DNA of 64,000 nt from a virus (taxonomy: Duplodnaviria; Heunggongvirae; Uroviricota; Caudoviricetes), in IMG/VR virus record IMGVR_UViG_3300013126_000009; one strand, 5' to 3'. The notes beneath the pieces are model-generated. The model did not search any database. It worked only from the letters and a program-made list of their open reading frames with translations, and had not been told where the DNA came from. Every line of letters begins with the position of its first letter. The first letter of the stretch is position 1. This document shows positions 1 through 64,000 of the stretch, one piece after another. The position numbers were made by a program, and so were the translations under genes.

Positions 1-57
1 GAAACACCAGAAAAACCAAAAGATAGTCCATTTGAATGTTTTGGTTGTAGTGCATAA
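1..57 (+). CDS. 3' end of a gene, probably class I ribonucleotide reductase alpha subunit (partial)
   Basis: Frame 1 reads ETPEKPKDSPFECFGCSA*. A terminal CxxCxx pair is typical of NrdA C-termini; only 18 residues are visible. Confidence 0.45.
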   Translation, partial: ETPEKPKDSPFECFGCSA

Positions 58-137
58 CGGTGAGTATAAGCCATCGTTTTAATGTGGCTTATACAGTGTT
101 GTACACAGTACGGGTTTAATGAATTAAAAATAAAATT

Positions 138-551
138 ATGATAACGGAATTAGTAAAGCAATGGGAAGAAAACAAGCATAAGCTTGAAGAGTATTTCAAA
201 ACGACAAAACAAGATGAATACGATAGCTATGAAGCTATTGTAAAGAAGATATTTGAATTGTGCATACCCGAAGCAACCACTTATAACGGATGGGCTTTGG
301 ATAAAATGACTGTAATTGATGATGGTGATTATCAAGGTACACAAATATTTATTGTGCCTACTGACACTTACCAACCAAGTGTGGAAGATTATGTAATGAC
401 TGACACTTATTACGGTAGTTGTAGTGGTTGCGATACTCTTCAAGCGATTAGTGAGTACGATTATGACCTACCAACAAATGAACAAGTTAAAGAGTATATG
501 ACCCTTGCTTTACATTTAGTGCAGAAACTTAAAAGGTTAGGCACAGAGTAG
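138..551 (+). CDS. cassette-borne hypothetical protein (YGSCSGCD motif)
   Basis: 137-aa ORF filling cassette 1. Confidence 0.8.
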   Translation: MITELVKQWEENKHKLEEYFKTTKQDEYDSYEAIVKKIFELCIPEATTYNGWALDKMTVIDDGDYQGTQIFIVPTDTYQPSVEDYVMTDTYYGSCSGCDTLQAISEYDYDLPTNEQVKEYMTLALHLVQKLKRLGTE

Positions 552-678
552 TATTGTGTACAACGGACGAGTGTATGGGTAGTGGCACATACACCGAACC
601 TTTGAATTATGCCACAAACTTTAACGTGCCATTACTTATACACATTGTTGTGTGTAGTAGCGGTTTAATAACAGAAAG

Positions 679-894
679 ATGACAGTAGATAGAGAACATA
701 CAGAAATTTTTGACCAAGCACACCAAATGTGGGCAGAAGGTACAAGCATTGGAAGCGGAGAAGGTTTAGAACCAAAAGAACACGACATTCAACACTTATT
801 AGGTGGAGAGGGTTGGGTTGCTGATGAAATTGATATTTGGTTTGATAGCCTTCAAAAATTTTGGCGATGGAGTTGCAAGATAGTAAAACCGTAG
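679..894 (+). CDS. cassette-borne hypothetical protein
   Basis: 71-aa acidic ORF filling cassette 2; its stop abuts the AAC flank. Confidence 0.65.
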   Translation: MTVDREHTEIFDQAHQMWAEGTSIGSGEGLEPKEHDIQHLLGGEGWVADEIDIWFDSLQKFWRWSCKIVKP

Positions 895-1039
895 CTATTA
901 CACACAACGGTTTCGGGCTTGGCGTTAGTGCCACCTTGCAAGAACTTTAAATTTAGGCACAAACTATCTGGTGGCATTACGCCAAACCCGTGTTATCGGA
1001 TAGTTCATTTTTCGTGGGTTGGCATTTAAGAATTTAAAA

Positions 1040-1342
1040 ATGGAACAAAAATTTAAAACACCAAACATTGCTTTTCAAAATGTCATTTCATTTACTTGTT
1101 CTGATGATGCAGTAAAACCGCTATTAGAATTATTTTCAAGACTACGAAGTCTTGGACAAATGGGAAGTAGTAGAGAAGTGGTAATTGATTGGGATGGTGA
1201 TGGTAGAGATAGACTTGAAAATATTTCAGTAAATGGAATGACATTGGATGCTTGGGAGTCTGAATTTGCAAGACTAAATAAAATCAGGGAAGATTTTGAA
1301 AAGCAAGAACCTTCTTCTGAGCAGGAGTCGGAAGAAAAATGA
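1040..1342 (+). CDS. cassette-borne hypothetical protein
   Basis: ATG at 1040 after an A-rich leader; stop abuts ATTTCCGATAAC. Confidence 0.7.
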   Translation: MEQKFKTPNIAFQNVISFTCSDDAVKPLLELFSRLRSLGQMGSSREVVIDWDGDGRDRLENISVNGMTLDAWESEFARLNKIREDFEKQEPSSEQESEEK

Positions 1343-1453
1343 ATTTCCGATAACGGAACAGGTGTATGAGCCGTGCCTGTTCGGAACTATCGAATTTACT
1401 ACGGCTTTTAATTGGCATGGCTTATACACCATGTTAGCAATCTGTAAAAAATT

Positions 1454-1720
1454 ATGGCAAAATTAAGATTAAACTCAGAAGAAAGAATGCGAATCACCGC
1501 AGACTATAAAGAAAATAACTTCATTGACGTGTGTGGGCATAAAGATGAACTTGGAATGAGCGTTGAATTTTACCCAACTATGCAATATATTGAGATACGT
1601 AAAAAAGGTGGGGTGTGTAGGCAATTTATGTTTGAAAAGAAAGGGCATAAAAAACATTATGACTTTGGATATTGGAAAGATGCAGAAGTTATTTTCTCTC
1701 TCAACGAAGTACGGCAGTAA
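1454..1720 (+). CDS. cassette-borne hypothetical protein
   Basis: 88-aa ORF filling cassette 4. Confidence 0.7.
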   Translation: MAKLRLNSEERMRITADYKENNFIDVCGHKDELGMSVEFYPTMQYIEIRKKGGVCRQFMFEKKGHKKHYDFGYWKDAEVIFSLNEVRQ

Positions 1721-1737
1721 TAATTTTTTATTGTTGC

Positions 1738-1784
1738 TAACGTCTGATGATAAACAATCGTTGTAATGTTGTTTATCATTTGTT
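1738..1784. repeat. 47-bp attC-like palindrome, copy 1 (second copy at 55962-56008)
   Basis: TAACGTCTGATGATAAACAATCGTT(G/T)TAATGTTGTTTATCATTTGTT; 46 of 47 nt identical to 55962-56008. Confidence 0.9.
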
Positions 1785-1853
1785 ATACACAGTACGGTTT
1801 ATTAAGGTAGAATGTTGATACAAAGAGCGGATAAAAACTTTTAAAAAATTTAT

Positions 1854-2201
1854 ATGAAAAATACAAGAGAAAACGCAGAAAAATTTATATGGGACTTTGG
1901 TAAAGGGAAAAGTTTCGTAGATAGACTGGAAGGAGTACCAGATTTTGTTGATTTATTGACTGAGTATGGTAATAAAGTTGAAAACCAATACATACCGAAT
2001 GATGCACATTCGTTTGAAGTATTTGCTATAAAAGATAGCGAGGATTCACCAACTGGAAAACAAGCATTTATTGGTTTTAAACTTGATAATGGGAACTTTC
2101 ATTTTGTTGGAGTACCATACACTGAACCAATAAAAAATAAACAAAACTGGTTCTCGAAATTTTTTAAAAGTTTTATAGACAAACTTAAATTGAAACACTA
2201 A
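1854..2201 (+). CDS. cassette-borne hypothetical protein
   Basis: 115-aa ORF filling cassette 5. Confidence 0.7.
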   Translation: MKNTRENAEKFIWDFGKGKSFVDRLEGVPDFVDLLTEYGNKVENQYIPNDAHSFEVFAIKDSEDSPTGKQAFIGFKLDNGNFHFVGVPYTEPIKNKQNWFSKFFKSFIDKLKLKH

Positions 2202-2216
2202 TGTAGTATTGTGTAT

Positions 2217-2233
2217 AACTAGGATATATACAC
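2217..2233. other. array-terminal (attI-like) site
   Basis: AACTAGGATATATACAC; matches AACTAGAATATATAAAC at 57234-57250, which ends array 2. Confidence 0.55.
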
Positions 2234-2363
2234 ACCTTTTAGTAAGTTATTGATTTTAATATAGTTACAGGGTCATTTTATTAAAAAATATAAAGATTTA
2301 AAAAGAAATCTTATAATTGATATATTAATTTACAAAACTTATTGTTCCAGTATATTTACTATT

Positions 2364-2750
2364 ATGGCACAAGGTAAATATATTAATATTAGATATCCAT
2401 TTAGGGATAGCAATCAAGGGTTTTATCTTGATTTAAATAATACTGATGCAACAGCTATCAGGTCAGACCTACTCCACCTTCTTTTAACACAAAAGGGTCA
2501 AAGGTTATATATGCCAGATTTTGGTACAGACCTACTTAAGTATATCTTTGAACAAAACGATTCTAAACTATCGTCCGATATTAAATTTGATATTAATGAA
2601 ACCGTTAAGAAGTACATACCAAACCTAAGAATTAATGAGGTTATCGTTGATAGAGATGAAAATAATGAACATAAAGTAACATTGACAATAGATTACACCG
2701 TAACTGAAGATGTGTTTGAACAAAATGATGTTATTGTGATTAATCTTTAA
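2364..2750 (+). CDS. baseplate wedge subunit, T4 gp25-like (GPW_gp25)
   Basis: AIRSDLLHLLLTQKGQRLYMPDFGTDLLKYIFE motif; first gene of the baseplate module. Confidence 0.85.
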   Translation: MAQGKYINIRYPFRDSNQGFYLDLNNTDATAIRSDLLHLLLTQKGQRLYMPDFGTDLLKYIFEQNDSKLSSDIKFDINETVKKYIPNLRINEVIVDRDENNEHKVTLTIDYTVTEDVFEQNDVIVINL

Positions 2751-2766
2751 TTTCAAAATTTAACCA

Positions 2767-2877
2767 TTATAATATATTTATATCTAAAGAATTTATAATG
2801 GCACAAAAAATACCATATTTTGCTAGAAACTTTGCTGACGTAAGAACTGAATTAGTTAACTATGTTAGACAATATTA
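2767..2877 (+). repeat. 111-bp direct repeat, copy 1 (late promoter plus first 26 codons of the baseplate gene)
   Basis: Matches 4569-4679 at offset 1802 with 2 mismatches; a third mismatch falls at 2878/4680. All three are synonymous third positions. Confidence 0.95.
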
Positions 2878-2905
2878 CCATTATTGGTTTAAAATATATG
2901 TATAA
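2798..2905 (+). pseudogene. truncated 5' fragment of the baseplate wedge gene
   Basis: MAQKIPYFARNFADVRTELVNYVRQYY then HYWFKIYV*; the first 27 aa are identical to the 4600 ORF. Confidence 0.8.
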
Positions 2906-4503
2906 CTGCCACAATCATAAATCTTATATAAACCATTATCTCTTAATATCTCATCAGCTGTTTTACCATTAAAATCAAAACCCATATCATAAAGTTTATG
3001 TTTTTGATACTTAAATCTACTCTCTCTATTTTTACCTTTAGAAATTGTGAAAGATGGTTTATTGATTGATTTTAGTTTAAACCCTAATGTTTCATACATA
3101 TTACCAGTACTCCACCTTCTATCAGCATAACTAATAATTTCTTTTGGTTTATATTCTCTAATGAAATATTTAAGTAATTTACTAGCACCACCAACAATAG
3201 TAGTATTAAGTTTATTACAAAATCTAAGTAACTCAGTCTTTTTATGTTTTATAACACCCCTTTTACCAAAAGTCATTATACTAACTAATTCATTATTATA
3301 ATAAAGTCCTAAATTAACCTTACTACCAACGGCACCCTGAATGTGATTTTCATTAAGGAAGTTAGTTTTTTCTTTTGTAGGTACTTCTTTAATTTGGCAT
3401 TTCCTAGCATATATTCTATTTTCAGTTATACCTAACAAGTTCTTTAATCTACTCTTAACAATATCCTGTTTATATAACCATTCATCTTCAAAGATATGTA
3501 TTAATCTAACACCTTTAGCTTCACACTCTTTGGTTTTATTTAAGTGATAGTCTTTATCTTTATGTAATTCAGAATGCCAATATAAACCATTGAATTCAAT
3601 GGCTAATTTATGTTTTGGAAGATAAATATCTAATTCGTATGGTTCAATAATGTCCCTACAATTTTCTAATATACTAAACCCAAAAGAATTAATAAAAGCC
3701 ACAATGTCTTTTTCAATATTAGATATACTATTTAAACATTTTTTACAACCACTACCGTTTCTATGTGAATCAGGTCTTAATTCAAACTCACCATGTTCTG
3801 GACAAATTATTGTAACAGGCGTTTTAATATCAACATAATCAACTTTACTATAGTCGTATGTATTACCATGTATTTGACCCATTTTTTCTATAAAGGATTG
3901 ATTATCAAAAATTTTAAAAGCGCAATATGGGCATCCCCGATTTTTAGACGTAAAGTTATTTGGTGTTGTTATAAATTCACCATGCTCTGGACATATGATA
4001 ATAACATCCGTGACACTATTAACGTAATTAACCTTTGAGTAATCATATTTGTCACCATAAATCTCTTTAGATTTTTTTATAAAAAGTTTAGTATCCATTT
4101 TAGCGGTACCACCGCAGTATTTACAACCTTTACCACTTAAATGATTAGTTGGCGCTTGCTCAAACTTACCATGTTCTGGACAAATTATTGTTACTTTAGT
4201 TTTATTATTAATATATTCCACCTCTGAGTAGTCATATTTATTACCATGAATCTCTTTAGCCTCATTAATAAAAGCATCCAAACCCTTTTTCTGCCTACTA
4301 ACTTGTTGCTCTATTGAACATTTTGGGCAACCTTGCTTCCCAGACACATGTTTTGCGGGGGCCTTTTCAAACACACCATGCTTTGGGCATATTATTTTGA
4401 CTGGTATATTATTTAATTTGTAGTCAACTTTAGAATAGTCGTATTTATCACCATGGACTTTTTTAGCCTTGATTATAAAATTTTTAGTGTTATTTTTTTT
4501 CAT
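2881..4503 (-). CDS. free-standing Hef-like/Vsr (PD-(D/E)XK) homing endonuclease with 4 Zn-binding repeats
   Basis: Four repeats of the form HGxKYDYSxVxY...IICPxHGxF...GCxxC; ELDIYLPKHKLAIEFNGLYWH nuclease motif; C-terminal ELLRFC...IISYADRRWS domain; antisense to the operon. Confidence 0.8.
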   Translation of the reverse strand: MKKNNTKNFIIKAKKVHGDKYDYSKVDYKLNNIPVKIICPKHGVFEKAPAKHVSGKQGCPKCSIEQQVSRQKKGLDAFINEAKEIHGNKYDYSEVEYINNKTKVTIICPEHGKFEQAPTNHLSGKGCKYCGGTAKMDTKLFIKKSKEIYGDKYDYSKVNYVNSVTDVIIICPEHGEFITTPNNFTSKNRGCPYCAFKIFDNQSFIEKMGQIHGNTYDYSKVDYVDIKTPVTIICPEHGEFELRPDSHRNGSGCKKCLNSISNIEKDIVAFINSFGFSILENCRDIIEPYELDIYLPKHKLAIEFNGLYWHSELHKDKDYHLNKTKECEAKGVRLIHIFEDEWLYKQDIVKSRLKNLLGITENRIYARKCQIKEVPTKEKTNFLNENHIQGAVGSKVNLGLYYNNELVSIMTFGKRGVIKHKKTELLRFCNKLNTTIVGGASKLLKYFIREYKPKEIISYADRRWSTGNMYETLGFKLKSINKPSFTISKGKNRESRFKYQKHKLYDMGFDFNGKTADEILRDNGLYKIYDCGSYTYILNQ

Positions 4504-4532
4504 ACTTATAGCCGTTTACTTGTAATTACTAA

Positions 4533-4540
4533 CAAATATA
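4533..4540 (-). promoter_or_regulatory. Bacteroidota sigma-A type -7 box driving the endonuclease
   Basis: Minus strand reads TATATTTG (TAnnTTTG), with a TTTG upstream. Confidence 0.65.
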
Positions 4541-4568
4541 CAAAAACTTCACAAATAAAAAAAATCAT

Positions 4569-4679
4569 TTATAATATATTTATATCTAAAGAATTTATAA
4601 TGGCACAAAAAATACCATACTTTGCTAGAAACTTTGCTGATGTAAGAACTGAATTAGTTAACTATGTTAGACAATATTA
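4569..4679 (+). repeat. 111-bp direct repeat, copy 2 (functional promoter and start of the baseplate gene)
   Basis: See 2767-2877. Confidence 0.95.
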
Positions 4680-6420
4680 TCCCCAAATCTTCAATGATTT
4701 CAATGATGCGTCCGTTGGGATGATGCTCTTGGAACTCAACGCTGCTGTAGGAGACATGTTATCATTCCATACTGATAGGATGTTTCAGGAGACCCAGATT
4801 AATTTTGCACAGGAGCGTTCAAGTGTTTTAAGTATGGCTAGGACTTTTGGTTTAAAGGTACCAGGTAAAAGAGCCAGCGCAACGATTGTCGATTTCAGTG
4901 TAACCGTACCTGTTTTTGGTGATACGTTTGATTTATCGTATGCACCAGTTATAAGACAAGGTGCTCAAGTTTCTGGTGCTGGAAAGGTTTTTGAATCTAT
5001 GTATGATATTGATTTTTCATCACCTTTCACTATTGGTGGTATACCTAATAGATTGGTAATACCTAACTTAGATGGCTCTGGTAATATCATTAACTACACG
5101 TTAACCAAACGTGAAATGGTTATTAATGGTGTAACAAAGATTTTCAAGCGAGCTATTGGTCAAAATGATGTTAGACCATTCTTTGAGGTTACACTACCAG
5201 ATAATGATGTTATATCGATTAATTCAATAATAACCTTAGAGGGTACAAACTATACACAGACGCCAAGCATTGACCAATTCTTGAATTTTGATAATCGGTG
5301 GTATGAAATGGATGCTTTGGCTGAGGATAAAGTTTTTATTGAAGACCAACTATCACCAAGTACACAGTCAGGAATTAAGACAGGTAAATGGGTTAGAGTT
5401 GATAGGCGGTTTATTAGGGAATATACTGATTTAGGTTTTACGAACATAATATTTGGTGGTGGTTCACAAGATATTGGTTCATTATGTGATTTTGATGTTG
5501 ATGTTACATTAGTTAATAGAATTGGTGATTTCATTAATAATATGAGTTTGGGTACCACACTAACACCAAACACAACAATGTTTATCAGTTATCGTGTTGG
5601 TGGTGGTGGTGCAACTAATTTGGGGCCTAACGTAATCAATACAGTTAATAACGTTAATATGTTGGTTAATGGTTCAAACCCAACAATCAATTCTGCTGTT
5701 AGAAATTCATTAACGGTAAATAACCCATTACCAGCTGTAGGCGGTAAAGATGAACCATCAGTTGAAGAGATACGAAACCTTGTAAGGTATAATTTTTCAG
5801 CACAGAACAGATGTGTTACATTAAAGGATTACCAATCACGAATTCAATTAATGCCAGGTCAATTTGGTTCACCATTCAGGACTGGCGTTATTGAAGACCA
5901 AAACAAGGTTAGTGTCTATATATTGACATTGAATAGTGACGGTAGTTTATCAAACCAAACAACATCAACATTAAGGAATAATATTTCAGAATATCTATCT
6001 GAGTATAGAATGATGAATGACTATGTTGAGGTTAAGAGTGGTAAGGTTATAAATTTAGGTTTCGATATTGATGTTTTTATTGATAAACAGTATCCACAGA
6101 CACAAATTGTTAGTCAGGTTATTCAAGAGGTACAAAATTATATGGATATCAATAATTTCGATATGGGTGAATCAATATATTTAAGTCAATTAATTGAAAA
6201 TATAAATAATGTTGGCGGTGTGTTGAATGTGATAAATATGCAGGTCTTCAATAAAGTCGGTGGTAATTACTCATTAAATGAGATATCACAACCATTGATA
6301 AATGAAGAAACTTTGGAGATTGATTTATCACAGAATTATGCTCTTATAGGTGACCCAATTAGTATGTTTGAAATTAAGAATGTTGGTACAGATATAAGGG
6401 TTCGAGTTAGGACGTCCTAA
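4600..6420 (+). CDS. baseplate wedge protein (T4 gp6 / baseplate J-like)
   Basis: Start corrected to ATG 4600; FAQERSSVLSMARTFG, GGKDEPSVEEIR and AQNRCVTLKDY motifs; follows the gp25-like gene. Confidence 0.8.
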   Translation: MAQKIPYFARNFADVRTELVNYVRQYYPQIFNDFNDASVGMMLLELNAAVGDMLSFHTDRMFQETQINFAQERSSVLSMARTFGLKVPGKRASATIVDFSVTVPVFGDTFDLSYAPVIRQGAQVSGAGKVFESMYDIDFSSPFTIGGIPNRLVIPNLDGSGNIINYTLTKREMVINGVTKIFKRAIGQNDVRPFFEVTLPDNDVISINSIITLEGTNYTQTPSIDQFLNFDNRWYEMDALAEDKVFIEDQLSPSTQSGIKTGKWVRVDRRFIREYTDLGFTNIIFGGGSQDIGSLCDFDVDVTLVNRIGDFINNMSLGTTLTPNTTMFISYRVGGGGATNLGPNVINTVNNVNMLVNGSNPTINSAVRNSLTVNNPLPAVGGKDEPSVEEIRNLVRYNFSAQNRCVTLKDYQSRIQLMPGQFGSPFRTGVIEDQNKVSVYILTLNSDGSLSNQTTSTLRNNISEYLSEYRMMNDYVEVKSGKVINLGFDIDVFIDKQYPQTQIVSQVIQEVQNYMDINNFDMGESIYLSQLIENINNVGGVLNVINMQVFNKVGGNYSLNEISQPLINEETLEIDLSQNYALIGDPISMFEIKNVGTDIRVRVRTS

Positions 6421-6493
6421 TTCAAAAATAAGTAACACTTTGTTAAGGTTATTGACTTAAATGTTATTTTGTTTAAATTAAAGGTAAAAAAAT

Positions 6494-6820
6494 ATGAGTT
6501 GTGGTTGTAAAAATGTAAGAGATACTAGTGTTCCAGACGCTAAGTTAATGTCAACAAATAAATCGATAAATACTAATACCATATTTAAGTGGTTAATCTT
6601 TATTGGTATGGTGGTATTATCACCATTATTTTTACCATTTTTTATTAGTTTTTTATATAAATTAATAATCAAAAACCAAAATATGGACATGACCCACACG
6701 CTAAAATCTATTGTCGAGCTAATGAAAACCAGTAGAATTTTAAATACTAAAAGTGATATTGATATTGTGGATTTAGAACTATATGATAATAATTCTAAAT
6801 TAGAACTGGTAAATGTCTAA
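6494..6820 (+). CDS. small membrane protein
   Basis: One hydrophobic segment (IFKWLIFIGMVVLSPLFLPFFISFLY); MSCGCK N-terminus. Confidence 0.7.
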   Translation: MSCGCKNVRDTSVPDAKLMSTNKSINTNTIFKWLIFIGMVVLSPLFLPFFISFLYKLIIKNQNMDMTHTLKSIVELMKTSRILNTKSDIDIVDLELYDNNSKLELVNV

Positions 6821-9800
6821 AACAATTAGAATACGGACAACACCTAATGGTGATGATAAGTTCATTAAAATCAATATGGAACAAGATTTTGATTTTGTTG
6901 AAATCTTATCATTAAAAATATCTCAAAAAGAATTATATACAACCTTTTGTGCTGGTTATGGTGCGATAGTTGGTCGAGTATCTATTAATGGTGGTTTTGG
7001 TGTTCCAAATGCTAAAGTTAGCGTGTTTATTCCAGTATCTGAGCTTGATAGACAGAACGATAAGATATTCGGTTTATATCCATTTGAAACAATTACTGAT
7101 ATTGGTCCTAACGGTTTAAGATATAATTTATTAAGTAAGGATAATCAAACAAACGATGATTGTTTTACGCCTGTTGGTGATTTTTCTGATAAAAGGACAT
7201 TTTTGGATGACGACACGATGTTGGACATATATTGTGAATACTATAAATTCACTACAACATCTAATGCCGCTGGTGATTATATGATATTCGGTGTACCCAC
7301 TGGCGCTCAGATAATGCACGTTGAGGCTGATGTATCAGACATAGGCATTATTAGCCAAAAACCATTTGACTTTGTTAGAAAGGGTTCATCCGAAGAGGTT
7401 TTTGAATCAACAACAAAGTTCAGGGGTAGTGAGGAAGATTTAGATTTCAATTTACAAATAATCAAACAATCACCGATAAGTGTTAATGTACAACCATACT
7501 GGGGTGATGACGATAATTGTAATGTTGCAATTACTAGAAGGGATATTGATTTAAAAGCTGCTATCACACCACAGGCAATATTCATGGGTTCAATTTTTGG
7601 TGATAACGAAATTAATTCACTAAGTTTAACCTGTAAACCCAGAGAAAATATGGGTACACTAAATGACCAAACAACTGGAACTGGTAAAATTGAAATGGTC
7701 AGAGAAACATTATCAGGCAATATCGAAAGGTTTGATGTCGGTGGTGGACAATTAATCGATTCTGACGGTACATGGGCTTATCAAGTACCAATGAATTTGG
7801 ACTATAGGGTTACGGATGAATATGGTAATTTAGTACCAACCGATGACCCAAAGAAAGGTATACCCACTAGAGCCAAAGTTAGATTTAGAATTAAAATGAA
7901 TATAACTGGTGGCGAGGGTAATCTAAGAGAACGAGCAGCATACTTAGTTCCCAATAATCCAATAAATGTTGGTGGATTAAATACCGATTTTGAATTTGGT
8001 CCAAATACCAAAAAAGAAAATTTAGCCGAATTAGTTTGGAATGGTATTTATACTGTTAAAAATTATATACCCAGAGTTCAAAAATCAGACACCCACCCAA
8101 GCAGTAGAAGTGGCGATAAGATTAGAAATTTTATTGGAATCAAAGACGTTGATAGTGCCAGAGGTAAGTATACACCATTTCCATATAATCATATGACTTT
8201 CGAAACCGAAGCTTTGTTTGGTTTCATATGCACTTTAACAATTGCTTTTGCTGGTCTTATTAGTTTTATAAATACTGGTATTATATCGCTATTAAACATA
8301 ATTATTAGTACGATTAATGATGTTTTAGATATATTTGGTATACCACTCATTGATTATATAGCCTGTATTACGTTAGAATGTGATAATGTACCATATGCAC
8401 CAGGTTGTTGTTCATCAGATAGTCAACAGTTTCCATGTACATTACCAAGAGCTGATTTAGGTTGTGATGCCGCTGGTAACGGTGTTGTTTGTGTCGGAAG
8501 TGAAATTAATGTAAATGATTGGAACCAGACATTACCACCAGGCGATGCTGGATATACTAAATGTATTGCAATATCTCTGGCAAAAGACCTTAATCTATTT
8601 AAATTCGATTTCTATAACGATTGGGTAAATGGTACATTATATTCACCTTTATTCAAGGTTAGAGTGAAAGACGGTGACCCAAATAACCTTAGTTACGGCC
8701 CACATAAGTTTTGTGAGTGGTCTAATGACGGTATACCATCAAATCTAAGTGTCAATAATGATAATAATGGTACACCAGATAATACTAGTTACGATGACAT
8801 ATTTTTAGTTGATACTTGTTTTGGAATACCTTTAGGTTGTCCAAATACAACTTATCCTAATTGTGGAGAACTTAATTTATGTAATAACCAAAGACCGAAT
8901 AATCAAGGCCATAGGTATATAGGACAACCATATAACATCAAACATGGTTTAATCGTTTATTATGATGAAAACTATTATTATGCTCCATATTCTAAAACTA
9001 ATGATGAGTATTTATTAGCAACTGACATAGTTACACTTGGCTCAAGCGTAAAGTGTCATTGGTTAGGTTTACCATCAGTTTATGAATTGTTTGTTGACAC
9101 AACATACAAATTACCACCATATTTGGATGAAACAGACCAAAACTTCACAGTATCTGGAATGGATAATTTAAGTGCCCAATTAAGCTCTAACCCATGTCAA
9201 GATAATTTACCACCTCTTAGTTCTTTATTTTTCAGTGTCAACTGTTTTTTTGCTAGAACAACAAATATCAGTTGCGGAAATCTAAGAAGACAGTGTGAAT
9301 TAGGTGTTGGGTTTGACGAGACTAGAGGTAATACACCACCAGATGATGAACTCACAGCGGACGACATAGACATTAGATTTACTAGAAACGTGTTTGCATG
9401 GATGAATGGTTATGGTTTAGATGGTACGCCATTAAATAGTTTATATACCACACCTTTTAGTATAAACACAGATTTTAATAATCTACCATCATGTGGTAAT
9501 CAAGTTGGGGATTTAGATACATTACTAAATGGTTTAAGTTATAATCGCTTTAGGTATGGTTGGGTTGATAGTACCCAAGTCGGTAAAATGTGTGACGCAT
9601 TTCCACAGTCATTAAACTCTTTTTATTTTTACTTTGGTTTAAATAGAAACAAAACCGCATTAGCTAAAATGTTAGCAAAATATTTTGCACCATGCCCAGT
9701 TCAAGATAAACCAGATTTTCTAATATTAGGTGATATTACCGATAGTACCGATTTAAATAATTGTAATGGTGAAATAGATGTTACGATACAAGGCGGTACA

Positions 9801-10877
9801 GCGCCATATCAATATTTTTGGACACTTCCAGATAACACACAATTTAATATATCTGGAAATACTAACCCAACATTAGATGCTGTTGACTTGGAAGACCTTT
9901 GCGGTGGGTCATATGTGTTAACAGTAGTTGACGCAAATGGTTTATCTTCAACAATCACTTTCATTGTCGGTGAACCACAACCAGTAACATGTGTAACTAA
10001 TGCAATACCAACATCAAATCAAGGGGCATCGGACGGAATAATCAATGTCAGCATATCTGGTGGAATAGGACCATACACAATGAACATCTCTCCAGACCCT
10101 AATAATATTTATCCATTTAGTAATTTGATTGCTGGAGAACAAATAATAGACAATTTACCAAGCGGTGTATATACTATTACAATAACCGATTCAAACGGTG
10201 AGAGTAGTACATGTACTGCTGAAGTTTTAGAACCACAAGGGTTAACGGTATTAATTAATCATTATTATAATGTCGGTAATATAAATAACCCTAATGACCC
10301 AACAGACCCAGATAACTACCTTTACAACAGTAATTCTCAAGATATTAATGGTGGTGTTGAAACTTATGTAACCTGTAATGGTGATACTGATGGTCAGATA
10401 AGGGCGTCAATCTTTGGTGGTGTACCACCTTATAATGCAACTTTATCAGACAACAACGGCCCAATACAAATAACACCAATTACCAGTTCAACACCAGCAC
10501 CATCATTTACATTTGCGCCACTTGTTGCTGGAACATATTATGTTACCATAACTGATAATGCTAATAATACGGTTGCAATTACAGTTATTGTTAGTGAACC
10601 ATCATTATTCAATGTTGGTGATACCAATAGCTTTACACCACCAACAATTACACCAACAACAATTAATGTAATTGTAACACCGTTCAACAATCAGAATGGT
10701 GGTGAACAGATTACATATTATTTATATGATAGTACTGGTAACACATTAATAGACCAAGCTACCGTCCAACAGGGTAATTATACCTTTACTGGCCTAACAT
10801 CTGGAACTACATATCAAATCGCTGCTCGTAATGAAGCTGGTTGTTATGCAACACCGATAACAGTAACCACATTATAG
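6813..10877 (+). CDS. large virion (baseplate/tail) protein with C-terminal SprB-like repeats
   Basis: 1354 aa; about three repeats of G-x-I-x-V...GG-x-x-PY...L-x-x-G-x-Y-x-V-T-(I/V)-x-D-x-N-G; Cys-rich middle. Confidence 0.7.
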   Translation: MSKTIRIRTTPNGDDKFIKINMEQDFDFVEILSLKISQKELYTTFCAGYGAIVGRVSINGGFGVPNAKVSVFIPVSELDRQNDKIFGLYPFETITDIGPNGLRYNLLSKDNQTNDDCFTPVGDFSDKRTFLDDDTMLDIYCEYYKFTTTSNAAGDYMIFGVPTGAQIMHVEADVSDIGIISQKPFDFVRKGSSEEVFESTTKFRGSEEDLDFNLQIIKQSPISVNVQPYWGDDDNCNVAITRRDIDLKAAITPQAIFMGSIFGDNEINSLSLTCKPRENMGTLNDQTTGTGKIEMVRETLSGNIERFDVGGGQLIDSDGTWAYQVPMNLDYRVTDEYGNLVPTDDPKKGIPTRAKVRFRIKMNITGGEGNLRERAAYLVPNNPINVGGLNTDFEFGPNTKKENLAELVWNGIYTVKNYIPRVQKSDTHPSSRSGDKIRNFIGIKDVDSARGKYTPFPYNHMTFETEALFGFICTLTIAFAGLISFINTGIISLLNIIISTINDVLDIFGIPLIDYIACITLECDNVPYAPGCCSSDSQQFPCTLPRADLGCDAAGNGVVCVGSEINVNDWNQTLPPGDAGYTKCIAISLAKDLNLFKFDFYNDWVNGTLYSPLFKVRVKDGDPNNLSYGPHKFCEWSNDGIPSNLSVNNDNNGTPDNTSYDDIFLVDTCFGIPLGCPNTTYPNCGELNLCNNQRPNNQGHRYIGQPYNIKHGLIVYYDENYYYAPYSKTNDEYLLATDIVTLGSSVKCHWLGLPSVYELFVDTTYKLPPYLDETDQNFTVSGMDNLSAQLSSNPCQDNLPPLSSLFFSVNCFFARTTNISCGNLRRQCELGVGFDETRGNTPPDDELTADDIDIRFTRNVFAWMNGYGLDGTPLNSLYTTPFSINTDFNNLPSCGNQVGDLDTLLNGLSYNRFRYGWVDSTQVGKMCDAFPQSLNSFYFYFGLNRNKTALAKMLAKYFAPCPVQDKPDFLILGDITDSTDLNNCNGEIDVTIQGGTAPYQYFWTLPDNTQFNISGNTNPTLDAVDLEDLCGGSYVLTVVDANGLSSTITFIVGEPQPVTCVTNAIPTSNQGASDGIINVSISGGIGPYTMNISPDPNNIYPFSNLIAGEQIIDNLPSGVYTITITDSNGESSTCTAEVLEPQGLTVLINHYYNVGNINNPNDPTDPDNYLYNSNSQDINGGVETYVTCNGDTDGQIRASIFGGVPPYNATLSDNNGPIQITPITSSTPAPSFTFAPLVAGTYYVTITDNANNTVAITVIVSEPSLFNVGDTNSFTPPTITPTTINVIVTPFNNQNGGEQITYYLYDSTGNTLIDQATVQQGNYTFTGLTSGTTYQIAARNEAGCYATPITVTTL

Positions 10878-10942
10878 GTTGACAACTTTATTTTTGTTAA
10901 ATTCATAATACATTATATTTACCATTATAGGTTAAATGTAAT

Positions 10943-12787
10943 ATGAGTAATGATAGAATAAGGTATAGGTTACAAAGTACAAATTCACAACTTAGTACTG
11001 ATACTGATACGTTTATTAAATTGAATTTGGAGGGTAGTAGACGTCTATTACCTAAAAATGATATTAATGAAACCGTGAATAGTGCTGAGGTCTTTAATAA
11101 TGAAAGACAAAAAAGTAAAAAATATCGTGTATTTGGTACCATAAAACCTTTAGTTAGTAATGTACTATTCAATCTAACCAGTAATTATAATCCAAGTACG
11201 GACTTTTCAGGTTCAGAATCCTATGGTTGGAACATATTTAACGACATAAAATTTAGAAAAGACCCAATTGACGATTATAATGATGATACTGGTCAATATA
11301 GTGGACTAACATTTGCACAATCGTATAAAAAATTCCTGAAAGAAAAAGATGGTTGGTTTGGTTTTTATAATCCAGATATTTTATTAACTGGTAATTGTGA
11401 TTTTTACACAATGGAACCTAAAAAAGAAAGATTTTCATTTAAACCGACATCAAATAAAAAATGGGAATTAACCGTAACATACCCATTTTCTGCGGATACA
11501 AAACACTTTTTAGTTGTAGGTGGACTGAAAATTATCGGTTATAATTCAGTAAGTATCGGTGGTCGCAACAGATACGCCTTTTCAACTGCTGTTAGACATA
11601 ATCTAAATCAAGGTGATTTGGTATTTATTTCTGGTCTAAATCCAACAACTGAAGATGGTTATTATCGGGTATTAAGGACTGGATTAGATGATGGGACAAT
11701 GAAAGAATATTATTTTTCAGTAGACATTGACCCTAACAATTTAAATGCAAACCCCGTTACTGGTGCTAGAATGGAAAGGGTTTTAGGTGGACGGGATAAC
11801 GGTTTTAAATCTAAATATTATTTACGATTATTTAAAAAAATAACAACCGTTAATATTAATATCAATAATGGTATTATTGAATCCGATGATTATGAAATTT
11901 ACCAAGCCGCCTTTTCACAAACGATATTCAATGATGAAGTTTGTCAGTTCGTATTCAATGAAGATATAGATGTAAGTAATATTGTTGATAATTTAGGTAG
12001 GCCTATAAGTGAAATGTTTTTAACGGTTGTTAAAACAAGGGATAATAATTTTTTCACACCAATACAAGCTGGTCTTGACTGCGGTAAAGTTTCTGGGATT
12101 TTTGATTACTATCCAAGTATACCAGATATAAGACAACTTAGAGACGGACCACAAACAGGATTAGACCCACAGTATCGCGATTCACCAAACCCACTGACCG
12201 CTAATGTTAACATAAACGACCAATTCTTTTATGGTGATTTGGTTGAATATAATGATTATGAGCTTATTGAACACACATTAGGTGTCGTTGGTCACAGATT
12301 CAATACAGAAAATCGTATTTCCAATGGAATAACAATAGGGTGTGGGTTTAGTAGTGGCGCAAAATGTATTGCTGGGCCAAGACATGAAGGCTATTTTTAT
12401 TATCCACACCATAGGATTAAAATAAGAGATTATTCTACATATATTGAACAAGGAAATGCTAATACCGTTGGTATACCTGATTATGCGACAAATCTAAATG
12501 ATGGCAATAATAATGAGGGTAGATGGATATGGCGCGATTTATTGGATATTGGCGTAAATGATGGTCAGCAAGAAACGCTGAATTATCCATTTTTAAATGG
12601 TGCGCATTATATGTATCAGAATTATTGTTTTCCAGTCAGGAGACAAGACCCATATGGTCAATATGATTTATATTATGGGTATGAAGAAGATACTAATGGT
12701 GGTCAAATTAATTTTGAACCATACGATATAGTTGGTGTCGGAATAACAAATAATTTTGATGTAAACTCTGCTGAAGATGCTTGTTGA
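10943..12787 (+). CDS. putative virion structural protein
   Basis: 614-aa ORF in the tightly packed late operon. Confidence 0.65.
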   Translation: MSNDRIRYRLQSTNSQLSTDTDTFIKLNLEGSRRLLPKNDINETVNSAEVFNNERQKSKKYRVFGTIKPLVSNVLFNLTSNYNPSTDFSGSESYGWNIFNDIKFRKDPIDDYNDDTGQYSGLTFAQSYKKFLKEKDGWFGFYNPDILLTGNCDFYTMEPKKERFSFKPTSNKKWELTVTYPFSADTKHFLVVGGLKIIGYNSVSIGGRNRYAFSTAVRHNLNQGDLVFISGLNPTTEDGYYRVLRTGLDDGTMKEYYFSVDIDPNNLNANPVTGARMERVLGGRDNGFKSKYYLRLFKKITTVNININNGIIESDDYEIYQAAFSQTIFNDEVCQFVFNEDIDVSNIVDNLGRPISEMFLTVVKTRDNNFFTPIQAGLDCGKVSGIFDYYPSIPDIRQLRDGPQTGLDPQYRDSPNPLTANVNINDQFFYGDLVEYNDYELIEHTLGVVGHRFNTENRISNGITIGCGFSSGAKCIAGPRHEGYFYYPHHRIKIRDYSTYIEQGNANTVGIPDYATNLNDGNNNEGRWIWRDLLDIGVNDGQQETLNYPFLNGAHYMYQNYCFPVRRQDPYGQYDLYYGYEEDTNGGQINFEPYDIVGVGITNNFDVNSAEDAC

Positions 12788-13637
12788 TAGATATCAAATA
12801 AGAATACCAAGACCAGAATCAAGCGCAACAACGTTGAACGTTCCGATTGACCTTACACCACAGATGGTTGACCAAGCGGAAATAATCGATAGAAAATTTG
12901 TTGAGGTTGAAGTTGAAAATGCAATAAACCCAATATTGGATTATGAGAAAGTTAGGTTTTTACCAGCAATAATTTCACCAAATGCAACCGCAACAACAGT
13001 AAACTTACCAGTTATTGAAATACAAACAGTAACATATCAAATAAATCTATTGGATAGTAACAATAACTATTTTTCACCATCAACAACATATGCCGATGCT
13101 GGATTTGATAATGATGATTTAAGATTTCGAAAGAATAGACTCATTAAATCATATCTCCGTTTGGATTTTTATGATTCTGACATTTTAACAGACCAAAGAT
13201 TGGTCGCCTCAATGTCAATAAACCCAAACATTACTTACGCTGACATACAACCAAACATAAGTGCATATCCAGTAGCAACAAATAAACAACTATGGCTTCA
13301 ATTAAAGAACCCACTAACCAATGACGAGGTTTTTGGTGAAGGTTTTTTCATATATTATTTTAAAGACGAGGTTGATATAAATCTACCAGAAATATTATAT
13401 ATGAGGGCAACATTCAATAATGCAAAGACAGGTATATCAAAGGGTTTAATGACAGATTCAACGCAAGTACCAATAGACCAATTGGTTGACCAATTACATA
13501 CCAGATATGTTCTACATAGAACACAAACTGGTTATTATTATGCTATTGATAGTCAATATAGTAATAATGTTATTTATGGGTCAATTATACCAACACCAAA
13601 TGTTACGGTACAATTATATGAAGTAAGAGTATCATAA
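12777..13637 (+). CDS. putative virion structural protein
   Basis: 286 aa; overlaps the upstream stop. Confidence 0.65.
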   Translation: MLVDRYQIRIPRPESSATTLNVPIDLTPQMVDQAEIIDRKFVEVEVENAINPILDYEKVRFLPAIISPNATATTVNLPVIEIQTVTYQINLLDSNNNYFSPSTTYADAGFDNDDLRFRKNRLIKSYLRLDFYDSDILTDQRLVASMSINPNITYADIQPNISAYPVATNKQLWLQLKNPLTNDEVFGEGFFIYYFKDEVDINLPEILYMRATFNNAKTGISKGLMTDSTQVPIDQLVDQLHTRYVLHRTQTGYYYAIDSQYSNNVIYGSIIPTPNVTVQLYEVRVS

Positions 13638-13638
13638 A

Positions 13639-14841
13639 ATGAAAGTATTAAGAAGAAAAATATTATTGGATGACCTTAAAACCTTTGAGGATGGTTTAGC
13701 ATATGGTACAATTACTGCCTCATCAATCTATATGAAGGTTGAAATGGTTCAGACGATTGATGATTTAGGTATGGTGACCGATTTACCATTTATACCAAAT
13801 GGTAGTGAATGTGCTCAGTTTGACGGTACTATAATTGTAACTAATGTTACATGTTATGACCCAAATTCACCAGCACCATCAAACGCATATATCAAACCAA
13901 CGGTATATGGTGGTCAACCACCTTTTACATATACATTTTATAACGGTTCAAATGGTGTTATTGATGTTATACAAACAAGTAATAATACATATACACTTTA
14001 TAACCAACCAGCTGGTACATATACGGTAACAGTTGAAGATAATCTTGGGTGTACAATAACATTAAGTGGAACATCTGAAAATATATCAGATGGCGTATCA
14101 CCAACAGGGTATGTAATATTAAGTGAACCATATGGTAATTTTCCAGCTAACACAGAGATACCATTTGAGAATATAATTGATGTGATTTCAGTTTGTGAAA
14201 CTGTGGATATTACACTAGGTGTTTATGATTATAATAATTATACTGAAGTTCTTTGGAGTACAGGTGAAGGTACAGAGCAAATTAATGTGACAAATAACGG
14301 CACCTACAGCGTGTCAGCATCAAATGGCGATTGCTATGGTCAATCACCATCAATCGATATATTTATTTATGCTGATAATGGTAGTCAGATATCTAATCAG
14401 TTGGTAATTGAACCACAGACGGATGTTTCTGGTCTACAAGGTAGTGGGACACAACAAGACCCATATATATTACCTTGTAATCCAGAAACGACAACAACTG
14501 ATAGATTTTTAGCTAGATTACAAAGTGGTATAAATCCAGCTAATTATAATTGTTTATCGGCTAATTGGTATTCAGAATGGCCAACAAACCCACATTATCT
14601 TTATTACGAAAGTCTATTATCACCACTTTCAATCAATCAAGGTCAACAACTAATAGCAAATCCAGAAGGATTTTCATTTGACTTTAGTCCAAATCAATGT
14701 CCTCCAGAATATCCATGTAGTATATTTTTACGGGCAACTGATTGTGGTTGTACCAATAGTGTATTAGCCGAAAGTAATAGAATTTGGGTGGCATATGGTA
14801 ATAGCAATGATTGTGAATTAAACGTAATAAATCGACAATAG
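13639..14841 (+). CDS. putative virion protein with one SprB-like repeat
   Basis: NVTC...GGQPPFTYTF...PAGTYTVTVEDNLGC and WSTG...I-x-V motifs. Confidence 0.65.
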   Translation: MKVLRRKILLDDLKTFEDGLAYGTITASSIYMKVEMVQTIDDLGMVTDLPFIPNGSECAQFDGTIIVTNVTCYDPNSPAPSNAYIKPTVYGGQPPFTYTFYNGSNGVIDVIQTSNNTYTLYNQPAGTYTVTVEDNLGCTITLSGTSENISDGVSPTGYVILSEPYGNFPANTEIPFENIIDVISVCETVDITLGVYDYNNYTEVLWSTGEGTEQINVTNNGTYSVSASNGDCYGQSPSIDIFIYADNGSQISNQLVIEPQTDVSGLQGSGTQQDPYILPCNPETTTTDRFLARLQSGINPANYNCLSANWYSEWPTNPHYLYYESLLSPLSINQGQQLIANPEGFSFDFSPNQCPPEYPCSIFLRATDCGCTNSVLAESNRIWVAYGNSNDCELNVINRQ

Positions 14842-14863
14842 CTATTTAAAATAAAATTATACT

Positions 14864-15583
14864 ATGCCGATAATATCATATAATACGCAAGATTTAATAA
14901 ACGACTTACAGTCGAGTGGGTTTACATTTCCATTTATGTTTGGAATAACACCACAAATGTTAAATCCAACATTTACCAATATATCAAACTCACCTTATAC
15001 AAGGTTTTCTGGTGCTACAGTAAACCAATGGTTTTTTTCTGGTGGATTTGTAAGTGGATTTACAAATGATAAACTTAATTTAGTTAGGTCTTATGATGCC
15101 GCTGACCTATATAATCCAGCAATAATAAATGATGCTGAAAATTACGTTAACTATTCTGGTGTTTCTATAAGTGGCGTTACCAAAGTCGTTGATGATGGTA
15201 ATCCTATAATCTATGCTGTTGATGCTGAAAGCCAACCACCATTTTTCCAAGTAATTGGTACCAATGCACAAACAACTGGTATAAGGTATAAAACATATTC
15301 CGATGAGACATACCCATTGGTTGATTTTGACAATAATATAACCTTAAAACCAAAAACTGAATTTAGATTTGTAAGTGAGGGTTGGAATGATACTAATGTT
15401 GATTTAAGAGCCTATATAAGACGAGAATACCTAATGGGTATAGTCAGTCCACCAGAAGTACAAAGCGATGTTTTTATTGATAGAGGTGCGACAACAGTAT
15501 TAGAAGACCATTTGATATTAGGTGAAATAAGAGGGTTGGACGCTTTACAAGATTATCGTAATGGTTATTTTAGATTTCAGTAG
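14864..15583 (+). CDS. putative virion structural protein
   Basis: 239 aa; TATTTA motif upstream (14843). Confidence 0.6.
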   Translation: MPIISYNTQDLINDLQSSGFTFPFMFGITPQMLNPTFTNISNSPYTRFSGATVNQWFFSGGFVSGFTNDKLNLVRSYDAADLYNPAIINDAENYVNYSGVSISGVTKVVDDGNPIIYAVDAESQPPFFQVIGTNAQTTGIRYKTYSDETYPLVDFDNNITLKPKTEFRFVSEGWNDTNVDLRAYIRREYLMGIVSPPEVQSDVFIDRGATTVLEDHLILGEIRGLDALQDYRNGYFRFQ

Positions 15584-15642
15584 TAAAATATTTGTTAAAT
15601 CACTATTTACAGATATAATAAGAAAATTTAAAACAAGTTTGA

Positions 15643-16569
15643 ATGTCAACAGGAGTTTATGGTATAAATAGACCAGCGGATGTAAGTCCATCAGATTGCG
15701 AAATATGGGTACATTATACACCAAGTAGAGATGTTGTTGGTAACACAACGGTTGCACAATTGAACCCACAACAGGTTCTTTTACAAATGGATAACCCAAA
15801 TAAAGTACAATCAAATGTAACGACTGGGTTTGAAGTCTTTGGTGGTATGTATACGCTGAAATTACCAGTTAACCAATTTAATCAAAAGGGTATCTATACC
15901 ATAATGATTAAACCTGTTGAAATTAGAACAAGAATTGTAGATTGTGGTGTATTATCAGCATTCCCAGATATTAAAGGTGTTTTATTTGATTTGGCTGCAA
16001 TACCAGCACAACACGTTAATAAGTTCGAAAACAATAACTTAATCGGTTATCGAATAGAATATTTAAATACAAATACTAACGTTGCTGACGTTAAAATACG
16101 TAATTTCTTTAAAGTTGTAACATCGAACAACAGAGCTGAACCAGTTAATCAAAACTTAACAAATACCAGCCAAAAAGCGATAAGATATAACTTTAACGAT
16201 AATTCTACTTTGGTATTCTGTACAGTATCACCAAGCTCAGCAACAAATGTTAAACCAAACGTTTTACCATTTATCGGCCAACCAAATCAAGAGGTTATAA
16301 TTACAAACACATTCTTTAACCCAATTATGCTTGAAATTGAGATGGTTGAACATGATATCGAAACATTAGCTTATGGGTTGTTTGCCAATCAGACCAAAAG
16401 TCTTGAAGATGGTATCTATACCATATACAATTTTGATAATCAGATTTACAAACAATATAACTTATTTGAAATCAAAGACCAATTCACTGGAAAACCATTA
16501 TTTGAGGTTAGAGAAGAGAGGGATAATATCGATTTCACTAAGACATTTGATAATATTGCTAACGTATAA
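15643..16569 (+). CDS. putative virion structural protein
   Basis: 308 aa; TATTTA upstream (15604); coupled to the next gene. Confidence 0.65.
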   Translation: MSTGVYGINRPADVSPSDCEIWVHYTPSRDVVGNTTVAQLNPQQVLLQMDNPNKVQSNVTTGFEVFGGMYTLKLPVNQFNQKGIYTIMIKPVEIRTRIVDCGVLSAFPDIKGVLFDLAAIPAQHVNKFENNNLIGYRIEYLNTNTNVADVKIRNFFKVVTSNNRAEPVNQNLTNTSQKAIRYNFNDNSTLVFCTVSPSSATNVKPNVLPFIGQPNQEVIITNTFFNPIMLEIEMVEHDIETLAYGLFANQTKSLEDGIYTIYNFDNQIYKQYNLFEIKDQFTGKPLFEVREERDNIDFTKTFDNIANV

Positions 16570-19259
16570 TGGCTCAAAACCCTAGAATACGAGTTAGCGG
16601 TTACGCACAGAAAATATTCTATAATGATGGTATAGAATATCGTAACTTTGCGGATAATCTTGTGGGTAACCAATTTGTCGAAGATGGTGGTACCGCACTA
16701 TTCACATTAGGTAATTTTGTCGTATCAACAAACCTACAACCACCTAATAGTTTCAATTATAATTTAGGGCGGTATAGCCAATTCTTCACGTTAAACGATA
16801 TTAATATATCAGATACTGAATTAGCAATACTATTAGATAATAATGCTAATGTTAGGCTTAGATTGGATGAATCAGATTTATTGACTCATGCTTATTTTGG
16901 TTCACTAACGGAATTCATTAGGGTTTCTCTTGAAAATATAATCACCAATTGGCCAGCTTCAATTTATATGAACCCAATCGCTACTAACGCAAACGGTAGT
17001 GAAACAGTAACATATACGGTAACAAATTATAGTTTTGACCCAATAACTCAAACCGCAACGTTCAATATACCTAATTTAGCAATAAATAATAATTACCAAT
17101 TAAATTATTTAATTAATGGTACTATATTGAATACTTTCAATGAAAGTAACCCATTACGTAATTTAACTGTAAATTACTTAAACTATGCTTTATTATTAAA
17201 TGATACGGAATATGATTTAGTCGGTTTTACTGGTTTAACAACATCTAATTCTGGTAGCCTTACTGTAAGGGTAAATGGTAATCCGTTCTATACAACTGGA
17301 AATACACAGAATCAATACCAAGTTTACCACATTAAACCTAACAAACTAAAGGTAGATACCTTCTTCAATGGGTTGAACGATTTTGAATCTAATTTATTAA
17401 ATACATTAATAAGACCAAGATATACCGCAACATTCAGATATCCAGTCCAAAGCGAAGATGGTGTTATATTATTTCAAACAACAACACTAACTTGGCCAAC
17501 ATCAGATGGTTATAATCTGGATTTTAACACACCAAACTATGAACAGTATGTTAATAGTCTCATAGAAATTTCTCAAAACAGCGATATTACCAAATCAGAC
17601 CTTATAACTAGATTCCTTACCAGTGATTCTATAAGTGATTTTGACACAATACCTATATTCTACGGTGATAGAGATGAAGAAGCTGACCAAAAAGTAACCA
17701 AATTATTAAGAATCTATGGTCGTGAATTTGATGATATAAAAAGATACATTGACGGTATTTCTTTCGCTAATGTTGTTTCATATAACCAAAGAAATAACAC
17801 ACCAGATATTGTGTTAAAGAATTTAGCAAGAACTTTAGGTTGGGACTTGATTTCAAGCGTGTTAGAGAACGATTTACTATCTAATTATGTTTCTACCAGT
17901 AGAACCAGTTATTCTGGCTTTACAAGGGGTTATACGCCTATTGAGTCTGAATATGAAATGTGGAGAAGAATAATATTGAATACGCCATATCTTTGGAAAT
18001 CAAAAGGTACTAGAAAAGCCATTGAATTCCTAACAAAATTCATTGGGGCACCGACTGGGTTAATGCAATTCAATGAACATGTATATGTTGCTGACAATGC
18101 GTTAAATGCTGACATCGTACAATCAGCGATAGATTTAAATGGTCTAAATACTGATTTAACATTATATAATATTGATAGTGACGGGTTTCCAAGAATATTA
18201 CCAGACACACCAGATATGTATTTCCAAAAAGGTGGTGGTTGGTATAGGGAAACTGGTGGTGGAAACGCCAGTAAATATATTTTAGCTGGTAATAACCCAC
18301 ATTCAGGTCCTTATGACAGAGGTCAGGCATATATTGACCAATTTAGAGGTCTTATCCCAAATTTCCAACCAGTTACGATTGTAAATGCTTCATACCAAAC
18401 TGGTACAACAACATTATTTACAAACTACAATCAAGGTACAATAAACAATTATACTGGTAACACGTATATTGATTTGTCAAGTGAGGGGTTCGACCTATCT
18501 GATTGTGTTGTGTTAAATACGTATGTTGTTCCAGACCCAAAACCGACAGATGAGATTACACCCTGCGGTTGTGATATTGCAACAAATGATAATAGCATAC
18601 AGATAGATGTAGTCTATTCATCACAAACATTTGACTGTCAATCATTAGGTATAACTTCTGCTGAAACAACCGAAAATGACAATTTATTAATAACGTATTC
18701 ATCAAATACACAGAGTGAATTCCTATTCCCAGAATGTTGTGAAAGTCAATATTTCGGCCAACCAATGGAATACTATCAACTTGAACAAATATCATTAGCT
18801 GATTATTATAATTTACCACAAAATGTTAGAGATTTACTACCATTAAGTTTAACTTATGGTGAAACTGGATATACTGTAAGTAATCGAGGTTACATTTGTT
18901 GTAGAACCAACCCAGAACTTTCAGAAGCATGCATTCAATATGCGACATGTAATTGGCGATTGGCTGGTAATTTCCCATTACCATCAATTAATACGGCATT
19001 AATATATATTGATGGCCAATCTTATTTGAAGTTTGTAACACCAAACGGTGATTTTAGAGTAACAACACCAAATGGCGCTCATTGTGTTGGAGAAACAGTA
19101 CCGACATCAGTAGTTGACCCGTTTACTAATGAACTTGGTTTTGGTTGTCAGGTTGATTGGAATTCACTTAATCCGTCTCAAAGGTTAACAATTGTAAGTA
19201 CTTACAATGGTAGATTTGTTGGTAGTATTAATTGTGGTGAAACGTTTGAAATTGAATAA
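16569..19259 (+). CDS. baseplate/tail protein (tail protein I-like segment)
   Basis: LKNLARTLGWDL...MWRRIILNTPYLWKSKGTRKAIEFL resembles P2 gpI-type wedge segments. Confidence 0.6.
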   Translation: MAQNPRIRVSGYAQKIFYNDGIEYRNFADNLVGNQFVEDGGTALFTLGNFVVSTNLQPPNSFNYNLGRYSQFFTLNDINISDTELAILLDNNANVRLRLDESDLLTHAYFGSLTEFIRVSLENIITNWPASIYMNPIATNANGSETVTYTVTNYSFDPITQTATFNIPNLAINNNYQLNYLINGTILNTFNESNPLRNLTVNYLNYALLLNDTEYDLVGFTGLTTSNSGSLTVRVNGNPFYTTGNTQNQYQVYHIKPNKLKVDTFFNGLNDFESNLLNTLIRPRYTATFRYPVQSEDGVILFQTTTLTWPTSDGYNLDFNTPNYEQYVNSLIEISQNSDITKSDLITRFLTSDSISDFDTIPIFYGDRDEEADQKVTKLLRIYGREFDDIKRYIDGISFANVVSYNQRNNTPDIVLKNLARTLGWDLISSVLENDLLSNYVSTSRTSYSGFTRGYTPIESEYEMWRRIILNTPYLWKSKGTRKAIEFLTKFIGAPTGLMQFNEHVYVADNALNADIVQSAIDLNGLNTDLTLYNIDSDGFPRILPDTPDMYFQKGGGWYRETGGGNASKYILAGNNPHSGPYDRGQAYIDQFRGLIPNFQPVTIVNASYQTGTTTLFTNYNQGTINNYTGNTYIDLSSEGFDLSDCVVLNTYVVPDPKPTDEITPCGCDIATNDNSIQIDVVYSSQTFDCQSLGITSAETTENDNLLITYSSNTQSEFLFPECCESQYFGQPMEYYQLEQISLADYYNLPQNVRDLLPLSLTYGETGYTVSNRGYICCRTNPELSEACIQYATCNWRLAGNFPLPSINTALIYIDGQSYLKFVTPNGDFRVTTPNGAHCVGETVPTSVVDPFTNELGFGCQVDWNSLNPSQRLTIVSTYNGRFVGSINCGETFEIE

Positions 19260-19285
19260 TAAACCTATTTATTGATAAAGACGAA

Positions 19286-22200
19286 ATGATTAACTTAGAT
19301 TATTGTGGATTGGACAGTGCAAATGAAAACAATTTAGAAGTTTTCACGAATCCCAATGGTACAATTCAAGTATATGTTGATGGAATTTCGTCAACAATAA
19401 GTTCAGAGTTTTGTTGTAATTTTTTAAATACCATTGAAAACTATTCAACAACTGGATACACATTTACATGGGATATTGAATTAGGGCAATGTAGATGGTT
19501 ACAAAGAGTTGATTGTAATAACTTACCAACATTCAATGTGACCCTAAATCCACAAGGAAATAGTGGTGCTATATTTGAAGTTGATGAGGGCGAACGATGC
19601 GTTCTTGACGTAAAGTTTGAATATCTATTTAAATTTAATTGTGACACAATAACTGGTATATCTGGTAGAACATTTAATCAACAAATAGAATTTCATAATA
19701 ACCAAATCGCTTCAGCAACAACACAAATAGCAATAGCGCAATCGGCTTTAACTGAAAATGTTGGTCAATTCAATAATGTTTTACCTTATGAAACACAAGA
19801 AGGTACAATATATCTATGCTTAACAGAAGCTGGTGTAGGTCTATTGGAAATATTAATGAATAATAGTACCGAATATGATTTTAATAGTTATTTGAATGGT
19901 GAATATTATGATAATAATGGTAATGAATTATTAAATATATCTGGAACATTCTATGAGGTCGCCAATGAACCAGAACCACAAGGGCTTTATTATGATATTT
20001 GTAGTGACGGTTCTAATTTAATGTATGAAACATATAATTGGATACAAACAAATCAATATTGGCAAAATATAATAGATACTGAAGAACAGGTTATTATAAC
20101 AGCACAAGCTGCGATAAATCAATTATTGGCCGATAATCCAAACTCTTGTTTAACTGAAATTGAAACTTTAGAAAACCTTGAGATTGGAATGTCAATCGAC
20201 ATACAGAATCCACAATATGAACAATTGGTGGATTCAATTTATTCAGAAACATTCTTCAATATCGGTGAAGGCAATCTATTAACATACTTAATTAATAATT
20301 TTAATAGTGGTTTATACATACCGAACTATAATGGTATCGACTGTACTGATACCGCATGTAATGATTTTGCAAATATAATAGTTGACCAATTAATTGCTCA
20401 AGCGAATGAACAAGATTTATTAACTGGAACAACCAGAGGTCAAAATTATCAAGAATTAATTAATCTAATTGGTGAAAATTATTTCGATTCTAATTGGTTA
20501 ACATTTGAAACTAGAATAAGTGACCCAGCTGTAATTAGTGGTATTACGAATCAAGCTATTAACTTAAGTGTACAAGTTCTTAATAGTTGTATCGATTTTT
20601 CAATATTGATTGATAGAATTGAAATAAATAAAGTTTGTGAACGAAAGGTAAATGATGATATTTTTGTTTCAGAAAACCCAGCTTTCAATCTAAAACGGGT
20701 GGTTGATAATAAAAAATCATGGACTGCGATTGAATCACCAGTTCACAGAACTTTTGATTTATCAATGCGTGAAACGGAATATGACGTTAACAATTACAGA
20801 TTGGTAATCAACACTAAAGAAACTGATTTAAATATTGCGATTGATAATGCCATAGAAACCGATGTTTGGTGTTATGTTAATGATAATCCATGTATATTAG
20901 AACCGTGTTACTCATCATCAACAACTGGATTAACAGCAACAACATGTTGTTGTAATTTGGATGGTATAAGCGGTACATCAATAACTGGTGAAACAATATC
21001 ATTACCACCAACTGAATCTTATAGTGGCTGTACGTGGGCTGTAGGTGATACAGGTCCAGCTGGCGGTACGGTATTTTGGGTTGACCCAAATAATCCTTGT
21101 AGAGCGTTAGAAGTTGGTCCAAATGACTTATCATATTTCGATGTAATAACTAACTATGATTTTAATTGGTCACTTGGTATTTATCCACCAATATTTCCAG
21201 CACCGACTGAAATGGGTATTGGTTATGGGCAACTAAACACTGAGTACATATTGAATAATAATGGTACGTTACCACAACAATATCCAGCCGCATACACAGC
21301 TGATACTTATTCTTTTGGTGGATATAATGATTGGTTTTTACCTAGTGCTAATGAACTATTAGAAATCAATAATGCACTACCAAGCGAATTAACAGTTTCA
21401 GTAACATGTCCAAACTTACCAATAGCATATTGGAGTTCAACATACATTAATCCAAATGAAATTTACGTATTAGATACCTGTAATAATGTATTGACAGCAA
21501 ACACCGCTAATGGTAGTTTTTTCGCAAAAAACACTAGAGTTAGACCAATCAGATTGATTGACACCAGTCCATGTAATAATGTGTATAACGCAATAACTGG
21601 TTCGACATCAATAACTGGTGGTTTTGAAATCGAAGAAACTGATTGTTCGTGGATTTATAAGTTTGATACAGACTCAAGTCCAACGACATTTGATGGTTTT
21701 TGGTTAGCTGGTATGCCAGACGGCAGTTTGGGGGTTTTTCAACAGATAACACAATCTGGTGTAACATCAACAACAATTAACTATACAGATATTGTAACTG
21801 AAGATTGTTGTATTGCATACAACGAAGGTTTAAGGCACGTTGAGAATGAATTGTATCTTGGTAGACATTTAGCAAACCTAAGGTGGGACCAAGACTGTCA
21901 AAAATGTTTAATAAAGCAATGCAGTGACGAGCATTGCACTGATTACAATGAGTTATTAACCTCAAGCATAACAGGGTTAACCACCGTAACACAATTCAAC
22001 GACATATTAAGTAGCGAATTGATAAACGTTAGATGTAGAAAAATATCTTCTGGATACCCAACATTAAACGCATTATATCACCGTTATATGAATTCAACGG
22101 AATATTGTGAGACTTTAAGTTCACAATTTACTTACCAAACAATGATTGAGTTTTCTGATTTGATTGGTAATTATTGGGTTGATTTGATTGAACAGGTAAT

Positions 22201-22546
22201 ACCTAGTACGACAATATGGACGGCAAATTATATTTATGGTAACACACTATACGACCAAGAGAAGTTCAAATATAGAAGTGGTTCAGTATTCCCATGTAAT
22301 CCTAATAGATATTACAGTGGTACACTGCCAATGAGACATACTTCAATGACACCAAATAACACATCAGGTGACACAGTAGATGTACAGTTATATACTTTAT
22401 CTGATGATGGTATTTGCAAGGCTTACGAGGAGTGTAGTGATATTTATTATTATAATGGGGACTGCGGTTCTGAATTTGTTGGTACGGTATCAATATTTAG
22501 CACTAATATAAATAATAATAACGGTAATAATTTAATAGCCGAATAA
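19286..22546 (+). CDS. tail/baseplate protein containing a DUF1566 (Lcl-C, CLec-fold)-like domain
   Basis: About 21030-21560 encodes VGDTGPAGGTVFW...GYNDWFLPSANEL...YWSST...RVRPIR. Confidence 0.6.
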   Translation: MINLDYCGLDSANENNLEVFTNPNGTIQVYVDGISSTISSEFCCNFLNTIENYSTTGYTFTWDIELGQCRWLQRVDCNNLPTFNVTLNPQGNSGAIFEVDEGERCVLDVKFEYLFKFNCDTITGISGRTFNQQIEFHNNQIASATTQIAIAQSALTENVGQFNNVLPYETQEGTIYLCLTEAGVGLLEILMNNSTEYDFNSYLNGEYYDNNGNELLNISGTFYEVANEPEPQGLYYDICSDGSNLMYETYNWIQTNQYWQNIIDTEEQVIITAQAAINQLLADNPNSCLTEIETLENLEIGMSIDIQNPQYEQLVDSIYSETFFNIGEGNLLTYLINNFNSGLYIPNYNGIDCTDTACNDFANIIVDQLIAQANEQDLLTGTTRGQNYQELINLIGENYFDSNWLTFETRISDPAVISGITNQAINLSVQVLNSCIDFSILIDRIEINKVCERKVNDDIFVSENPAFNLKRVVDNKKSWTAIESPVHRTFDLSMRETEYDVNNYRLVINTKETDLNIAIDNAIETDVWCYVNDNPCILEPCYSSSTTGLTATTCCCNLDGISGTSITGETISLPPTESYSGCTWAVGDTGPAGGTVFWVDPNNPCRALEVGPNDLSYFDVITNYDFNWSLGIYPPIFPAPTEMGIGYGQLNTEYILNNNGTLPQQYPAAYTADTYSFGGYNDWFLPSANELLEINNALPSELTVSVTCPNLPIAYWSSTYINPNEIYVLDTCNNVLTANTANGSFFAKNTRVRPIRLIDTSPCNNVYNAITGSTSITGGFEIEETDCSWIYKFDTDSSPTTFDGFWLAGMPDGSLGVFQQITQSGVTSTTINYTDIVTEDCCIAYNEGLRHVENELYLGRHLANLRWDQDCQKCLIKQCSDEHCTDYNELLTSSITGLTTVTQFNDILSSELINVRCRKISSGYPTLNALYHRYMNSTEYCETLSSQFTYQTMIEFSDLIGNYWVDLIEQVIPSTTIWTANYIYGNTLYDQEKFKYRSGSVFPCNPNRYYSGTLPMRHTSMTPNNTSGDTVDVQLYTLSDDGICKAYEECSDIYYYNGDCGSEFVGTVSIFSTNINNNNGNNLIAE

Positions 22547-22550
22547 TAAA

Positions 22551-22796
22551 ATGCCAAAATTAGTTAGAAATATAGTTGGAGTTATATACGACCCAGAAAC
22601 GGCTGAAACAAGATACATAAGAGGTCTTGAAGGTGAATTCGGTGAAGGTGATTATTTCAACGTACTTAGACTTTATGTATACCAACAAGATTATAGTAAG
22701 GTTGAAGCACCATTGGAAAATATACCAAAAAACACAACTTTTGGCCTACTTACAAATATAAATAGAAGGATAATAGAATTAGAAGTGTCATATTAA
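22551..22796 (+). CDS. hypothetical protein
   Basis: 81 aa; stop/start overlap with the next gene. Confidence 0.6.
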   Translation: MPKLVRNIVGVIYDPETAETRYIRGLEGEFGEGDYFNVLRLYVYQQDYSKVEAPLENIPKNTTFGLLTNINRRIIELEVSY

Positions 22797-24733
22797 TGAG
22801 ATATCAAGAAAGGACATATATTAGCTCACCGATTGAATGTATAAGAAACAAATCAATATATAATGTTTCTTGTAGTTCTGATATTGATATATTCACACCA
22901 CCAATTTTTGAGGTAACTGGTACAACCACAGGTAATTGTATTTACAATTCAATTGATTTCAGCGGAACGCCCTACACAAATATATTATCAGCAGCAACCA
23001 CTGCGTGTACAATTTCAGCAACATGTTTTGATTATTCGGTTTGGAGAGTTAATGTAGCTGAAAATGGAACGACCGTTTATACTGGTGGAACTGGTTTTTG
23101 GACTGGTAACACTTATAGCGGTGACACACCAACAGACACAGCTTTAAGTAATGCACTTAACAATACCTTTTCAACTTTGGGGTATGATTATTATTCTGAT
23201 AGTTTATTATACAATATAAGAAAACCATATGGAGCAAGTGGACTAACAGTATCATTATGTGTTGATTTATATTTTTTCGATGATGGTGCGTTTTGTACAG
23301 GTGGAACATGCTCAAACTCGTGTATTAGCATTGGTAGTGCTACATATCCAGTATTAGATAGTGGTTCAACGGGTGTATATGTTATAGACAGAGTTACTGG
23401 TGGTACCGAATTTGACTTTGAGTTTAAATTCTCTTCTTCACAATTCAGTGGTTTTACTAACTCAAGAAACTTAAAATTCAGATACGAAGTTTATAAATAT
23501 TTCCCAGCTTCAGGTAATTTTAGAAAACCTGTACTATATAATGCTGGTTATTTCGATAAAAATGCTTTCTCAATTGATAAGGGCGGTGATTATATTTTAA
23601 ATCAAAAAATACCATATAGTTCTTTGAATTTGGATGGCGATTACTTGATTAAAGGTTATTTTTTAGGTGATGTTCTTACTGATTATGGTAAACGATTGGG
23701 TCAACAAATAGATACTTCAGACTATAAGTTCGGTAGTGATAATAGATATTATAATCGACTTAGTTTTAGAGATTGGTATTTCAGCGCAAATTATAAAGCT
23801 GATACACCAAATATCAGTTTAACGGCACCAACTACGTCCCAATTGGGTACATTAAGGGTAATAAGTGAATATATTACATGCCAAAGCGCAACGACAGCAA
23901 CAACAATTTGTAATACTGGTACAACATATGTTCTTGGTTCTGACATAAATGGTGATGTATTAATTTCACTTAATGGTGAGGTTTTAAATGAGGACTTAGA
24001 TTATACGTTATCGGCATCAACCAACCAAACTGGTCGAACCGTTAAGGTTCTTGAATTATTTACTGGTACCACGACAGGTGATGTGTTAACATACGCCTTT
24101 GTACAAAATGGCGATTCCAATAACTTCAAGTATGAAATTATTGATATTGATTTCCCAATAGTATCTGGCGCCACTGGTGGTCAAGGTGATAACAACGTTT
24201 ATTATAATACGACAACGGGTAAATACGAATTATATACCGAACTTCCACCAGCAACAGGAAATGACATATACGTAACAATAAATGGTGCTACATTGGCCAA
24301 TAACATTGATTATTATAGGTCAACGTCAGTTGATAATAGAATAATATTACAAGGTGCTATATTTTCTGGTGATGTAATAAACATCTATTATAATTCATTG
24401 GCAAATGTATCAGACGATATTTATACAGCAACCCACCAAATTAATTGGACGATTGATAACGCTCCACAAGAATCTAACGGATTCTTCACATTGGAGGTTG
24501 CCAATTTTAAATCGTTTAGTGCCATAACGCAAAGCGCGACAACTGATTATGTTACAAATCAACATAATTATTCAAGCTATGTAACATTCAGTGGTGATGT
24601 TAATACTGTACAGTATTATCGAGTGAAGAATACTAAGGAATATCGAACCATGTGTGGTGATAAAATAATAAGCGAAGCGTACAGTGAAACGATACCTATA
24701 ACAATTAGATACAATTCAATTAATTCCTATTGA
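22796..24733 (+). CDS. putative tail/baseplate protein
   Basis: 645 aa, Thr/Gly-rich; two repeats of V-x-(L/I)NG-x-x-L-x-x-x-x-DY. Confidence 0.6.
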   Translation: MRYQERTYISSPIECIRNKSIYNVSCSSDIDIFTPPIFEVTGTTTGNCIYNSIDFSGTPYTNILSAATTACTISATCFDYSVWRVNVAENGTTVYTGGTGFWTGNTYSGDTPTDTALSNALNNTFSTLGYDYYSDSLLYNIRKPYGASGLTVSLCVDLYFFDDGAFCTGGTCSNSCISIGSATYPVLDSGSTGVYVIDRVTGGTEFDFEFKFSSSQFSGFTNSRNLKFRYEVYKYFPASGNFRKPVLYNAGYFDKNAFSIDKGGDYILNQKIPYSSLNLDGDYLIKGYFLGDVLTDYGKRLGQQIDTSDYKFGSDNRYYNRLSFRDWYFSANYKADTPNISLTAPTTSQLGTLRVISEYITCQSATTATTICNTGTTYVLGSDINGDVLISLNGEVLNEDLDYTLSASTNQTGRTVKVLELFTGTTTGDVLTYAFVQNGDSNNFKYEIIDIDFPIVSGATGGQGDNNVYYNTTTGKYELYTELPPATGNDIYVTINGATLANNIDYYRSTSVDNRIILQGAIFSGDVINIYYNSLANVSDDIYTATHQINWTIDNAPQESNGFFTLEVANFKSFSAITQSATTDYVTNQHNYSSYVTFSGDVNTVQYYRVKNTKEYRTMCGDKIISEAYSETIPITIRYNSINSY

Positions 24734-24783
24734 TGAATTATTGACAAATGACTATTTATAAATAAACTATAAAATAAAAAGAA

Positions 24784-26919
24784 ATGAGCTATATAATCAA
24801 TAACACATCACCGTTTGTTAGTATTAAACTGACAGAAACTGGTCGTGAAAAATTAGCATCTGGTAATTTAAACTTTTCTTATTGGGCAATCGGAGATTCT
24901 GAAATCAACTATGTTAGGGAAGAATTATATGATAATCAGTCTGGGATTTATTCAAATGTTACAGACCCAGCAAGGATTTTAAGACCAAAAGATAGACAAC
25001 CTAATTTTAAATACTTTATCACTAAGGATAACCAGACAAATCTTAATGCTATGCAAGGCGCTAATATTGAGGTTGTTAAAGCTGTTGTTAATAATCAAGC
25101 TGATGAAAGAGGGTTTTTCAATAATAGTGGTGGAACTTTCACAACATTAAGTAGCTCAACATACATTGTAAGTTCGCAAGTAATTAATAACACATCATTA
25201 ACTGGTGGTACTTCAGTTAATATTACTGGTCTAACATTCAGTATCGGTGATTTGATTTTAATGAAAGTTGGTAATTGTACCTTAACTGGTCAAACCAATT
25301 TTGCAAATACATTACCAATGCCAAATCTTTGGTTTCAAATCACAGGAACTGGTGCAACAGCAAGTGATATTGTTGTTGATAGAGATTTACCAAACCTAAG
25401 CGGTGACTGTGGTACAACACAGGTAATTGTTTATCCAAGTGGCCAAGTTTGGGATATTTATGGTAGCAATACTGCGCCATATTGGGATAATGGTACACTA
25501 AGTTTTGATAGTTGCTGTGGTGTGTCATGTAGTGATGTGCCTATTTGGAATATGAATAACGTTTGGTGTGAAGACCCTGCTGGTTTTGACTCTGGAACGA
25601 CTTATGAACACTATTGGGATTTTGGTTCATTTGATTATTTAGGTCAAAAATATCCATATTTCTGGTATGATTGTGAAGAAGACCCAACGTTAAATGATAT
25701 TCTTTGTGAAGTACCAGGTCAATCAGTTTTAGATACCGTTAGAAAATCCATATCAATACTACATTACACAAATAATACGGTGTCAAATGTTTATGGTGAA
25801 TTCTTTTATATAGATACAACAAATAATAAAACATTGACATTAGATATGCCAGATATAATGTACCACAGAAGAAATTATTCAACTGGTTCTGGTACAATAA
25901 TGGGTATGCGTTTCATTGCAAGTGGTGCGACACAATTGGTACCTAATAGTCAAATTGAATATGTTCCTTTGATTGAAGACCCAACTAAAGTATCTGGTGT
26001 ACCACAACAAGTCGGTAGAGTATTCCCACAACTTAAAATGGTTGTTATTGATGATGATGAAATTGTTATGGCAATGTCATATAAAGCGAATAGAAATTGG
26101 ACATTACCACCATTGGCTGCAAATCTAAAGGCACCAGCATCGTCATCAACTGGCGGTACATTACCTTCAGATAGAACAATGTATATTACATATATTTTGG
26201 ATAATGATTTAAGTGGTGCAACAACAACAGGTATAACAACACCTATAAATTGTCAATATTATACCAAAATGACAAATACAACACCAACATCTAAAGATGT
26301 TGAATTCAGAATATCTGAGGTTGATTTGTTACCTTATATGAGAAAGGTTGAAGACCCATCGTATGACGGTTTAGGTTTCTATGCTAGAAACTTTAAAGTA
26401 TTATGGCAAATTGTTGAGAATCCAGAAGATAGACCATTAACAAACCAATGGAATGTGTATGATTTTACATCAACAGCTATAACAACCAATGCTGGTGAAA
26501 CAATTGACCCTGTTGCTTTGGAAAATCAAAATCCAACAACGAACGGTTTCTTGATTGACCAGAACGTTGCGACTGGTAGCACACAATATTTTAATATAAT
26601 CAATACGTTGAATCTACCACTGAATTCAAATTCATCTGGATTACAGTTTGGTGATGAAAGATTCTTTTATGGTAATCTTAATACATTCATAGGTGCAACA
26701 ATATACAAAACAATATTCAGAGTTACGGTAGATGCCAATCAATTTAATTTTACCAGTAATCCAACTAGAACAACCGACCCTAATCAACCTGATATAAGGG
26801 TTAGTGAAGTTGGTGTATACGATTCAAACAGGGAATTGGTTGTTGTCGGTAAATTAAGTAAACCAGTCTTATTAACAGACTCAGACGTAATAACACTTGA
26901 ACTTTCAATCGATTTTTAA
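24784..26919 (+). CDS. putative tail-fibre-attachment/baseplate protein (paralog of 26920)
   Basis: N-terminal LTETGREKL...GDSEINY and C-terminal VSEVGVYD...VVGKL. Confidence 0.6.
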   Translation: MSYIINNTSPFVSIKLTETGREKLASGNLNFSYWAIGDSEINYVREELYDNQSGIYSNVTDPARILRPKDRQPNFKYFITKDNQTNLNAMQGANIEVVKAVVNNQADERGFFNNSGGTFTTLSSSTYIVSSQVINNTSLTGGTSVNITGLTFSIGDLILMKVGNCTLTGQTNFANTLPMPNLWFQITGTGATASDIVVDRDLPNLSGDCGTTQVIVYPSGQVWDIYGSNTAPYWDNGTLSFDSCCGVSCSDVPIWNMNNVWCEDPAGFDSGTTYEHYWDFGSFDYLGQKYPYFWYDCEEDPTLNDILCEVPGQSVLDTVRKSISILHYTNNTVSNVYGEFFYIDTTNNKTLTLDMPDIMYHRRNYSTGSGTIMGMRFIASGATQLVPNSQIEYVPLIEDPTKVSGVPQQVGRVFPQLKMVVIDDDEIVMAMSYKANRNWTLPPLAANLKAPASSSTGGTLPSDRTMYITYILDNDLSGATTTGITTPINCQYYTKMTNTTPTSKDVEFRISEVDLLPYMRKVEDPSYDGLGFYARNFKVLWQIVENPEDRPLTNQWNVYDFTSTAITTNAGETIDPVALENQNPTTNGFLIDQNVATGSTQYFNIINTLNLPLNSNSSGLQFGDERFFYGNLNTFIGATIYKTIFRVTVDANQFNFTSNPTRTTDPNQPDIRVSEVGVYDSNRELVVVGKLSKPVLLTDSDVITLELSIDF

Positions 26920-28116
26920 ATGGGATTCAATAATTCAACAACAGTATTAACCGCTAAATTCACACCTTTGGGTAGACAAAGGTTAATAACTAGCACTAAT
27001 AATCTAATCACTAAATTTTCATTAGGTGATTCAGATGCGAATTACAATGCAACACTAACTTTAAGTACAGGTGAAGTACCTGGTTATGGTGGTGACCTTA
27101 CCAGTTCAAGCGGTGTGACAAATAACGGTGTTGCACAGAATACTGGGATTAAGAGTAATCTATTTTTATTAGGCTCAAACCCATATAAAAATGTTGAAGC
27201 CAACTCTTCTAGATTGGTTGTCTCAAATGAAAGTATAGGTACAACAACAGTAACTGGAACCAGCCTTTCACATGATACCATTTATCTATCAGCTGGAACA
27301 ACTGACAGTTTAGTGAATTTATATAACACCTTCAATTTACCAATAAGTAATTCTGAGAAACTAAGGTATACTGGAACAACGTTTAATCGTGGGGGTTGGG
27401 CTGACACAGCATTAAGTGGCTTTGCCACAGATAGAATATTGGTGATTGGGGTACCAAACGACCAATACGGTGACTTATTAGATGGTAAATCAATTAGATT
27501 GACAATATCTGGCACAACTGGTGGTACGTATAGTTTATATAGCACTTTCCAAAGAAAAACGACATCAGCCAGCGCTGATGATAATCAATACGTTGAAACA
27601 TCAGAACAAACAACATACTTCAACCCGAACTATGCGTTCATGTTCTCAGACCAAATTAAAAAACCTAACGGTGATGCTTCAAAATCATGGGCAACTGGTT
27701 ACGGAACAATTAAACCGTTCTCGGCCAATGGTAAAGAAAGATATAATCTAAGAACTAACTCATCGCTTGGTTACACTGCCGATACAGCCGTTGGTATTGC
27801 ATTTTTGGATAAAGGTTTCGTTGTTATAACAGACCCAACAATAGTTAACGATTTTACAGCGTCAAATGCCAGTGCATCCACATGCACGTTTAATAGTGTA
27901 GCCACTGTGGTAAATCAAGAAATAATCTGTATTGCTGGTAAAGGTGAATTTGGAAGTTCAAATAATAGAACGTTCACAAAGGGTGATGTTCCTAGAGTAT
28001 CTGAAATCGGTTTATATGATGCGGCAAATAATCTTATTGCCTACGGTAAAACTAACCAACACATAACTAAAACTGTAAATGAACTTAAAGTACTTGCTGT
28101 AAGAATATCAGTTTAA
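26920..28116 (+). CDS. putative tail-fibre-attachment/baseplate protein (paralog of 24784)
   Basis: N-terminal FTPLGRQRL...GDSDANY and C-terminal VSEIGLYD...AYGKT. Confidence 0.6.
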   Translation: MGFNNSTTVLTAKFTPLGRQRLITSTNNLITKFSLGDSDANYNATLTLSTGEVPGYGGDLTSSSGVTNNGVAQNTGIKSNLFLLGSNPYKNVEANSSRLVVSNESIGTTTVTGTSLSHDTIYLSAGTTDSLVNLYNTFNLPISNSEKLRYTGTTFNRGGWADTALSGFATDRILVIGVPNDQYGDLLDGKSIRLTISGTTGGTYSLYSTFQRKTTSASADDNQYVETSEQTTYFNPNYAFMFSDQIKKPNGDASKSWATGYGTIKPFSANGKERYNLRTNSSLGYTADTAVGIAFLDKGFVVITDPTIVNDFTASNASASTCTFNSVATVVNQEIICIAGKGEFGSSNNRTFTKGDVPRVSEIGLYDAANNLIAYGKTNQHITKTVNELKVLAVRISV

Positions 28117-28163
28117 CTTTACATTAACTTAAACCCCATTATAATTAAAAAAAAAACGATATA

Positions 28164-28808
28164 ATGGAAGAAAGTAATTATGTGCTCGGATTAGATATCA
28201 GTACCAAAACAATTGGTATCGCACTATTTGAGGATTTAGGTGATAGAGGTGAGTTGAAATTACTACACCATGTAGCACCTAAAGTTAAACCAACACCAAA
28301 GTCAAAACTTCAGGAACTTTGTGATAAAGCAAATATGTTTGAAGATGAATTCTTAAATAAGTATGCCGATATTGGTATTAGTCGAGTTATTATTGAAGAA
28401 CCACTGTTAAGGTCGAATAACGTATATACTGTTTCAACACTATTAAGATTTAATGGTATGATATGTCGTTCTGTTTATGAAACTTTAGGTGTTGTGCCAG
28501 AATTTATCTCATCATACGACTCAAGAGCTTATGGGTTTCCAGAATTATTACAAAAACGTAAGTTTAAGAAAAATGGTGAACCTTTAACCGAACAAGCGAT
28601 TAAAAAAAGTAATCCAGTACTATTCGGTGATTATCCGTATGATGTTGATAAGAAAAGTGTAATTTGGGAAAAAGTGGCTGAATTGGAACCGAAAGTTGTT
28701 TGGCTGTATGATAAAAAACAAATGTTGAAAAAGGAGAACTATGATATGGCTGACGCCTTCTGTTCGGTGAGAGGCTACATGAATAAAACTGGTAAATGGA
28801 AAATATAA
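28164..28808 (+). CDS. RuvC-like Holliday junction resolvase
   Basis: VLGLDISTKTIG, IIEEP and DMADA acidic catalytic motifs. Confidence 0.75.
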   Translation: MEESNYVLGLDISTKTIGIALFEDLGDRGELKLLHHVAPKVKPTPKSKLQELCDKANMFEDEFLNKYADIGISRVIIEEPLLRSNNVYTVSTLLRFNGMICRSVYETLGVVPEFISSYDSRAYGFPELLQKRKFKKNGEPLTEQAIKKSNPVLFGDYPYDVDKKSVIWEKVAELEPKVVWLYDKKQMLKKENYDMADAFCSVRGYMNKTGKWKI

Positions 28809-29125
28809 TGGCAATAGAAATAAAAGACGAAAACTTTGAAGAGTTAGTGTTAAAAAGTGATAAACCTGTAATGGTTGATTTTTTTGCATCATGGTGCGGT
28901 CCTTGTAAGATACTTGGACCAATTGTCGATGAATTGGCAAAGGATTATGAGGAAACAGCTGTGATTGGTAAAATGAATGTGGAATCCAACGCACTAACAC
29001 CGATGAAATATGGTATTAGAAATATACCAACAATTCTATTTTTTAAGGATGGTGAGGTTAAAGACATTCAAGTTGGTATGGTACCTAAAAATGTCTTAGC
29101 AGCTAAAATCGATTCGTTAATGTAA
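28808..29125 (+). CDS. trxA: thioredoxin
   Basis: WCGPC active site and IRNIPT cis-Pro motif; start corrected to ATG 28808. Confidence 0.92.
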   Translation: MAIEIKDENFEELVLKSDKPVMVDFFASWCGPCKILGPIVDELAKDYEETAVIGKMNVESNALTPMKYGIRNIPTILFFKDGEVKDIQVGMVPKNVLAAKIDSLM

Positions 29126-29147
29126 TTATTTTTTGTATATTTGCGTT

Positions 29148-30104
29148 ATGGTTTATTCCGTTACGCAAATATTAGAGTCAGTGCTTGGCAACCCCCGTAA
29201 ACATAATCACGGGGCTGGTCAGATTGCTTTTGACTGTCCCACTTGTTCTGAAGAAAAGGGTATGCAACAAGGTGATGGTAAGGGTAATCTAGAGGTAAAT
29301 TATAAGAAAAACGTTTATAGATGCTGGGCTTGTTCTGGTTACAACAACACACACGGTAACCTATTTAAACTAATTAAAACTTATGGTAGTAAGAAAGATT
29401 TAGAAGACTATAAATTACTATTACCATCACTGGATTTTGATGAGGAAATCGTTACTCATAAAAATGAAGAGGTATTAAAATTACCAGAGGGTTATAAGAA
29501 ATTATCAAAATGCACCACCAAAGACTACCTGTATGATAAGGTAATCAATTATCTTAAAAAAAGGGGTGTTACCGATAATATAATAAAACACTACGATATT
29601 GGATATACCACAGTAGGTAAATACAATAACAGGATTATAATACCATCGTATGATGAATTTGGTGATTTGAATTATTTTGTCACTAGGTCATTTGATTCTA
29701 AAGTTAAACCAAAATATTTAAATCCTGACGTTGACAAGCAATCTATAATTTTCAATCATGGTAAACTAAATTTTAATAGTACTATTTATTTGGTAGAAGG
29801 TACATTTGACCATATTGTAATACCAAATTCAATACCACTGTTGGGTAAATATGTGTCAGATAAGTTATGGGTTGAACTACAAAAAGCGAATGGTTATATC
29901 GTAATATTATTAGATTCTGATGCTGTTGAAGACGCTATTAATATTTATAAGAAGTTAAATATTGGTAAGTTATACGGTAGAATTAAAATGAATATACCTC
30001 CAGATGGACATGACCCAAGTACGATATATCAGAATTTAGGGGCTAAAGGTATAAAAATGTTAATTGAGAATAGCTATATACCTAGTGAGAGTAGAATCTA
30101 TTGA
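29148..30104 (+). CDS. DNA primase (Zn finger plus TOPRIM)
   Basis: CPTC...CWAC Zn site; IIIPSYD; LVEGTFD and LDSD TOPRIM motifs; TATATTTG at 29136-29143. Confidence 0.85.
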   Translation: MVYSVTQILESVLGNPRKHNHGAGQIAFDCPTCSEEKGMQQGDGKGNLEVNYKKNVYRCWACSGYNNTHGNLFKLIKTYGSKKDLEDYKLLLPSLDFDEEIVTHKNEEVLKLPEGYKKLSKCTTKDYLYDKVINYLKKRGVTDNIIKHYDIGYTTVGKYNNRIIIPSYDEFGDLNYFVTRSFDSKVKPKYLNPDVDKQSIIFNHGKLNFNSTIYLVEGTFDHIVIPNSIPLLGKYVSDKLWVELQKANGYIVILLDSDAVEDAINIYKKLNIGKLYGRIKMNIPPDGHDPSTIYQNLGAKGIKMLIENSYIPSESRIY

Positions 30105-30747
30105 GATTTTCGTTAAGCGTAGCTTTAATCCTTTTACGACCCTCACTCATAATACCCATATTAGATAATAATTCAACTTTGTTTTCGTCTGAAACATCTT
30201 TAGACATACATAAATCACCCAAATCATTAGAGAAGCACTCAATATTAGGTTCAGTTTTTAATTTTGACCATATTTTAGGTATTTCTTTATCATTTTGGCG
30301 TCTACTAGGGCTACTATAAAGATGACCATAAATATCGATAAAACGCTTATATAATTTATAACCTAAACCCAAACCACGTAACTTATCACTAATAGCTATG
30401 TGTGGTTGATATAACTCGTTCTTTGTCTCTTGAATATCAAAGGCAATACCTTTAGTTATACCACTAAAACCGTCTATAATGACTTTAAAGTTTATTGGTG
30501 AAGTTGAATTTAACGGTTCAAAATCAATTTTATCTATTGGTAAATCTCGCAACGATTTTTTATCATCATCAGAAATTTCAATTGGCTGAACCATGCTGAA
30601 TTTAGGTAGTTCCATCTCGTTTAAAGGTTTTCTTTTTTTGATATTAGATATTACAACCTTATCACCATCCCTCTCGACCCCAAACTCTCTAGGACTTAAG
30701 TTACGATAATATTCAACGTAATATTCTACTCTATCAAAATCTTCCAT
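30082..30747 (-). CDS. hypothetical protein with GNAT-like acetyl-CoA motif
   Basis: HIAISDKLRGLGLGYKLY resembles GNAT motif A; TATTTA upstream on the minus strand (30755-30760). Confidence 0.45.
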   Translation of the reverse strand: MEDFDRVEYYVEYYRNLSPREFGVERDGDKVVISNIKKRKPLNEMELPKFSMVQPIEISDDDKKSLRDLPIDKIDFEPLNSTSPINFKVIIDGFSGITKGIAFDIQETKNELYQPHIAISDKLRGLGLGYKLYKRFIDIYGHLYSSPSRRQNDKEIPKIWSKLKTEPNIECFSNDLGDLCMSKDVSDENKVELLSNMGIMSEGRKRIKATLNENLNRFYSH

Positions 30748-30796
30748 TTAAATATAAATAGTTGTAACATTGATTAAGTTATTGTATATTTGTTGC

Positions 30797-32569
30797 ATGA
30801 ATATGAATATTAAAATAGATGATAGACCTAAAGTCGATTTGGAACCTGTCAAACACGTATATATACATCGTGACACCAATGTGAAGTATAAATCTGTTAC
30901 AACAGTACTACAGATGGTCGAACCGCATTTTGATAGTCAAGGCGTTGCTGAGGCAATATATAGACAGAAAGATGAAGCCAAAAACCCCAAATATATCGGG
31001 ATGGATGTTGACCAAATATTGGATTATTGGCAAGAACTTAATGATACGGCAAACGAATACGGCACTCATGTTCATGAAACAATTGAAACATACCTTTTAA
31101 AACATAAACTTTGGTATCCAGAAGATGAATTACAAAAAAAGGTGATTGAGGGTTATGAGAGTTTAGAGGTTGATGAGGGTATAATGATGTATCCAGAACG
31201 TATAATGTTTGCCGAAGAATATAACCTTGCTGGTACTGCGGATTTGGTTATTGATATTGATGATACTTTCTTCGATATAGGCGATTGGAAGGGGTTGGAT
31301 GTCAATACACCAATATTTACCGATTCTGGCTGGAAGACTATGGGTACCATTACCACATCCGATATGGTATACGACATGGATGGTAATATGGTAAAGGTTT
31401 TGCATACATCTGAAATTAAAAATGTACCCTGTTATGGGATTAACTTTGATAATAACGAATATGTTATAGCTGACGAAGACCATCGATGGTTAATATCATT
31501 CTATAGGAATAAGAAATTTAGAGATGTCGTGATGACTACTAAAGAATTATTTGATTATCTGAATGCGTTAAATGAATCTGGTAAGAAGTGGAGTCATAAA
31601 ATACCTAAAGTTAGAATGGCTAAACCTATACTGAATTTTGCGTTGAACCTACCTATTGACCCATATGTTTTAGGAGTATGGTTGGGTGATGGTCATTCGG
31701 TAGATAGTAAGATTACTAATATGCACGATAAAGTATGGGGGGAAATTGAAGATAGAGGTTATGCTTTAGGTGACGATGTTAGTCAGGGCGGGGCTGGCAA
31801 AGCCCAAACTAGAACAGTATTTGGTATGATGTCAAAATTAAGGGAATTGGGTTTACTTAAAAATAAACATATCCCAGATGTATATTTACATTCCTCTTAC
31901 GAACAGAGACTAGATTTATTAAGGGGTTTCATGGACGCGGATGGTTATTACCACCCAAACAGGAAGAGGTTTGTCATGAGTACAACCAGAGACTGGCAAG
32001 TTGAGGCTTTCACTAAATTAGCGTCTAGTTTAGGTATTAAAATAACTACGATACGATTGACTAAAAAATTAAATGGTAAAGAATTTGAGGTCACTGACCT
32101 AAGTTTCACCACCGAAAATATTAACCCATTCTTAGTCAGAAATCAAACTGAGGTTGAGTACCCAAATAGAAATCATTCGGGGTTCAAGAATATTTTATCG
32201 GTTAATAAAGTTGACAGCGTACCAACTAGATGTATAGAAGTAGATAGCCTCACCAGCACCTTCTTATATGGTCACACTTTTTCAGTAACACATAACACAA
32301 ATAAGGTCTTTAATTTCTGGAACCCATATGGTTTTGAGACGCTGTTAAAACCTTTTGACCACTTACAGAATTGTCAATGGTCGGTTTATACATTACAATT
32401 AAGTACATACGCTTATATGTATGAACTTGAGACTGGTAGGAAGTGTAGACATATATGGATTGGGTATTGGGACAAAGAAAAAGAAACTATGACAAGAATT
32501 CCAATAATGTACCTCAAAACTGAGGCTAAGAAACTATTGGAAATGTATAAATACAAAACAATATTATAA
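30797..32569 (+). CDS. PD-(D/E)XK exonuclease interrupted by an intein
   Basis: Exteins read GTHVHETIE...AGTADL...DWK|TNK...YTLQLSTYAYM; TATATTTG at 30785-30792 favours a start at 30797 or 30803. Confidence 0.85.
   Translation: MNMNIKIDDRPKVDLEPVKHVYIHRDTNVKYKSVTTVLQMVEPHFDSQGVAEAIYRQKDEAKNPKYIGMDVDQILDYWQELNDTANEYGTHVHETIETYLLKHKLWYPEDELQKKVIEGYESLEVDEGIMMYPERIMFAEEYNLAGTADLVIDIDDTFFDIGDWKGLDVNTPIFTDSGWKTMGTITTSDMVYDMDGNMVKVLHTSEIKNVPCYGINFDNNEYVIADEDHRWLISFYRNKKFRDVVMTTKELFDYLNALNESGKKWSHKIPKVRMAKPILNFALNLPIDPYVLGVWLGDGHSVDSKITNMHDKVWGEIEDRGYALGDDVSQGGAGKAQTRTVFGMMSKLRELGLLKNKHIPDVYLHSSYEQRLDLLRGFMDADGYYHPNRKRFVMSTTRDWQVEAFTKLASSLGIKITTIRLTKKLNGKEFEVTDLSFTTENINPFLVRNQTEVEYPNRNHSGFKNILSVNKVDSVPTRCIEVDSLTSTFLYGHTFSVTHNTNKVFNFWNPYGFETLLKPFDHLQNCQWSVYTLQLSTYAYMYELETGRKCRHIWIGYWDKEKETMTRIPIMYLKTEAKKLLEMYKYKTIL
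31292..32296 (+). mobile_element. class 3 intein (335 aa) with LAGLIDADG homing endonuclease
   Basis: Starts GLDVNTPIFT; block B DHRW; blocks C/E LGVWLGDG and LLRGFMDADG; block F TRCIEV; ends SVTHN|T. Confidence 0.88.
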
Positions 32570-32582
32570 TACTGTGAATGAT

Positions 32583-33146
32583 ATGGAAACAATAACGTTA
32601 AACTTAAAAAACCGAAATATTTTTTTATCTGAAGAAATTAACCAAGAAAGCGTTAGGGATGTAATTAAAGAAATTATAGAAATAAATGAACGTGATGATT
32701 ACTTAACAAAATATGGCGAATTACACTCGTTTGATTACGTTAGAAAACCAATAAACTTGTATGTCGATTCATTTGGTGGTAGCGCTTATCAATGCCTTGG
32801 TTTAATAAGTGTCATGGAAAAATCGGTAACACCAATTCACACTATAGTTACTGGTGCAGCAATGAGTGCGGCCTTTATGATTTTAATTAACGGACACAAA
32901 CGTTTTGCTTATAGATTTTCAACACCATTATACCATCAAGTGTCATCTGGTGTTTGGGGTGAGTTAAAATATTTAGAAGACGGGGTTGACGAAGCACGAA
33001 GATTACAAAAATTGATTGAGAAGATGGTATTAGATAAAACACATATTACAAAAGAAAAATTAAAACAAGTCTATACAGAAAAAATCGATTGGTATATAAC
33101 ACCAAGTGAAGCTTTAAAGCTTAATATAATTGATGAAATAATTTAA
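32583..33146 (+). CDS. clpP: ClpP-like protease subunit (copy 1)
   Basis: DSFGGSAY, GAAMSAA (Ser) and LYHQ (His) motifs. Confidence 0.85.
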   Translation: METITLNLKNRNIFLSEEINQESVRDVIKEIIEINERDDYLTKYGELHSFDYVRKPINLYVDSFGGSAYQCLGLISVMEKSVTPIHTIVTGAAMSAAFMILINGHKRFAYRFSTPLYHQVSSGVWGELKYLEDGVDEARRLQKLIEKMVLDKTHITKEKLKQVYTEKIDWYITPSEALKLNIIDEII

Positions 33147-33152
33147 TATCAT

Positions 33153-33962
33153 ATGGTAAAATATTTAATCCATCTTGCGGACATCCATGTTAGAACATAT
33201 CGTTTTCATGACGAATATGAAGAGGTTTTTGAGAATTTATATGAAAAATGTAGAGAACTAACCAAAGACTACGAATATAATGAAGTTAGAATCGTAATCG
33301 TTGGGGATATCTTACACCAAAAGATAACGATATCAAACGAATCTTTATTGGTTGTTTCCAAGTTCTTTAGGAAACTATCAGAAATAGCACCATTAGTTGT
33401 TGTTGCTGGTAATCATGATTTATTAGAAAACAATATTGAAAGATTAGATAGTATCACACCAGTAATTGAGTTATTGGATAGCGATAAGATAAAATATTAT
33501 AAAGAAAAGAAGTGTTATTTGGATGATAACATTGTTTGGTGTAACTATTCAATCTTTGAACATAATGAAAGACCTGATATTGAATCTGCCAGAACTGAAT
33601 ATGGTGATGATAAAACTTATGTCGGCTTATTTCATGCTCCAATAATAGGCGCTAAAACGGATTTGGGTTATACGTTTGATAGTGGTACGAGAGTAGATTT
33701 TTTCTCAGGTTGCGATATGGTACTATTAGGTGATATTCATAAACAACAAAAACTTGATTTTGATATACCAGTTGTTTATGTTGGTAGTCTCGTGCAACAG
33801 GACTTTGGCGAATCGGTATCAAACCATGGTTTCTTACTATGGGATATTCAAACTAAAACATATGAAGCCATTGAAGTTGATAACCCATATAAGTACTATC
33901 TATTTGAGGTCAATTCGATTGATGATATCGATAATGACGTTGAAGTTTTAAAAAACGCATAA
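33153..33962 (+). CDS. SbcD/Mre11-like nuclease (T4 gp47-like)
   Basis: ADIH, GDILH, GNHD, HA and GDIH metallophosphoesterase motifs. Confidence 0.85.
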   Translation: MVKYLIHLADIHVRTYRFHDEYEEVFENLYEKCRELTKDYEYNEVRIVIVGDILHQKITISNESLLVVSKFFRKLSEIAPLVVVAGNHDLLENNIERLDSITPVIELLDSDKIKYYKEKKCYLDDNIVWCNYSIFEHNERPDIESARTEYGDDKTYVGLFHAPIIGAKTDLGYTFDSGTRVDFFSGCDMVLLGDIHKQQKLDFDIPVVYVGSLVQQDFGESVSNHGFLLWDIQTKTYEAIEVDNPYKYYLFEVNSIDDIDNDVEVLKNA

Positions 33963-33964
33963 AG

Positions 33965-34405
33965 ATGGAACTACCGAAAGACCTTAAAGACCAAATTTGG
34001 CAGTATTGTATGGCTAACGATATTACTGACATAAACAAATTTATCATAGATTTGGTTAAAAGTGGGTTTACAATAGAAAAATATGGTTATGACCCCAACG
34101 GCAGTAAGGTAGATACAAAAGTTGTTGAGAAAGAAGTAATCAAAGAGGTTATAAAGGAAGTGGTAAAAGAAGTTCCAGTTGAAAAGATTGTCAAAGTGTC
34201 TGATGATGAGGAAATTAATAAATTATTAAAGGAAATAAGTGACTTAAAAGACAAACATAGTGCCGAATTGTCAGAATATGATAAAACGGTTAAATCTTTG
34301 GAAGAAAAAATAACTGAATTAGAAACAAATAAGAATAAAACAACCCAAACCGACATTTATGGTGAAAGAGTTAAAGGTCGAATGGGTTCAAATTTATTAG
34401 ATTGA
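33965..34405 (+). CDS. hypothetical coiled-coil protein
   Basis: 146 aa with an EKEVIKEVIKEVVKEVPVEK repeat. Confidence 0.7.
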   Translation: MELPKDLKDQIWQYCMANDITDINKFIIDLVKSGFTIEKYGYDPNGSKVDTKVVEKEVIKEVIKEVVKEVPVEKIVKVSDDEEINKLLKEISDLKDKHSAELSEYDKTVKSLEEKITELETNKNKTTQTDIYGERVKGRMGSNLLD

Positions 34406-34408
34406 GAT

Positions 34409-36757
34409 ATGAGTAATACATTATCACCATACGGTAGAATAAAAGTATATTGGAATGATAGACCAGAAAACTATTCTAGGTCAAATAGAAACACCATACG
34501 CAATAAGTTTGCTAAAAAGTATGGTATTGACAAAGATAAGGTTAAAGTGGTTTATAGACCCGTTAAAATGGATAATAAGGGTAATCTCGTCAAGTTGGAT
34601 GGGGTTAAGATTGACAATATCGGTGATATAAACTACCAAAGACAATTATTCAAGGAGTGGCTTGAAAGGGAAAACAAAGATGTTGATTTTGACCAATTGA
34701 TGCGTTTGGATGATAAGGTTAATTCCGAATTGGATGTGGATGTTATCCAAAGTAACAATAAGAAGTGGGAATTTGAGTGGGTTATGGTTGATAACTTTTT
34801 ATCTTTTGGCGATAATAATTATTTTCCAATCAATAAATTTAATGGGTTAACAACAGTTACGTCAAACCCTCCCAACCAGGGTGGAAAATCGACATTAATT
34901 ATTGATGCGTTTAAATTTTTACTATTCGGCACTACCAGTAAGACCAATAAGAACGAACAGATATTCAATAGATATCGAGATAAGGATAGTTTGACCGTTA
35001 GGGGTTTAATGCGTATTGAGAATGAAGATGAGTTTATCATTGAACGAATGTTAACGAGAAACGGTAAAAAACATGGTGGTTGGTTAGTTAAAAATATTGT
35101 TAATTACTATAGGATACTTCCAGATGGCGAGGAAGATAAGATGAATGAAGAGGATTCAGTTCAGACCACCAAAAAAATACAAGAAACTGTCGGTAGTGTT
35201 GATGATTTTGATTTGGTTACTTTGGCAACAGGTAAGAATTTGGATTCATTAATTGATTTTTCTGTCACAGAAAACGGGAAAATATTTACAAAGTTCATTG
35301 GTCTTGAAATAATGGAGCATAAAGAAGCTATCGTTAGAAAGTTATATAATGAATTTCAGAAGACAATGAAATCCAACATGTATAACATTGTTGATTTGAA
35401 TGAGCAACTTGAGTCAGATACTGAAAAACTTTCATTGACACAGGAGTTATTGGTACAAGCTGAAACCCTTAAAGCGTCAGCAAAGACCGAATTGGATGAT
35501 TTGGGTCAGCAAAAGATTGACTTGATTAATAGCAAGGAAAAAATTGATGAGAAGTTATCAATGAGTAACCCAGATAAGGTCACCAATGAAATTGATGAGA
35601 TAACAAAACTTGGTATCAAGTATAAGGAAAATCTTAAAGAGATAGTTGATTCAATTTCACAAATAGGTGAGGTCTTTTATGATGAATATAAAGAAAAACG
35701 TTTAAATGACGAGCTGAACAGTATCATAACAAAAATAGGTATTCGTCAAAACGATATAACAAAATATCAGAGAGATATATCATCTCTAAGAAACTCTGAA
35801 ATATGTGGTACATGTAAAAGACCTTTGGAGGGTGTTGACAACACTGAAAATATCAAAGAACTTGAAAGCAACATCAAAACTGCTGAAAATGACATAAAGG
35901 GTTTTGAAACAAGACGTTCCGAATTGAAAAGTGAAATAGATTCGATGAAAGAGTTTAAAGAATCTTTAAATAAGAAACAAAGACTTGAATTGGAACGAGA
36001 TAGAATCAATGTAAAGTTAGATGAACTTAGAAATAAGTTGAAAGAACTGAATAATCTCAAGAAAGAATATGATTCCAATGCTAAAGCAATTGAATTCAAT
36101 AAGAAGGTTGAAGCAAATGTCAGTTTTGTTAATTCAAAAATACAAATTAAGACACATGAACATGAGGAATTGGTTAGAAAGATTGAAAACATCAAAAATG
36201 AAGTTACAACACTAACCAATAACATTCAGAACAATACGGCTTTAGTAAAACAGATTGAAAAGGAATTAAAAGCTGAGAAGTTGTATAAACTTTATATTGA
36301 GATGGTGGGCAAAAAAGGTGTTTCAAAGATTGTTTTACGTTCAGTTCTACCAATTATAAATTCAGAACTTGAAAGATTACTTGAAGGTGTATGTGATTTT
36401 GATGTTGAAGTTAGGATGGATGACAAAAATGATGTACATTTGATGATATTGAAAGACGATGTTGAAGGTTTATTGAAATCAACCAGTGGTTTTGAACGAA
36501 CGGTAAGTGGTGTTGCTTTAAGATGTGTGTTGGGTGTTGTATCAACATTACCGATGCCAAACTTCATAGCCTTTGACGAGGTGTTGGATAAGGTTGCGAA
36601 TGAAAATATACCAAATATGAAACCATTATTTGATAAGATAAAAGACATGTATGATAAGGTGTTTATAATAACACACGATGATTTGGCCAGAGATTGGTCA
36701 GATAAAATAATAACAATTACAAAATCAGATAACGTATCAACGATAAATTATATCTGA
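34409..36757 (+). CDS. SbcC/Rad50-like ATPase (T4 gp46-like)
   Basis: Walker A NQGGKST; CGTC hook in the coiled coil; TSGFE signature; FDEVLD Walker B; ITHD. Confidence 0.88.
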   Translation: MSNTLSPYGRIKVYWNDRPENYSRSNRNTIRNKFAKKYGIDKDKVKVVYRPVKMDNKGNLVKLDGVKIDNIGDINYQRQLFKEWLERENKDVDFDQLMRLDDKVNSELDVDVIQSNNKKWEFEWVMVDNFLSFGDNNYFPINKFNGLTTVTSNPPNQGGKSTLIIDAFKFLLFGTTSKTNKNEQIFNRYRDKDSLTVRGLMRIENEDEFIIERMLTRNGKKHGGWLVKNIVNYYRILPDGEEDKMNEEDSVQTTKKIQETVGSVDDFDLVTLATGKNLDSLIDFSVTENGKIFTKFIGLEIMEHKEAIVRKLYNEFQKTMKSNMYNIVDLNEQLESDTEKLSLTQELLVQAETLKASAKTELDDLGQQKIDLINSKEKIDEKLSMSNPDKVTNEIDEITKLGIKYKENLKEIVDSISQIGEVFYDEYKEKRLNDELNSIITKIGIRQNDITKYQRDISSLRNSEICGTCKRPLEGVDNTENIKELESNIKTAENDIKGFETRRSELKSEIDSMKEFKESLNKKQRLELERDRINVKLDELRNKLKELNNLKKEYDSNAKAIEFNKKVEANVSFVNSKIQIKTHEHEELVRKIENIKNEVTTLTNNIQNNTALVKQIEKELKAEKLYKLYIEMVGKKGVSKIVLRSVLPIINSELERLLEGVCDFDVEVRMDDKNDVHLMILKDDVEGLLKSTSGFERTVSGVALRCVLGVVSTLPMPNFIAFDEVLDKVANENIPNMKPLFDKIKDMYDKVFIITHDDLARDWSDKIITITKSDNVSTINYI

Positions 36758-36776
36758 TAGAAGAAATTATGTGGAG

Positions 36777-37613
36777 ATGGATAAAAGAATGCACTATGGG
36801 AATGAAACTGCGGTAACGTCATATTTTAAAGACATAAGAAAATATGATTTATTAACGAAAGAAGAAGAGATTGAATTAACCAATAAGATAAAAAATGGTG
36901 ATGAAAAATCACTAAAAAAATTGATGGAATCCAATCTTAAGTTTGTGATAAGAATAGCAAAGGAATATCAAGGTAATGGACTACCATTAAGTGACCTTAT
37001 AAGTGAGGGTAATTATGGTATGATGAAAGCTGCCAGCAAATTTGAGCCAGAAAAGGGTTATAGATTCATATCTTATGCCGTTTGGTGGATTAAACAATCG
37101 ATATTACAGTCATTGAATGATAATTCAAGAATAGTTAGACTACCAACAAACGTTGTTAATAAAATAAGTACACTTAAAGCGCAAATCGAAAAGTTTGAAC
37201 ATGAAAATGAACGTGAACCAGTCTTTGGCGAAGTTCTATGTGAAGATGGTGATGTTTATGATTTTGAAACCTCACAGTATAGATTATACCTCAATGACTG
37301 TGTAAATGATGACGATAGCTCAACGGAATTCGGTGATTTACTATGTGCAGATGAGGAAAGAACCAGCTTTGATTTAGAAGAAGATAAACGGCTTAAGACC
37401 GAATTGGCCAATGTTTTATCTAAATTGGACGATAGAGAAGCTGAAATTCTAAAACTATATTTTGGTATCGACAGTGAGTTTGAACCAATGACACTTGAAG
37501 CGATTGGTGATAGATATGATTTAACAAAAGAAAGGGTAAGGCAAATCAAAGAACGTGCAATTCTTAAACTAAGACACCACGCCAAAACACTCCATGATAT
37601 TATTAATTCTTGA
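36777..37613 (+). CDS. RNA polymerase sigma-70 family factor (RpoD/RpoS-like)
   Basis: SNLKFVIRIAK, DLISEGN, FISYAVWWIKQSI and TLEAIG...TKERVRQI regions 2 and 4. Confidence 0.92.
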   Translation: MDKRMHYGNETAVTSYFKDIRKYDLLTKEEEIELTNKIKNGDEKSLKKLMESNLKFVIRIAKEYQGNGLPLSDLISEGNYGMMKAASKFEPEKGYRFISYAVWWIKQSILQSLNDNSRIVRLPTNVVNKISTLKAQIEKFEHENEREPVFGEVLCEDGDVYDFETSQYRLYLNDCVNDDDSSTEFGDLLCADEERTSFDLEEDKRLKTELANVLSKLDDREAEILKLYFGIDSEFEPMTLEAIGDRYDLTKERVRQIKERAILKLRHHAKTLHDIINS

Positions 37614-37644
37614 TTTTTAGATATTTATATATAAATAGATAAAC

Positions 37645-38841
37645 ATGAAAATTAAGTATTTGGTGTGGTTGGGTGCCTTATTATTGGCATCATGTGCAGC
37701 CATTATTTCGGTTAAAGGTCTGGCGTTACTATTTGGTGGCGGCATTATCCTATATTTCATATTTGGTACCATGGAAGGTATCAAGTTGATAACTGCTGGG
37801 GTTGTTGAAAGATTCTGGTCAGCATTACCAACAACATTGAGAACATATCTGATTGGTGGTGTGGGTATTTTGATGTTAATAACCAGTTTGGGTATCTATG
37901 GATTTTTTAGTGGTAACTATCAAGGTGTTGCCGATAAATTGACCGTTGAGGATGGTAAAGTAGAACTTATAGAGAATAGAATTAAAGTATTTGAAGATAG
38001 AATAAGAACTAATAAGGAAAATATTGAAGGTAAGAAAGAAATTAGGTTGGGGTATAGTAATGAAAATTCTGAATTATCAAACAACCTTCAGTTCAGTCAA
38101 GGGATAACCGAAAACGGTAACCAATATAACTACTTGTCTAAAGACCAAAAAAATAATCAAAAAATAATAGAAAACAATAAGGAAAAGATTGATAAATTAA
38201 ATATTGAAATCGATGAATTATTGGAAACGAATACGACACTTTCGGATTCAATCATAGTAAATAAGGGTAAAATTAACGAAATTAGGTCAAATAGTGATAT
38301 AACTGCTGAAGTTGGTCCATTAAGATATTTGAGTGATATTACAGGTTTACCTATGGGTAAAGTTGTAAATATTCTAATGATGCTTATTGTGTTCGTATTT
38401 GACCCAATGGCAATCAGTTTAGTTATTTTGGCTAATAAGTTGGATGAACTCGATACTAAAAATAACACTAAACAACCAAAGATAAAAAAAGGTGAGTTAA
38501 AGGACACTGTGACATTTGAAAATCTTAAAACCGAAACCTTTGAGGACGAAGAAGAGATTGTTGACGTGGTATTACCAATCGTTCAACCAGAACCAATAAA
38601 TGAAGACCCGATAGTTGAACCAGAACCAATTAAAGAAGAACCTAAAGAAGAAAATGTAACCAATAATTTGGGTCATATTGGTAAAAAGATGTTACAGAAG
38701 TTGGTCAACCCGTCAGAACAAAAGCCAAAGAAACAACCAATTATCACCAAAGGTAAAATAACACAAGAGGATGTTCCTCAGATAAAAGAAGGGTTAAATA
38801 GAGGTTTTTCAGTTAACGTACCAGAAAGAAAAAAAAAATAA
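37645..38841 (+). CDS. membrane-anchored coiled-coil protein
   Basis: Three N-terminal TM segments, a coiled coil, a fourth TM and an acidic Pro-rich tail. Confidence 0.7.
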   Translation: MKIKYLVWLGALLLASCAAIISVKGLALLFGGGIILYFIFGTMEGIKLITAGVVERFWSALPTTLRTYLIGGVGILMLITSLGIYGFFSGNYQGVADKLTVEDGKVELIENRIKVFEDRIRTNKENIEGKKEIRLGYSNENSELSNNLQFSQGITENGNQYNYLSKDQKNNQKIIENNKEKIDKLNIEIDELLETNTTLSDSIIVNKGKINEIRSNSDITAEVGPLRYLSDITGLPMGKVVNILMMLIVFVFDPMAISLVILANKLDELDTKNNTKQPKIKKGELKDTVTFENLKTETFEDEEEIVDVVLPIVQPEPINEDPIVEPEPIKEEPKEENVTNNLGHIGKKMLQKLVNPSEQKPKKQPIITKGKITQEDVPQIKEGLNRGFSVNVPERKKK

Positions 38842-39471
38842 ATGGATATTGACACTACCAGTTACGCTTTAAATGTTGACAACTTTAAAAAAAGTCAAAC
38901 TAAGAAAAAACGTATAGTTATGGTTAATTCATACAATTACGGTATGAATCATTTCCATGGGTGGCAAAATAGGATTTGTGGTTCGTATGATAAAGTAACA
39001 CACTTCACTGTCACTAAAGATGGTAAGGTATATCAACACTTAGATACTGATTATACTACTAAATTAATTGGTAATCGATTAGATGACGATATTATATCAA
39101 TAACTTTAGAAAATGTTGGGTTTTTACGTTTAAAGATTGATGACGGTAATTTAGTTAATTGGTTGAACGATATTCATACGGATGACAACATAACATTTAA
39201 GAAATGGCGAGGTTATGATTTTTGGGATAACTATACAAAAGAACAATTTAATGCTGTTTCCGATTTAGTCAGATATTTATGTAATAGATTCGATATCCCA
39301 AAAAAGGTTGTTGGACATGGAATCAAACTTGAAAACGCAAATACACTTGATGGTGTAATGTATCGAAGTAATTTTGATAGGTATTACTTGGATTTATCAG
39401 CATCTTGGAATTTTGGTGAATTCAAAAATATAATTGAACAAAAAACTAATGAAAATGAAATCATTGATTAA
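38842..39471 (+). CDS. Amidase_2-like protein, probably degenerate
   Basis: HFTVTKDGKVYQ, ITLEN, YTKEQF and VVGHG; the first Zn-ligand His is absent (IVMVNS). Confidence 0.65.
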   Translation: MDIDTTSYALNVDNFKKSQTKKKRIVMVNSYNYGMNHFHGWQNRICGSYDKVTHFTVTKDGKVYQHLDTDYTTKLIGNRLDDDIISITLENVGFLRLKIDDGNLVNWLNDIHTDDNITFKKWRGYDFWDNYTKEQFNAVSDLVRYLCNRFDIPKKVVGHGIKLENANTLDGVMYRSNFDRYYLDLSASWNFGEFKNIIEQKTNENEIID

Positions 39472-39874
39472 CGAATACGACATCACAAAGATGATGATTC
39501 AAAAAATAAACGAATCAAAATTAATTCGTGAACAGGAAGAAACTATTGATAACACACAAAGTCCTGATGGTCAAACAATAGAAGGTTCCAATTTACAAGA
39601 TGAAATAAAAAGATTCACGGATTATTTAGGTACTAATCGAGTGGACTTTAATGAGCTTAATATATATCCAAAAGAGAATAATGCGGTTTGGTCTGGTAAA
39701 TTCACAAACGGAATTGAATGGCAAATATCAGTAAATGATGATTTGGTGTTAAATACTCAAGGAACACCAATTGATGACCCAGAAATGGAGTTAATTGAAA
39801 AACTAAAAAAATATTCAAGTGTTTGGGCTGAAGATTGGGCCAAAAAACTTAGAACAGACTATAAAAACGCTTAA
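39455..39874 (+). CDS. hypothetical (possible head-associated) protein
   Basis: N-terminal LINE/INE/IRE motifs. Confidence 0.6.
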   Translation: MKSLINEYDITKMMIQKINESKLIREQEETIDNTQSPDGQTIEGSNLQDEIKRFTDYLGTNRVDFNELNIYPKENNAVWSGKFTNGIEWQISVNDDLVLNTQGTPIDDPEMELIEKLKKYSSVWAEDWAKKLRTDYKNA

Positions 39875-39887
39875 GTCGTTATACGTT

Positions 39888-40283
39888 ATGGTAGAAAAAA
39901 CTGATTATACTAAATTATCATTAATAATGAATGGCGTTATGGCCTTGTTATTGGTTGGTACGTTAATTTATTTTTTGGTATTTCATGAATCACCAGTAAT
40001 TGAGAGATATCAAGCGGAAATAGCAACACTAAAAACTAAAAACGAGCAATTAATTAATGATTTTGATAAAATACAAAAAGAAAAAGAGATATCAAAAAAA
40101 ATAACAGAAAAACTTGATAAGGGGTTAGATAATATAACTAAAGAATTGAAAACCGTTAATTATGAAATTTATATACTCAATAAAAACAGGAATAAAAAAG
40201 AGCCTTTTGTTAGTAATCTTCCTAATGACTCCATTGCTGGTGAATTCACAAAGTATTTACAACGGAGAAATCAAACGCGGTGA
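39888..40283 (+). CDS. TM plus coiled-coil protein (possible spanin-like)
   Basis: N-terminal TM and coiled coil; overlaps the next gene; near amidases. Confidence 0.45.
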   Translation: MVEKTDYTKLSLIMNGVMALLLVGTLIYFLVFHESPVIERYQAEIATLKTKNEQLINDFDKIQKEKEISKKITEKLDKGLDNITKELKTVNYEIYILNKNRNKKEPFVSNLPNDSIAGEFTKYLQRRNQTR

Positions 40284-40689
40284 GATTTTAGGTACAAAAG
40301 ATTCTATCGGTAATATATACATTCACATGCACATTGAAGACGCTAAGATATTCTTAACGGACTTATTGGATTATGAATTAATTGTTGATAGTATATTACC
40401 AGTATATGAAAAAAGAGACTCATTACAAAAGTCAGCAATCACATTAAACATACAGAAAATAACTGAACTACAAAAACAGAGTGAATTATGTGAAGAACAG
40501 AATCTTAAACTTAAAGGTGTCTTAAATAATTTAGAGGAAATAGGTACATTTAAAGATTTGACAATAGAAAATGTTGAGAAACAGGTAAAAAAGGAGAAGC
40601 TAAAGAAAACATTAGGTTTCATAGGTTCTGGTATTGGTGGTATAGGTATCGGAATAGTAGTTGGTTTCACCGTCTTTTATTTAAGATGA
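40162..40689 (+). CDS. secreted/membrane coiled-coil protein (possible spanin-like)
   Basis: Signal-like N-terminus, coiled coil, C-terminal Gly-rich TM. Confidence 0.45.
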   Translation: MKFIYSIKTGIKKSLLLVIFLMTPLLVNSQSIYNGEIKRGEILGTKDSIGNIYIHMHIEDAKIFLTDLLDYELIVDSILPVYEKRDSLQKSAITLNIQKITELQKQSELCEEQNLKLKGVLNNLEEIGTFKDLTIENVEKQVKKEKLKKTLGFIGSGIGGIGIGIVVGFTVFYLR

Positions 40690-40711
40690 CACAAATAACA
40701 TAATTAGAAAG

Positions 40712-40739
40712 AAACCTCACCGATTGGTGAGGTTTTTTT
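40712..40739 (+). terminator. rho-independent terminator
   Basis: AAACCTCACC-GATT-GGTGAGGTTT followed by a T-run. Confidence 0.85.
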
Positions 40740-40779
40740 GTTTATTATTCATATTTACAGATATAATTATAATTGTATC

Positions 40780-41025
40780 ATGGCGAACGAAAAAATAACA
40801 GAGGCTATAACTAAAACCGATAAGTCGGAAATCAAGACCTACGTAATCAATTCTAAAGACCTTGAGGATAAAATTGAAAAAATCATTAAGGCTAAGTTGA
40901 AGAATAACAAGGAACTTGAAGATAAGGTTGTTGATATAACCAGAAATGTATTAACTCAATTGTATAAGAACCTTTGGGTTAAGAGAAATTTTTGGGCCAG
41001 TTCACTATCAAATAAATCAGCATAA
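40780..41025 (+). CDS. hypothetical protein
   Basis: ATG 40780 after TATTTA (40752). Confidence 0.65.
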   Translation: MANEKITEAITKTDKSEIKTYVINSKDLEDKIEKIIKAKLKNNKELEDKVVDITRNVLTQLYKNLWVKRNFWASSLSNKSA

Positions 41026-42272
41026 TGAAACGAATTAAGATAAACGAATCACAAGCAATCCTATTAAAAAAATTGGGTGCTAAAAAGAAAAAGCTAAAAC
41101 TGACATCAGAACAGTTTAACCGATTATGTGAATCAAAACTTGGGGCTGAAGGTGTTGTGCATAATTTTAAAAACAATGCAACAAAATTTGGTATGGCACC
41201 CAATCAATTCAAAGAAGAGGTTGAAAGTGTAAATGCTAATGAATTAAAAAAAGCTGTTATTGAATTGTTAAGGTCGTCTTTAAGTGATTCAGAAGTTAAA
41301 GAAATTCCACCAATACTACAATCTTTAGGAATATCAATTGACGATATTAAAGACATCGCCACTGAAGAATTCATAATGGCTGAAGTAGAAACTAAAAAAA
41401 CCATCATTGATGAATTTGTTAATGAGTTATTAAATAGAACAAGCGTTAATGAAGGTGGTGGTGAAGAAATAAAACATTATCACCTGTTAAGCCATTTAAA
41501 TGATTTACCAGATACAAGGGACGAAGTTGATTGGCAGAACGGCCCAAAATATTTAATTGACAGCATAACTGATGGTGATGCGAAAACTGTTGTTAGGGAT
41601 AAAGAATTCTTTATTGGTAGAACATTTAAAACTCGTGCTGATAAAGTGATTAAAGAGATGGGGTATATTAAAAACTTTGCCAAAAAATTCGGTGAACTAC
41701 CAGTATTTCAAATCGAGGGTAACAATATAAAGGTCGTTAACCCAAAATTCTTAGAATGGCGAGACGAATACATAAAAAATAAAGCGGGTGTGTTAGATAA
41801 ATGGGGTACCACAGAATCTACTGGCGCAGCTTCAAGTGGTGCTTACGTTGGTCCGATGACTATGAGTAATAAAGTGTCTAAAAACTCACCTAGTGAAGAA
41901 ATGAAAGAAATCATATCTGATTCAGATGAAGAATTCAGCGAAGATGACGTAATGGAATCCACTGGAGCAGCGTCAAACGCTACATATGATGCGCCTGGTT
42001 TTGCACCAACAAAGAAGGGTACAAAGATTGGACCGTATAAACAGAATATCGATGTATACCAAACAAATAAACTAACAAAGAATGAGGGTGTTGATAATAC
42101 AACTAACTTAGATGCAACTTCTTGGCCAGATGGTGAATTTGTTGACTTTGATGATTGTGTTAAATTGAATAATAATAAGAAAGCTGAAAATGGTGGTTGT
42201 AGTCAAGGTGATACTGGGGTTGTTAAATTAAGAAAAACCAAAAAATCGATAATATCAAACCAAAAAGGTTAA
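41025..42272 (+). CDS. putative head-associated/internal protein
   Basis: Many (I/L/V)xE motifs and repeated ESTGAASS/N segments. Confidence 0.55.
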   Translation: MKRIKINESQAILLKKLGAKKKKLKLTSEQFNRLCESKLGAEGVVHNFKNNATKFGMAPNQFKEEVESVNANELKKAVIELLRSSLSDSEVKEIPPILQSLGISIDDIKDIATEEFIMAEVETKKTIIDEFVNELLNRTSVNEGGGEEIKHYHLLSHLNDLPDTRDEVDWQNGPKYLIDSITDGDAKTVVRDKEFFIGRTFKTRADKVIKEMGYIKNFAKKFGELPVFQIEGNNIKVVNPKFLEWRDEYIKNKAGVLDKWGTTESTGAASSGAYVGPMTMSNKVSKNSPSEEMKEIISDSDEEFSEDDVMESTGAASNATYDAPGFAPTKKGTKIGPYKQNIDVYQTNKLTKNEGVDNTTNLDATSWPDGEFVDFDDCVKLNNNKKAENGGCSQGDTGVVKLRKTKKSIISNQKG

Positions 42273-42323
42273 AATAAACCACTTTAATTAATTAAAGCAT
42301 ATTTATAAATATACTTAAAAAAA

Positions 42324-43907
42324 ATGGATAAAGAACAATTAAAAAAGGTATTAAGGGAATCAACTCTTTCAGAAGTAAAAGCTGTTGGACTTGCCATCAC
42401 TGATAAAGTGAAAGCTCAGGACAAAAAAGAGAATGATACTTATTATAAAGAAGTTGAGAAAAAGATGTCTGACTACGAGAAAGCGTCCACCTCTTCAATA
42501 CCTGACGCAATAGAAGAACCCAAGTTCAATTATGATTATGAAGATGAGGTTGAATATCATGAAGACATGGAAATCCGTAATGGTATGGAAATGTTGAATT
42601 ATGATAGAAAACCATCAGAAAAATTCAGTCAAAGGGCGAAAGAAGCCATTGAGGGTTCATCAAATATGGGCAATAACCCAGAATGGGCAAATGTGTTTCC
42701 AGAACAACAAGGTTTCACAGGTCCAGAATTCGGTAAAAAATTGGTTAAAACGATTGAGCGTTCAAAAGCGAAACGCGATGCCGCAACACCAACATTTGAC
42801 CAATTCGGTGATGATATCGAAGAAAAGAATGTGGGTGTGAATAAAACCAAAAGTGCTTATAAACCAAAAGTTACAAAAAAACCAGTAGCAATACAAGAAT
42901 CTAAAAAAATTAAATTGAATGAAGCTTTAACCGAAAAGGGTATTGCTTTAGTATCTAAATGGATTGATGAAAATGGCGCTAGAGGGGCTGGAATTAAATT
43001 GATTGATGCTATTTTGCGTAAAAAGATTGGGTTATCCAGTTCAGACCTTAGCGATTCAAGCACTTTTATGAATGGTTTAGATGCTGTTGAGGAAGCTTTG
43101 GATGAGAAAGATTTACAAGGTGCATATAACATAGCCAAAGAAACCGCACAAGAAATGATTGATGAAGAGGGTGAAGCATATGGTTTCATGGAAGAAGGTT
43201 CAGGTAGTAATAGTTTGGAAAGTGTTAAAGCCAAAGCTAAACAAGAATCTCGTGATTGCGGTTGTGCGCAACATGTAAATGAAAAATCAAAAGGTGTTTA
43301 TGTTATAGAAGATTTTTATGATGCTGACACTACAGTTGCCAGCTTTGAGGATGGTAGACAATTAAACGAAAATAATAATAAATCAGAAATAAAAGAATCG
43401 ACTAAAATGAAAAGATTAAAATTCAAAAAACCATTCAATGGTATTGAGACAGCACTTAAAGTGATTCCAGAATCATACAAAGTAGATAACAAAGTATTCG
43501 AAATGACCGATGGTAATGAACATTATAAAATTCGTTGGGAAGGTTCACTGAATGAAGGTACACCTGTTGTTTTGAACGCATACGATAAGACTTTGGTTCA
43601 AGAATCAATGGATAAAATCAAACACCTTATGGGTTTCAAATCTGAAGAAACTTTGGGTAATCTTAAAGGTGCTCAACGAATTGAGGAAAACAAAGTATTT
43701 GCTGATATGCTTAAAAAAACCAGAACTCTTATGACCGAGGGTGAAGCAAAACCAGATTTTTTGGATTTGGATAAAGACGGTGATAAAAGTGAACCAATGA
43801 AAGATGCCGCAAAGGACGCTGAAGAACCAGTTAAAGAAGAAGATACTATTGAGGAGGAAATTGTTGAAACTGTTGAAATTGATAAATCAATTAAAGATTC
43901 TGAATAA
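42324..43907 (+). CDS. putative head-associated/scaffold-like protein
   Basis: Highly charged; many LxE motifs; KPDFLDLDKDGDKSEPMK motif. Confidence 0.55.
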   Translation: MDKEQLKKVLRESTLSEVKAVGLAITDKVKAQDKKENDTYYKEVEKKMSDYEKASTSSIPDAIEEPKFNYDYEDEVEYHEDMEIRNGMEMLNYDRKPSEKFSQRAKEAIEGSSNMGNNPEWANVFPEQQGFTGPEFGKKLVKTIERSKAKRDAATPTFDQFGDDIEEKNVGVNKTKSAYKPKVTKKPVAIQESKKIKLNEALTEKGIALVSKWIDENGARGAGIKLIDAILRKKIGLSSSDLSDSSTFMNGLDAVEEALDEKDLQGAYNIAKETAQEMIDEEGEAYGFMEEGSGSNSLESVKAKAKQESRDCGCAQHVNEKSKGVYVIEDFYDADTTVASFEDGRQLNENNNKSEIKESTKMKRLKFKKPFNGIETALKVIPESYKVDNKVFEMTDGNEHYKIRWEGSLNEGTPVVLNAYDKTLVQESMDKIKHLMGFKSEETLGNLKGAQRIEENKVFADMLKKTRTLMTEGEAKPDFLDLDKDGDKSEPMKDAAKDAEEPVKEEDTIEEEIVETVEIDKSIKDSE

Positions 43908-44539
43908 TGAAAAGAAACGGCAAATATAAAAGTATCTTAAAAGCCAATTTGATGTTGGAACAAAGATTCATCGGTAATGGTGAATCTTCTGTTTTAACTG
44001 AAGACGTTAATTTTGACACCACCAATATTGATGATATGGTTAAAGTCATAAACGGTAAAGACATATCTGTTAAACTCGAAGACGGTGTTGTAATAACAGG
44101 TAAACCAGAATTAAATAGAAATAGGTTATTTCAACTAAGTTTACCAATTAAAACCGAAAATGGTGATAAGTATTTTTCGTTTTACAACGGGAAATTTGCT
44201 ATGGGTGGTAACGAAATAGTCGCTGGTATGAATGACGAGTCAAATGATTGGTTGAAAGCTGCAACTAAAGTTTATAGTTTAGCTGAAATGAAGATGTATC
44301 CAGAAAAGTTTGCCAAACACTCTGAAGAAGGTGAAAGACCAATCGTAATATTGAATACTGATGATTGGGCTGAAGAAGTAGGTAAATTAATCATGAGTGG
44401 TTATAAAAATTCTATTGGTGTTGATTTAGATGTCAATAAACTACCAATGAGTCAATACGGTAAGTATCCTTTTATTATATACGTTAATGATAAGAATAAG
44501 ACTGTCGAGCATCGCGGTGAGCATACAGATTTAAAGTAG
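43907..44539 (+). CDS. hypothetical protein (LxE-type N-terminus)
   Basis: LKANLMLEQ...VLTED. Confidence 0.6.
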   Translation: MKRNGKYKSILKANLMLEQRFIGNGESSVLTEDVNFDTTNIDDMVKVINGKDISVKLEDGVVITGKPELNRNRLFQLSLPIKTENGDKYFSFYNGKFAMGGNEIVAGMNDESNDWLKAATKVYSLAEMKMYPEKFAKHSEEGERPIVILNTDDWAEEVGKLIMSGYKNSIGVDLDVNKLPMSQYGKYPFIIYVNDKNKTVEHRGEHTDLK

Positions 44540-44541
44540 TT

Positions 44542-45234
44542 GTGGAAATTATTGACCGAATATTAGAGGACGGGGAATACGTTAAAGAAAAAACCACAAA
44601 GAATACCATTTATCTTCATGCAACAGCTGGGTCACACAGAGCCGATTGGACCATTGATGGTTGGAATAGAGATAGAGACTCAAATAAGGGCAGAATACGT
44701 ATAGCAACATCATTTGTTATTGGTGGTCTTGATAGAAACGGTAGCGATAAAGACAGTATGGATGGTAAAATCTATCGAGCCTTTGATGAAGATTATTGGG
44801 CTTACCATTTGGGTCTTAAAACCAGTAACAATAAAAAACTTAATCAACAGTCCATAGGTATCGAAATATGTAATTATGGGCCGTTAACAAAGACCAAGGA
44901 CGGTAAATTCCTTAATTATGTTAATTCAGTAATTGATGAATCACAGGTTTGTGATTTAGGTTTTAACTTCAGAGGATTTCAGTATTATCAAAAGTATACC
45001 GATAAACAGATACAAGCAGTTAAAGAACTAATGATATTTTTGAGTGAGAAATATGGTATTGATTTACGATGTGGTCTTGCTGAATATGCCGATGAACCTA
45101 ACGGAAAAGGTTTTGAAATAAATGACCACGCTCTGAATGGTGATTGGGGTGTATGGTCACACACATCAGTTAGAAAAGATAAATTTGATATTTTTCCCCA
45201 ACCAGAAATGATTGAAATGTTAAAAGCATTTTAA
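44542..45234 (+). CDS. N-acetylmuramoyl-L-alanine amidase (Amidase_2 endolysin)
   Basis: IYLHATAG, SIGIEICN, YTDKQ and WSHTSVRKDKFD. Confidence 0.8.
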   Translation: MEIIDRILEDGEYVKEKTTKNTIYLHATAGSHRADWTIDGWNRDRDSNKGRIRIATSFVIGGLDRNGSDKDSMDGKIYRAFDEDYWAYHLGLKTSNNKKLNQQSIGIEICNYGPLTKTKDGKFLNYVNSVIDESQVCDLGFNFRGFQYYQKYTDKQIQAVKELMIFLSEKYGIDLRCGLAEYADEPNGKGFEINDHALNGDWGVWSHTSVRKDKFDIFPQPEMIEMLKAF

Positions 45235-45280
45235 GTTTACAAATTGGGTTTATTGCATACATTCAGTTCATTATTAAATT

Positions 45281-45772
45281 ATGATGGACATGAATAAATT
45301 CAACGAATTTTTCAATTATATACAGACACCGATATCAAAAGAAAGCATCTTAATGATATTCAATAACGAGGATATAATACACCAAAAATTGGTATTATAT
45401 GGTGACTTTGTATTAACTTTATTTAAATTCTGTTTTGATACTTATATGGGTGATGATATAACCAATGAGGTACAACAATTAAATCATTATAATTGGTGTT
45501 TTAAAAGAACTGTTGAGGCATTTGAAGCTGAGAATATAAAATTAGGTGACTTAAAGGACTTAAAGGAATATTATAGGGATTTTATGGTTGAAGTGTACTA
45601 CTCAATGCCAGATAAGGAAAATAGTCAGGATAAAATTGATAATATCACATTATTTTGGAAACAGCTATTTGATTATAATACGACAAAAACAAAGGCTGAT
45701 ATCGATTGTCTGATATCAGTTTATAAGTTATTTGAAAAATCAATTGGTCAAAAATCTTTGTCCAAAACTTGA
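45281..45772 (+). CDS. hypothetical protein
   Basis: 163-aa ORF. Confidence 0.7.
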   Translation: MMDMNKFNEFFNYIQTPISKESILMIFNNEDIIHQKLVLYGDFVLTLFKFCFDTYMGDDITNEVQQLNHYNWCFKRTVEAFEAENIKLGDLKDLKEYYRDFMVEVYYSMPDKENSQDKIDNITLFWKQLFDYNTTKTKADIDCLISVYKLFEKSIGQKSLSKT

Positions 45773-45802
45773 TTTTTCAAACTATTAAACTATAATTAGG
45801 TC

Positions 45803-46033
45803 ATGAGAATATTTAGTATGGTTTTAAGTGGACTTGTCCATGAACAAGTTAAATTAGATAACGAGTTAGAACGTCTTGTTAATAATAAGACATTACATAC
45901 CGATGATTTGGTTTCAATGATAAATGATGTTTTAGAAAAACAAGTTATCAACACAATGAAGATTCAAAAATGGCAAGAACTTCAGAAAACTGCGGTACAG
46001 CCAGAAAATAATTTAGAAACAAACAGTAAATAA
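45803..46033 (+). CDS. hypothetical protein
   Basis: 76-aa ORF. Confidence 0.6.
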   Translation: MRIFSMVLSGLVHEQVKLDNELERLVNNKTLHTDDLVSMINDVLEKQVINTMKIQKWQELQKTAVQPENNLETNSK

Positions 46034-46034
46034 A

Positions 46035-46214
46035 ATGAAAGCAGAATTTGCAAAAATAAAAGAAATCATAGCGTCCATTGATGAGGATGTCGAAAAGTTT
46101 TATGATAAGGATAATAAATCAGCTGGTATTAGAGTCAGAGTTGGTTTACAGGAAGTTAAAAAACTTGCCCAAAGTATTAGATTGAATATTTCACAAGTAA
46201 GAAAATCATTGTGA
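46035..46214 (+). CDS. Bacteroidota-type histone H1-like (Hc1) small protein, missing from the ORF track
   Basis: 59 aa, MKAEFAKIKEIIASIDEDVEKFYDKDNKSAGIRVRVGLQEVKKLAQSIR...; the KFY-x-K-x-N-x-x-AG-x-R-x-R motif is typical of this family. Confidence 0.7.
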   Translation: MKAEFAKIKEIIASIDEDVEKFYDKDNKSAGIRVRVGLQEVKKLAQSIRLNISQVRKSL

Positions 46215-46423
46215 TGTTACTATTGGTAAATAAGATATTGATAATGTTATTGGTACTTTCAGTATTGAACGTATTAAGACATTCGTATTTTTTCATACAA
46301 GCGTTTATTATGACCAGACGAGGCGAACCTAGCAGGTATTCAATTGATAGTAAACAATTATTAATATTTGGTATCTCATTAGCGTTTATAATAACATCTA
46401 TTTTCACGGGTATTACCTTTTAA
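46211..46423 (+). CDS. small membrane protein
   Basis: Two hydrophobic segments. Confidence 0.55.
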   Translation: MMLLLVNKILIMLLVLSVLNVLRHSYFFIQAFIMTRRGEPSRYSIDSKQLLIFGISLAFIITSIFTGITF

Positions 46424-46434
46424 ACTTAATACAA

Positions 46435-47022
46435 ATGGCGATACAAGAAAGATTAGATGAACTAAGCCCATATGTTACGACAATAAGATATGGTAAAACA
46501 CCAATAGTTGAAGTTGAATTTCCATCCAGTTGGGGTGTACCAAAATCAGATGGGATACAATTCAAAGCTGTAAACGAACTTAAAGAATCAGACACCTTAC
46601 AGTGTGTGGCTTATTCTGAAGACCCAAAACATAATGTTGACTCATTATTGGATTTTATCGAACGAGCGATTAAGTTGAATAAGGAAAGAGAAATGAAGAA
46701 TGAACTCTTCAAAGAGAAAGTATCTGAACTTAAAAATCTATTTAATAAAACTCAATTGACTAAACTTAAAGGTCTTAAATTTACCTTCCCAGAAGACTCT
46801 ATTGAATTGGATACCAATTATGAATTGGATGATGAAACCGTTGTTGAATCCGATGAAAAAGAAACGGTTGTTGAACCAAAGGAAGCTGCATCAAATAAAC
46901 CAATCAATGAGGTCGTTGTTGAAGAACCTGTGAAGAATGGTAAACCAGTATTGGCAGATTTCAATGCACCACCATGCAAATGCAAAAATGGTGAGTCATG
47001 CCCATCTTGCATCGATTATTGA
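46435..47022 (+). CDS. hypothetical protein with C-terminal CxCxxxxxCxxC
   Basis: 195 aa. Confidence 0.7.
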   Translation: MAIQERLDELSPYVTTIRYGKTPIVEVEFPSSWGVPKSDGIQFKAVNELKESDTLQCVAYSEDPKHNVDSLLDFIERAIKLNKEREMKNELFKEKVSELKNLFNKTQLTKLKGLKFTFPEDSIELDTNYELDDETVVESDEKETVVEPKEAASNKPINEVVVEEPVKNGKPVLADFNAPPCKCKNGESCPSCIDY

Positions 47023-47372
47023 TTATTGAACGCCCGTTCAAAGGCTTCCTGTATTATGTGTATTAACCATACAATACCACCAGCAAACATACCATCCAAA
47101 AATATCTTACCAACGAATAATAACATATCATAATTCATTGGTAAGAACATACCAATCTCTGTCATTGGTGTATTGATATTGAACTTCTGAAAAACCATCG
47201 ATAGACCAAAACCAACCCAAACACTAAGACACATAGGGCAACTGAAAAGTTTTCCAAAGAACGTTGGGCTTTGCGCATCCCAAAAATCTCTCCAATTCTG
47301 AAAGATACTACCGAATACCAATATATTGGTTATTCCGTATGCTATTATACTGTAAACAAATATTAATTCCAT
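47016..47372 (-). CDS. membrane protein with CPMC motif (DUF1360-like)
   Basis: FGKLFSCPMCLSVWVGF; three hydrophobic segments. Confidence 0.6.
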   Translation of the reverse strand: MELIFVYSIIAYGITNILVFGSIFQNWRDFWDAQSPTFFGKLFSCPMCLSVWVGFGLSMVFQKFNINTPMTEIGMFLPMNYDMLLFVGKIFLDGMFAGGIVWLIHIIQEAFERAFNNQ

Positions 47373-47425
47373 CTCTTTAATCTTTGTTTAAATGTATTTA
47401 TAATATATGGATAAGTCAAGAAATT

Positions 47426-47860
47426 ATGATAAAAGACAAATTTAGGGAAATGATTTTTGAAAACGAAAAGCGAAAAGCTGTCGGTATTTTGGTTTTATGT
47501 AAAAAAACTGATAAAGTTTTGTTATTAAAAAGAAATTGTGAACCCCATAAGGGAAAATGGTCACTATTAAGCGGTGGTATCGATGAAGGTGAAACAAGAA
47601 TGGCAGCATTAAAACGTGAAATAATGGAAGAAATCAAAGTTGATGCTGATGACAAAATTGATATCAAATATCGATATTCACAAGACATGGGTGATAAAAT
47701 GTTCTATTATTACGAGGGCTTTACAAATGCGGAATTTAAATGTACATTAGACAATGAAAATAGTGACTATGGTTGGTTTGCCATTGATGAACTACCAACA
47801 CCGCTATACCCTAAAACAAAGGAGAAAATTGAAGAGCTATGTCAAAAAAACAAGAAGTAA
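47426..47860 (+). CDS. NUDIX hydrolase
   Basis: Nudix box GGIDEGETRMAALKREIMEE; start corrected to ATG 47426. Confidence 0.88.
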   Translation: MIKDKFREMIFENEKRKAVGILVLCKKTDKVLLLKRNCEPHKGKWSLLSGGIDEGETRMAALKREIMEEIKVDADDKIDIKYRYSQDMGDKMFYYYEGFTNAEFKCTLDNENSDYGWFAIDELPTPLYPKTKEKIEELCQKNKK

Positions 47861-48141
47861 GTTTGGATGAATTATTGGAAATTACAAATAAACAGACAAA
47901 GAACTTTATAAAAACACTTGAAGCTGAGGAAAAATTTGAACGTGTTGAGACTGAAGAGAATGTAATGCGTGAAATCATGGCTGATAGGCAGAATTCTGAA
48001 CTAAAAAAACAATTATTCATTCAAGAAATAAGAAATGGTTTAGGTGAAGAGATAAAACAAAATCGTGGTGTTAGGCGAGTTGAGAAGTCTCGTTGGACCA
48101 AAATAAAAGAAAGTATCGAAGACTTTTTTCTCAAATTCTAA
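47839..48141 (+). CDS. hypothetical protein
   Basis: 100 aa. Confidence 0.6.
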   Translation: MSKKQEVSLDELLEITNKQTKNFIKTLEAEEKFERVETEENVMREIMADRQNSELKKQLFIQEIRNGLGEEIKQNRGVRRVEKSRWTKIKESIEDFFLKF

Positions 48142-48389
48142 TGGTTATGAAAAATAAAATTAAAATGTTCACATATAATGATATTGTTGAGACCATATCA
48201 GAGATTGTCAATAACGATAAGATACATAAAGAAGGTCTTACATTAAATTATGTTATAGATTCGCATAACCATAAAAAGTTGGACGAAACCTTATATTACA
48301 AGACAAACCCTAACGGTTCAGATTATGAATATACTGATATAATCGAGATTGAAATGGGTGGAATCAACGTGGTGATTACACACAATTAA
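48141..48389 (+). CDS. hypothetical protein
   Basis: Start corrected to ATG 48141. Confidence 0.55.
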   Translation: MVMKNKIKMFTYNDIVETISEIVNNDKIHKEGLTLNYVIDSHNHKKLDETLYYKTNPNGSDYEYTDIIEIEMGGINVVITHN

Positions 48390-48408
48390 TTTTTTTTTTT
48401 CAATAAAA

Positions 48409-48440
48409 TTTGCATTTTCGAAAAATGCGTTATATATTTG
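48409..48440 (+). promoter_or_regulatory. Bacteroidota sigma-A type promoter
   Basis: TTTG (48409-12), 20 nt, TATATTTG (48433-40). Confidence 0.75.
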
Positions 48441-48479
48441 TACCCAGATTCAAATTAATAATCATTAAAAACTTTAATT

Positions 48480-49922
48480 ATGGGATTAGTAGACGCATTA
48501 AGAACTAAGGATATGACAACCGAAAACGCTATGGCGACAAATTCAACCACATTGAACATGTGTGTTGACCTATTCTCCAGAGTAGGTGCTATGAGAACAC
48601 AATCAGATGCTGATTTGATTAATCTATTTGTCAAAGCGTTTGAGGAAGATGCTCTTACAGCTATGAAAGTTCTTTTCTGGGCTAGAGATATTAGAGGTGG
48701 TGCTGGAGAAAGAAAAATCTTCAAGACAATCATAAGATATCTTGCCGACAACAGAACTGAAGTTATGGCTAAAAATGCCAATCTAATTTCAGAATATGGT
48801 AGATGGGATGACGTATTCGCATTGTTCGGTACCAAGCTTGAAGAAGTGGCCTTAAAAATGATTTCAACAGCGTTGAAGTCTGGTGATGGTCTCGCAGCAA
48901 AATGGTCACCACGACCAAATGGTACCAACCTTAAGAATCGTGCTATTGCAAATAAAATCATGAAGTATATGGGTCTTACGCCAAAGGCTTATAGAAAAAT
49001 GTTGGTTGCAGCAACCAATGTTGTTGAAACCAATATGTGCAATAGAGAATTTTCAGCAATTGATTATTCTAAAGTTCCATCTAAAGCAATGTCTGACTAC
49101 GCTAGAGCATTCGGAAGAAATGACGGTGCTAGATATACTGAGTATCTTAACTCAGTTAATCGTGGCGAAGTTAAGATTAACACTGGTGCGGTATATCCGT
49201 ACAACGTGATGAACATGTTACGTAATGGTAACAAAGCTGGTGCCAACACTATGTGGGACAACCTTCCTAATTATATGGAAAGTAATAACGAAAGACTATT
49301 ACCAGTAGTTGACGTTTCAGGTTCCATGAGTTGTTCAGCTAGTGGCTCAGGTTCTATCACATGTATGGATGTTGCAATCAGCTTGGGTCTTTATATCTCA
49401 GAAAGAAATGTTGGCGAATTTAAAGACGCCTTCATAACTTTCTCAGCCAAACCAAAATTGCAATACCTTAAGGGTAACCTTAATGAAAGGTATAATCAGT
49501 TACATCGCGCCCAGTGGGATATGAATACCAATATTGAAGCTGTGTTCCAATTAATTTTGGATAAGGCAAAGCAAAGTAATGTTCCTCAATCAGAAATGCC
49601 AACAATGGTGCTTATTTTGAGTGACATGCAATTTGATGCCGCAACAGGCTACGGTAGAGTCAGTAGTTGGAATCCAACTGCACAAGAAATGATTAGGTCA
49701 ATGTATGAGAATGCTGGTTATGAGATGCCTAAGTTGGTTTACTGGAACTTGAATGCAGGTAATAGTGATAGCCCAGTAAGTTTCAACGAAACTCAAACTG
49801 CACTTGTCAGTGGATTTAGTCCATCATTACTTACCAATCTTTTGGAAGGTAAGGACATGACACCATACAGCATGATGATGAATGTAATCAGTTCATCAAG
49901 ATATGATGCTGTTACGGTTTAA
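48480..49922 (+). CDS. DUF2828 family protein (TROVE/Ro60-like N-terminus plus vWA domain)
   Basis: LFWARDIRGGAGERK, YGRWDD, AAKWSP, PVVDVSGSM (MIDAS) and ILSDMQFD. Confidence 0.85.
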   Translation: MGLVDALRTKDMTTENAMATNSTTLNMCVDLFSRVGAMRTQSDADLINLFVKAFEEDALTAMKVLFWARDIRGGAGERKIFKTIIRYLADNRTEVMAKNANLISEYGRWDDVFALFGTKLEEVALKMISTALKSGDGLAAKWSPRPNGTNLKNRAIANKIMKYMGLTPKAYRKMLVAATNVVETNMCNREFSAIDYSKVPSKAMSDYARAFGRNDGARYTEYLNSVNRGEVKINTGAVYPYNVMNMLRNGNKAGANTMWDNLPNYMESNNERLLPVVDVSGSMSCSASGSGSITCMDVAISLGLYISERNVGEFKDAFITFSAKPKLQYLKGNLNERYNQLHRAQWDMNTNIEAVFQLILDKAKQSNVPQSEMPTMVLILSDMQFDAATGYGRVSSWNPTAQEMIRSMYENAGYEMPKLVYWNLNAGNSDSPVSFNETQTALVSGFSPSLLTNLLEGKDMTPYSMMMNVISSSRYDAVTV

Positions 49923-49943
49923 TCAACTATCGTAGTTATTTTG

Positions 49944-49974
49944 AAAAGGTGGGAAATATTTCCCACCTTTTTTT
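49944..49974 (+). terminator. rho-independent terminator
   Basis: AAAAGGTGGGAAA-TA-TTTCCCACCTTTT plus T-run. Confidence 0.85.
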
Positions 49975-50033
49975 GTTAACCCCTTTACTAATTCGTTTTT
50001 TTTGTTTAGTGTTAACATATAAACGAATTAAAA

Positions 50034-50291
50034 ATGAAAATATTAGTAAAAAATAGTGATAAATTGTTGAGTACTATTCACGATTCTAAAATAGTTAACG
50101 AGTACTTGGTTTATGTTTTGGATGATAACAATTCACCAATGTATGCTGAAGCTGTTTATGGCTCAACAGATAGAGATTCAACAATAAATAAAGTGTTTTT
50201 AACATACTTCAAAGACGAAAACGTTAAACTTTCAGATGTACTTGAAGAAGTTAAATTCGTAGATTTTATAAAAGACTTAAAAAATGAATGA
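50034..50291 (+). CDS. hypothetical protein
   Basis: 85 aa; coupled to the next gene. Confidence 0.6.
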   Translation: MKILVKNSDKLLSTIHDSKIVNEYLVYVLDDNNSPMYAEAVYGSTDRDSTINKVFLTYFKDENVKLSDVLEEVKFVDFIKDLKNE

Positions 50292-50553
50292 TTCTAAACA
50301 CCCTTTAGTTCTCGTGTTTTATCTTTGCAGAGAATTATTACAAAACCAACGGATAGCAACAGAATTTGCAAATTCGGTTGATATGATGATTAAACAGAAA
50401 GGTTACGATGTTATGGCATTTTTCCTACCAACTGATGGTGAGGAACATATTGAGTGTTTAAATCCAGTACACTTAAGTGAACCAGATATGGAACATGTTT
50501 ATAAAGTATTGGATGAGATTGCAACAGCCTTTGACATGAAAGAAAAGGAATGA
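50284..50553 (+). CDS. hypothetical protein
   Basis: 89 aa. Confidence 0.6.
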   Translation: MNDSKHPLVLVFYLCRELLQNQRIATEFANSVDMMIKQKGYDVMAFFLPTDGEEHIECLNPVHLSEPDMEHVYKVLDEIATAFDMKEKE

Positions 50554-50813
50554 TAGTTTTTGAGAAATATCATTATTTAGATTCTGGCGAAGTTAAAAAA
50601 ATAAATGATGTTTCAGAATTTAAGGAAGGTGAACTATATTTTTCAGTAACAAAAAATCTGAGAAACCAAATAACTTTTAAAATATCGAAGTGCGTGGCTA
50701 TTTCAAATGAGTTACCGTTCTTCGATGAGTTATATAGAAGCGTTGATTGGGCCAACTATAAACTGTTCAAGGAGAGACATGTCAAAGCCAAATTAGAAGA
50801 ATTCATGGTTTAG
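50550..50813 (+). CDS. hypothetical protein
   Basis: 87 aa. Confidence 0.6.
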   Translation: MIVFEKYHYLDSGEVKKINDVSEFKEGELYFSVTKNLRNQITFKISKCVAISNELPFFDELYRSVDWANYKLFKERHVKAKLEEFMV

Positions 50814-51462
50814 TTGTGGTTCTTCTAATCTTAGTCATAGGCCAATCAGTGTTTTCATGTATAACTTGATACATTATACCTATGTTTGGGTCAGCACAAG
50901 TACCCATAAAGATTATATCATTGGTCTTTATACTTTTTGATGTATCGTGAAGTTTATGGTGTAATCTTTGAGCCTCTTCCTTATTTTTACAGACCACCAT
51001 ATCAAAACGTTCTTCATTATGAATAACTAATTTATTATGAACAACAATGGCTTGTCTTAAATTTTTATAATTAGGTTTTGTGAACAATATTTTAACAATA
51101 TCATGTATTGTTTTTCGGTTCTTTTTAGATGGATAACCATACAGCCAAAAGGTTTCTTCGATTTGAAATGGCGATGACTGCAAGGGTCTCCATTTATCAA
51201 ATAATAAAGGTTCTTCATATAGTTTACCGAATCTATCCCTTAATAATCTTGGTTGGTCATCCGATTCAGGCTCCTTAACCAAAAATAATTCGTAACTAAC
51301 AGGCATAATCTTACCGTCATTTATGAATTTCTTTGGGAATGCGACATTAAGTGTATCGGCTTTTAGTTCGTTATAAGTTTCATATGCAAATTCCTTTGTT
51401 TTATATTTGCAGAACCTACGAATGTACTTACCGTTACCAACTAAGATGACCTGATATTCCAT
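50803..51462 (-). CDS. hypothetical protein
   Basis: 219 aa; convergent with the upstream genes. Confidence 0.7.
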   Translation of the reverse strand: MEYQVILVGNGKYIRRFCKYKTKEFAYETYNELKADTLNVAFPKKFINDGKIMPVSYELFLVKEPESDDQPRLLRDRFGKLYEEPLLFDKWRPLQSSPFQIEETFWLYGYPSKKNRKTIHDIVKILFTKPNYKNLRQAIVVHNKLVIHNEERFDMVVCKNKEEAQRLHHKLHDTSKSIKTNDIIFMGTCADPNIGIMYQVIHENTDWPMTKIRRTTTKP

Positions 51463-51509
51463 TGTTTTTTTTAATTTAATTTACATATATTTGTCAAAAA
51501 AGTGAACAT

Positions 51510-52508
51510 ATGGCCAATTACTATGATATATTGGGCGTTTCAAAAGAAGCGACTCAAGAGGAAATAAAAAAAAGTTATCGTAAATTAAGTAAGGAACATC
51601 ATCCAGATAAAGGTGGTGATGAGGAAAAATTTAAAGAGATAGCTGAAGCATATTCAACACTTTCAGACCCTAAGAAACGTGCAGAATATGACAATCCACC
51701 ATCGTTTGGTAGGTCTATGGGGTTTGAAGAATTTTTCAGGCAAGCCAATAGACGACAACAATCTGATATACAACCAAATATCTATCATAGGGTTATCATA
51801 GATTTAAAAGATGTCTTAAACGGCAAGACAGTACCTATTAATTATAACTCATTTTCAAAATGTGGGACATGTAATGGTAATGGTGGTCATGAACCTGAAA
51901 CATGTTCTTCCTGTGGTGGTAGTGGGGCACAAATAATCAATAACGGGTTTATGGTTATGCAAACAATGTGTCAAACGTGTAATGGTACTGGCACTACATA
52001 TAAAAAACCATGTAACGATTGTTCATCTACTGGTAAAAAAAGCAAAACCAATAATGTTTCAATAACCATACCACCAAGTATTTTGAATGGTGAAAGATTA
52101 ACGTATCAAGGCTATGGTAATGAGTTGAATAACGGTATGGTCGGAGCATTGATTGTGGAGGTATTTGTAAACGAGGACAAAGACTTTATGCGAAATCCAG
52201 ATAACCCATTTGACGTTACCTATTTTATGGAATTAACATATCCAGAAGTGGTATTGGGTTGTGAGAAGATGGTACCAACAATATCTGGTTCAAAGATTAA
52301 ATTAAAAGTACCAGAACTATCACATGATGGTAAAGTATTAAGAGTTAAGGGTCAAGGTTTCAAAAAACGACAAAGAGGTTTTGGTGTTTTAAATGAACGT
52401 GGTGATATGCACATATTATTAAACGTTAAATATCCTAATGAAATATCGGAAGAAGAAAAGGATTTATTGAATAAATTAAAAAACATCACCGATTCACTTG
52501 ACAGCTAA
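51510..52508 (+). CDS. dnaJ: DnaJ chaperone
   Basis: J-domain HPD, four CxxCxxxG repeats, C-terminal GD motifs; TATATTTG at 51486. Confidence 0.93.
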
Positions 52509-52564
52509 GGAATAATATTATATGTTTGCTAAAGTAATAACAAAAATAATTTAAAAATAAAAAA

Positions 52565-52990
52565 ATGGCGAAGTATTTTGATTTAATGGAAGACCTAGAA
52601 GGTTATTTTACAAGAGCATTTAGCAAAGCTGGACTTGAACGGGTTGTTAATTTAAGGGTTGTTGGTTGTCAAAACCAAAAGAACGTATATGAACCACCAA
52701 AAAAAGTTACTGGTGTATATAATTTCCTAACAAAAGAAGATATTGTAATCACAGTTAATGAGCAAGTCTTTGAGATGTTGGAAGAAAACCACAGAGTTAT
52801 GGTCGCTGAGGAAGCAATTGCTCATATCAGTTTTGATTTTGAAAAAGATAAACTGTCAATCGTTAAACCAGATTTCACAGCATTCAGCTTAATGGTTAGC
52901 AAATACACTTTTGAAGAAGTCAAGAGACTTAAAGATGTTCTAAGAGAATTATCATCACAAAAAGAAGATTCTGAAGAAGTTAGAGTGTGA
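52565..52990 (+). CDS. hypothetical protein (possible degenerate phage metallopeptidase fold)
   Basis: DIVITVNEQVF...EEAIAHI...KPDF. Confidence 0.5.
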   Translation: MAKYFDLMEDLEGYFTRAFSKAGLERVVNLRVVGCQNQKNVYEPPKKVTGVYNFLTKEDIVITVNEQVFEMLEENHRVMVAEEAIAHISFDFEKDKLSIVKPDFTAFSLMVSKYTFEEVKRLKDVLRELSSQKEDSEEVRV

Positions 52991-53202
52991 TGAAAGGTAG
53001 TGTAATTAAAATGTTGGAATCTGAAATGCATTCCAGACGACAAAAGTCGTTGTTAAGTCTTAAACTACTAATGTCCAACCCCGTTGGAATTGGTGACCAC
53101 TCAACAACAGACTTTTATGATAACTGTATTGAAGCGTTAGTTAATTTGGCTGAAGCTGATGACGCATTAGAAACCTTAAATAGATATAAAGATGACTTAT
53201 AA
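52987..53202 (+). CDS. hypothetical protein
   Basis: NPVGIGDHST motif, 71 aa. Confidence 0.6.
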   Translation: MMKGSVIKMLESEMHSRRQKSLLSLKLLMSNPVGIGDHSTTDFYDNCIEALVNLAEADDALETLNRYKDDL

Positions 53203-53881
53203 TAACGATTTTAGCAATTATGCAATAAAGCACTTGAACATTAACCCGATGCAACTGCATTATTGGGAAAAACTTCAAGATAAACTATATGGACCTAATG
53301 CTTCATTAACACCATATATTACCGAAGAATCTGATAGAAGAGCCGTTCAGATGGATATCTTCTCCAGAATGCAAATGGAGAGAATTATCTGGGTTGCTGG
53401 CGTTGTAAATGATATGATGTCAACAATTGTTCAAGCACAGCTAATGTGGTTGGACACACAAGGTAACGATGATATTGTAATTCATTGTGACACCCCTGGT
53501 GGAAGCGTCAAGAGTGGGCTATCTATGGTCGATGTTATGAATTATGTTAGTTCTGATATTGTAACAATAAATACTGGAATGGCAGCATCGATGGGTTCAG
53601 TTTTATTAGGTGCTGGAACAAAGGGGAAACGATATAGTTTACCACATTCAAAAGTAATGCTACACCAAGTTTCTGGAGGTATGTCAGGTGAGATACAGTC
53701 AATGAAAATCTCTTATATGGAAGCTGAAAAATATAATGAAGAGTTGTTTAGAATGCTCGGTGAATACTGTGATAAAGACCCAGAACAAGTTAAAAAAGAT
53801 GCTGACCGAGATTTGTGGCTTACATCAGGTGAAGCCCTTGAATATGGTATTATTGATTCAATTATTAAGAATAAACAATAA
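53192..53881 (+). CDS. clpP: ClpP protease subunit (copy 2)
   Basis: DIFSR, TPGGSV, GMAASMG (Ser), MLHQ (His), DRD and EYGIID. Confidence 0.92.
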   Translation: MTYNNDFSNYAIKHLNINPMQLHYWEKLQDKLYGPNASLTPYITEESDRRAVQMDIFSRMQMERIIWVAGVVNDMMSTIVQAQLMWLDTQGNDDIVIHCDTPGGSVKSGLSMVDVMNYVSSDIVTINTGMAASMGSVLLGAGTKGKRYSLPHSKVMLHQVSGGMSGEIQSMKISYMEAEKYNEELFRMLGEYCDKDPEQVKKDADRDLWLTSGEALEYGIIDSIIKNKQ

Positions 53882-54066
53882 TGTATATTAGCATAGCTGA
53901 AAAGTTATATAAAAAGGTTAATCCACATTCAAAAATGGATGTGCCGAGTAGTATTTATGTAACGACTGAAAAATGGTTTAAAGAATGGTTGGTAACAAAA
54001 CCAACAGTTTTTAATGAAGAGGCGTTTTTTGTTTGGTGCATTAAAAATAAATCAGTATATTTATAA
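53881..54066 (+). CDS. hypothetical protein
   Basis: 61 aa; coupled to clpP. Confidence 0.45.
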   Translation: MYISIAEKLYKKVNPHSKMDVPSSIYVTTEKWFKEWLVTKPTVFNEEAFFVWCIKNKSVYL

Positions 54067-54072
54067 ATGAAT

Positions 54073-54441
54073 GGGTGTGACTGGATTTGATTGCATGATG
54101 TTCTTTGATATAAGGAAGCACTGCGACTCAGGTTATAGCAGTACAAAATTTACTTGAGAATTATAAAAGGCGAAGATTTCGTTAATTATGAAAGATTCTT
54201 TGCTACTGAAGCAGAAGCTTTAGTGTAAGGGATGTTTGCACCAACAGCATAATAGGTGCCGAGTTAAGACAGCTTAACAAAACCTTTTTAGTTTATTGAG
54301 TTTTAAGGTCAATAAAATTTAATAACGGGTTTTCAAATTCCTGTAAAGATTTGATATTTCGTCAGATTAGAAAATGTGACTAAGCTTGTAGAAAGTATTA
54401 TTGATGCGTGTAAGACGAGAGTTCGAATCTCTCCACATCCA
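54073..54441 (+). ncRNA. ssrA: tmRNA
   Basis: Acceptor GGGTGTG/CACATCC+A with G3:U70; GACTGGATTTGA 5' motif; T-arm GAGA-GTTCGAAT-CTCTC; tag frame 54169-54228 (A)GEDFVNYERFFATEAEALV*. Confidence 0.9.
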
Positions 54442-54460
54442 CACTGAACTTTTGTTCTTA

Positions 54461-54511
54461 AAAAATATGTCATGGTAAAATTATTTCAATGTAGTACCAT
54501 GACATATTTTT
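54461..54511 (+). terminator. long hairpin/terminator after ssrA
   Basis: AAAAATATGTCATGGTA ... TACCATGACATATTTTT. Confidence 0.7.
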
Positions 54512-54632
54512 TAATTATTTGCTTGGTTTTGGTTTTGGTTTACATCCACATCCTTTCATTTTAGTTGATTTTTTGTAAATTGTTATTTATATATAAATAT
54601 AGGAAAATCAAAGGTTTTGTAAATAATTAAAA

Positions 54633-54842
54633 ATGTTCTTAAAAAAAAGGTATAATATAATCACTCGTAATTGGGATGTTATAACCAGATTAAGGTTATC
54701 TGAAACACCGAGAACCAACGAAATGGTTTATATTGAGAATACGGGTAAATACTATGTTGTTTTGAATGTGATACATCGGGAAACATTCTTATTGAATACC
54801 ACGTATATTGTTGTTGAAGAATTAAATGAGAGAAAAAAGTAA
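54633..54842 (+). CDS. hypothetical protein
   Basis: 69 aa. Confidence 0.55.
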   Translation: MFLKKRYNIITRNWDVITRLRLSETPRTNEMVYIENTGKYYVVLNVIHRETFLLNTTYIVVEELNERKK

Positions 54843-54849
54843 TTTTTGA

Positions 54850-54881
54850 TTTGCATATATTGAATATTTAATGTATATTTG
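54850..54881 (+). promoter_or_regulatory. Bacteroidota sigma-A type promoter for the tRNA-fMet/cassette unit
   Basis: TTTG (54850-53), 20 nt, TATATTTG (54874-81). Confidence 0.75.
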
Positions 54882-54908
54882 TATCAGAAATTAAGAAACA
54901 GAAATTAA

Positions 54909-54964
54909 AGAGAGATTTCAGCAAAATTTAGACAATACAATTGAGATGTAAAAAAAGTCTCTCT
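54909..54964 (+). ncRNA. putative structured leader RNA (CAGCAA-containing hairpin)
   Basis: AGAGAGATT/AGTCTCTCT 9-bp closing stem enclosing TCAGCAAAA...TAAAAAA. Confidence 0.35.
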
Positions 54965-54978
54965 GTTTATTATTATAT

Positions 54979-55066
54979 CGCGGGAATGAAGGCTGGTAGT
55001 GATGCCTCGGTAGTCTCATAAGCTACCAACCGTAAAGGTGTGAAAGTGCGATTCTTTCTCCCGCAA
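54979..55066 (+). tRNA. atypical tRNA-Met(CAT), initiator-like acceptor, long variable arm
   Basis: CGCGGGA/TCCCGCA (C1:A72); GTAGT-CTCATAA-GCTAC; 14-15-nt variable region; T-loop TGCGATT. Confidence 0.75.
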
Positions 55067-55100
55067 CAACGGTATTGATAAACCCAGTAATAACAGAAAT

Positions 55101-55355
55101 ATGGCAAAGAGAAAGAAACCTATGACTAAAGACGAACATAACAAAGAAGCTCAAAGATTATTGGGTTTATCTGATGTTATGCATTCGTTGCCTACTGCTT
55201 GGTATTTTGATTGGAATGGAAGTGAGCCTCCAAGAATATTTGATTCCGATGGTAGGTGTGTATGTGTTTTAAGTACAGGCACATTTAGCGGTGCTTACGA
55301 AACTGAACAGATTATTGCAAATGCAAAACGATTGCTTTATGGCAATGATGCATAA
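55101..55355 (+). CDS. cassette-borne hypothetical protein
   Basis: Starts inside the attC loop; stop is the TAAC of the next site. Confidence 0.65.
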   Translation: MAKRKKPMTKDEHNKEAQRLLGLSDVMHSLPTAWYFDWNGSEPPRIFDSDGRCVCVLSTGTFSGAYETEQIIANAKRLLYGNDA

Positions 55356-55423
55356 CGTTAAAGCATTGGTGTCTGTTTGGGCATCAAGGCTTAAAAGTTC
55401 AAATTAACAACTAAAAGATATAT

Positions 55424-55630
55424 ATGCAACAAGACCAGATTACTTCCGTCAGCCAAAATAGCACCAATGCAGTGTTAAATGAAGGGCGAAAATATTGGTA
55501 TGTAGTTGAAACTACTGCTTGTGTTTTGTGTGGTAGAGAAAAAAATAACCGTTATCGTGTTTATGAAGAACCAAAGCCTGAACAAAAGCGCATTTGGAAA
55601 GATGATGCCTGTGGCGAGCATTTCATGTAG
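55424..55630 (+). CDS. cassette-borne hypothetical protein (CxxC...CxxH)
   Basis: Starts inside the attC loop. Confidence 0.55.
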   Translation: MQQDQITSVSQNSTNAVLNEGRKYWYVVETTACVLCGREKNNRYRVYEEPKPEQKRIWKDDACGEHFM

Positions 55631-55747
55631 CTTTTCATTTAACGGTTTGGCTAAGAAGCGTAGCCATGCAATCACGCTTCAAAATTGGCACTACACTTTA
55701 TTGGCTATGCTTTTTAGCCGTTGTTATGTGCCGTTATTATTCGCAAG

Positions 55748-55954
55748 ATGAAAGCAGAAACGAAAAAAATATTAAAAGAACAAGGCAAACTTGACCTTTA
55801 TACAGATGAACGATTTGAGCAAGTTAAAGCTGTAATGAAACACGGAATGACCAAAGACGCTTGGTTAAAGAATTATCTATCCCTAGACTCACTAAACAAG
55901 GCTCAATGGTGTGCAGACCACTTGGTCAAGTTTGTTGAAGGTGGTTATTTATAA
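55748..55954 (+). CDS. cassette-borne hypothetical protein
   Basis: ATG 55748. Confidence 0.6.
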   Translation: MKAETKKILKEQGKLDLYTDERFEQVKAVMKHGMTKDAWLKNYLSLDSLNKAQWCADHLVKFVEGGYL

Positions 55955-55961
55955 TGGCACA

Positions 55962-56008
55962 TAACGTCTGATGATAAACAATCGTTTTAATGTTGTTTAT
56001 CATTTGTT
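55962..56008. repeat. 47-bp attC-like palindrome, copy 2 (first copy at 1738-1784)
   Basis: 46 of 47 nt identical. Confidence 0.9.
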
Positions 56009-56049
56009 ATATTTAGTTGAAATTTTTTTTACTTTTAAAAAAAGAAGTT

Positions 56050-56223
56050 ATGACAGAAATCAATAAATCAAAACTCTACTTAATTCTAACTGTGATGGTT
56101 GGATTTACACTTGTCAATATAATTAAAGATAATAATTGGGTAGGTTATTTACTCTCATTAGTAGTATTTCCACTGATAACTTGGGGTTTGATAGAACTTC
56201 TTTTTAAATATAAATCAAAATAA
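56050..56223 (+). CDS. cassette-borne small membrane protein
   Basis: Two TM segments. Confidence 0.6.
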   Translation: MTEINKSKLYLILTVMVGFTLVNIIKDNNWVGYLLSLVVFPLITWGLIELLFKYKSK

Positions 56224-56305
56224 ATTTTAATTGAATATAATGGGAGTGGCTATGTGTAGTGCCGACCTTGAATAAATTACTACACTAACTAAAAAGATTA
56301 AAGCA

Positions 56306-56548
56306 ATGAGTAAAAAGAAAAAGAACAAAAAAGAGAATAAGGCATTACATATAGGTGGTGTTAGCGGTAGTTCTATTCCAGAACCACCCAAACCACCACT
56401 AAATAGAGTTATTCGAGAAGGTGTAGGGCATTTTTGTACAAATTGCGGTAGTACAATGCCCAGAAGTGGATTTTTAATGTTGTTTGGAGAAAGATACTGT
56501 GATAACAACAAATGCCCAAATAGTAAACCAGTAAAGAATTACCGCTAA
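56306..56548 (+). CDS. cassette-borne Zn-ribbon protein
   Basis: CTNC...CDNNKC; starts inside the attC loop. Confidence 0.6.
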   Translation: MSKKKKNKKENKALHIGGVSGSSIPEPPKPPLNRVIREGVGHFCTNCGSTMPRSGFLMLFGERYCDNNKCPNSKPVKNYR

Positions 56549-56575
56549 CGGTTCACAAATAAAGAAAGTAGCGAT

Positions 56576-56818
56576 ATGAGAGACGAAATAGATAAAATAC
56601 TCGGTGAATTAGTTAGAAAGGAAATAAGCGAAGCCCAAGCGATTGATAAGCTATATTCTTTATTTGATGTTAGCACACGTAAATCTTTGGAAAGTAAAAC
56701 CAAGATTATCACAGATATAAACCAATGGAGCGAAATACTATTGGCTTACAGACACAAAATAAGAGAGCGACCACTTTGGGCAATGATAGCAGACATAAAC
56801 AACAGAACAACGGATTAA
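56576..56818 (+). CDS. cassette-borne hypothetical protein
   Basis: Starts inside the attC loop. Confidence 0.6.
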   Translation: MRDEIDKILGELVRKEISEAQAIDKLYSLFDVSTRKSLESKTKIITDINQWSEILLAYRHKIRERPLWAMIADINNRTTD

Positions 56819-56967
56819 TTATGTGTGCTAACGTATTTGTATATGAAACGTGGCTGATAAGAACACGGAACTTGTCGAAGCGTACTGAACTAAATTAAAT
56901 GCCGTGCATGGTCAAATAAGCCGTACAACAGCCATGTTTTATATACTTTGTTGTGCGCAGTTATATT

Positions 56968-57225
56968 ATGGAGTTTAAAAAACTTACATCAGAAAATTTG
57001 CCTGAACCAAACAAATTGATTTGGATTAAACGAAAAAAAGGAAGCATATACTTAGGGTATAGAGAAGACAAACCTATCGCAACTAATGAAGACGCAAGTA
57101 GAGATTGTTTTTGGTATGCAAACCCAAGCCATTCAATGTTAATGGCGGATGAAAGACAGTTGCGATTCAGGTATAATTTTTCAGACGTTACAGTTGATTC
57201 ATGGGCAGAGGTTGATTTACCTTAA
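56968..57225 (+). CDS. cassette-borne hypothetical protein
   Basis: ATG 56968; LTSENLPEPNKLIWIK N-terminus. Confidence 0.65.
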   Translation: MEFKKLTSENLPEPNKLIWIKRKKGSIYLGYREDKPIATNEDASRDCFWYANPSHSMLMADERQLRFRYNFSDVTVDSWAEVDLP

Positions 57226-57233
57226 TTGCGCAC

Positions 57234-57250
57234 AACTAGAATATATAAAC
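57234..57250. other. array-terminal (attI-like) site
   Basis: AACTAGAATATATAAAC; 15 of 17 nt identical to 2217-2233. Confidence 0.55.
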
Positions 57251-57406
57251 AATTACAATAAATCAAGTTCAAAATGAATGAAAAGGGCTGTTCAACTTTA
57301 AAGATTTGTGAAAAGAAATTTAATTATCTAAACTATTCAGAGAAAACTAAAATAACTTTTGATATACAAAAAAAATTCTGTATATTTGCACAATAATTAA
57401 AAAAAA

Positions 57407-58036
57407 ATGATTATAGGTATAAATGGCACCATAGGTGCTGGTAAGGATTTTTTTGCTGAAACACTGGCTGAGTTTAGTTCAAAACCAGTTGAAAGACATG
57501 CGTTTGCTGATAAATTAAGGTTGATTACTGAACAGTTGACTGGTTATGATATGACCATGACCCATGAACCTAACAAACCCTTCTATAATCCAGTTTATAA
57601 CTATACACAAGATGATAAAAATGTATATTTGGATATGTGGGGTAAAACCGTTGGTCAAATATTACAACAACTCGGTACTGAAGCTTTACGAGATAATTTT
57701 GATACTGACGTTTGGGTAAAGTCATTATTCGCTTCTGTTGGCAAAGAAGCTTTGGCTAAAGACCATATATTAGTGATACCAGATGTTAGATTCCCCAATG
57801 AAGCTGATTACATTCTAAGTCAAGGCGGTCTCTTAATTAAAATTACAGGTGACCCCATGGGTGTCAGAGCCAAAAGTAATAGGGATTTAAATCACCCATC
57901 TGAAACAGCCTTAAATAATTATGATAAATTTACCGATATTATTGAAAATGATATTGCCAATGTTGAAGTGTTCAACGAAAAAGTTAGAGCATTTATGTTT
58001 AAACATGGGGTTTCCGTAGCCAGTTGCTACGCATAG
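57407..58036 (+). CDS. deoxynucleoside monophosphate kinase (T4 gp1-like)
   Basis: GINGTIGAGKD P-loop, FADKLR, LQQLGTE, PDVRFPNE and HPSE. Confidence 0.88.
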   Translation: MIIGINGTIGAGKDFFAETLAEFSSKPVERHAFADKLRLITEQLTGYDMTMTHEPNKPFYNPVYNYTQDDKNVYLDMWGKTVGQILQQLGTEALRDNFDTDVWVKSLFASVGKEALAKDHILVIPDVRFPNEADYILSQGGLLIKITGDPMGVRAKSNRDLNHPSETALNNYDKFTDIIENDIANVEVFNEKVRAFMFKHGVSVASCYA

Positions 58037-58064
58037 ATAGAAAAAAACTATTCATAGTTTTTTC

Positions 58065-58096
58065 AAGGTCAAACCATGAGGTTTGGCCTTTTTTTT
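58065..58096 (+). terminator. rho-independent terminator
   Basis: AAGGTCAAACC-ATGA-GGTTTGGCCTT plus T-run. Confidence 0.8.
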
Positions 58097-58131
58097 GTTA
58101 TATTTGTGAACTATTTAATTAAAAAGAACTG

Positions 58132-59310
58132 ATGTTTAAAAAATTAATAAAAGAACAATTACTATTGGAAGCGGAAGAAGTCCGTATACCCTTTAAAATG
58201 GACATACCTGAAGATATTAGGAAGATACAGAAAGTATTCAAAGCTAATGGTAAAGAATTATATTTGGTCGGTGGTTCTGTTAGGGATGCTTTATTGGGTA
58301 AACCTATAAAGGATTATGATTTAGCAACTGAAGCCAAACCTGATGAGGTTATTAAAATGCTTAAAGGAAAACCATTTATAACAAATATAATAGAAACTGG
58401 TAAATCTTTTGGTGTTATAAACGCATTAACTGACAATGATGAGTATGAGATTGCCACTTTTAGGTCTGAATCGGGATACGAAGATTCTAGAAGACCTTCA
58501 AGTGTTGAATTCACTGATATAGCAACAGATGTTGCCCGAAGAGATTTAACCGTTAACGCATTATTCTATGATTTGGATACCAATGAGGTTGTTGACCTTG
58601 TTGGTGGAATTGAAGACCTTAAAAAAGGTATTATTCGAACGGTTGGTGACCCATCTGAACGATTTGAAGAGGACAAGCTAAGAGTGTTAAGAGCTATTAG
58701 ATTTGCCGCAAGATTCGGTAGTGAGGTTGATGAGAAGATAGACCAATTACTAAGTAAAGGTATTGATTTATCAGCAATTTCTGGTGAGCGCATTAGAGAT
58801 GAATTCATCAAAGGAATCAAGACATCCAAATCAACTGTTAATTTCTTATCGATGTTGGATAAATATGATTTGTTCAATGCTATATTTCCTAACGTTAAAA
58901 TCAATAAGAATTTCATAGAGAGTAATGACTCAGAGTTGGTAATTGCCAGCTTATTGTTACCACTTATAACTATAAGTGACATATCTCAAATCGAAAAGAA
59001 ATTAAATGCGTTGAAATACTCAACACAAGAAATACGTGATATAACAGCTTTAATGTTATTGACTCAATTTGAACCAGATGAAATTGTACCAATGAAAAAG
59101 AAACTACAACTAAGTAGTTTATCTGATGAACAGATTAAAACTTTTGCTTCACTAATGAACTTGGATGCTAATCTAATTGACAAATTATTGCAATTCAAGT
59201 TATCGGTAAGTGGGCAAGATGTTATGAAACAATTCAATATCAAAGGACCAGAGGTCGGTAAAGTAATCAATCAAATTGAGGTCGAAAAATTCAAAAAAAC
59301 ACTCAATTAA
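58132..59310 (+). CDS. cca: class II tRNA nucleotidyltransferase (CCA-adding enzyme/poly(A) polymerase family)
   Basis: VGGSVRD...DYDL, RRDLTVNAL, EDKLRVLRAIRF and ERIRDEF. Confidence 0.88.
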   Translation: MFKKLIKEQLLLEAEEVRIPFKMDIPEDIRKIQKVFKANGKELYLVGGSVRDALLGKPIKDYDLATEAKPDEVIKMLKGKPFITNIIETGKSFGVINALTDNDEYEIATFRSESGYEDSRRPSSVEFTDIATDVARRDLTVNALFYDLDTNEVVDLVGGIEDLKKGIIRTVGDPSERFEEDKLRVLRAIRFAARFGSEVDEKIDQLLSKGIDLSAISGERIRDEFIKGIKTSKSTVNFLSMLDKYDLFNAIFPNVKINKNFIESNDSELVIASLLLPLITISDISQIEKKLNALKYSTQEIRDITALMLLTQFEPDEIVPMKKKLQLSSLSDEQIKTFASLMNLDANLIDKLLQFKLSVSGQDVMKQFNIKGPEVGKVINQIEVEKFKKTLN

Positions 59311-59367
59311 AGTCTAAAAGGACAAATATTGAAAATATTGACATGCAAACCTAAATATATAACTAAG

Positions 59368-59394
59368 TTAAGTTATTGATTATTAATAACTTAA
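59368..59394. repeat. perfect 10-bp inverted repeat with 7-bp spacer
   Basis: TTAAGTTATT-GATTATT-AATAACTTAA; related imperfect copy at 2242-2268. Confidence 0.6.
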
Positions 59395-59505
59395 ATAGTT
59401 AAATGTTTGATTATTTTTGACACAGTAGCCAATTAAAACGAAAATAGTTAAATAACGGTCTATTACAATTAACCTATATATTTATAAAAGTAATATACAG
59501 GAATT

Positions 59506-60117
59506 ATGGGAGATTTATTAGATAGTTTATTGACTGGTGGTGTTGGTGTTGCTTTAATAGGTTTGTTGGGCAATATAATACTATGGTATTTGAACAGCAA
59601 TAAACGCCAAAAGACTACTCAGACCATATCATCTGATTTTATAAATGTTTCAGAGTTTCAAGAAGCTATTGATAGGGTTTTAAGTGATACTGGTGTTCAA
59701 AGAATATTATTAATGAAAACCGAGGACGGTGGTGGAAAACCAAGATTAGGTACTCATTTATATGCCAGTGTATTATATGAAGGTTATAAACACCCTTTAA
59801 ATTCAGTTAAAAATGATTATCAAAGACTTCTGGTTGATGATATTTATGTTAAGATGTTGAGCGATATAGGTCCAACCACATCAAATAAATTATTGGTAAG
59901 TCGAATGAAAGACGGTATCTTAAAAAAGATATACCAAAGAGAAACGATTGTTTATTCGGAAGTTCATTATATTGGTGAGACTGATGATGCTTTCTTTTAC
60001 ATTAGTTTTGCGACAACCGATAATGATGATAGATTTGATGAACCTAATGATAGGGTCGAGATTGAAATTGCTGTAAGTAAAATAAGAGTGATATTTGAAG
60101 GAATAAAAAACAAATGA
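59506..60117 (+). CDS. membrane-anchored protein (possible holin-T/GAF-like)
   Basis: Single N-terminal TM plus a soluble domain of about 170 aa; TATTTA at 59479. Confidence 0.55.
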   Translation: MGDLLDSLLTGGVGVALIGLLGNIILWYLNSNKRQKTTQTISSDFINVSEFQEAIDRVLSDTGVQRILLMKTEDGGGKPRLGTHLYASVLYEGYKHPLNSVKNDYQRLLVDDIYVKMLSDIGPTTSNKLLVSRMKDGILKKIYQRETIVYSEVHYIGETDDAFFYISFATTDNDDRFDEPNDRVEIEIAVSKIRVIFEGIKNK

Positions 60118-60683
60118 ATACGTTACCGATTTTTATTATTATCATTTTGATAATAGCCAATGCTTGGTTCATATATAAAAACTTTATAGAAAGAACTAAA
60201 AGTACACCTATCTTAAATTGTGTTAAAGATATAGCTTTGGTTTATGACCTCATAAACTATATTGTGGAAAAAACCAACATCGATAAAGTGAGTATATGGA
60301 AATTACATCACGATATGGATTCACCATATATGGATGTTGTGTATGAAACCAATAATGATGGCACTGAAAAGTTAACGGTCAAACGTGGCGAGATACTAAT
60401 AGAGGATTCTATAGTTGACAAACTAAAACCGTTGGATATTGGTGAAGAAATAACCATAATAACTGAAGAATTATTTGATGGTGACAAAAAGAAAGATTTA
60501 ATATTGGATAAAATTAAATGGTCGAAGATGAGAAAAATAGCCGAAAGTGACACTGCGTTGTATTTTGTTGGTTTACATTTCTTTGAATTCGATAAACCAT
60601 TAACTAAGGGTGAAAAAATAATAACTACTAGAACCGTAAATAAAATAATCTCAATATTCGAAAAACATAAGGAAGATTTGTGA
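60114..60683 (+). CDS. membrane-anchored protein, possible distant paralog of 59506
   Basis: Single N-terminal TM; similar YF(I/V)(S/G)...I C-terminal pattern. Confidence 0.55.
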   Translation: MNTLPIFIIIILIIANAWFIYKNFIERTKSTPILNCVKDIALVYDLINYIVEKTNIDKVSIWKLHHDMDSPYMDVVYETNNDGTEKLTVKRGEILIEDSIVDKLKPLDIGEEITIITEELFDGDKKKDLILDKIKWSKMRKIAESDTALYFVGLHFFEFDKPLTKGEKIITTRTVNKIISIFEKHKEDL

Positions 60684-60728
60684 TAACCAAATATTATTAC
60701 TATATTTGTACAAACAAATTAAATTAAT

Positions 60729-60893
60729 ATGTTAAAAAAGGGGAAAAAATTACAATTCAAAGACAGAGTAGAGTTAATCATCAAAGCGTCAAACAATCGA
60801 AACACTGGGATGGTTATGACAGAAAATAACGAATATTCGACAGACTTCATTATGCGATGGTTAGATTTTGGTTTTGTTAAACTAATTGATTGA
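60729..60893 (+). CDS. small hypothetical protein (54 aa), missing from the ORF track
   Basis: MLKKGKKLQFKDRVEL...FGFVKLID*; TATATTTG at 60701. Confidence 0.45.
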   Translation: MLKKGKKLQFKDRVELIIKASNNRNTGMVMTENNEYSTDFIMRWLDFGFVKLID

Positions 60894-60913
60894 AAAAAAA
60901 AAATAATAAAAAA

Positions 60914-60945
60914 TTTGCATTACATCTAAAACTTTTATATATTTG
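60914..60945 (+). promoter_or_regulatory. Bacteroidota sigma-A type promoter of the leader/tRNA operon
   Basis: TTTG (60914-17), 20 nt, TATATTTG (60938-45). Confidence 0.8.
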
Positions 60946-60966
60946 TACCATATTTAATAAAAAGCT

Positions 60967-61053
60967 ATGAAAACTATGAGCATACATATGAATTCGATTA
61001 ATTGGAGACGCAGTAGCGCCACCATGGTCGGTTATGCTCATAACTTTAGTTGA
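60967..61053 (+). CDS. putative attenuator leader peptide (28 aa)
   Basis: MKTMSIHMNSINWRRSSATMVGYAHNFS*; codons 4-17 match the anticodons of the downstream tRNA array. Confidence 0.75.
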   Translation: MKTMSIHMNSINWRRSSATMVGYAHNFS

Positions 61054-61114
61054 TTTAAATTATAAAACTAAGAAATGAAGAACCCGACCTTAAACAGTCG
61101 GGTTTTTTGTTTTT
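60975..61114 (+). promoter_or_regulatory. putative ribosome-dependent transcription attenuator
   Basis: 60975-84 pairs with 61033-42 (10 bp); antiterminator 61026-33 can pair with 61081-89; terminator at 61081-61114. Confidence 0.7.
61081..61114 (+). terminator. rho-independent terminator ending 4 nt before tRNA-His
   Basis: AACCCGAC-CTTAAACA-GTCGGGTT-TTTTGTTTTT. Confidence 0.85.
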
Positions 61115-61118
61115 ATAT

Positions 61119-61206
61119 GGTCTGGTTAGCCCGTAACAGGTTAGCGGAACGGGTTGTGACCCCGTGGTAGAAATACCCCAATCGGTTCGAGTCCGATACC
61201 AGACCC
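61119..61206 (+). tRNA. tRNA-His(GTG), long variable arm
   Basis: GGTCTGGT/ACCAGACC (consistent with G-1:C73); ACGGG-TTGTGAC-CCCGT; GGTA-GAAA-TACC arm; ATCGG-TTCGAGT-CCGAT. Confidence 0.8.
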
Positions 61207-61256
61207 AGAATATTATCTTCGGATAATATGTTCTTTGACATATTAATATTAAACAC

Positions 61257-61328
61257 ACAGACATGGTGTAATTGGAAGCATAATTGACTCCAAATCAATT
61301 GGTTAGGGTTCGAGGCCTTATGTCTGTG
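61257..61328 (+). tRNA. tRNA-Trp(CCA)
   Basis: ACAGACA/TGTCTGT; ATTGA-CTCCAAA-TCAAT. Confidence 0.9.
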
Positions 61329-61340
61329 CAAATAATTTAT

Positions 61341-61428
61341 GGTGAGGCAAGCCAATTGGTGGTGGCCGCTATTTGCTAGGTAGTTAGGAGTAACCAGTCT
61401 CGTAAGGGTTCAACTCCCTTCCTCACCG
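61341..61428 (+). tRNA. tRNA-Ser(GCT)
   Basis: GGTGAGG/CCTCACC+G; loop TTGCTAG; long variable arm. Confidence 0.88.
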
Positions 61429-61445
61429 CGATAAAATTATATAAT

Positions 61446-61537
61446 GGAGGCGCCCAGTTGACAGAGGTACACCGTCTTGAAAACGGCTAGGTCAGTGATG
61501 AGCTGATGTAAGAGTTGGACTCTCTTCGTCTCCGCCA
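61446..61537 (+). tRNA. tRNA-Ser(TGA), CCA encoded
   Basis: GGAGGCG/CGTCTCC+GCCA; loop CTTGAAA; T-loop TTGGACT. Confidence 0.88.
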
Positions 61538-61543
61538 TAAATT

Positions 61544-61634
61544 CGACCTGTAGCAGCCAAACCTGATAAGTTTGAGAACTGTAGCTGGTATCTTGAGATA
61601 ACATCAAACATTGGTTCGAATCCAATCAGGTCGA
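61544..61634 (+). tRNA. non-canonical tRNA-Ile(GAT)-like RNA
   Basis: CGACCTG/CAGGTCG+A; CAAAC-CTGATAA-GTTTG only 7 nt after the acceptor; canonical T-arm. Confidence 0.6.
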
Positions 61635-61739
61635 CATCAACCATCAATGCCTCTCTTTGAAGCACACTTTTGATATCTGATGAAAACTAGTTAGTAGTCA
61701 GACAGAGTTACAAGATTCTCTAGGGTAAAAATCTTTCTT

Positions 61740-61829
61740 GGTGCGGTACCGATGGAAGCTTATATCTTCTATACTCGTAATGGCATGTTGAGATAACATC
61801 AAATATTGGTTCGAATCCAATCCGCACTA
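61740..61829 (+). tRNA. non-canonical tRNA-Ile(TAT)-like RNA
   Basis: GGTGCGG/CCGCACT+A; ATGGAAG-CTTATAT-CTTCTAT 5 nt after the acceptor; shares 34 of 35 nt of the 3' module with 61544-61634. Confidence 0.6.
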
Positions 61830-61843
61830 CATTAAATTAAAAT

Positions 61844-61915
61844 TCTGGTGTAGCTCAGAGGCAGAGCACTTGTCTGTTAAACAAGTGGTCGTGATATCGT
61901 AATTCACCACCAGAG
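61844..61915 (+). tRNA. tRNA-Asn(GTT)
   Basis: TCTGGTG/CACCAGA+G; CTTGT-CTGTTAA-ACAAG; atypical T-loop ATCGTAA. Confidence 0.88.
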
Positions 61916-61922
61916 CAATCAT

Positions 61923-61992
61923 TGCGAGTCTTAATGGTAAAGAGCCTCCTCTCATAAGGGAAGCCAAATCGGTTCAATTCCGATACTCGCAA
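61923..61992 (+). tRNA. tRNA-Met/Ile2(CAT), compact D-arm junction
   Basis: TGCGAGT/ACTCGCA; loop CTCATAA; ATCGG-TTCAATT-CCGAT; D-stem CTT/AAG directly abuts the acceptor. Confidence 0.7.
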
Positions 61993-62007
61993 CGTTAAAA
62001 TTAAAAT

Positions 62008-62087
62008 GGCGACATAGCCGAGCGTAGCTACGAACTACGTAATCGTAATCGGAGCGGAGGATGTGGGTTCGAATCCCTCTGTCGTCA
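62008..62087 (+). tRNA. atypical tRNA-Arg(ACG), long variable region
   Basis: GGCGACA/TGTCGTC+A; ACGAA-CTACGTA-ATCGT (A31:A39, U37); 16-nt variable region. Confidence 0.6.
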
Positions 62088-62094
62088 CATTTCT

Positions 62095-62166
62095 GGCACT
62101 ATGATGTAAATGGAAGCATCTCAATCTTCTAAATTGAGTGTAAAAGTTCGAATCTTTTTAGTGTCA
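62095..62166 (+). tRNA. tRNA-Arg(TCT)
   Basis: GGCACTA/TAGTGTC+A; TCAAT-CTTCTAA-ATTGA. Confidence 0.9.
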
Positions 62167-62215
62167 CTTTTTTTTTTGATTATTTTTTTGTATATTTATT
62201 TGTATATTTATTATT

Positions 62216-62452
62216 ATGATGAATCTTTGGGTTATAGTCGGTTTTGGTTTATATTACCTTATCAAAGGGGTGGTATGGGTTATCGTTGATGTATCATATT
62301 TTAAAACGAAATATGATAATCCATTACAACCAGTTTTTAATATTATTTTTTGGCCAATATTCTCAACAAGAAGAACTATAATTCAAATTACATCATGGTT
62401 TAAATCCAGAAAAAATGCAAAATCTAAAAGTGAAATTAAAGGAAGGTCTTAA
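62216..62452 (+). CDS. small membrane protein
   Basis: Hydrophobic N-terminus, IIFWPIF motif. Confidence 0.6.
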   Translation: MMNLWVIVGFGLYYLIKGVVWVIVDVSYFKTKYDNPLQPVFNIIFWPIFSTRRTIIQITSWFKSRKNAKSKSEIKGRS

Positions 62453-62615
62453 ATTTGGCGGTAATATATATGACTATTTTTCTTTTGAAAAAGGTGGAAA
62501 AAATATCTTAGTCAGTAAGGAAGGTATTCTTGGTCATGACAACCAATTAATTACATGGTCTGATATTGAAGCTTTGAAGAAAATATATGATAAAAAAGAT
62601 ATTGCCGAGGGGTGA
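62415..62615 (+). CDS. hypothetical protein
   Basis: 66 aa. Confidence 0.5.
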   Translation: MQNLKVKLKEGLKFGGNIYDYFSFEKGGKNILVSKEGILGHDNQLITWSDIEALKKIYDKKDIAEG

Positions 62616-62753
62616 GGAGATAAAATATTCTTAAACCATGACGATGATGGTTTAAGTGATGACGTTAAAATGTTATTATATTTAAGGTTCCCAGAGAAAT
62701 CTAAATTTGAAAAATAATTTGTATATTTACATTTAAGTGTATATATTTGTGCT

Positions 62754-63656
62754 ATGGAAAAAAATCGTCTAGGATATATGGTAACAAGACCAGACCAAAA
62801 ACTCACCATAATGAGAGGAATTTCAGGGTCAGGTAAAAGCACTAGGGCAAAAGAATTGGTCGGGAGCGGTGTAATTCACTCAACTGATGATGTAATATCT
62901 TCTATGGGTAATTATAATGATATTTTTGCTGATATGATAACCCGTAAAGATTTTTCAAACTTACAAAAGGCGCACCAAACAAATTTAAGAAATGCCATTA
63001 ACTCAATGAAGAATGGTATAACACCAGTCATTATAGATAACACTAATTTAGCGCCATGGGAATCTAAAGCTTATGTCAAAGCCGCATTGGAAATGGGTTT
63101 TGATGATAAGAATATAGAGATAGTGAATGTTGGTACTGGTGGTGCTTCAGCTGAAGAATTAGCGAAAAGGAATACTCATGGTGTCCCATTGGATAAAATC
63201 AAAGCGATGATTGATAAGTATAACGCTAATAAAGACATTACGATTGATGATATTCTTAAAGAAACCAAAAAAGATAAATCCGATAAGGTTTTGTATTCAG
63301 CTGTTGTTTTAGATGAAAAATCCAAAAACGAGCTGTTAGCTAAGTTTGACATACCTGAAGGTTGGAAAACCTTTGCGCATCATATGACGATAGTTTTCGG
63401 TAAAGGTTTACCAGAAGACATGAAATCTGATTTAGGTAAAACCGTTACATTGACAGTTAAAGAGTTGGGAATTTCTGATATGGCAATAGCCGTTAAGGTT
63501 GATGGATACCCATCAACCAATAACATACCACATATAACAATGGCTGTTAATGTTAACGAGGGTGGAAAACCTGTAATGTCAAATCAAATTACAAATTGGA
63601 AACCAGTTAAAAATTTCAATATTACTGGTACCGTAACAGAAGTTAAAGCAAATTAA
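62754..63656 (+). CDS. P-loop polynucleotide-kinase-like (AAA_33) domain fused to a 2H phosphoesterase
   Basis: MRGISGSGKST and IIDNTNL; C-terminal HHMTI and PHIT 2H motifs; promoter TTTG (62718), 20 nt, TATATTTG (62742). Confidence 0.8.
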   Translation: MEKNRLGYMVTRPDQKLTIMRGISGSGKSTRAKELVGSGVIHSTDDVISSMGNYNDIFADMITRKDFSNLQKAHQTNLRNAINSMKNGITPVIIDNTNLAPWESKAYVKAALEMGFDDKNIEIVNVGTGGASAEELAKRNTHGVPLDKIKAMIDKYNANKDITIDDILKETKKDKSDKVLYSAVVLDEKSKNELLAKFDIPEGWKTFAHHMTIVFGKGLPEDMKSDLGKTVTLTVKELGISDMAIAVKVDGYPSTNNIPHITMAVNVNEGGKPVMSNQITNWKPVKNFNITGTVTEVKAN

Positions 63657-63666
63657 TTAATTAATA

Positions 63667-63912
63667 ATGTTAGAAAGAATTTTAGAAATGTATCCTGACG
63701 ATACGTTTTTGGTTGCTGATGGTTTTAATGAGGCAATCATTGGTGTTGATGAATCAAGCATGCGATTGATTTATTCTGTCGAAAAATGTATAGATATCTT
63801 AGTTGAAGATGATGAAATGTTGTTAGAACAAGCAATAGAATACTTTGATTTCAATGTCAGAGGTTCCTATGTTGGTGAGCAAACACCAATTTTTTGTGAA
63901 GATTGTTTTTAA
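63667..63912 (+). CDS. hypothetical protein
   Basis: ADGFNEAIIG...EYFDFNVRGSYVGEQTPIF. Confidence 0.7.
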   Translation: MLERILEMYPDDTFLVADGFNEAIIGVDESSMRLIYSVEKCIDILVEDDEMLLEQAIEYFDFNVRGSYVGEQTPIFCEDCF

Positions 63913-63953
63913 TAGTCAAAAATATTTTTATATCTTTGACCAAAATTAATAAT

Positions 63954-64000
63954 ATGACTGAACAGTTAGAAATCGAAAGAAAATATTTACTAAAATATAA
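63954..64000 (+). CDS. CYTH-domain protein, 5' partial
   Basis: MTEQLEIERKYLL; ExExK is the CYTH N-terminal motif. Confidence 0.55.
   Translation, partial: MTEQLEIERKYLLKY

Follow-up and report, generated by a model that had tools for sequence, protein, structure and literature searches.

Seven Hairpin-Led Cassettes behind an Atypical tRNA

The window analysed in this work is a stretch of 64,000 nt, part of a 162.5-kb IMG/VR virus record whose completeness is estimated at 46%. The record encodes a tmRNA, ClpP, DnaJ, a CCA-type enzyme and 20 called tRNAs. The consensus of Bacteroidota promoters is TTTG ... TAnnTTTG; promoters of this type, together with the closest cultured phages that carry a related recombinase (Cellulophaga and Polaribacter phages), suggest that the host belongs to the Bacteroidota. 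The locus comprises a tRNA, seven small genes (57–85 aa), each standing behind its own imperfect AAC...GTT hairpin, and the remnant of a recombinase gene, all on the plus strand:

54850–54881, plus strand: candidate promoter of the Bacteroidota type (TTTG ... TAnnTTTG), the sole such −7 element within 54400–57380
54909–54964, plus strand: conserved leader stem of 10 bp, tail U-rich, loop containing an ATG-TAA minigene (54946–51)
54979–55066, plus strand: atypical tRNA with a CAT anticodon (Met-like), the array landing site lying just past its discriminator
55068–55356, plus strand: cassette 1; hairpin 55068–55178 (AAC 55068, GTT 55176); ORF 55101–55355, 84 aa, starting in the hairpin, its stop overlapping the next AAC
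55354–55643, plus strand: cassette 2; hairpin 55354–55476 (AAC 55354, GTT 55474); ORF 55424–55630, 68 aa
55641–55965, plus strand: cassette 3; hairpin 55641–55725 (AAC 55641, GTT 55723); ORF 55748–55954, 68 aa
55963–56241, plus strand: cassette 4; 46-nt hairpin 55963–56008 (AAC 55963, GTT 56006); ORF 56050–56223, 57 aa; right end AAT
56239–56549, plus strand: cassette 5; hairpin 56239–56362 with an AAT core (AAT 56239, GTT 56360); ORF 56306–56548, 80 aa
56547–56832, plus strand: cassette 6; hairpin 56547–56671 (AAC 56547, GTT 56669); ORF 56576–56818, 80 aa
56830–57236, plus strand: cassette 7; hairpin 56830–56952 (AAC 56830, GTT 56950); ORF 56968–57225, 85 aa
57234–57250, plus strand: attI-like insertion site (AAC, 5 nt, TATAT), no hairpin
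57274–57396, plus strand: tyrosine recombinase remnant of 40 codons, only the N-terminal ~25 residues
57357–57388, plus strand: second Bacteroidota-type promoter, ahead of a dNMP kinase gene
57392–57394: possible right junction of the whole insertion, based on the recurrence of 9 nt

The element at 54979–55066 folds into a cloverleaf with a C1:A72 mismatch, a long variable arm and an atypical T-loop. The sequence-only reading took it for tRNA-Met. The cloverleaf and the CAT anticodon support this, but neither ARAGORN (also under relaxed settings) nor Rfam calls it, so that the identity is likely rather than proven. The mismatch is initiator-like, but the anticodon stem lacks the three G-C pairs; no other Met tRNA was called in the record. 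The tRNA is identical in L003, L098, L099 and L202, relatives whose flanks are only 87% identical. The first cassette AAC starts 2 nt past the discriminator, so the array does begin where the first palindrome had been placed, but the core is AAC at 55068–55070 and not CAAC from 55067: comparison with the empty relative L202 assigns C55067 and the AA after it to the host. Further upstream, the phage tmRNA (54073–54444) adjoins a phage ClpP gene; in two related loci (L003:4940–6430 and L004:4930–6790) a long, repeat-containing, endonuclease-like gene stands between clpP and the tmRNA, and it is absent from the window.

The seven hairpins span 46–125 nt. Four of the seven ORFs start within their own hairpin, and the stop codons of two run into the AAC that follows. 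The array ends, as had been noticed, at an AAC (57234–57236) with no hairpin behind it. The ends of all seven cassettes were likewise confirmed to be complementary, since the flank on the GTT side pairs with the flank preceding the next AAC in 6–7 of 8 bases beyond the core triplet. Such complementarity, together with an intergenic hairpin, is also typical of classical integrons and by itself is no proof of reversed polarity, which is shown by the array ends and the breakpoints described below.

Taken individually, the hairpins fold weakly (z from −3.5 to about 0), so that the evidence for the array is the chain they form and not single folds. A strand-neutral detector counting only Watson-Crick pairs joined all seven sites into one chain under a threshold that was loosened, after seeing the data, to admit the AAT site, a stricter one having joined only two sites; the maximum reached by 200 dinucleotide shuffles under the same looser threshold was three. 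The hairpin type of cassette 4 recurs in many cassettes, with a nearly identical copy at position 1739 of the window. Searches of Pfam, NCBIfam and PHROGs gave no function for the seven cassette proteins, apart from one weak match to a PHROG of unknown function.

The Insertion Site and the Recombinase Family

The site that follows the last cassette is not peculiar to this locus. An AAC-5 nt-TATAT site lies 40–95 nt upstream of related recombinase genes at 77 of the 79 evaluable viral loci, the site itself being conserved and the sequence to its left variable. The same motif, overlooked in the earlier reading, also closes the two other arrays of the genome, so that three arrays of one class are present (window 56–2219, window 55068–57236 and genome 140978–143412). 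The first (at least five cassettes, window 56–2235 with its att site) has no recombinase gene behind it. The third (genome C1:140978–144061; L001, L002) consists of six cassettes and leads into a tyrosine recombinase gene (PF13495 + PF00589), the only longer, full-frame copy in the genome. This copy has suffered an in-frame deletion of 69 residues between two YSVG-coding repeats, which removes the first catalytic Arg and the Lys; its intact relatives, P0002 and P0003, are about 90% identical to it. Behind the second array, the DNA of the att site and the remnant is 76–79% identical to the att sites and recombinase starts of L020, L031 and L046. The remnant at 57274 looks like a member of another subfamily than the third-array enzyme.

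With a remnant, a deleted copy or no gene at all behind them, all three platforms in the record are devoid of enzyme function. No intact recombinase was found in the 162-kb record (46% complete); one could possibly be encoded in the part of the genome outside it.

Intact members of the family are Xer-like tyrosine recombinases of 266–268 aa. P0003 aligns with VchIntIA in two blocks separated by a gap from 180 to 211 in P0003 versus 181 to 260 in IntIA, i.e., the recombinase lacks about 48 residues corresponding to the I2 insert region. I2 has been described as integrase-specific and tied to the recognition of extrahelical bases (Escudero et al. 2016, PMC4792948). The profile scores place the enzyme below all the cut-offs: 146–153 bits against 265 for IntI (TIGR02249), 170–178 against 220 for XerA, and 136–150 against about 330 for XerC and XerD. 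An AlphaFold model (pLDDT 81) matches XerA, IntI4 and XerH at similar Z with a large rmsd, so the predicted fold would be that of an ordinary tyrosine recombinase and nothing more specific.

About 2,600 related proteins were found. At 80 bacterial loci with recombinases 40–50% identical, a strict detector revealed almost no hairpin arrays, L100 possibly having one; bacterial homologues at this level of identity are thus not shown to run the system described here. For the phage arrays, it is very probable that cassette recombination is catalysed by this family, a link of enzyme to site that rests on their adjacency.

Breakpoints in Variant Arrays

To locate the crossover, we used 268 cassette calls parsed upstream of att sites. 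Cassettes shared between differing contexts break at AAC on both sides, the upstream hairpin being kept and the downstream one not. This is seen in a duplicate inside L077, in the reshuffled sister arrays L022, L046, L047 and L060, and in L018 compared with L052. The cassettes of the locus itself behave in the same way. Cassette 1 has a homologue in L205 that begins at the upstream AAC and ends at the downstream one. Five further phage loci share cassette 3; beginning at the upstream AAC their sequences are nearly the same, before it they are unrelated, and homology stops at the downstream AAC. The homologue of cassette 5 in L033 ends at the same AAC, as do those of cassette 7 in L188 and L189. 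The latter two carry a different upstream hairpin; therefore, hairpins are exchanged by other routes too.

Cultured Polaribacter phages behave likewise: Freya_10 and Freya_9 differ by one 307-bp block, and Freya_6 and Freya_5 by one 472-bp block, each at the att AAC. The results clearly agree with the claim that each attC-like hairpin stands ahead of its own gene with the crossover at the AAC side. When crossovers were mapped in polymorphic relatives, as the sequence-only reading had proposed, the breaks fell at AAC rather than at G|TT, the hairpin travelled with the gene downstream of it, and modular gain and loss were seen at the locus itself. An AA|C crossover is also consistent with the empty site of L202, which reads AA|T. 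As judged from these comparisons, the hairpin belongs to the downstream gene, the crossover is at AAC, and units are gained, lost, duplicated and reordered there. By the same criterion new units enter beside the att site, so that the array grows at its recombinase end, and cassette 7 is probably the newest of the seven.

Hairpin Anatomy and Strand Bias

Of 230 distinct cassettes, 227 fold better on the gene-sense strand, which also carries the longest ORF in 219 of 225. The bases opposed on the gene strand of the parsed sites include 360 G.T against 19 A.C in a recount with neutral scoring, the site set itself having first been gathered with a detector that favours G.T. The two arms are unequal. 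In 238 of 241 sites, the spacer of the AAC arm, on the gene strand, holds 2–4 extra bases. In a catalogue confined to the spacers, these are mostly 5×2, 5×1, 6×2 and 5×3. A fresh strand-neutral scan upstream of recombinase genes showed the AAC arm to have the longer spacer in 233 hairpins and the opposite arrangement in 18, and the same scan downstream of the recombinase gave 6 versus 16. Three bases are nearly invariant, namely the G after AAC, the T before GTT (229 of 230) and the A nine bases from the 3′ end (229 of 230). The lengths of the 230 cassette hairpins cluster at about 46, 85 and 123 nt, in steps of roughly 38–39 nt.

These features bear on whether the cassette site acts as folded DNA. 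The alternative would be that the same enzyme moves the same cassettes through two double-stranded sites, in the manner of Xer/dif or pdif-like systems, and that the hairpins are kept for a role in RNA (processing, stability or translation start). Such a mechanism would suit an enzyme that lacks I2 and scores best against archaeal XerA, and an att site with the dif-like TAA-6 nt-TAT spacing. It would also suit the G.T bias on the mRNA strand, for which selection on RNA structure could be another source, and the start of 90 of 237 ORFs within the hairpin. It does not fit the invariant elements on the GTT arm, which lie 40–120 nt from the crossover and meet the AAC only on folding, nor the flanks of a cassette, whose mutual pairing requires the excised circle, nor the fixed spacer asymmetry of 2–4 nt. 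We therefore hold exchange between two double-stranded sites to be improbable. Flanks that pair in the circle only, together with invariant bases on the far arm, point instead to a folded DNA substrate, and the cassette site is likely to be used as a folded single strand. On the Xer side, the integration of CTXphi (IMEX) is a case in which XerC can act on a folded single strand.

A folded site would also be expected if the array were a classical integron, or a CALIN moved by a host IntI, that is simply read from the opposite strand, its genes being inverted by chance. The AAC crossover triplet is common to both, the hairpin sites of 46–125 nt are in keeping with it, and an attI-like site lies beside a recombinase with the IntI-type N-terminal domain (PF13495). 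Moreover, Qi et al. 2023 (PMC9892861) have published CALINs, i.e., clusters of attC-like sites, from virulent phages, Polaribacter phage P12002L among them. In integron attC sites, it is the bottom strand that folds, with a spacer of 5–6 nt in both arms and extrahelical bases near L″ (PMC5027507, Nivina et al. 2016). In the sites studied here, the place of the extra bases is the spacer of the cleaved AAC arm, in contrast to single extrahelical bases close to L″ in the GTT arm of the strand that folds. I2 is missing from the enzyme family encoded next to the arrays, and with the gene of 219 in 225 cassettes lying on the strand that folds, this orientation is a rule and no accident. Finally, P12002L_attC1, which matches a site of this class on the gene-sense strand ahead of a methyltransferase gene, was the only one of six sites that gave no recombinants with IntI1 (PMC9892861). 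This is a single negative obtained in E. coli, and it points the same way. Movement by a host IntI is thus very improbable. The earlier reading had left the choice between a distinct system and an integron read from the opposite strand. What stands of the latter is the layout, which is that of a classical integron along its bottom strand, but that very strand also carries the genes, the hairpins have another geometry, and the recombinase is not an IntI.

The Locus in Relatives and the Part of the tRNA

In six related contigs (L003, L098, L099, L202, L203 and L204), several of which are near-identical to one another, the kinase gene comes after the same tRNA and no array separates the two. L202, whose upstream protein is identical, matches the window up to AA and then has T where the window has C. 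Nine bases around this point of divergence recur at 57390–98, and the sequences diverge beyond those nine. From this recurrence we see an even chance that the block 55070–57393 arrived as a unit at the AA|T site.

In L201, the upstream gene, the att site and the recombinase start are identical to those of the window, and the sequences diverge to the left of the AAC, where L201 has two different cassettes; the 3′ half of its tRNA is lost. This comparison shows that the platform is shared, its content variable and the tRNA dispensable. The deletion in L201 (1016–1075) fuses the D arm of the tRNA to the 3′ arm of a cassette hairpin, wrecking both.

The position of the array could suggest a tRNA-targeted island in which the 3′ end of the tRNA serves as the attachment site that recruits cassettes. 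As in islands and prophages of this kind, the insertion lies beside the 3′ end of an intact tRNA, the array beginning 2 nt past the discriminator at a place that is empty in six related contigs. In contrast to them, no copy of the tRNA end was found at the far boundary or between the cassettes, the only match to the post-tRNA sequence being the 9 nt at 57390–98, and growth takes place at the opposite (att) end. Nor is the tRNA general to the system. ARAGORN detected no upstream tRNA on the plus strand at any of 80 related recombinase loci, although atypical tRNAs like this one would be missed, no tRNA stands at the start of the genome's two other arrays, and L201 has lost half of its own. Recruitment of cassettes by the tRNA end is the most improbable of the explanations considered here. 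The docking at a tRNA that had been noticed earlier is thus a local event and no defining trait: the tRNA is the landing site of this platform and probably the source of its promoter, not a component of the cassette system.

Expression of the Array

No Bacteroidota-type promoter was found inside the array. The possibility that the hairpins act as cassette promoters was rejected, TAnnTTTG not being enriched in them (28 forward versus 32 reverse occurrences among 244 hairpins). It had been proposed that the array is transcribed from the promoter at 54850–81 through the tRNA; we find it fairly likely that the array genes are co-transcribed with the tRNA in this way. The cassette genes would then probably be read from the upstream promoter with the oldest first, opposite to the Pc gradient of integrons. 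A terminator-like stem stands between the promoter and the tRNA, and transcription may be attenuated there. The leader stem shows one compensatory change among five sequences, and with its minigene (54909–54975 region) it is kept in L004, which lost the tRNA. Preceding a tRNA with a CAT anticodon, it might possibly be an attenuator that senses methionine or initiation.

Discussion

Taken together, the results lead us to consider it highly likely that the locus carries a gene-cassette platform of an integron-like system, common in Bacteroidota phages and characterised by a compact enzyme, exchange at AA|C and hairpin-led units. The mobile unit would consist of a hairpin, a small gene and a short flank ending in AA. 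A 267-aa Xer-like recombinase, encoded just downstream of the double-stranded att site on the same strand as the genes, would perform the exchange at AA|C, with the gene-sense strand serving as the folded single-strand cassette site. Once the cassette is excised as a circle, its two flanks would lengthen the stem, and the resulting junction would be resolved by replication, as in integrons. As for the history of the locus, we suggest that the platform entered at AA|T just past the tRNA discriminator, which placed it behind the tRNA promoter, and that its recombinase gene then decayed to the remnant, so that the array would now either be immobile or depend on an enzyme supplied in trans. With I2 absent, this explanation does not account for what prevents a second strand exchange.

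The likeness to integrons, both class 1 and the sedentary ones of Vibrio, is extensive. A tyrosine recombinase gene lies beside a hairpin-less, attI-like insertion site (77 of 79 genes) and is encoded on the folding strand. Promoterless one-gene cassettes with complementary ends form an array, the crossover falls in an AAC triplet, and the imperfect hairpins are strand-biased. The newest cassette stands next to the insertion site, and modules are gained, lost and reordered. Unlike integrons, however, this system has its genes on the folding strand, so that the hairpin precedes the gene and the genes point towards att and the recombinase. There is no Pc at the att end, the candidate promoter being at the far end. 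The 267-aa enzyme has no I2 insert. The spacer is asymmetric (5–6 by 1–3 nt), its extra bases belonging to the AAC arm, unlike the extrahelical bases on the L″ side in integrons. Finally, the system is found mainly in phages. It works like an integron, and fails integron membership on the enzyme, the site architecture and the polarity.

With Xer/dif and pdif systems it shares a compact enzyme without I2 and the dif-like spacing at att, but here a single phage-encoded enzyme scores below all Xer cut-offs and the cassettes form serial, polar, hairpin-led arrays. The phage CALINs have been regarded as classical attC sites that lack a dedicated enzyme, and no cognate recombinase, att site or reversed polarity was described for them (PMC9892861). 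We found no published description of the present system in a search that reached few subscription journals.

We lean slightly towards a broader view, in which these arrays would represent a second integron-type lineage native to Bacteroidota phages, with an I2-less enzyme, a folded gene-sense strand and platforms that jump to secondary AAC or AAT sites. If this is true, the lineage would either have invented integron chemistry independently or stand in, as a living form, for the ancestor that preceded I2. The origin of integrons from Xer-like recombinases and the need for I2 in single-strand cassette recombination are open questions (PMC4792948), which become testable with a small enzyme and defined att and hairpin rules. 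The system also supplies a mechanism that could account for the abundance of tiny orphan genes in Bacteroidota phages. A further implication is that such arrays are overlooked or given the wrong orientation by integron finders. Comparison of the filled and empty states of one locus hints at how a platform colonises a new site. Testable material is at hand in the cultured Polaribacter phage Freya isolates, which differ by single cassettes at the predicted base. P12002L (L193), a cultured phage without an annotated integrase, has about ten hairpins of this class on the minus strand (e.g., at 30055, 31313, 32280, 38089, 38935 and 39244), several of which precede DNA methyltransferase genes.

Follow-up and report, generated by a model that had tools for sequence, protein, structure and literature searches.

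We find that a ten-gene tRNA operon in the 64,000-nt stretch of phage DNA analysed here (the window) is likely to be gated by a multivalent leader-peptide transcription attenuator that operates through ribosome stalling. What we observe directly is the anatomy of the sequence, a statistical match between the leader and the array, conservation, and co-variation of the alternative helices. The locus consists, in this order, of a promoter, a 28-codon ORF, an intrinsic terminator and the ten tRNA genes (61120-62167), and each of these elements was found where the original prediction had placed it (Table 1). The same prediction had described the arrangement as an attenuator of the trp/his style whose control codons are matched to the array, and this description passes every computational test that we ran.

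Table 1. Features of the leader-tRNA locus (positions in the window).
Feature	Position	Strand	Remarks
Bacteroidota-type promoter	60914..60945	+	-33 TTTG 60914-17; -7 TATATTTG 60938-45; read from sequence
Leader ORF	60967..61053	+	28 sense codons and TGA; A-rich upstream; without Shine-Dalgarno
Region 1, 5' strand of anti-antiterminator	60975..61000	+	overlaps control codons; MFE fold
Control codons 4-17	60976..61017	+	14/14 for Met, Ser, Ile, His, Asn, Trp, Arg
Region 2	61025..61042	+	core GGTCGG 61026-31; partner is region 1 or terminator 5' arm CCGACC
Intrinsic terminator	61081..61114	+	stem 61081-88 with 61097-104; U-tract 61105-14
tRNA-His (GTG)	61120..61206	+	87 nt; 8-bp acceptor stem; long variable arm; ARAGORN
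tRNA-Trp (CCA)	61257..61329	+	ARAGORN; Rfam 54.9 bits
tRNA-Ser (GCT)	61341..61429	+	ARAGORN; Rfam tRNA model
Probable tRNA-Ser (TGA), divergent	61444..61535	+	inspection only at this locus
tRNA-Ile (GAT)	61544..61634	+	Rfam tRNA model 35.1 bits, cut-off 29
tRNA-Ile (TAT)	61740..61829	+	Rfam tRNA model 29.9 bits
tRNA-Asn (GTT)	61844..61916	+	ARAGORN and Rfam
tRNA, anticodon CAT, probably Met	61923..61992	+	Rfam tRNA model 30.4 bits
tRNA-Arg (ACG)	62008..62088	+	ARAGORN and Rfam
tRNA-Arg (TCT)	62095..62167	+	ARAGORN and Rfam

Transcription from the putative promoter is predicted to start near position 60951. In the window, 12 instances of the pattern TTTG-N18-22-TAnnTTTG were counted, where chance would give 4.9 +/- 2.1; most of them lie immediately 5' of ORFs, and the remaining leaders described below are likewise preceded by a Bacteroidota-type promoter. 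We also note that a motif, GTTCTTTGA(C/A)A, recurs 3' of terminators or first tRNAs; were it an internal promoter, the attenuator would be bypassed for part of each array.

The ten tRNA genes that had been proposed are all supported. ARAGORN finds six and the Rfam tRNA model nine, three of which lie above the cut-off in addition to the six of ARAGORN (anticodons GAU, UAU and CAU), and the tenth was identified by inspection and through an orthologue. As the anticodons that ARAGORN assigned to the odd tRNAs were inconsistent once its thresholds were lowered, the Rfam model alignments were used for these. In the tenth gene, the probable tRNA-Ser (TGA), a 7-bp acceptor stem and a T arm can be recognized, the anticodon loop reads CTTGAAA and the CCA end is encoded; its positional orthologue in L009 (13168-13258) is reported as Ser(tga) by ARAGORN. 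The D arm of tRNA-Ile (GAT) is truncated and its variable insert is about 32 nt long, an unusual architecture that is also seen in tRNA-Ile (TAT). For tRNA-His, the first gene of the array, which lies 5 nt from the end of the terminator, the best Rfam model is tRNA-Sec (28.4 bits).

Codons 4-17 of the leader read exactly as originally given, and all 14 match the array. The array supplies seven amino acids, and this stretch of the leader is confined to the same seven. The chance of such a run had been put roughly at 2e-7, which is close to the binomial P of 6e-7 that we obtain for 14 of 15 residues, with the background set by the 30.5% of the phage's ORF residues that belong to the amino-acid set of the array. 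The match holds at the level of the amino acid or the codon box, and the leaders of other cassettes contain some codons (CTC, GTC and GGC) that require four-way wobble by the phage tRNA. Since only 1-3 leader codons correspond to any one tRNA, the sensitivity for a single tRNA may be low.

Beyond the window, the 162.5-kb record of this large uncultured phage, which occurs in lake, lagoon and marine samples, contains three further leader-tRNA cassettes, and the four divide all 20 amino acids among them. When residues 4-18 of each leader are compared with its own array, 14, 11, 12 and 15 of 15 match, against 0-3 for foreign arrays (binomial P of 6e-7, 7e-7, 5e-6 and 3e-8, respectively), and taken jointly, the four leader-to-array matches have a probability of the order of 1e-25. 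Across all six frames of the genome, two leaders come out as the windows with the top score. Cassettes A and B have region 2 and the terminator stem in common. An unbiased search of G000 for a promoter, a small ORF and a terminator recovered three of the four tRNA leaders, together with two non-tRNA candidates, one of which lies inside a dNMP kinase gene; cassette B escaped this search owing to a bulge in the stem of its terminator. As each leader is spelled in the amino acids of its own block, we suggest that a tRNA set is probably made only when the corresponding codons are read slowly.

The cassettes are all kept in relatives. In-frame ORFs homologous to the leader are found in L009, G001, G007 and L059, and the cassettes are replicated in G001, which was located via a neighbouring gene (57% protein identity), and in G007, another relative. 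Substitutions and insertions in the control run of the relatives remain inside the amino-acid alphabet of the leader, and differences in leader length are in-frame, as with the extra Ile-Met-Asn-Met in L059. This pattern bears on the possibility that the leader RNA senses tRNAs without translation, in the manner of a multi-specifier T-box, or that the locus functions through a small RNA or through the peptide. Termination would indeed yield a leader transcript of about 160 nt, and rnTrpL and peTrpL are known examples of an attenuator-derived small RNA and peptide in other bacteria. We nevertheless consider this possibility very improbable, since in every cassette an ATG stands in A-rich surroundings and opens a frame that ends 20-43 nt 5' of the terminator, the length differences preserve that frame, and the signal sits in the amino-acid alphabet and the frame and not in a conserved RNA fold. 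Furthermore, no T-box or other riboswitch is matched in Rfam at the locus (for the T-box, RF00230, no match at E <= 1 in 60600-62400).

It had been proposed to examine whether leader codons co-vary with array content in related phages with other tRNA sets, and such co-variation is found in LR745206.1, an unrelated public huge-phage genome that has seven cassettes and a different partition of tRNAs, including Gly/Ala/Ile and Pro/Asp. Here the leaders track the differently partitioned arrays, with the true leader-to-array assignment ranking best of 5040 permutations (p = 1/5040). Antiterminators are also present, and own-versus-cross pairing gave 2/5040 permutations. The device is not universal, as the crAss-like phages DAC15 and cr111_1, which served as a negative control, have tRNA arrays without such leaders. 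In G006, a 618-kb high-GC megaphage carrying a CCA-adding enzyme homologue, Leu/Arg/Pro-rich and Thr/Val-rich ORFs lie 5' of matching arrays; such windows are common in this genome (191/98,671), no clear terminator was seen for these candidate leaders, and G006 was left out of the evidence. A DNA similarity search of the phage collection returned isolated tRNA matches only, and IMG/VR searches with the terminator pattern and the leader-D pattern returned mostly unrelated matches. No cultured close relative was found, and the closest phage records come from uncultured huge phages, with 38% identity in the CCA-adding enzyme.

With a free energy of -17 kcal/mol, the terminator has a z-score of -5.4, and none of 200 shuffled sequences folds equally well. 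Two pairings had been predicted upstream of it, namely 60975-84 with 61033-42 and 60994-61000 with 61025-31, and both are present in the MFE fold (z -1.96). The further idea that region 2, once freed, can pair with the 5' arm of the terminator is borne out by a GGTCGG/CCGACC duplex of -11.7 kcal/mol, against -5.5 +/- 2.1 in shuffles (p = 0.008), and in the in silico folds region 2 acts as an antiterminator when it is paired with CCGACC (61084-89). The antiterminators are short (6-9 bp). Across 11 leaders, their complementarity exceeds that of 1000 shuffles (Fisher combined p = 1e-9), and the own terminator is the best partner of each region 2, the observed sum being reached in 0 of 20,000 permutations. 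In the relatives, changes in the antiterminator and the terminator are compensatory.

Folding with and without a ribosome mask, which had been suggested as a check, gave a divided answer, as switching is seen in nascent-transcript folds but not in full-length equilibrium folds. In the latter, the terminator forms in every masked state (P of at least 0.87). We regard the equilibrium folds as uninformative and have used the nascent-transcript folds; as the terminator always wins at equilibrium, the switch must be kinetic. In the nascent folds of this leader, the probability that the 5' arm of the terminator is paired is 0.74 with the A site on codons 1-15 and 0.02-0.15 on codons 17-27, and it is 0.13 without a ribosome. 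The 1:2 helix, the anti-antiterminator that would give termination in the absence of translation, is present in the MFE fold of this leader (z -1.96). Across leaders, the 5' arm is sequestered (P of about 0.7) with the A site on the control codons and free (P of 0.02-0.3) under a ribosome covering region 2. This switch profile, which is a model and not a measurement, is seen in about 9-10 of the 11 leaders; it is weak in G001_A and G000_B, and the antiterminator of cassettes C and D forms even without a ribosome (P = 0.70).

That equilibrium folds always favour the terminator could also be taken to mean that there is no regulatory link, and that a constitutive leaky terminator or an insulator for upstream genes stands beside a chance or unrelated mini-gene. 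ORFs of similar length do occur by chance, as illustrated by a 54-aa ORF that overlaps the leader on the minus strand; its ends are not conserved in the relatives, and for this reason we did not accept it as a gene. The absence of a link is strongly disfavoured, and we give it next to no credence, as it would have to accommodate the joint probability of the leader-array matches, the replication of the cassettes in G001, G007 and LR745206.1 (permutation p <= 2e-4), and the co-variation of antiterminator and terminator.

We return to the attenuator, for which the following course of events is inferred. Transcription would start at the Bacteroidota-type promoter, and a ribosome would begin the 28-codon leader. 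Slow decoding at any of codons 4 to about 15, caused by scarcity of charged tRNA for Met, Ser, Ile, His, Asn, Trp or Arg, would stall the ribosome and leave region 2 (GGTCGG, 61026-31) free to pair with CCGACC upon its transcription. With the antiterminator formed, RNA polymerase would read through into the tRNA genes. If decoding were fast, region 2 would lie under the ribosome during synthesis of the terminator, and the hairpin would form and stop transcription at about 61110. In this way, the leader would act as an OR gate over ten tRNAs, and because the tRNAs produced are those that decode the control codons, tRNA supply would be under negative feedback. That the leader is translated, that ribosomes stall on it and that the polymerase reads through are inferences without experimental evidence, and termination at about 61110 and the regulation of the read-through are likewise only predicted. 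An RNA-library contig of 176 nt covers 60970-61146 and runs from the leader across the terminator into tRNA-His, and the flanks at 60700-60969 have no RNA-library cover. We take this single bridging metatranscriptome contig as no more than a weak hint of read-through. All of the RNA evidence comes as contigs of a single study, in which DNA carry-over is possible, and such contigs cannot show 3' ends, nor do the uncovered parts prove anything.

On the reading that we favour, the leader would report decoding speed, and depletion of tRNAs by a nuclease is a possible trigger that has not been shown. The same switch could serve as a dedicated counter-defence sensor, which fires on cleavage of host tRNAs and expresses replacement tRNAs. 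Phage tRNAs can offset cleavage of host tRNAs, and genes of a tRNA-repair type flank the array, one encoding the CCA-adding enzyme (58132-59310) and the other a protein with kinase and cyclic-phosphodiesterase domains (62754-63656). A stalled ribosome, on the other hand, is blind to whether a tRNA has been cleaved, is of low abundance or is poorly charged, and four cassettes spanning all 20 amino acids reach beyond the known nuclease targets, for example the tRNAs for Lys, Arg, Glu, Gln, Asn, His, Asp and Tyr. The cassettes of LR745206.1 (Gly/Ala/Ile, Pro/Asp and others) are not restricted to nuclease targets either. Although we cannot rule out this specialized role, we hold it to be unlikely; given that all 20 amino acids are covered, a general sensor of decoding rate with feedback fits at least as well as a nuclease trigger.

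With less assurance than for the single locus, we lean towards a wider interpretation, namely that a complete and modular control of decoding rate exists in large phages whose hosts resemble Bacteroidota, and in one or more further huge-phage lineages. Every tRNA array would stand behind its own codon-matched attenuator, so that the 20 amino acids are covered; the phage would gauge separately for each codon group how well translation proceeds in the infected cell, limiting tRNAs would be topped up, and new cassettes would arise by duplication of the terminator/antiterminator module and re-coding of the control run.

It had been left to a literature check whether an attenuator tuned to a tRNA array has been described. 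We found no such description for tRNA genes, and in the huge-phage paper of Al-Shayeb et al. (2020; PMC7162821) the words attenuat-, leader and terminator are all absent. If our interpretation is correct, this would be the first known tRNA operon controlled by ribosome stalling on the codons of its own tRNAs, with direct supply-and-demand feedback on the tRNA pool, and it would mean that phages monitor the decoding of all 20 amino acids. It would furthermore make the interplay of phage tRNAs with the degradation of host tRNAs and with defences directed at tRNAs accessible to mechanistic study. The leaders would constitute a natural, programmable family of codon-specific translation sensors, and the short, modular and re-codable cassettes could be used as codon-specific or tRNA-specific biosensors, as well as annotation markers for small phage ORFs.

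Phage tRNA genes are usually regarded as constitutive cargo, and the arrays of T4, T5, mycobacteriophages and huge phages are thought to sustain translation or to offset the loss of host tRNAs. The array described here resembles these in being a large cluster of tRNA genes in a phage genome. With the T-box riboswitches it would share a terminator/antiterminator switch that reports the state of specific tRNAs; no ribosome takes part in the T-box mechanism, in which uncharged tRNA is bound directly, and the genes controlled are those for synthetases, biosynthesis or transport. Closer in mechanism is the pheST attenuator with its pheM leader, which controls the phenylalanyl-tRNA synthetase of E. 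coli and, like the proposed phage attenuator, places a component of the translation apparatus under leader-peptide attenuation responsive to the supply of charged tRNA, but it acts on a synthetase and senses a single amino acid. Multivalent attenuators are known from enterobacteria, where the ilvGMEDA leader contains Ile, Leu and Val codons and the thr leader Thr and Ile codons. The phage leader has in common with these a short ORF with codons for more than one amino acid, an intrinsic terminator and, though with a mixed picture for the 1:2 helix across the cassettes, alternative helices of the 1:2, 2:3 and 3:4 kind. It would also share the logic by which stalling at control codons favours the antiterminator, giving an OR gate over several charged tRNAs. 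There is no homology in sequence or structure to these leader families. Among the amino-acid operon leaders of Rfam, the best match is Thr_leader (RF00506) at 22.9 bits against a cut-off of 55, mostly over the terminator hairpin. The target genes of the attenuator class, which encode biosynthetic enzymes or synthetases, are not found here, ten tRNAs lying downstream. Unlike the ilvGMEDA and thr leaders, the phage leaders would sense up to seven amino acids and ten tRNAs each, and their cassettes are phage-borne, of Bacteroidota type, modular and present in 4-7 copies per genome. The phage element would govern tRNA genes and no biosynthetic enzymes, and as its control codons list the anticodons of its own products, it would, in contrast to the ilvGMEDA and thr leaders, feed back directly on tRNA supply.

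The promoter, leader ORF and terminator that the original prediction had placed before the tRNA array in the window (cassette A) were all recovered where it put them, and control codons 4-17 agree exactly with its list, all being Met, Ser, Ile, His, Asn, Trp or Arg codons. The promoter follows a sequence pattern with 12 occurrences in the window where 4.9 ± 2.1 would be expected, most of them immediately 5′ of ORFs. The terminator has a free energy of -17 kcal/mol (z -5.4), and because the first tRNA begins 5 nt past its U-tract, there is no room for a promoter of the array's own. Both helices proposed for the leader (60975-84/61033-42 and 60994-61000/61025-31) are present in the minimum-energy fold.

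Features of the four G000 cassettes and their surroundings (window coordinates, unless marked as genome coordinates of G000)
Feature	Position	Detail
dNMP kinase	57407-58036	flanks array A
CCA-adding enzyme	58132-59310	PolyA_pol head domain, E = 4e-39
Bacteroidota-type promoter	60914-17, 60938-45	TTTG, TATATTTG
Leader ORF A	60967-61053	28 codons
Intrinsic terminator A	61081-88/61097-104	strong; U-tract to 61114
tRNA-His(GTG)	61120-61206	87 nt
Motif GTTCTTTGA(C/A)A	61230-61240; genome 108644, 116941, 120899
Ser-TGA candidate	61444-61535
tRNA-Ile(GAT)	61544-61634
Mini-ORF ATGAAAACTAGTTAG	61680-61694	Met-Lys-Thr start
tRNA-Ile(TAT)	61740-61829
Protein with AAA_33 kinase and tRNA-ligase phosphodiesterase-like (cyclic-phosphodiesterase) domains	62754-63656
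Cassette B	genome 108665-109327 (array), 108490 (leader start)	Cys, Val, Leu x3; control run VVNTLVLNLCLLVV
Cassette C	genome 112190-112567 (array), 112031 (leader start)	Phe, Glu, Asp, Ala; control run FNDIFAFNFAAFAAEEDD
Cassette D	genome 120996-121582 (array), 120699 (leader start)	Pro, Gln, Tyr, Thr, Gly, Lys; control run YTTYQGKQYPQGTKP
Promoters of B and D	genome 108255-108300, 120530-120575
Cluster of tRNA-like genes	genome 117402-118092	three genes

An array of ten tRNAs had been proposed. Six are called by ARAGORN (His-GTG, Trp-CCA, Ser-GCT, Asn-GTT, Arg-ACG, Arg-TCT) and three more score above gathering with the Rfam tRNA model (anticodon loops GAU, UAU and CAU), while the tenth, Ser-TGA, was missed by both and rests on inspection by eye and on a positional orthologue in the related record L009 (13168-13258), a canonical Ser(tga) of very different sequence; the candidate in the window may be degenerating. 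In the tRNA-His the acceptor stem is 8 bp long and the long variable arm forms a stem, and the best Rfam match of this gene is the tRNA-Sec model (28.4 bits); the form is the same in L009, and the gene measures 72 nt in G001, a more distant relative. The two Ile tRNAs have a truncated D arm, an insert of ~32 nt in the variable region and a nearly identical 3′ part of ~40 nt. This form is kept in L009, and whether they are functional or the insert is removed is unknown. The mini-ORF between them starts as the leaders do and is possibly what is left of a leader that decayed; L009 has a similar one.

The IMG/VR record containing the window (G000; 162,536 bp, 32-33% GC, estimated 46% complete) carries three more tRNA arrays outside it (B, C and D), each with an ORF starting Met-Lys/Asn-Thr and a terminator at its 5′ side, and between them the four arrays divide up all 20 amino acids. 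Scored over the fixed span of residues 4-18, leaders A to D match their own array at 14, 11, 12 and 15 of 15 residues and any foreign array at 0-3 (binomial P = 6e-7, 7e-7, 5e-6 and 3e-8 against the phage's own ORF composition), and when the genome is scored in all six frames, the top spans are leaders C and D. When G000 was searched without bias for a promoter, a small ORF and a terminator together, the tRNA leaders were returned except B, missed only because its terminator stem has a bulge, along with two candidates unrelated to tRNAs, one of them inside the dNMP kinase gene. Cassettes A and B have the terminator stem and the core of region 2 (the antiterminator segment, 61025-61042 in A) in common, which suggests, from sequence likeness, that cassettes may duplicate and have their control runs re-coded afterwards. 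A segment of ~60 nt is almost the same in the promoters of B and D, which lie ~190 nt 5′ of the leader ATG; the role of the region between is unknown. In the further cluster the tRNA-like genes are long (~100-130 nt), with large internal insertions and common 5′ and 3′ ends; a promoter and a GTTCTTTGACA motif lie 5′, and there is neither leader ORF nor terminator.

At equilibrium the terminator always forms, as expected of a kinetic device, so the folding was done on nascent transcripts that end immediately 5′ of the terminator 3′ arm, with 30 nt masked as the ribosome footprint. With the A site on codons 1-15, the terminator 5′ arm is predicted to pair with region 2 (GGTCGG, 61026-31; P = 0.74); with no ribosome, region 2 is sequestered (P = 0.13) by region 1 (60975-61000), which overlaps the control codons, and with the ribosome on codons 17-27, covering region 2, the 5′ arm is left free (P 0.02-0.15). 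The corresponding pairs are ATGGTCGG/CCGACCAT in B, TCCGAAGG/CCTTCGGA in C and CTGGGC/GCCCAG in D, and in C and D the antiterminator forms even without a ribosome. Compared with 1000 shuffles, the region-2/terminator duplexes of 11 leaders from three genomes give p 0.003 to 0.12 each (Fisher combined p = 1e-9), and region 2 always starts 3-8 codons past the control run. As caveats, the antiterminators are short, and any one tRNA has no more than 1-3 control codons.

Relatives were sought with the neighbouring CCA-adding enzyme gene as a probe independent of the leader. The cassette of L009 (86% identity) is nearly the same, and G001 (152 kb, 57% identity) has homologues of all four; two partial contigs and G007, which has three cassettes, came from a pattern search. 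For relatives recovered with the 18-nt leader pattern, a match over those 18 nt is built into the search, a caveat that does not apply to G001, whose retrieval did not depend on the leader. Terminator stems are completely different among relatives, and region 2 is altered in step: the region-2/terminator pairs are GGTCGG/CCGACC, then GGTCAG/CTGACC in family A, CCGAAGG/CCTTCGG, then CCAAAGG/CCTTTGG, then GGTCGAG/CTCGACC in family C, and CTGGGC/GCCCAG, then CACTGAG/CTCAGTG in family D. Own-pairing energies sum to -144.8 kcal/mol, against -91.6 ± 8.4 for permuted partners (equalled in 0 of 20,000 permutations). Substitutions and in-frame insertions in the control runs of relatives are confined to the array's alphabet; for leader A, 18/18 residues lie inside it in G007 and 20/20 in the record L059. 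G001 (L055-L058) also carries two CTA-anticodon tRNAs (amber suppressors, record 47335-47483) and, in its leader C (at 90924), an in-frame TAG where G000 has a Tyr codon, which suggests that TAG may be recoded in this relative.

The nearest records in a public phage collection are uncultured huge phages, among them LR745206.1 (634,780 bp), which we take to be one of the genomes surveyed by Al-Shayeb et al. (2020). Its seven cassettes of leader, terminator and array are partitioned unlike those of G000 (His/Phe/Trp/Lys; Arg/Ser; Glu/Tyr; Ile/Gly/Met/Ala; Asn/Arg/Leu/Val/Ile/Thr/Met; Pro/Asp; and Gln, with the run QQIQQQQ immediately 5′ of three tRNA-Gln genes). The true leader-array assignment gives the highest enrichment among 5040 permutations, and the own array is the best match for six of the seven leaders. 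Its antiterminators reach p 0.004 to 0.07 each, own-versus-cross pairing being attained in only 2 of 5040 permutations. The co-variation by which the original prediction could be judged is thus present: leaders track a different partition, so that their codons follow array content and not lineage. The crAss-like phages DAC15 and cr111_1 have no such leaders, and the high-GC megaphage candidate G006 was not significant.

Metagenomes holding the stretch come from lake, lagoon, freshwater and marine sites. In two marine metatranscriptome runs of one study, contigs are confined to the leader and tRNA part: one of 176 nt (60970-61146) runs from the leader through the terminator into tRNA-His, further ones lie at 61125-61448 and 61921-62109, and none falls on 60700-60969 or past 62110. 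As contigs cannot reveal 3′ ends and RNA libraries may carry DNA, the terminator-crossing contig hints only weakly at read-through transcripts.

The motif GTTCTTTGA(C/A)A, with several further sites in G001, lies just 3′ of leader terminators, promoters or first tRNAs and 10-17 nt 5′ of a tRNA. Possible roles are as a site for pre-tRNA processing or binding, or as an element of an internal promoter; in the last case part of each array would bypass the switch.

Own-array matches, helix co-variation and the LR745206.1 partition support in silico an attenuator tied to its tRNA array. Most likely, cassette A works as a multivalent attenuator in which ten tRNAs feed an OR gate and tRNA supply is under negative feedback, a function for which there is no experimental evidence. 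A ribosome stalled on any control codon would favour read-through into the tRNAs decoding those codons, and as these accumulate, faster leader translation would bring termination back. The trigger originally proposed, depletion of host tRNA by a nuclease, is plausible, given the neighbouring CCA-adding enzyme and the kinase/cyclic-phosphodiesterase protein, whose domains suggest RNA (tRNA) repair, but cassettes that together reach all 20 amino acids speak for a general decoding-rate sensor, and an attenuator alone cannot tell cleavage, low abundance and poor charging of a tRNA apart.

Cassette A is a member of neither the Rfam leader families nor the T-box family; T-boxes are functional analogues. 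Full-text searches found no prior account of such control over tRNA genes, and the words attenuat-, leader and terminator are all absent from the huge-phage survey (Al-Shayeb et al., 2020; PMC7162821). The mechanism is shared with the classical leader-peptide attenuators, among which the pheST leader and the multivalent leaders of ilvGMEDA and thr come closest; what distinguishes cassette A from these, in an arrangement of which we found no description, is that the regulated genes are the tRNAs themselves.

Follow-up and report, generated by a model that had tools for sequence, protein, structure and literature searches.

Phage isoleucine tRNA genes with a re-threaded D-domain, and their relatives in phages and bacteria

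Results

Two tRNA-Ile genes whose D-stem encloses the anticodon arm

Within a 64,000-nt window of the virus record IMGVR_UViG_3300013126_000009 (162.5 kb, 32% G+C, estimated to be 46% complete), two neighbouring genes, here RNA1 and RNA2, belong to what is almost certainly a real, conserved and structurally new class of tRNA fold, and it is likely that they are working isoleucine tRNAs of this re-threaded class. To our knowledge, the arm order of tRNA is treated as universal outside mitochondria. Here, the chain runs from the acceptor through one D-stem strand, the anticodon arm, the second D-stem strand, the D-loop and a linker to the T-arm. In canonical numbering, this order is 1-9, 22-44, a short bulge, 10-21, a linker ending at 48, and 49-73. 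A third member, for arginine, lies in the same array. The parts of the three genes are listed below.

61544..61634, + strand: RNA1, rewired tRNA-Ile(GAU), long form, no encoded CCA
61544-50/61627-33: RNA1 acceptor, 7 bp
61551-52: RNA1 U8 A9
61554-56 with 61579-81: RNA1 D-stem, 3 bp
61558-62/61570-74: RNA1 anticodon stem; loop 61563-69, anticodon GAU 61565-67
61575-78: RNA1 4-nt bulge; U13 at 61582
61583-90: RNA1 D-loop; G15 61584, G18 G19 61587-88, U20 61589
61597..61605, + strand: optional 9-nt linker insertion in RNA1, the loop of a supposed extra hairpin
61610-26: RNA1 T-arm, T-loop 61615-21; C48 at 61609, A73 at 61634
61740..61829, + strand: RNA2, rewired tRNA-Ile(UAU), long form, no encoded CCA
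61740-46/61822-28: RNA2 acceptor
61750-52 with 61775-77: RNA2 D-stem
61754-58/61766-70: RNA2 anticodon stem; loop 61759-65, anticodon UAU 61761-63
61779-85: RNA2 D-loop; U13 61778, A15 61780, C20 61784
61792..61800, + strand: the same optional 9-nt linker insertion in RNA2
61805-21: RNA2 T-arm; U48 at 61804, A73 at 61829
62008..62087, + strand: rewired tRNA-Arg(ACG), short form; D-stem 62019-21 with 62043-45, A15-U48 pair, A20 and A73 present

The first-pass annotation had described a 7-bp acceptor, an A discriminator, a T-arm, the anticodon loops and D-loop-like segments in both Ile genes, and all of these were found where it had placed them. It had also recognised the permuted arm order, with the D-loop 3' of the anticodon arm, which is supported by covariation, but had missed the 3-bp D-stem that encloses the anticodon arm. 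The strands of this stem are the three bases after U8 A9 N and the three after the anticodon arm; in both genes the second strand is followed by U, A, a purine and then GG. The 34/35 identity reported for the 3' ends holds for 61593-61627 versus 61788-61822, a stretch that is internal and reaches from the linker through the T-arm. The 5' parts, said to differ completely, are identical at 20 of 42 positions and share the same structure. The lone mismatch in the common 35 bases is nucleotide 48 (C versus U), and it is explained by the 15-48 core pair, since nucleotide 15 matches it (G versus A), giving G-C in RNA1 and A-U in RNA2. The near-identical linker and T-arm suggest that a recent duplication or gene conversion may lie behind them.

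The 104-nt spacer between the Ile genes (61636-61739) is 95% conserved in close relatives and 79% conserved over 52 nt in locus L026, where it lies upstream of the UAU gene; no Rfam match and no folding signal were found in it.

Neither Ile gene was called by ARAGORN, also at a lowered threshold, and neither had an Rfam match at E<=1. On a model of the rewired layout, RNA1 scored 79.3 bits and RNA2 81.9 bits, both being in its training set. The Arg(ACG) gene, outside that set, scored 42.5 bits versus 32 bits on RF00005; ARAGORN and Rfam read it as a forced cloverleaf, with the D-arm broken and the variable region long.

Covariation supports the rewired fold

We collected relatives from viral, metagenomic and genomic loci with search patterns made up of the anticodon loop, then the D-loop motif, then the T-loop. 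Parsing gave 204 distinct relatives, 104 of them below 85% identity; the loci are related, so counts overstate independence. U13, A14, GG and the T-loop belonged to the search patterns and most acceptor, anticodon and T pairs were required by the parser, so these are not independent evidence, while the D-stem, the 15-48 pair and nucleotides 20 and 73 were essentially free of search constraints.

In an alignment of 40 sequences, 98.7% of the 840 cells were paired (slid controls: 33-44%), and 19 of the 21 pairs showed two-sided changes, among them two of the three D pairs and the 15-48 pair. Pairing per helix was 97-100% for the acceptor, T-stem and anticodon stem, as partly demanded by the parser. 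RNAalifold, unaided, recovered the same 20 pairs. Another 24 Arg genes, neither targeted by the patterns nor used in the model, were 95% paired.

Nucleotides 15 and 48 pair in 40/40 sequences of the first alignment and 24/24 of the Arg alignment, and form G-C or A-U in 199 of the 204 relatives, a pair that no search pattern demanded. To limit the effect of relatedness, we counted disjoint pairs of close relatives: nucleotide 48 followed nucleotide 15 in 24 of 28 (control positions: 7-11 of 28), the middle D pair held in 36/36 and the third in 30/39. Neither 22-13 nor 26-44 behaves as a Watson-Crick pair (20% and 33% paired). The bases for U8-A14, G18-U55 and G19-C56 are present; here A14, GG and the T-loop were pattern-given.

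These data bear on the reading of RNA1 and RNA2 as decayed pseudogenes or chance look-alikes. Folding of the single sequences is unremarkable (z of -1.5 for RNA1 and -1.0 for RNA2) and the failure of ARAGORN and Rfam to find them would fit such a reading. Against it stand the 204 distinct, intact relatives with compensatory changes, and the layout parser, which found three genes in the 162.5-kb genome versus one match in total in 40 dinucleotide shuffles. Moreover, a related locus (L001) holds an identical copy of RNA2, and the acceptor substitutions between this phage and L001 preserve pairing. We regard this explanation as scarcely credible.

The linker insertion is optional

The conserved extra hairpin of the first-pass annotation turned out to be an optional 9-nt insertion at the tip of the linker turn, present in 68 genes (a number enriched by targeted searches), Ile and Arg alike, and absent in 136 of the 204 relatives. 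Among 65 long members, the four base pairs of the hairpin were 95, 100, 100 and 80% paired, and an alternative 3-bp hairpin inside the insertion 100, 100 and 57%; neither showed a compensatory change. Two positions of the linker that precedes nucleotide 48 carry U and A in 164 genes and G twice in 13, with 2 genes departing from this among four anticodons; the pattern suggests a non-Watson-Crick pair that may close a small turn.

If the hairpin at 61593-61607 were the true anticodon arm, RNA1 would be a cloverleaf with an oversized D-arm. That hairpin does have a 7-nt loop just before the T-arm; its loop, however, is without U33, short members are without such a hairpin altogether, and the insertion comes and goes in Ile and Arg genes without compensation. 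In the first hairpin, by contrast, Y32-U33 and A37 are retained and all five pairs covary. We regard the oversized D-arm as highly improbable.

We also considered a decoy Ile anticodon in the loop of the insertion, and rejected it: Arg genes have the insertion as well, and the GAU is off-centre.

Three loci (L152:4952-5028, L262:7388-7464 and L286:1495-1571) hold a 77-nt subtype, a second arrangement within the class, with an A-rich turn in the bulge before the D strand and a linker of only 4-5 nt.

The L-shape is probably retained

In cloverleaf tRNA, the D and anticodon stems stack on each other; in the rewired chain, the D-stem would run on into the anticodon arm without a break. Counted from U13 to the anticodon loop, the rewired chain would provide 1 + 3 + 1 + 5 = 10 layers, as in cloverleaf tRNA. 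The rewiring may thus be pictured as a re-joining of nearby strands: 9 to 22, 44 to 10, and 21 to the variable region. Since the displaced D-loop still follows U13 and nucleotide 15 still pairs with 48, the elbow (G18 G19 with the T-loop) and the L-shape are probably kept.

A chain out of order could also be a precursor with scrambled parts, from which cutting and re-ligation would make a normal cloverleaf, comparable to circularly permuted or intron-split genes. Red algae do have permuted and split tRNA genes (PMC3728597), and the phage encodes a candidate end-healing enzyme. However, the ends of the rewired genes are in normal order, so that an internal swap would require the chain to be cut in three places and joined in three; every core pair and the right helix length are available in the chain as it stands; and the class occurs in unrelated phages and bacteria. 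We therefore think such processing very unlikely. The circularly permuted genes of Cyanidioschyzon merolae (PMC3728597) and the YrlA Y RNAs (RF02553) resemble the rewired genes in their non-standard order of tRNA parts, but there the 5' and 3' ends are moved, whereas the rewired genes have normal ends and an open acceptor with a re-threaded interior. The Rfam search of RNA1 and RNA2 gave no YrlA or Y RNA match.

Identity elements follow the anticodon

The anticodons of the 204 relatives are confined to GAU and UAU (Ile), CAU, and UCU, UCG, ACG and CCU (Arg). Nucleotide 20, the base after GG, is A in 39/39 Arg genes versus 3/165 others; among Ile genes, 151/152 have A73 and 137/152 have U20. 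In bacteria, ArgRS relies mainly on A20, and the Ile elements include A73 and U20 (PMC9976931, Table 1). A relocated loop with the signal proper to each amino acid would be hard to account for if synthetases did not read it.

The anticodon loops of RNA1 and RNA2 are fully canonical. From the Ile identity set A73, A35, U36, A37 and U20, RNA1 has all and RNA2 all but U20 (it has C20). Out of C4-G69, U12-A23, C29-G41, A38 and G34 or modified C34, only C4-G69, G34 and A38 are present in RNA1 and none in RNA2.

The array and its leader

The two Ile genes lie in a tRNA array between genes for a CCA-family nucleotidyltransferase and a kinase.

58132..59310, + strand: nucleotidyltransferase of the CCA-adding/poly(A) polymerase family (PF01743, E 4e-39; PF12627)
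60914..60945, + strand: promoter-like sequence, TTTG, 20 nt, TAnnTTTG
60967..61053, + strand: leader ORF, 28 codons, with one AUA (60982-84) and one AUU (60997-99)
61070..61113, + strand: intrinsic-terminator-like hairpin in the gap between leader and array (z = -4.6)
61119..62167, + strand: tRNA array, His, Trp, Ser(GCU), Ser(UGA), Ile(GAU), Ile(UAU), Asn, CAU, Arg(ACG), Arg(UCU), with Ser(UGA) and CAU assigned by eye
62754..63656, + strand: P-loop kinase (PF13671, E 2e-12); its cyclic phosphodiesterase match (PF08302, E 3e-4) is below that family's cut-off

The nucleotidyltransferase is a candidate maturase for the CCA-less genes and the kinase a candidate RNA end-healing enzyme. The promoter-like sequence, which also precedes tRNA cluster 3, has what we take to be the Bacteroidota-type promoter consensus, so the host is probably a member of the Bacteroidota.

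The leader ORF contains exactly one AUU and one AUA codon, as had been noticed before. Within codons 4-19, 14 encode His, Trp, Ser, Ile, Asn, Met or Arg (binomial P=3e-6, window chosen by eye), and every anticodon of the array has a matching leader codon, AUU and AUA included. Leader positions 61026-33 are complementary to the 5' arm of the terminator hairpin. All four tRNA clusters of the genome begin with a short leader ORF followed by a terminator-like hairpin (the other leaders are at 108490, 112031 and 120699 of genome C1), and 14, 11, 13 and 15 of 16 codons in the four leaders stand for the cluster's own amino acids (P of about 1e-6 each, window by eye). Leader and hairpin are thus likely to form an attenuator that senses a shortage of the cluster's tRNAs.

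No canonical Ile gene was found in the 162.5-kb record, in which the other 19 amino acids all have genes (the CAU gene assigned by eye); this proves little because the record is 46% complete. The same 46% complete record gave no TilS or IleRS-type gene. AUA makes up 3.0% and AUU 3.6% of the phage's codon usage. Three marine metatranscriptome runs contained 4-12% of words, as short contigs of a relative that cover the leader, His-Ser and the CAU-Arg(ACG) stretch and leave the Ile genes uncovered.

Several other tRNA genes of the phage are unusual. Within the array, the tRNA-His (61119-61206) has a long variable arm; the tRNA-Ser(UGA) (61446-61537) has an odd T-loop, is missed by ARAGORN and is represented in L001 by an ordinary-looking Ser gene; and the CAU tRNA (61923-61995; Met or Ile2), missed by ARAGORN and Rfam, has a lengthened anticodon stem and, immediately 3' of the acceptor, a D hairpin of 3 bp. 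Upstream lie a tmRNA gene (54073-54444; RF00023, 58.6 bits), also missed by ARAGORN, and an ARAGORN-uncalled CAU tRNA-like gene (54979-55066), whose variable region is long and T-loop unusual and which is not of the rewired type. In genome C1, the genes for Leu(UAA) and Leu(CAA) (109161-109238 and 109249-109326) show no long variable arm, carry a D-loop that lacks a normal stem, and have their anticodon stem extended to about 7 bp, possibly a halfway layout. Several T-arm-bearing tRNA-like elements at 117400-118200 have no clear anticodon arm.

Decoders or decoys

The first-pass annotation had assigned both genes to isoleucine and had left open whether they are decoders with a new fold or tRNA mimics. 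Covariation, identity elements and leader codons uphold the assignment and favour decoding. The array would be transcribed when ribosomes slow on the leader codons, and RNase P-type trimming together with the phage CCA-family enzyme would mature the ends. Host IleRS would then charge both RNAs via the anticodon, A37 and A73; GAU would read AUU and AUC, and UAU would read AUA without TilS. This reading is weakened by the missing E. coli Ile determinants and by the need of UAU for a tolerant IleRS and ribosome: one study (PMC3575796) reports that E. coli IleRS charges UAU poorly and that the E. coli ribosome lets UAU misread AUG.

Alternatively, the RNAs could fold as described and act as decoys or regulators that sequester anticodon nucleases or tRNA-modifying toxins, or that bind to synthetases, with no use on the ribosome. 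The odd wiring and the likely RNA repair genes nearby would suit such a role, phage tRNAs can counter tRNA-cutting defences (PMC11555353), and many phages also keep canonical Ile genes, which accompany the rewired ones in 27 of 49 tRNA-rich loci. Yet in these 49 loci, a canonical GAU gene stands beside a rewired GAU gene in 5/18 versus 21/31 otherwise (P=0.009), so the rewired gene tends to replace the canonical one. Furthermore, the identity elements track the anticodon, the acceptor, anticodon and T stems have ribosome-compatible lengths, and in the leader AUU and AUA are handled in the same way as the codons for the ordinary tRNAs of the array. Decoys are therefore an unlikely reading, and translation of isoleucine codons is the one we prefer.

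Comparison with known tRNAs

Like canonical bacterial and phage tRNA-Ile and tRNA-Arg (RF00005), the rewired genes have a 7-bp acceptor, U8 A9, a 5-bp anticodon stem with a 7-nt loop, a 5-bp T-arm, G18 G19, the 15-48 pair, the discriminator and nucleotide-20 pattern, and a position in tRNA arrays. Where those have a D hairpin, the rewired genes have a D-stem around the anticodon arm and, 3' of this arm, a D-loop that forms a single-stranded junction. Because the arms do not follow the cloverleaf order, we did not file the genes under RF00005.

A UAU anticodon was described in the first-pass annotation as rare in bacteria. This agrees with the view that tRNA-Ile(UAU) was lost from prokaryotes and their phages (PMC8007984) and with work on Mycoplasma mobile (PMC3575796). 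There, too, UAU offers TilS-independent reading of AUA; the M. mobile tRNA has been isolated and tested and depends on an adapted IleRS (Arg865) and an adapted ribosome, and the abstract of that work does not suggest a changed arm order. Allo-tRNAs, that is 8/4 or 9/3 tRNAs (Mukai et al., PMC5389517; reviewed in PMC7609411), are likewise metagenome- or phage-borne and missed by standard finders, and UAU and Arg anticodons are common among them. They stay cloverleaves with an altered acceptor/T-stem split, whereas the rewired genes are 7/5 throughout and differ in arm order. The terms 'phage', 'permut' and 'rearrang' are absent from that review of non-canonical tRNAs (PMC7609411), and our literature search, with subscription journals largely outside its scope, found no description of the rewired layout.

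A natural class with a re-threaded D-domain that retains the core pair and synthetase signals would reveal the contacts that the ribosome, EF-Tu and synthetases need; a second wiring may be able to give the shape of a tRNA. Such a scaffold could serve the design of orthogonal or nuclease-resistant tRNAs.

Rewired genes in cultured phages and bacterial chromosomes

The class is widespread and mostly missed by gene finders. ARAGORN missed 172 of the 204 relatives and gave 16 a wrong anticodon; phage and bacterial tRNA sets would be under-annotated to that extent, and tRNA-Ile(UAU) would be common but hidden. BLAST of RNA1 against cultured phages returned T-arm matches only. Unannotated members are present in such phages: Arg(ACG) in Caulobacter Ccr10 (KY555142.1, 51785-51864), Brevundimonas Kabachok and Vibrio D260, Arg(UCU) in Pseudomonas ventosus, and Ile(GAU) in Streptomyces phage Mildred21 (MF155946.1, 73703-73779), just after the tRNA nucleotidyltransferase gene. 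These copies, in phages that grow on laboratory hosts, would make the class directly testable.

A genome scan returned 13 loci, 11 of them with true members; L264 and L267 look like phage contigs. Matches occurred in 5 of 151 Saprospiraceae genomes. In three Saprospiraceae assemblies, Ile(GAU) and Ile(UAU) lie in an array of up to about 22 tRNA genes beside mfd, with porQ on the other side of the array in two of them, and the rewired genes occupy the Ile places. Although the genomes are metagenome-assembled, the housekeeping neighbours that they share speak for a chromosomal location, and the class is thus not phage-only. TilS is present in four of the five bacterial genomes tested; the Saprospiraceae hosts keep it, and the rewired UAU gene is therefore spare there. 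A canonical-Ile pattern, run with no positive control on assemblies of a kind often without rRNA operons, had no match in five bacterial genomes.

In the sections available to us, work on supernumerary tRNA arrays of phages and bacteria directed against tRNA-cutting defences (PMC11555353; PMC12803027) describes a similar setting, with a spare tRNA set, a CCA-family enzyme and repair-type genes, and no re-threaded tRNA; the Saprospiraceae and Bacteroidetes chromosomal arrays that carry the rewired class resemble these arrays as well. Escape from nucleases is a possible, still tentative, reason for the rewiring. More speculative is the full scenario, in which bacterial translation can use a second, non-cloverleaf wiring; this would have arisen in phages, for Ile, Met/Ile2 and Arg, as an escape from host enzymes that read the D-arm or chain path and cut or modify tRNA, and some bacteria would have adopted it in spare arrays.

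One more array with rewired genes lies amid trp and tRNA-synthetase-like genes (by eye), and another, in a Bacteroidetes assembly, beside a WYL-domain gene. At L270:4718-6454, a WYL/WCX-domain regulator is divergent from a chromosomal tRNA array with a rewired Ile gene, which hints at induction by stress.
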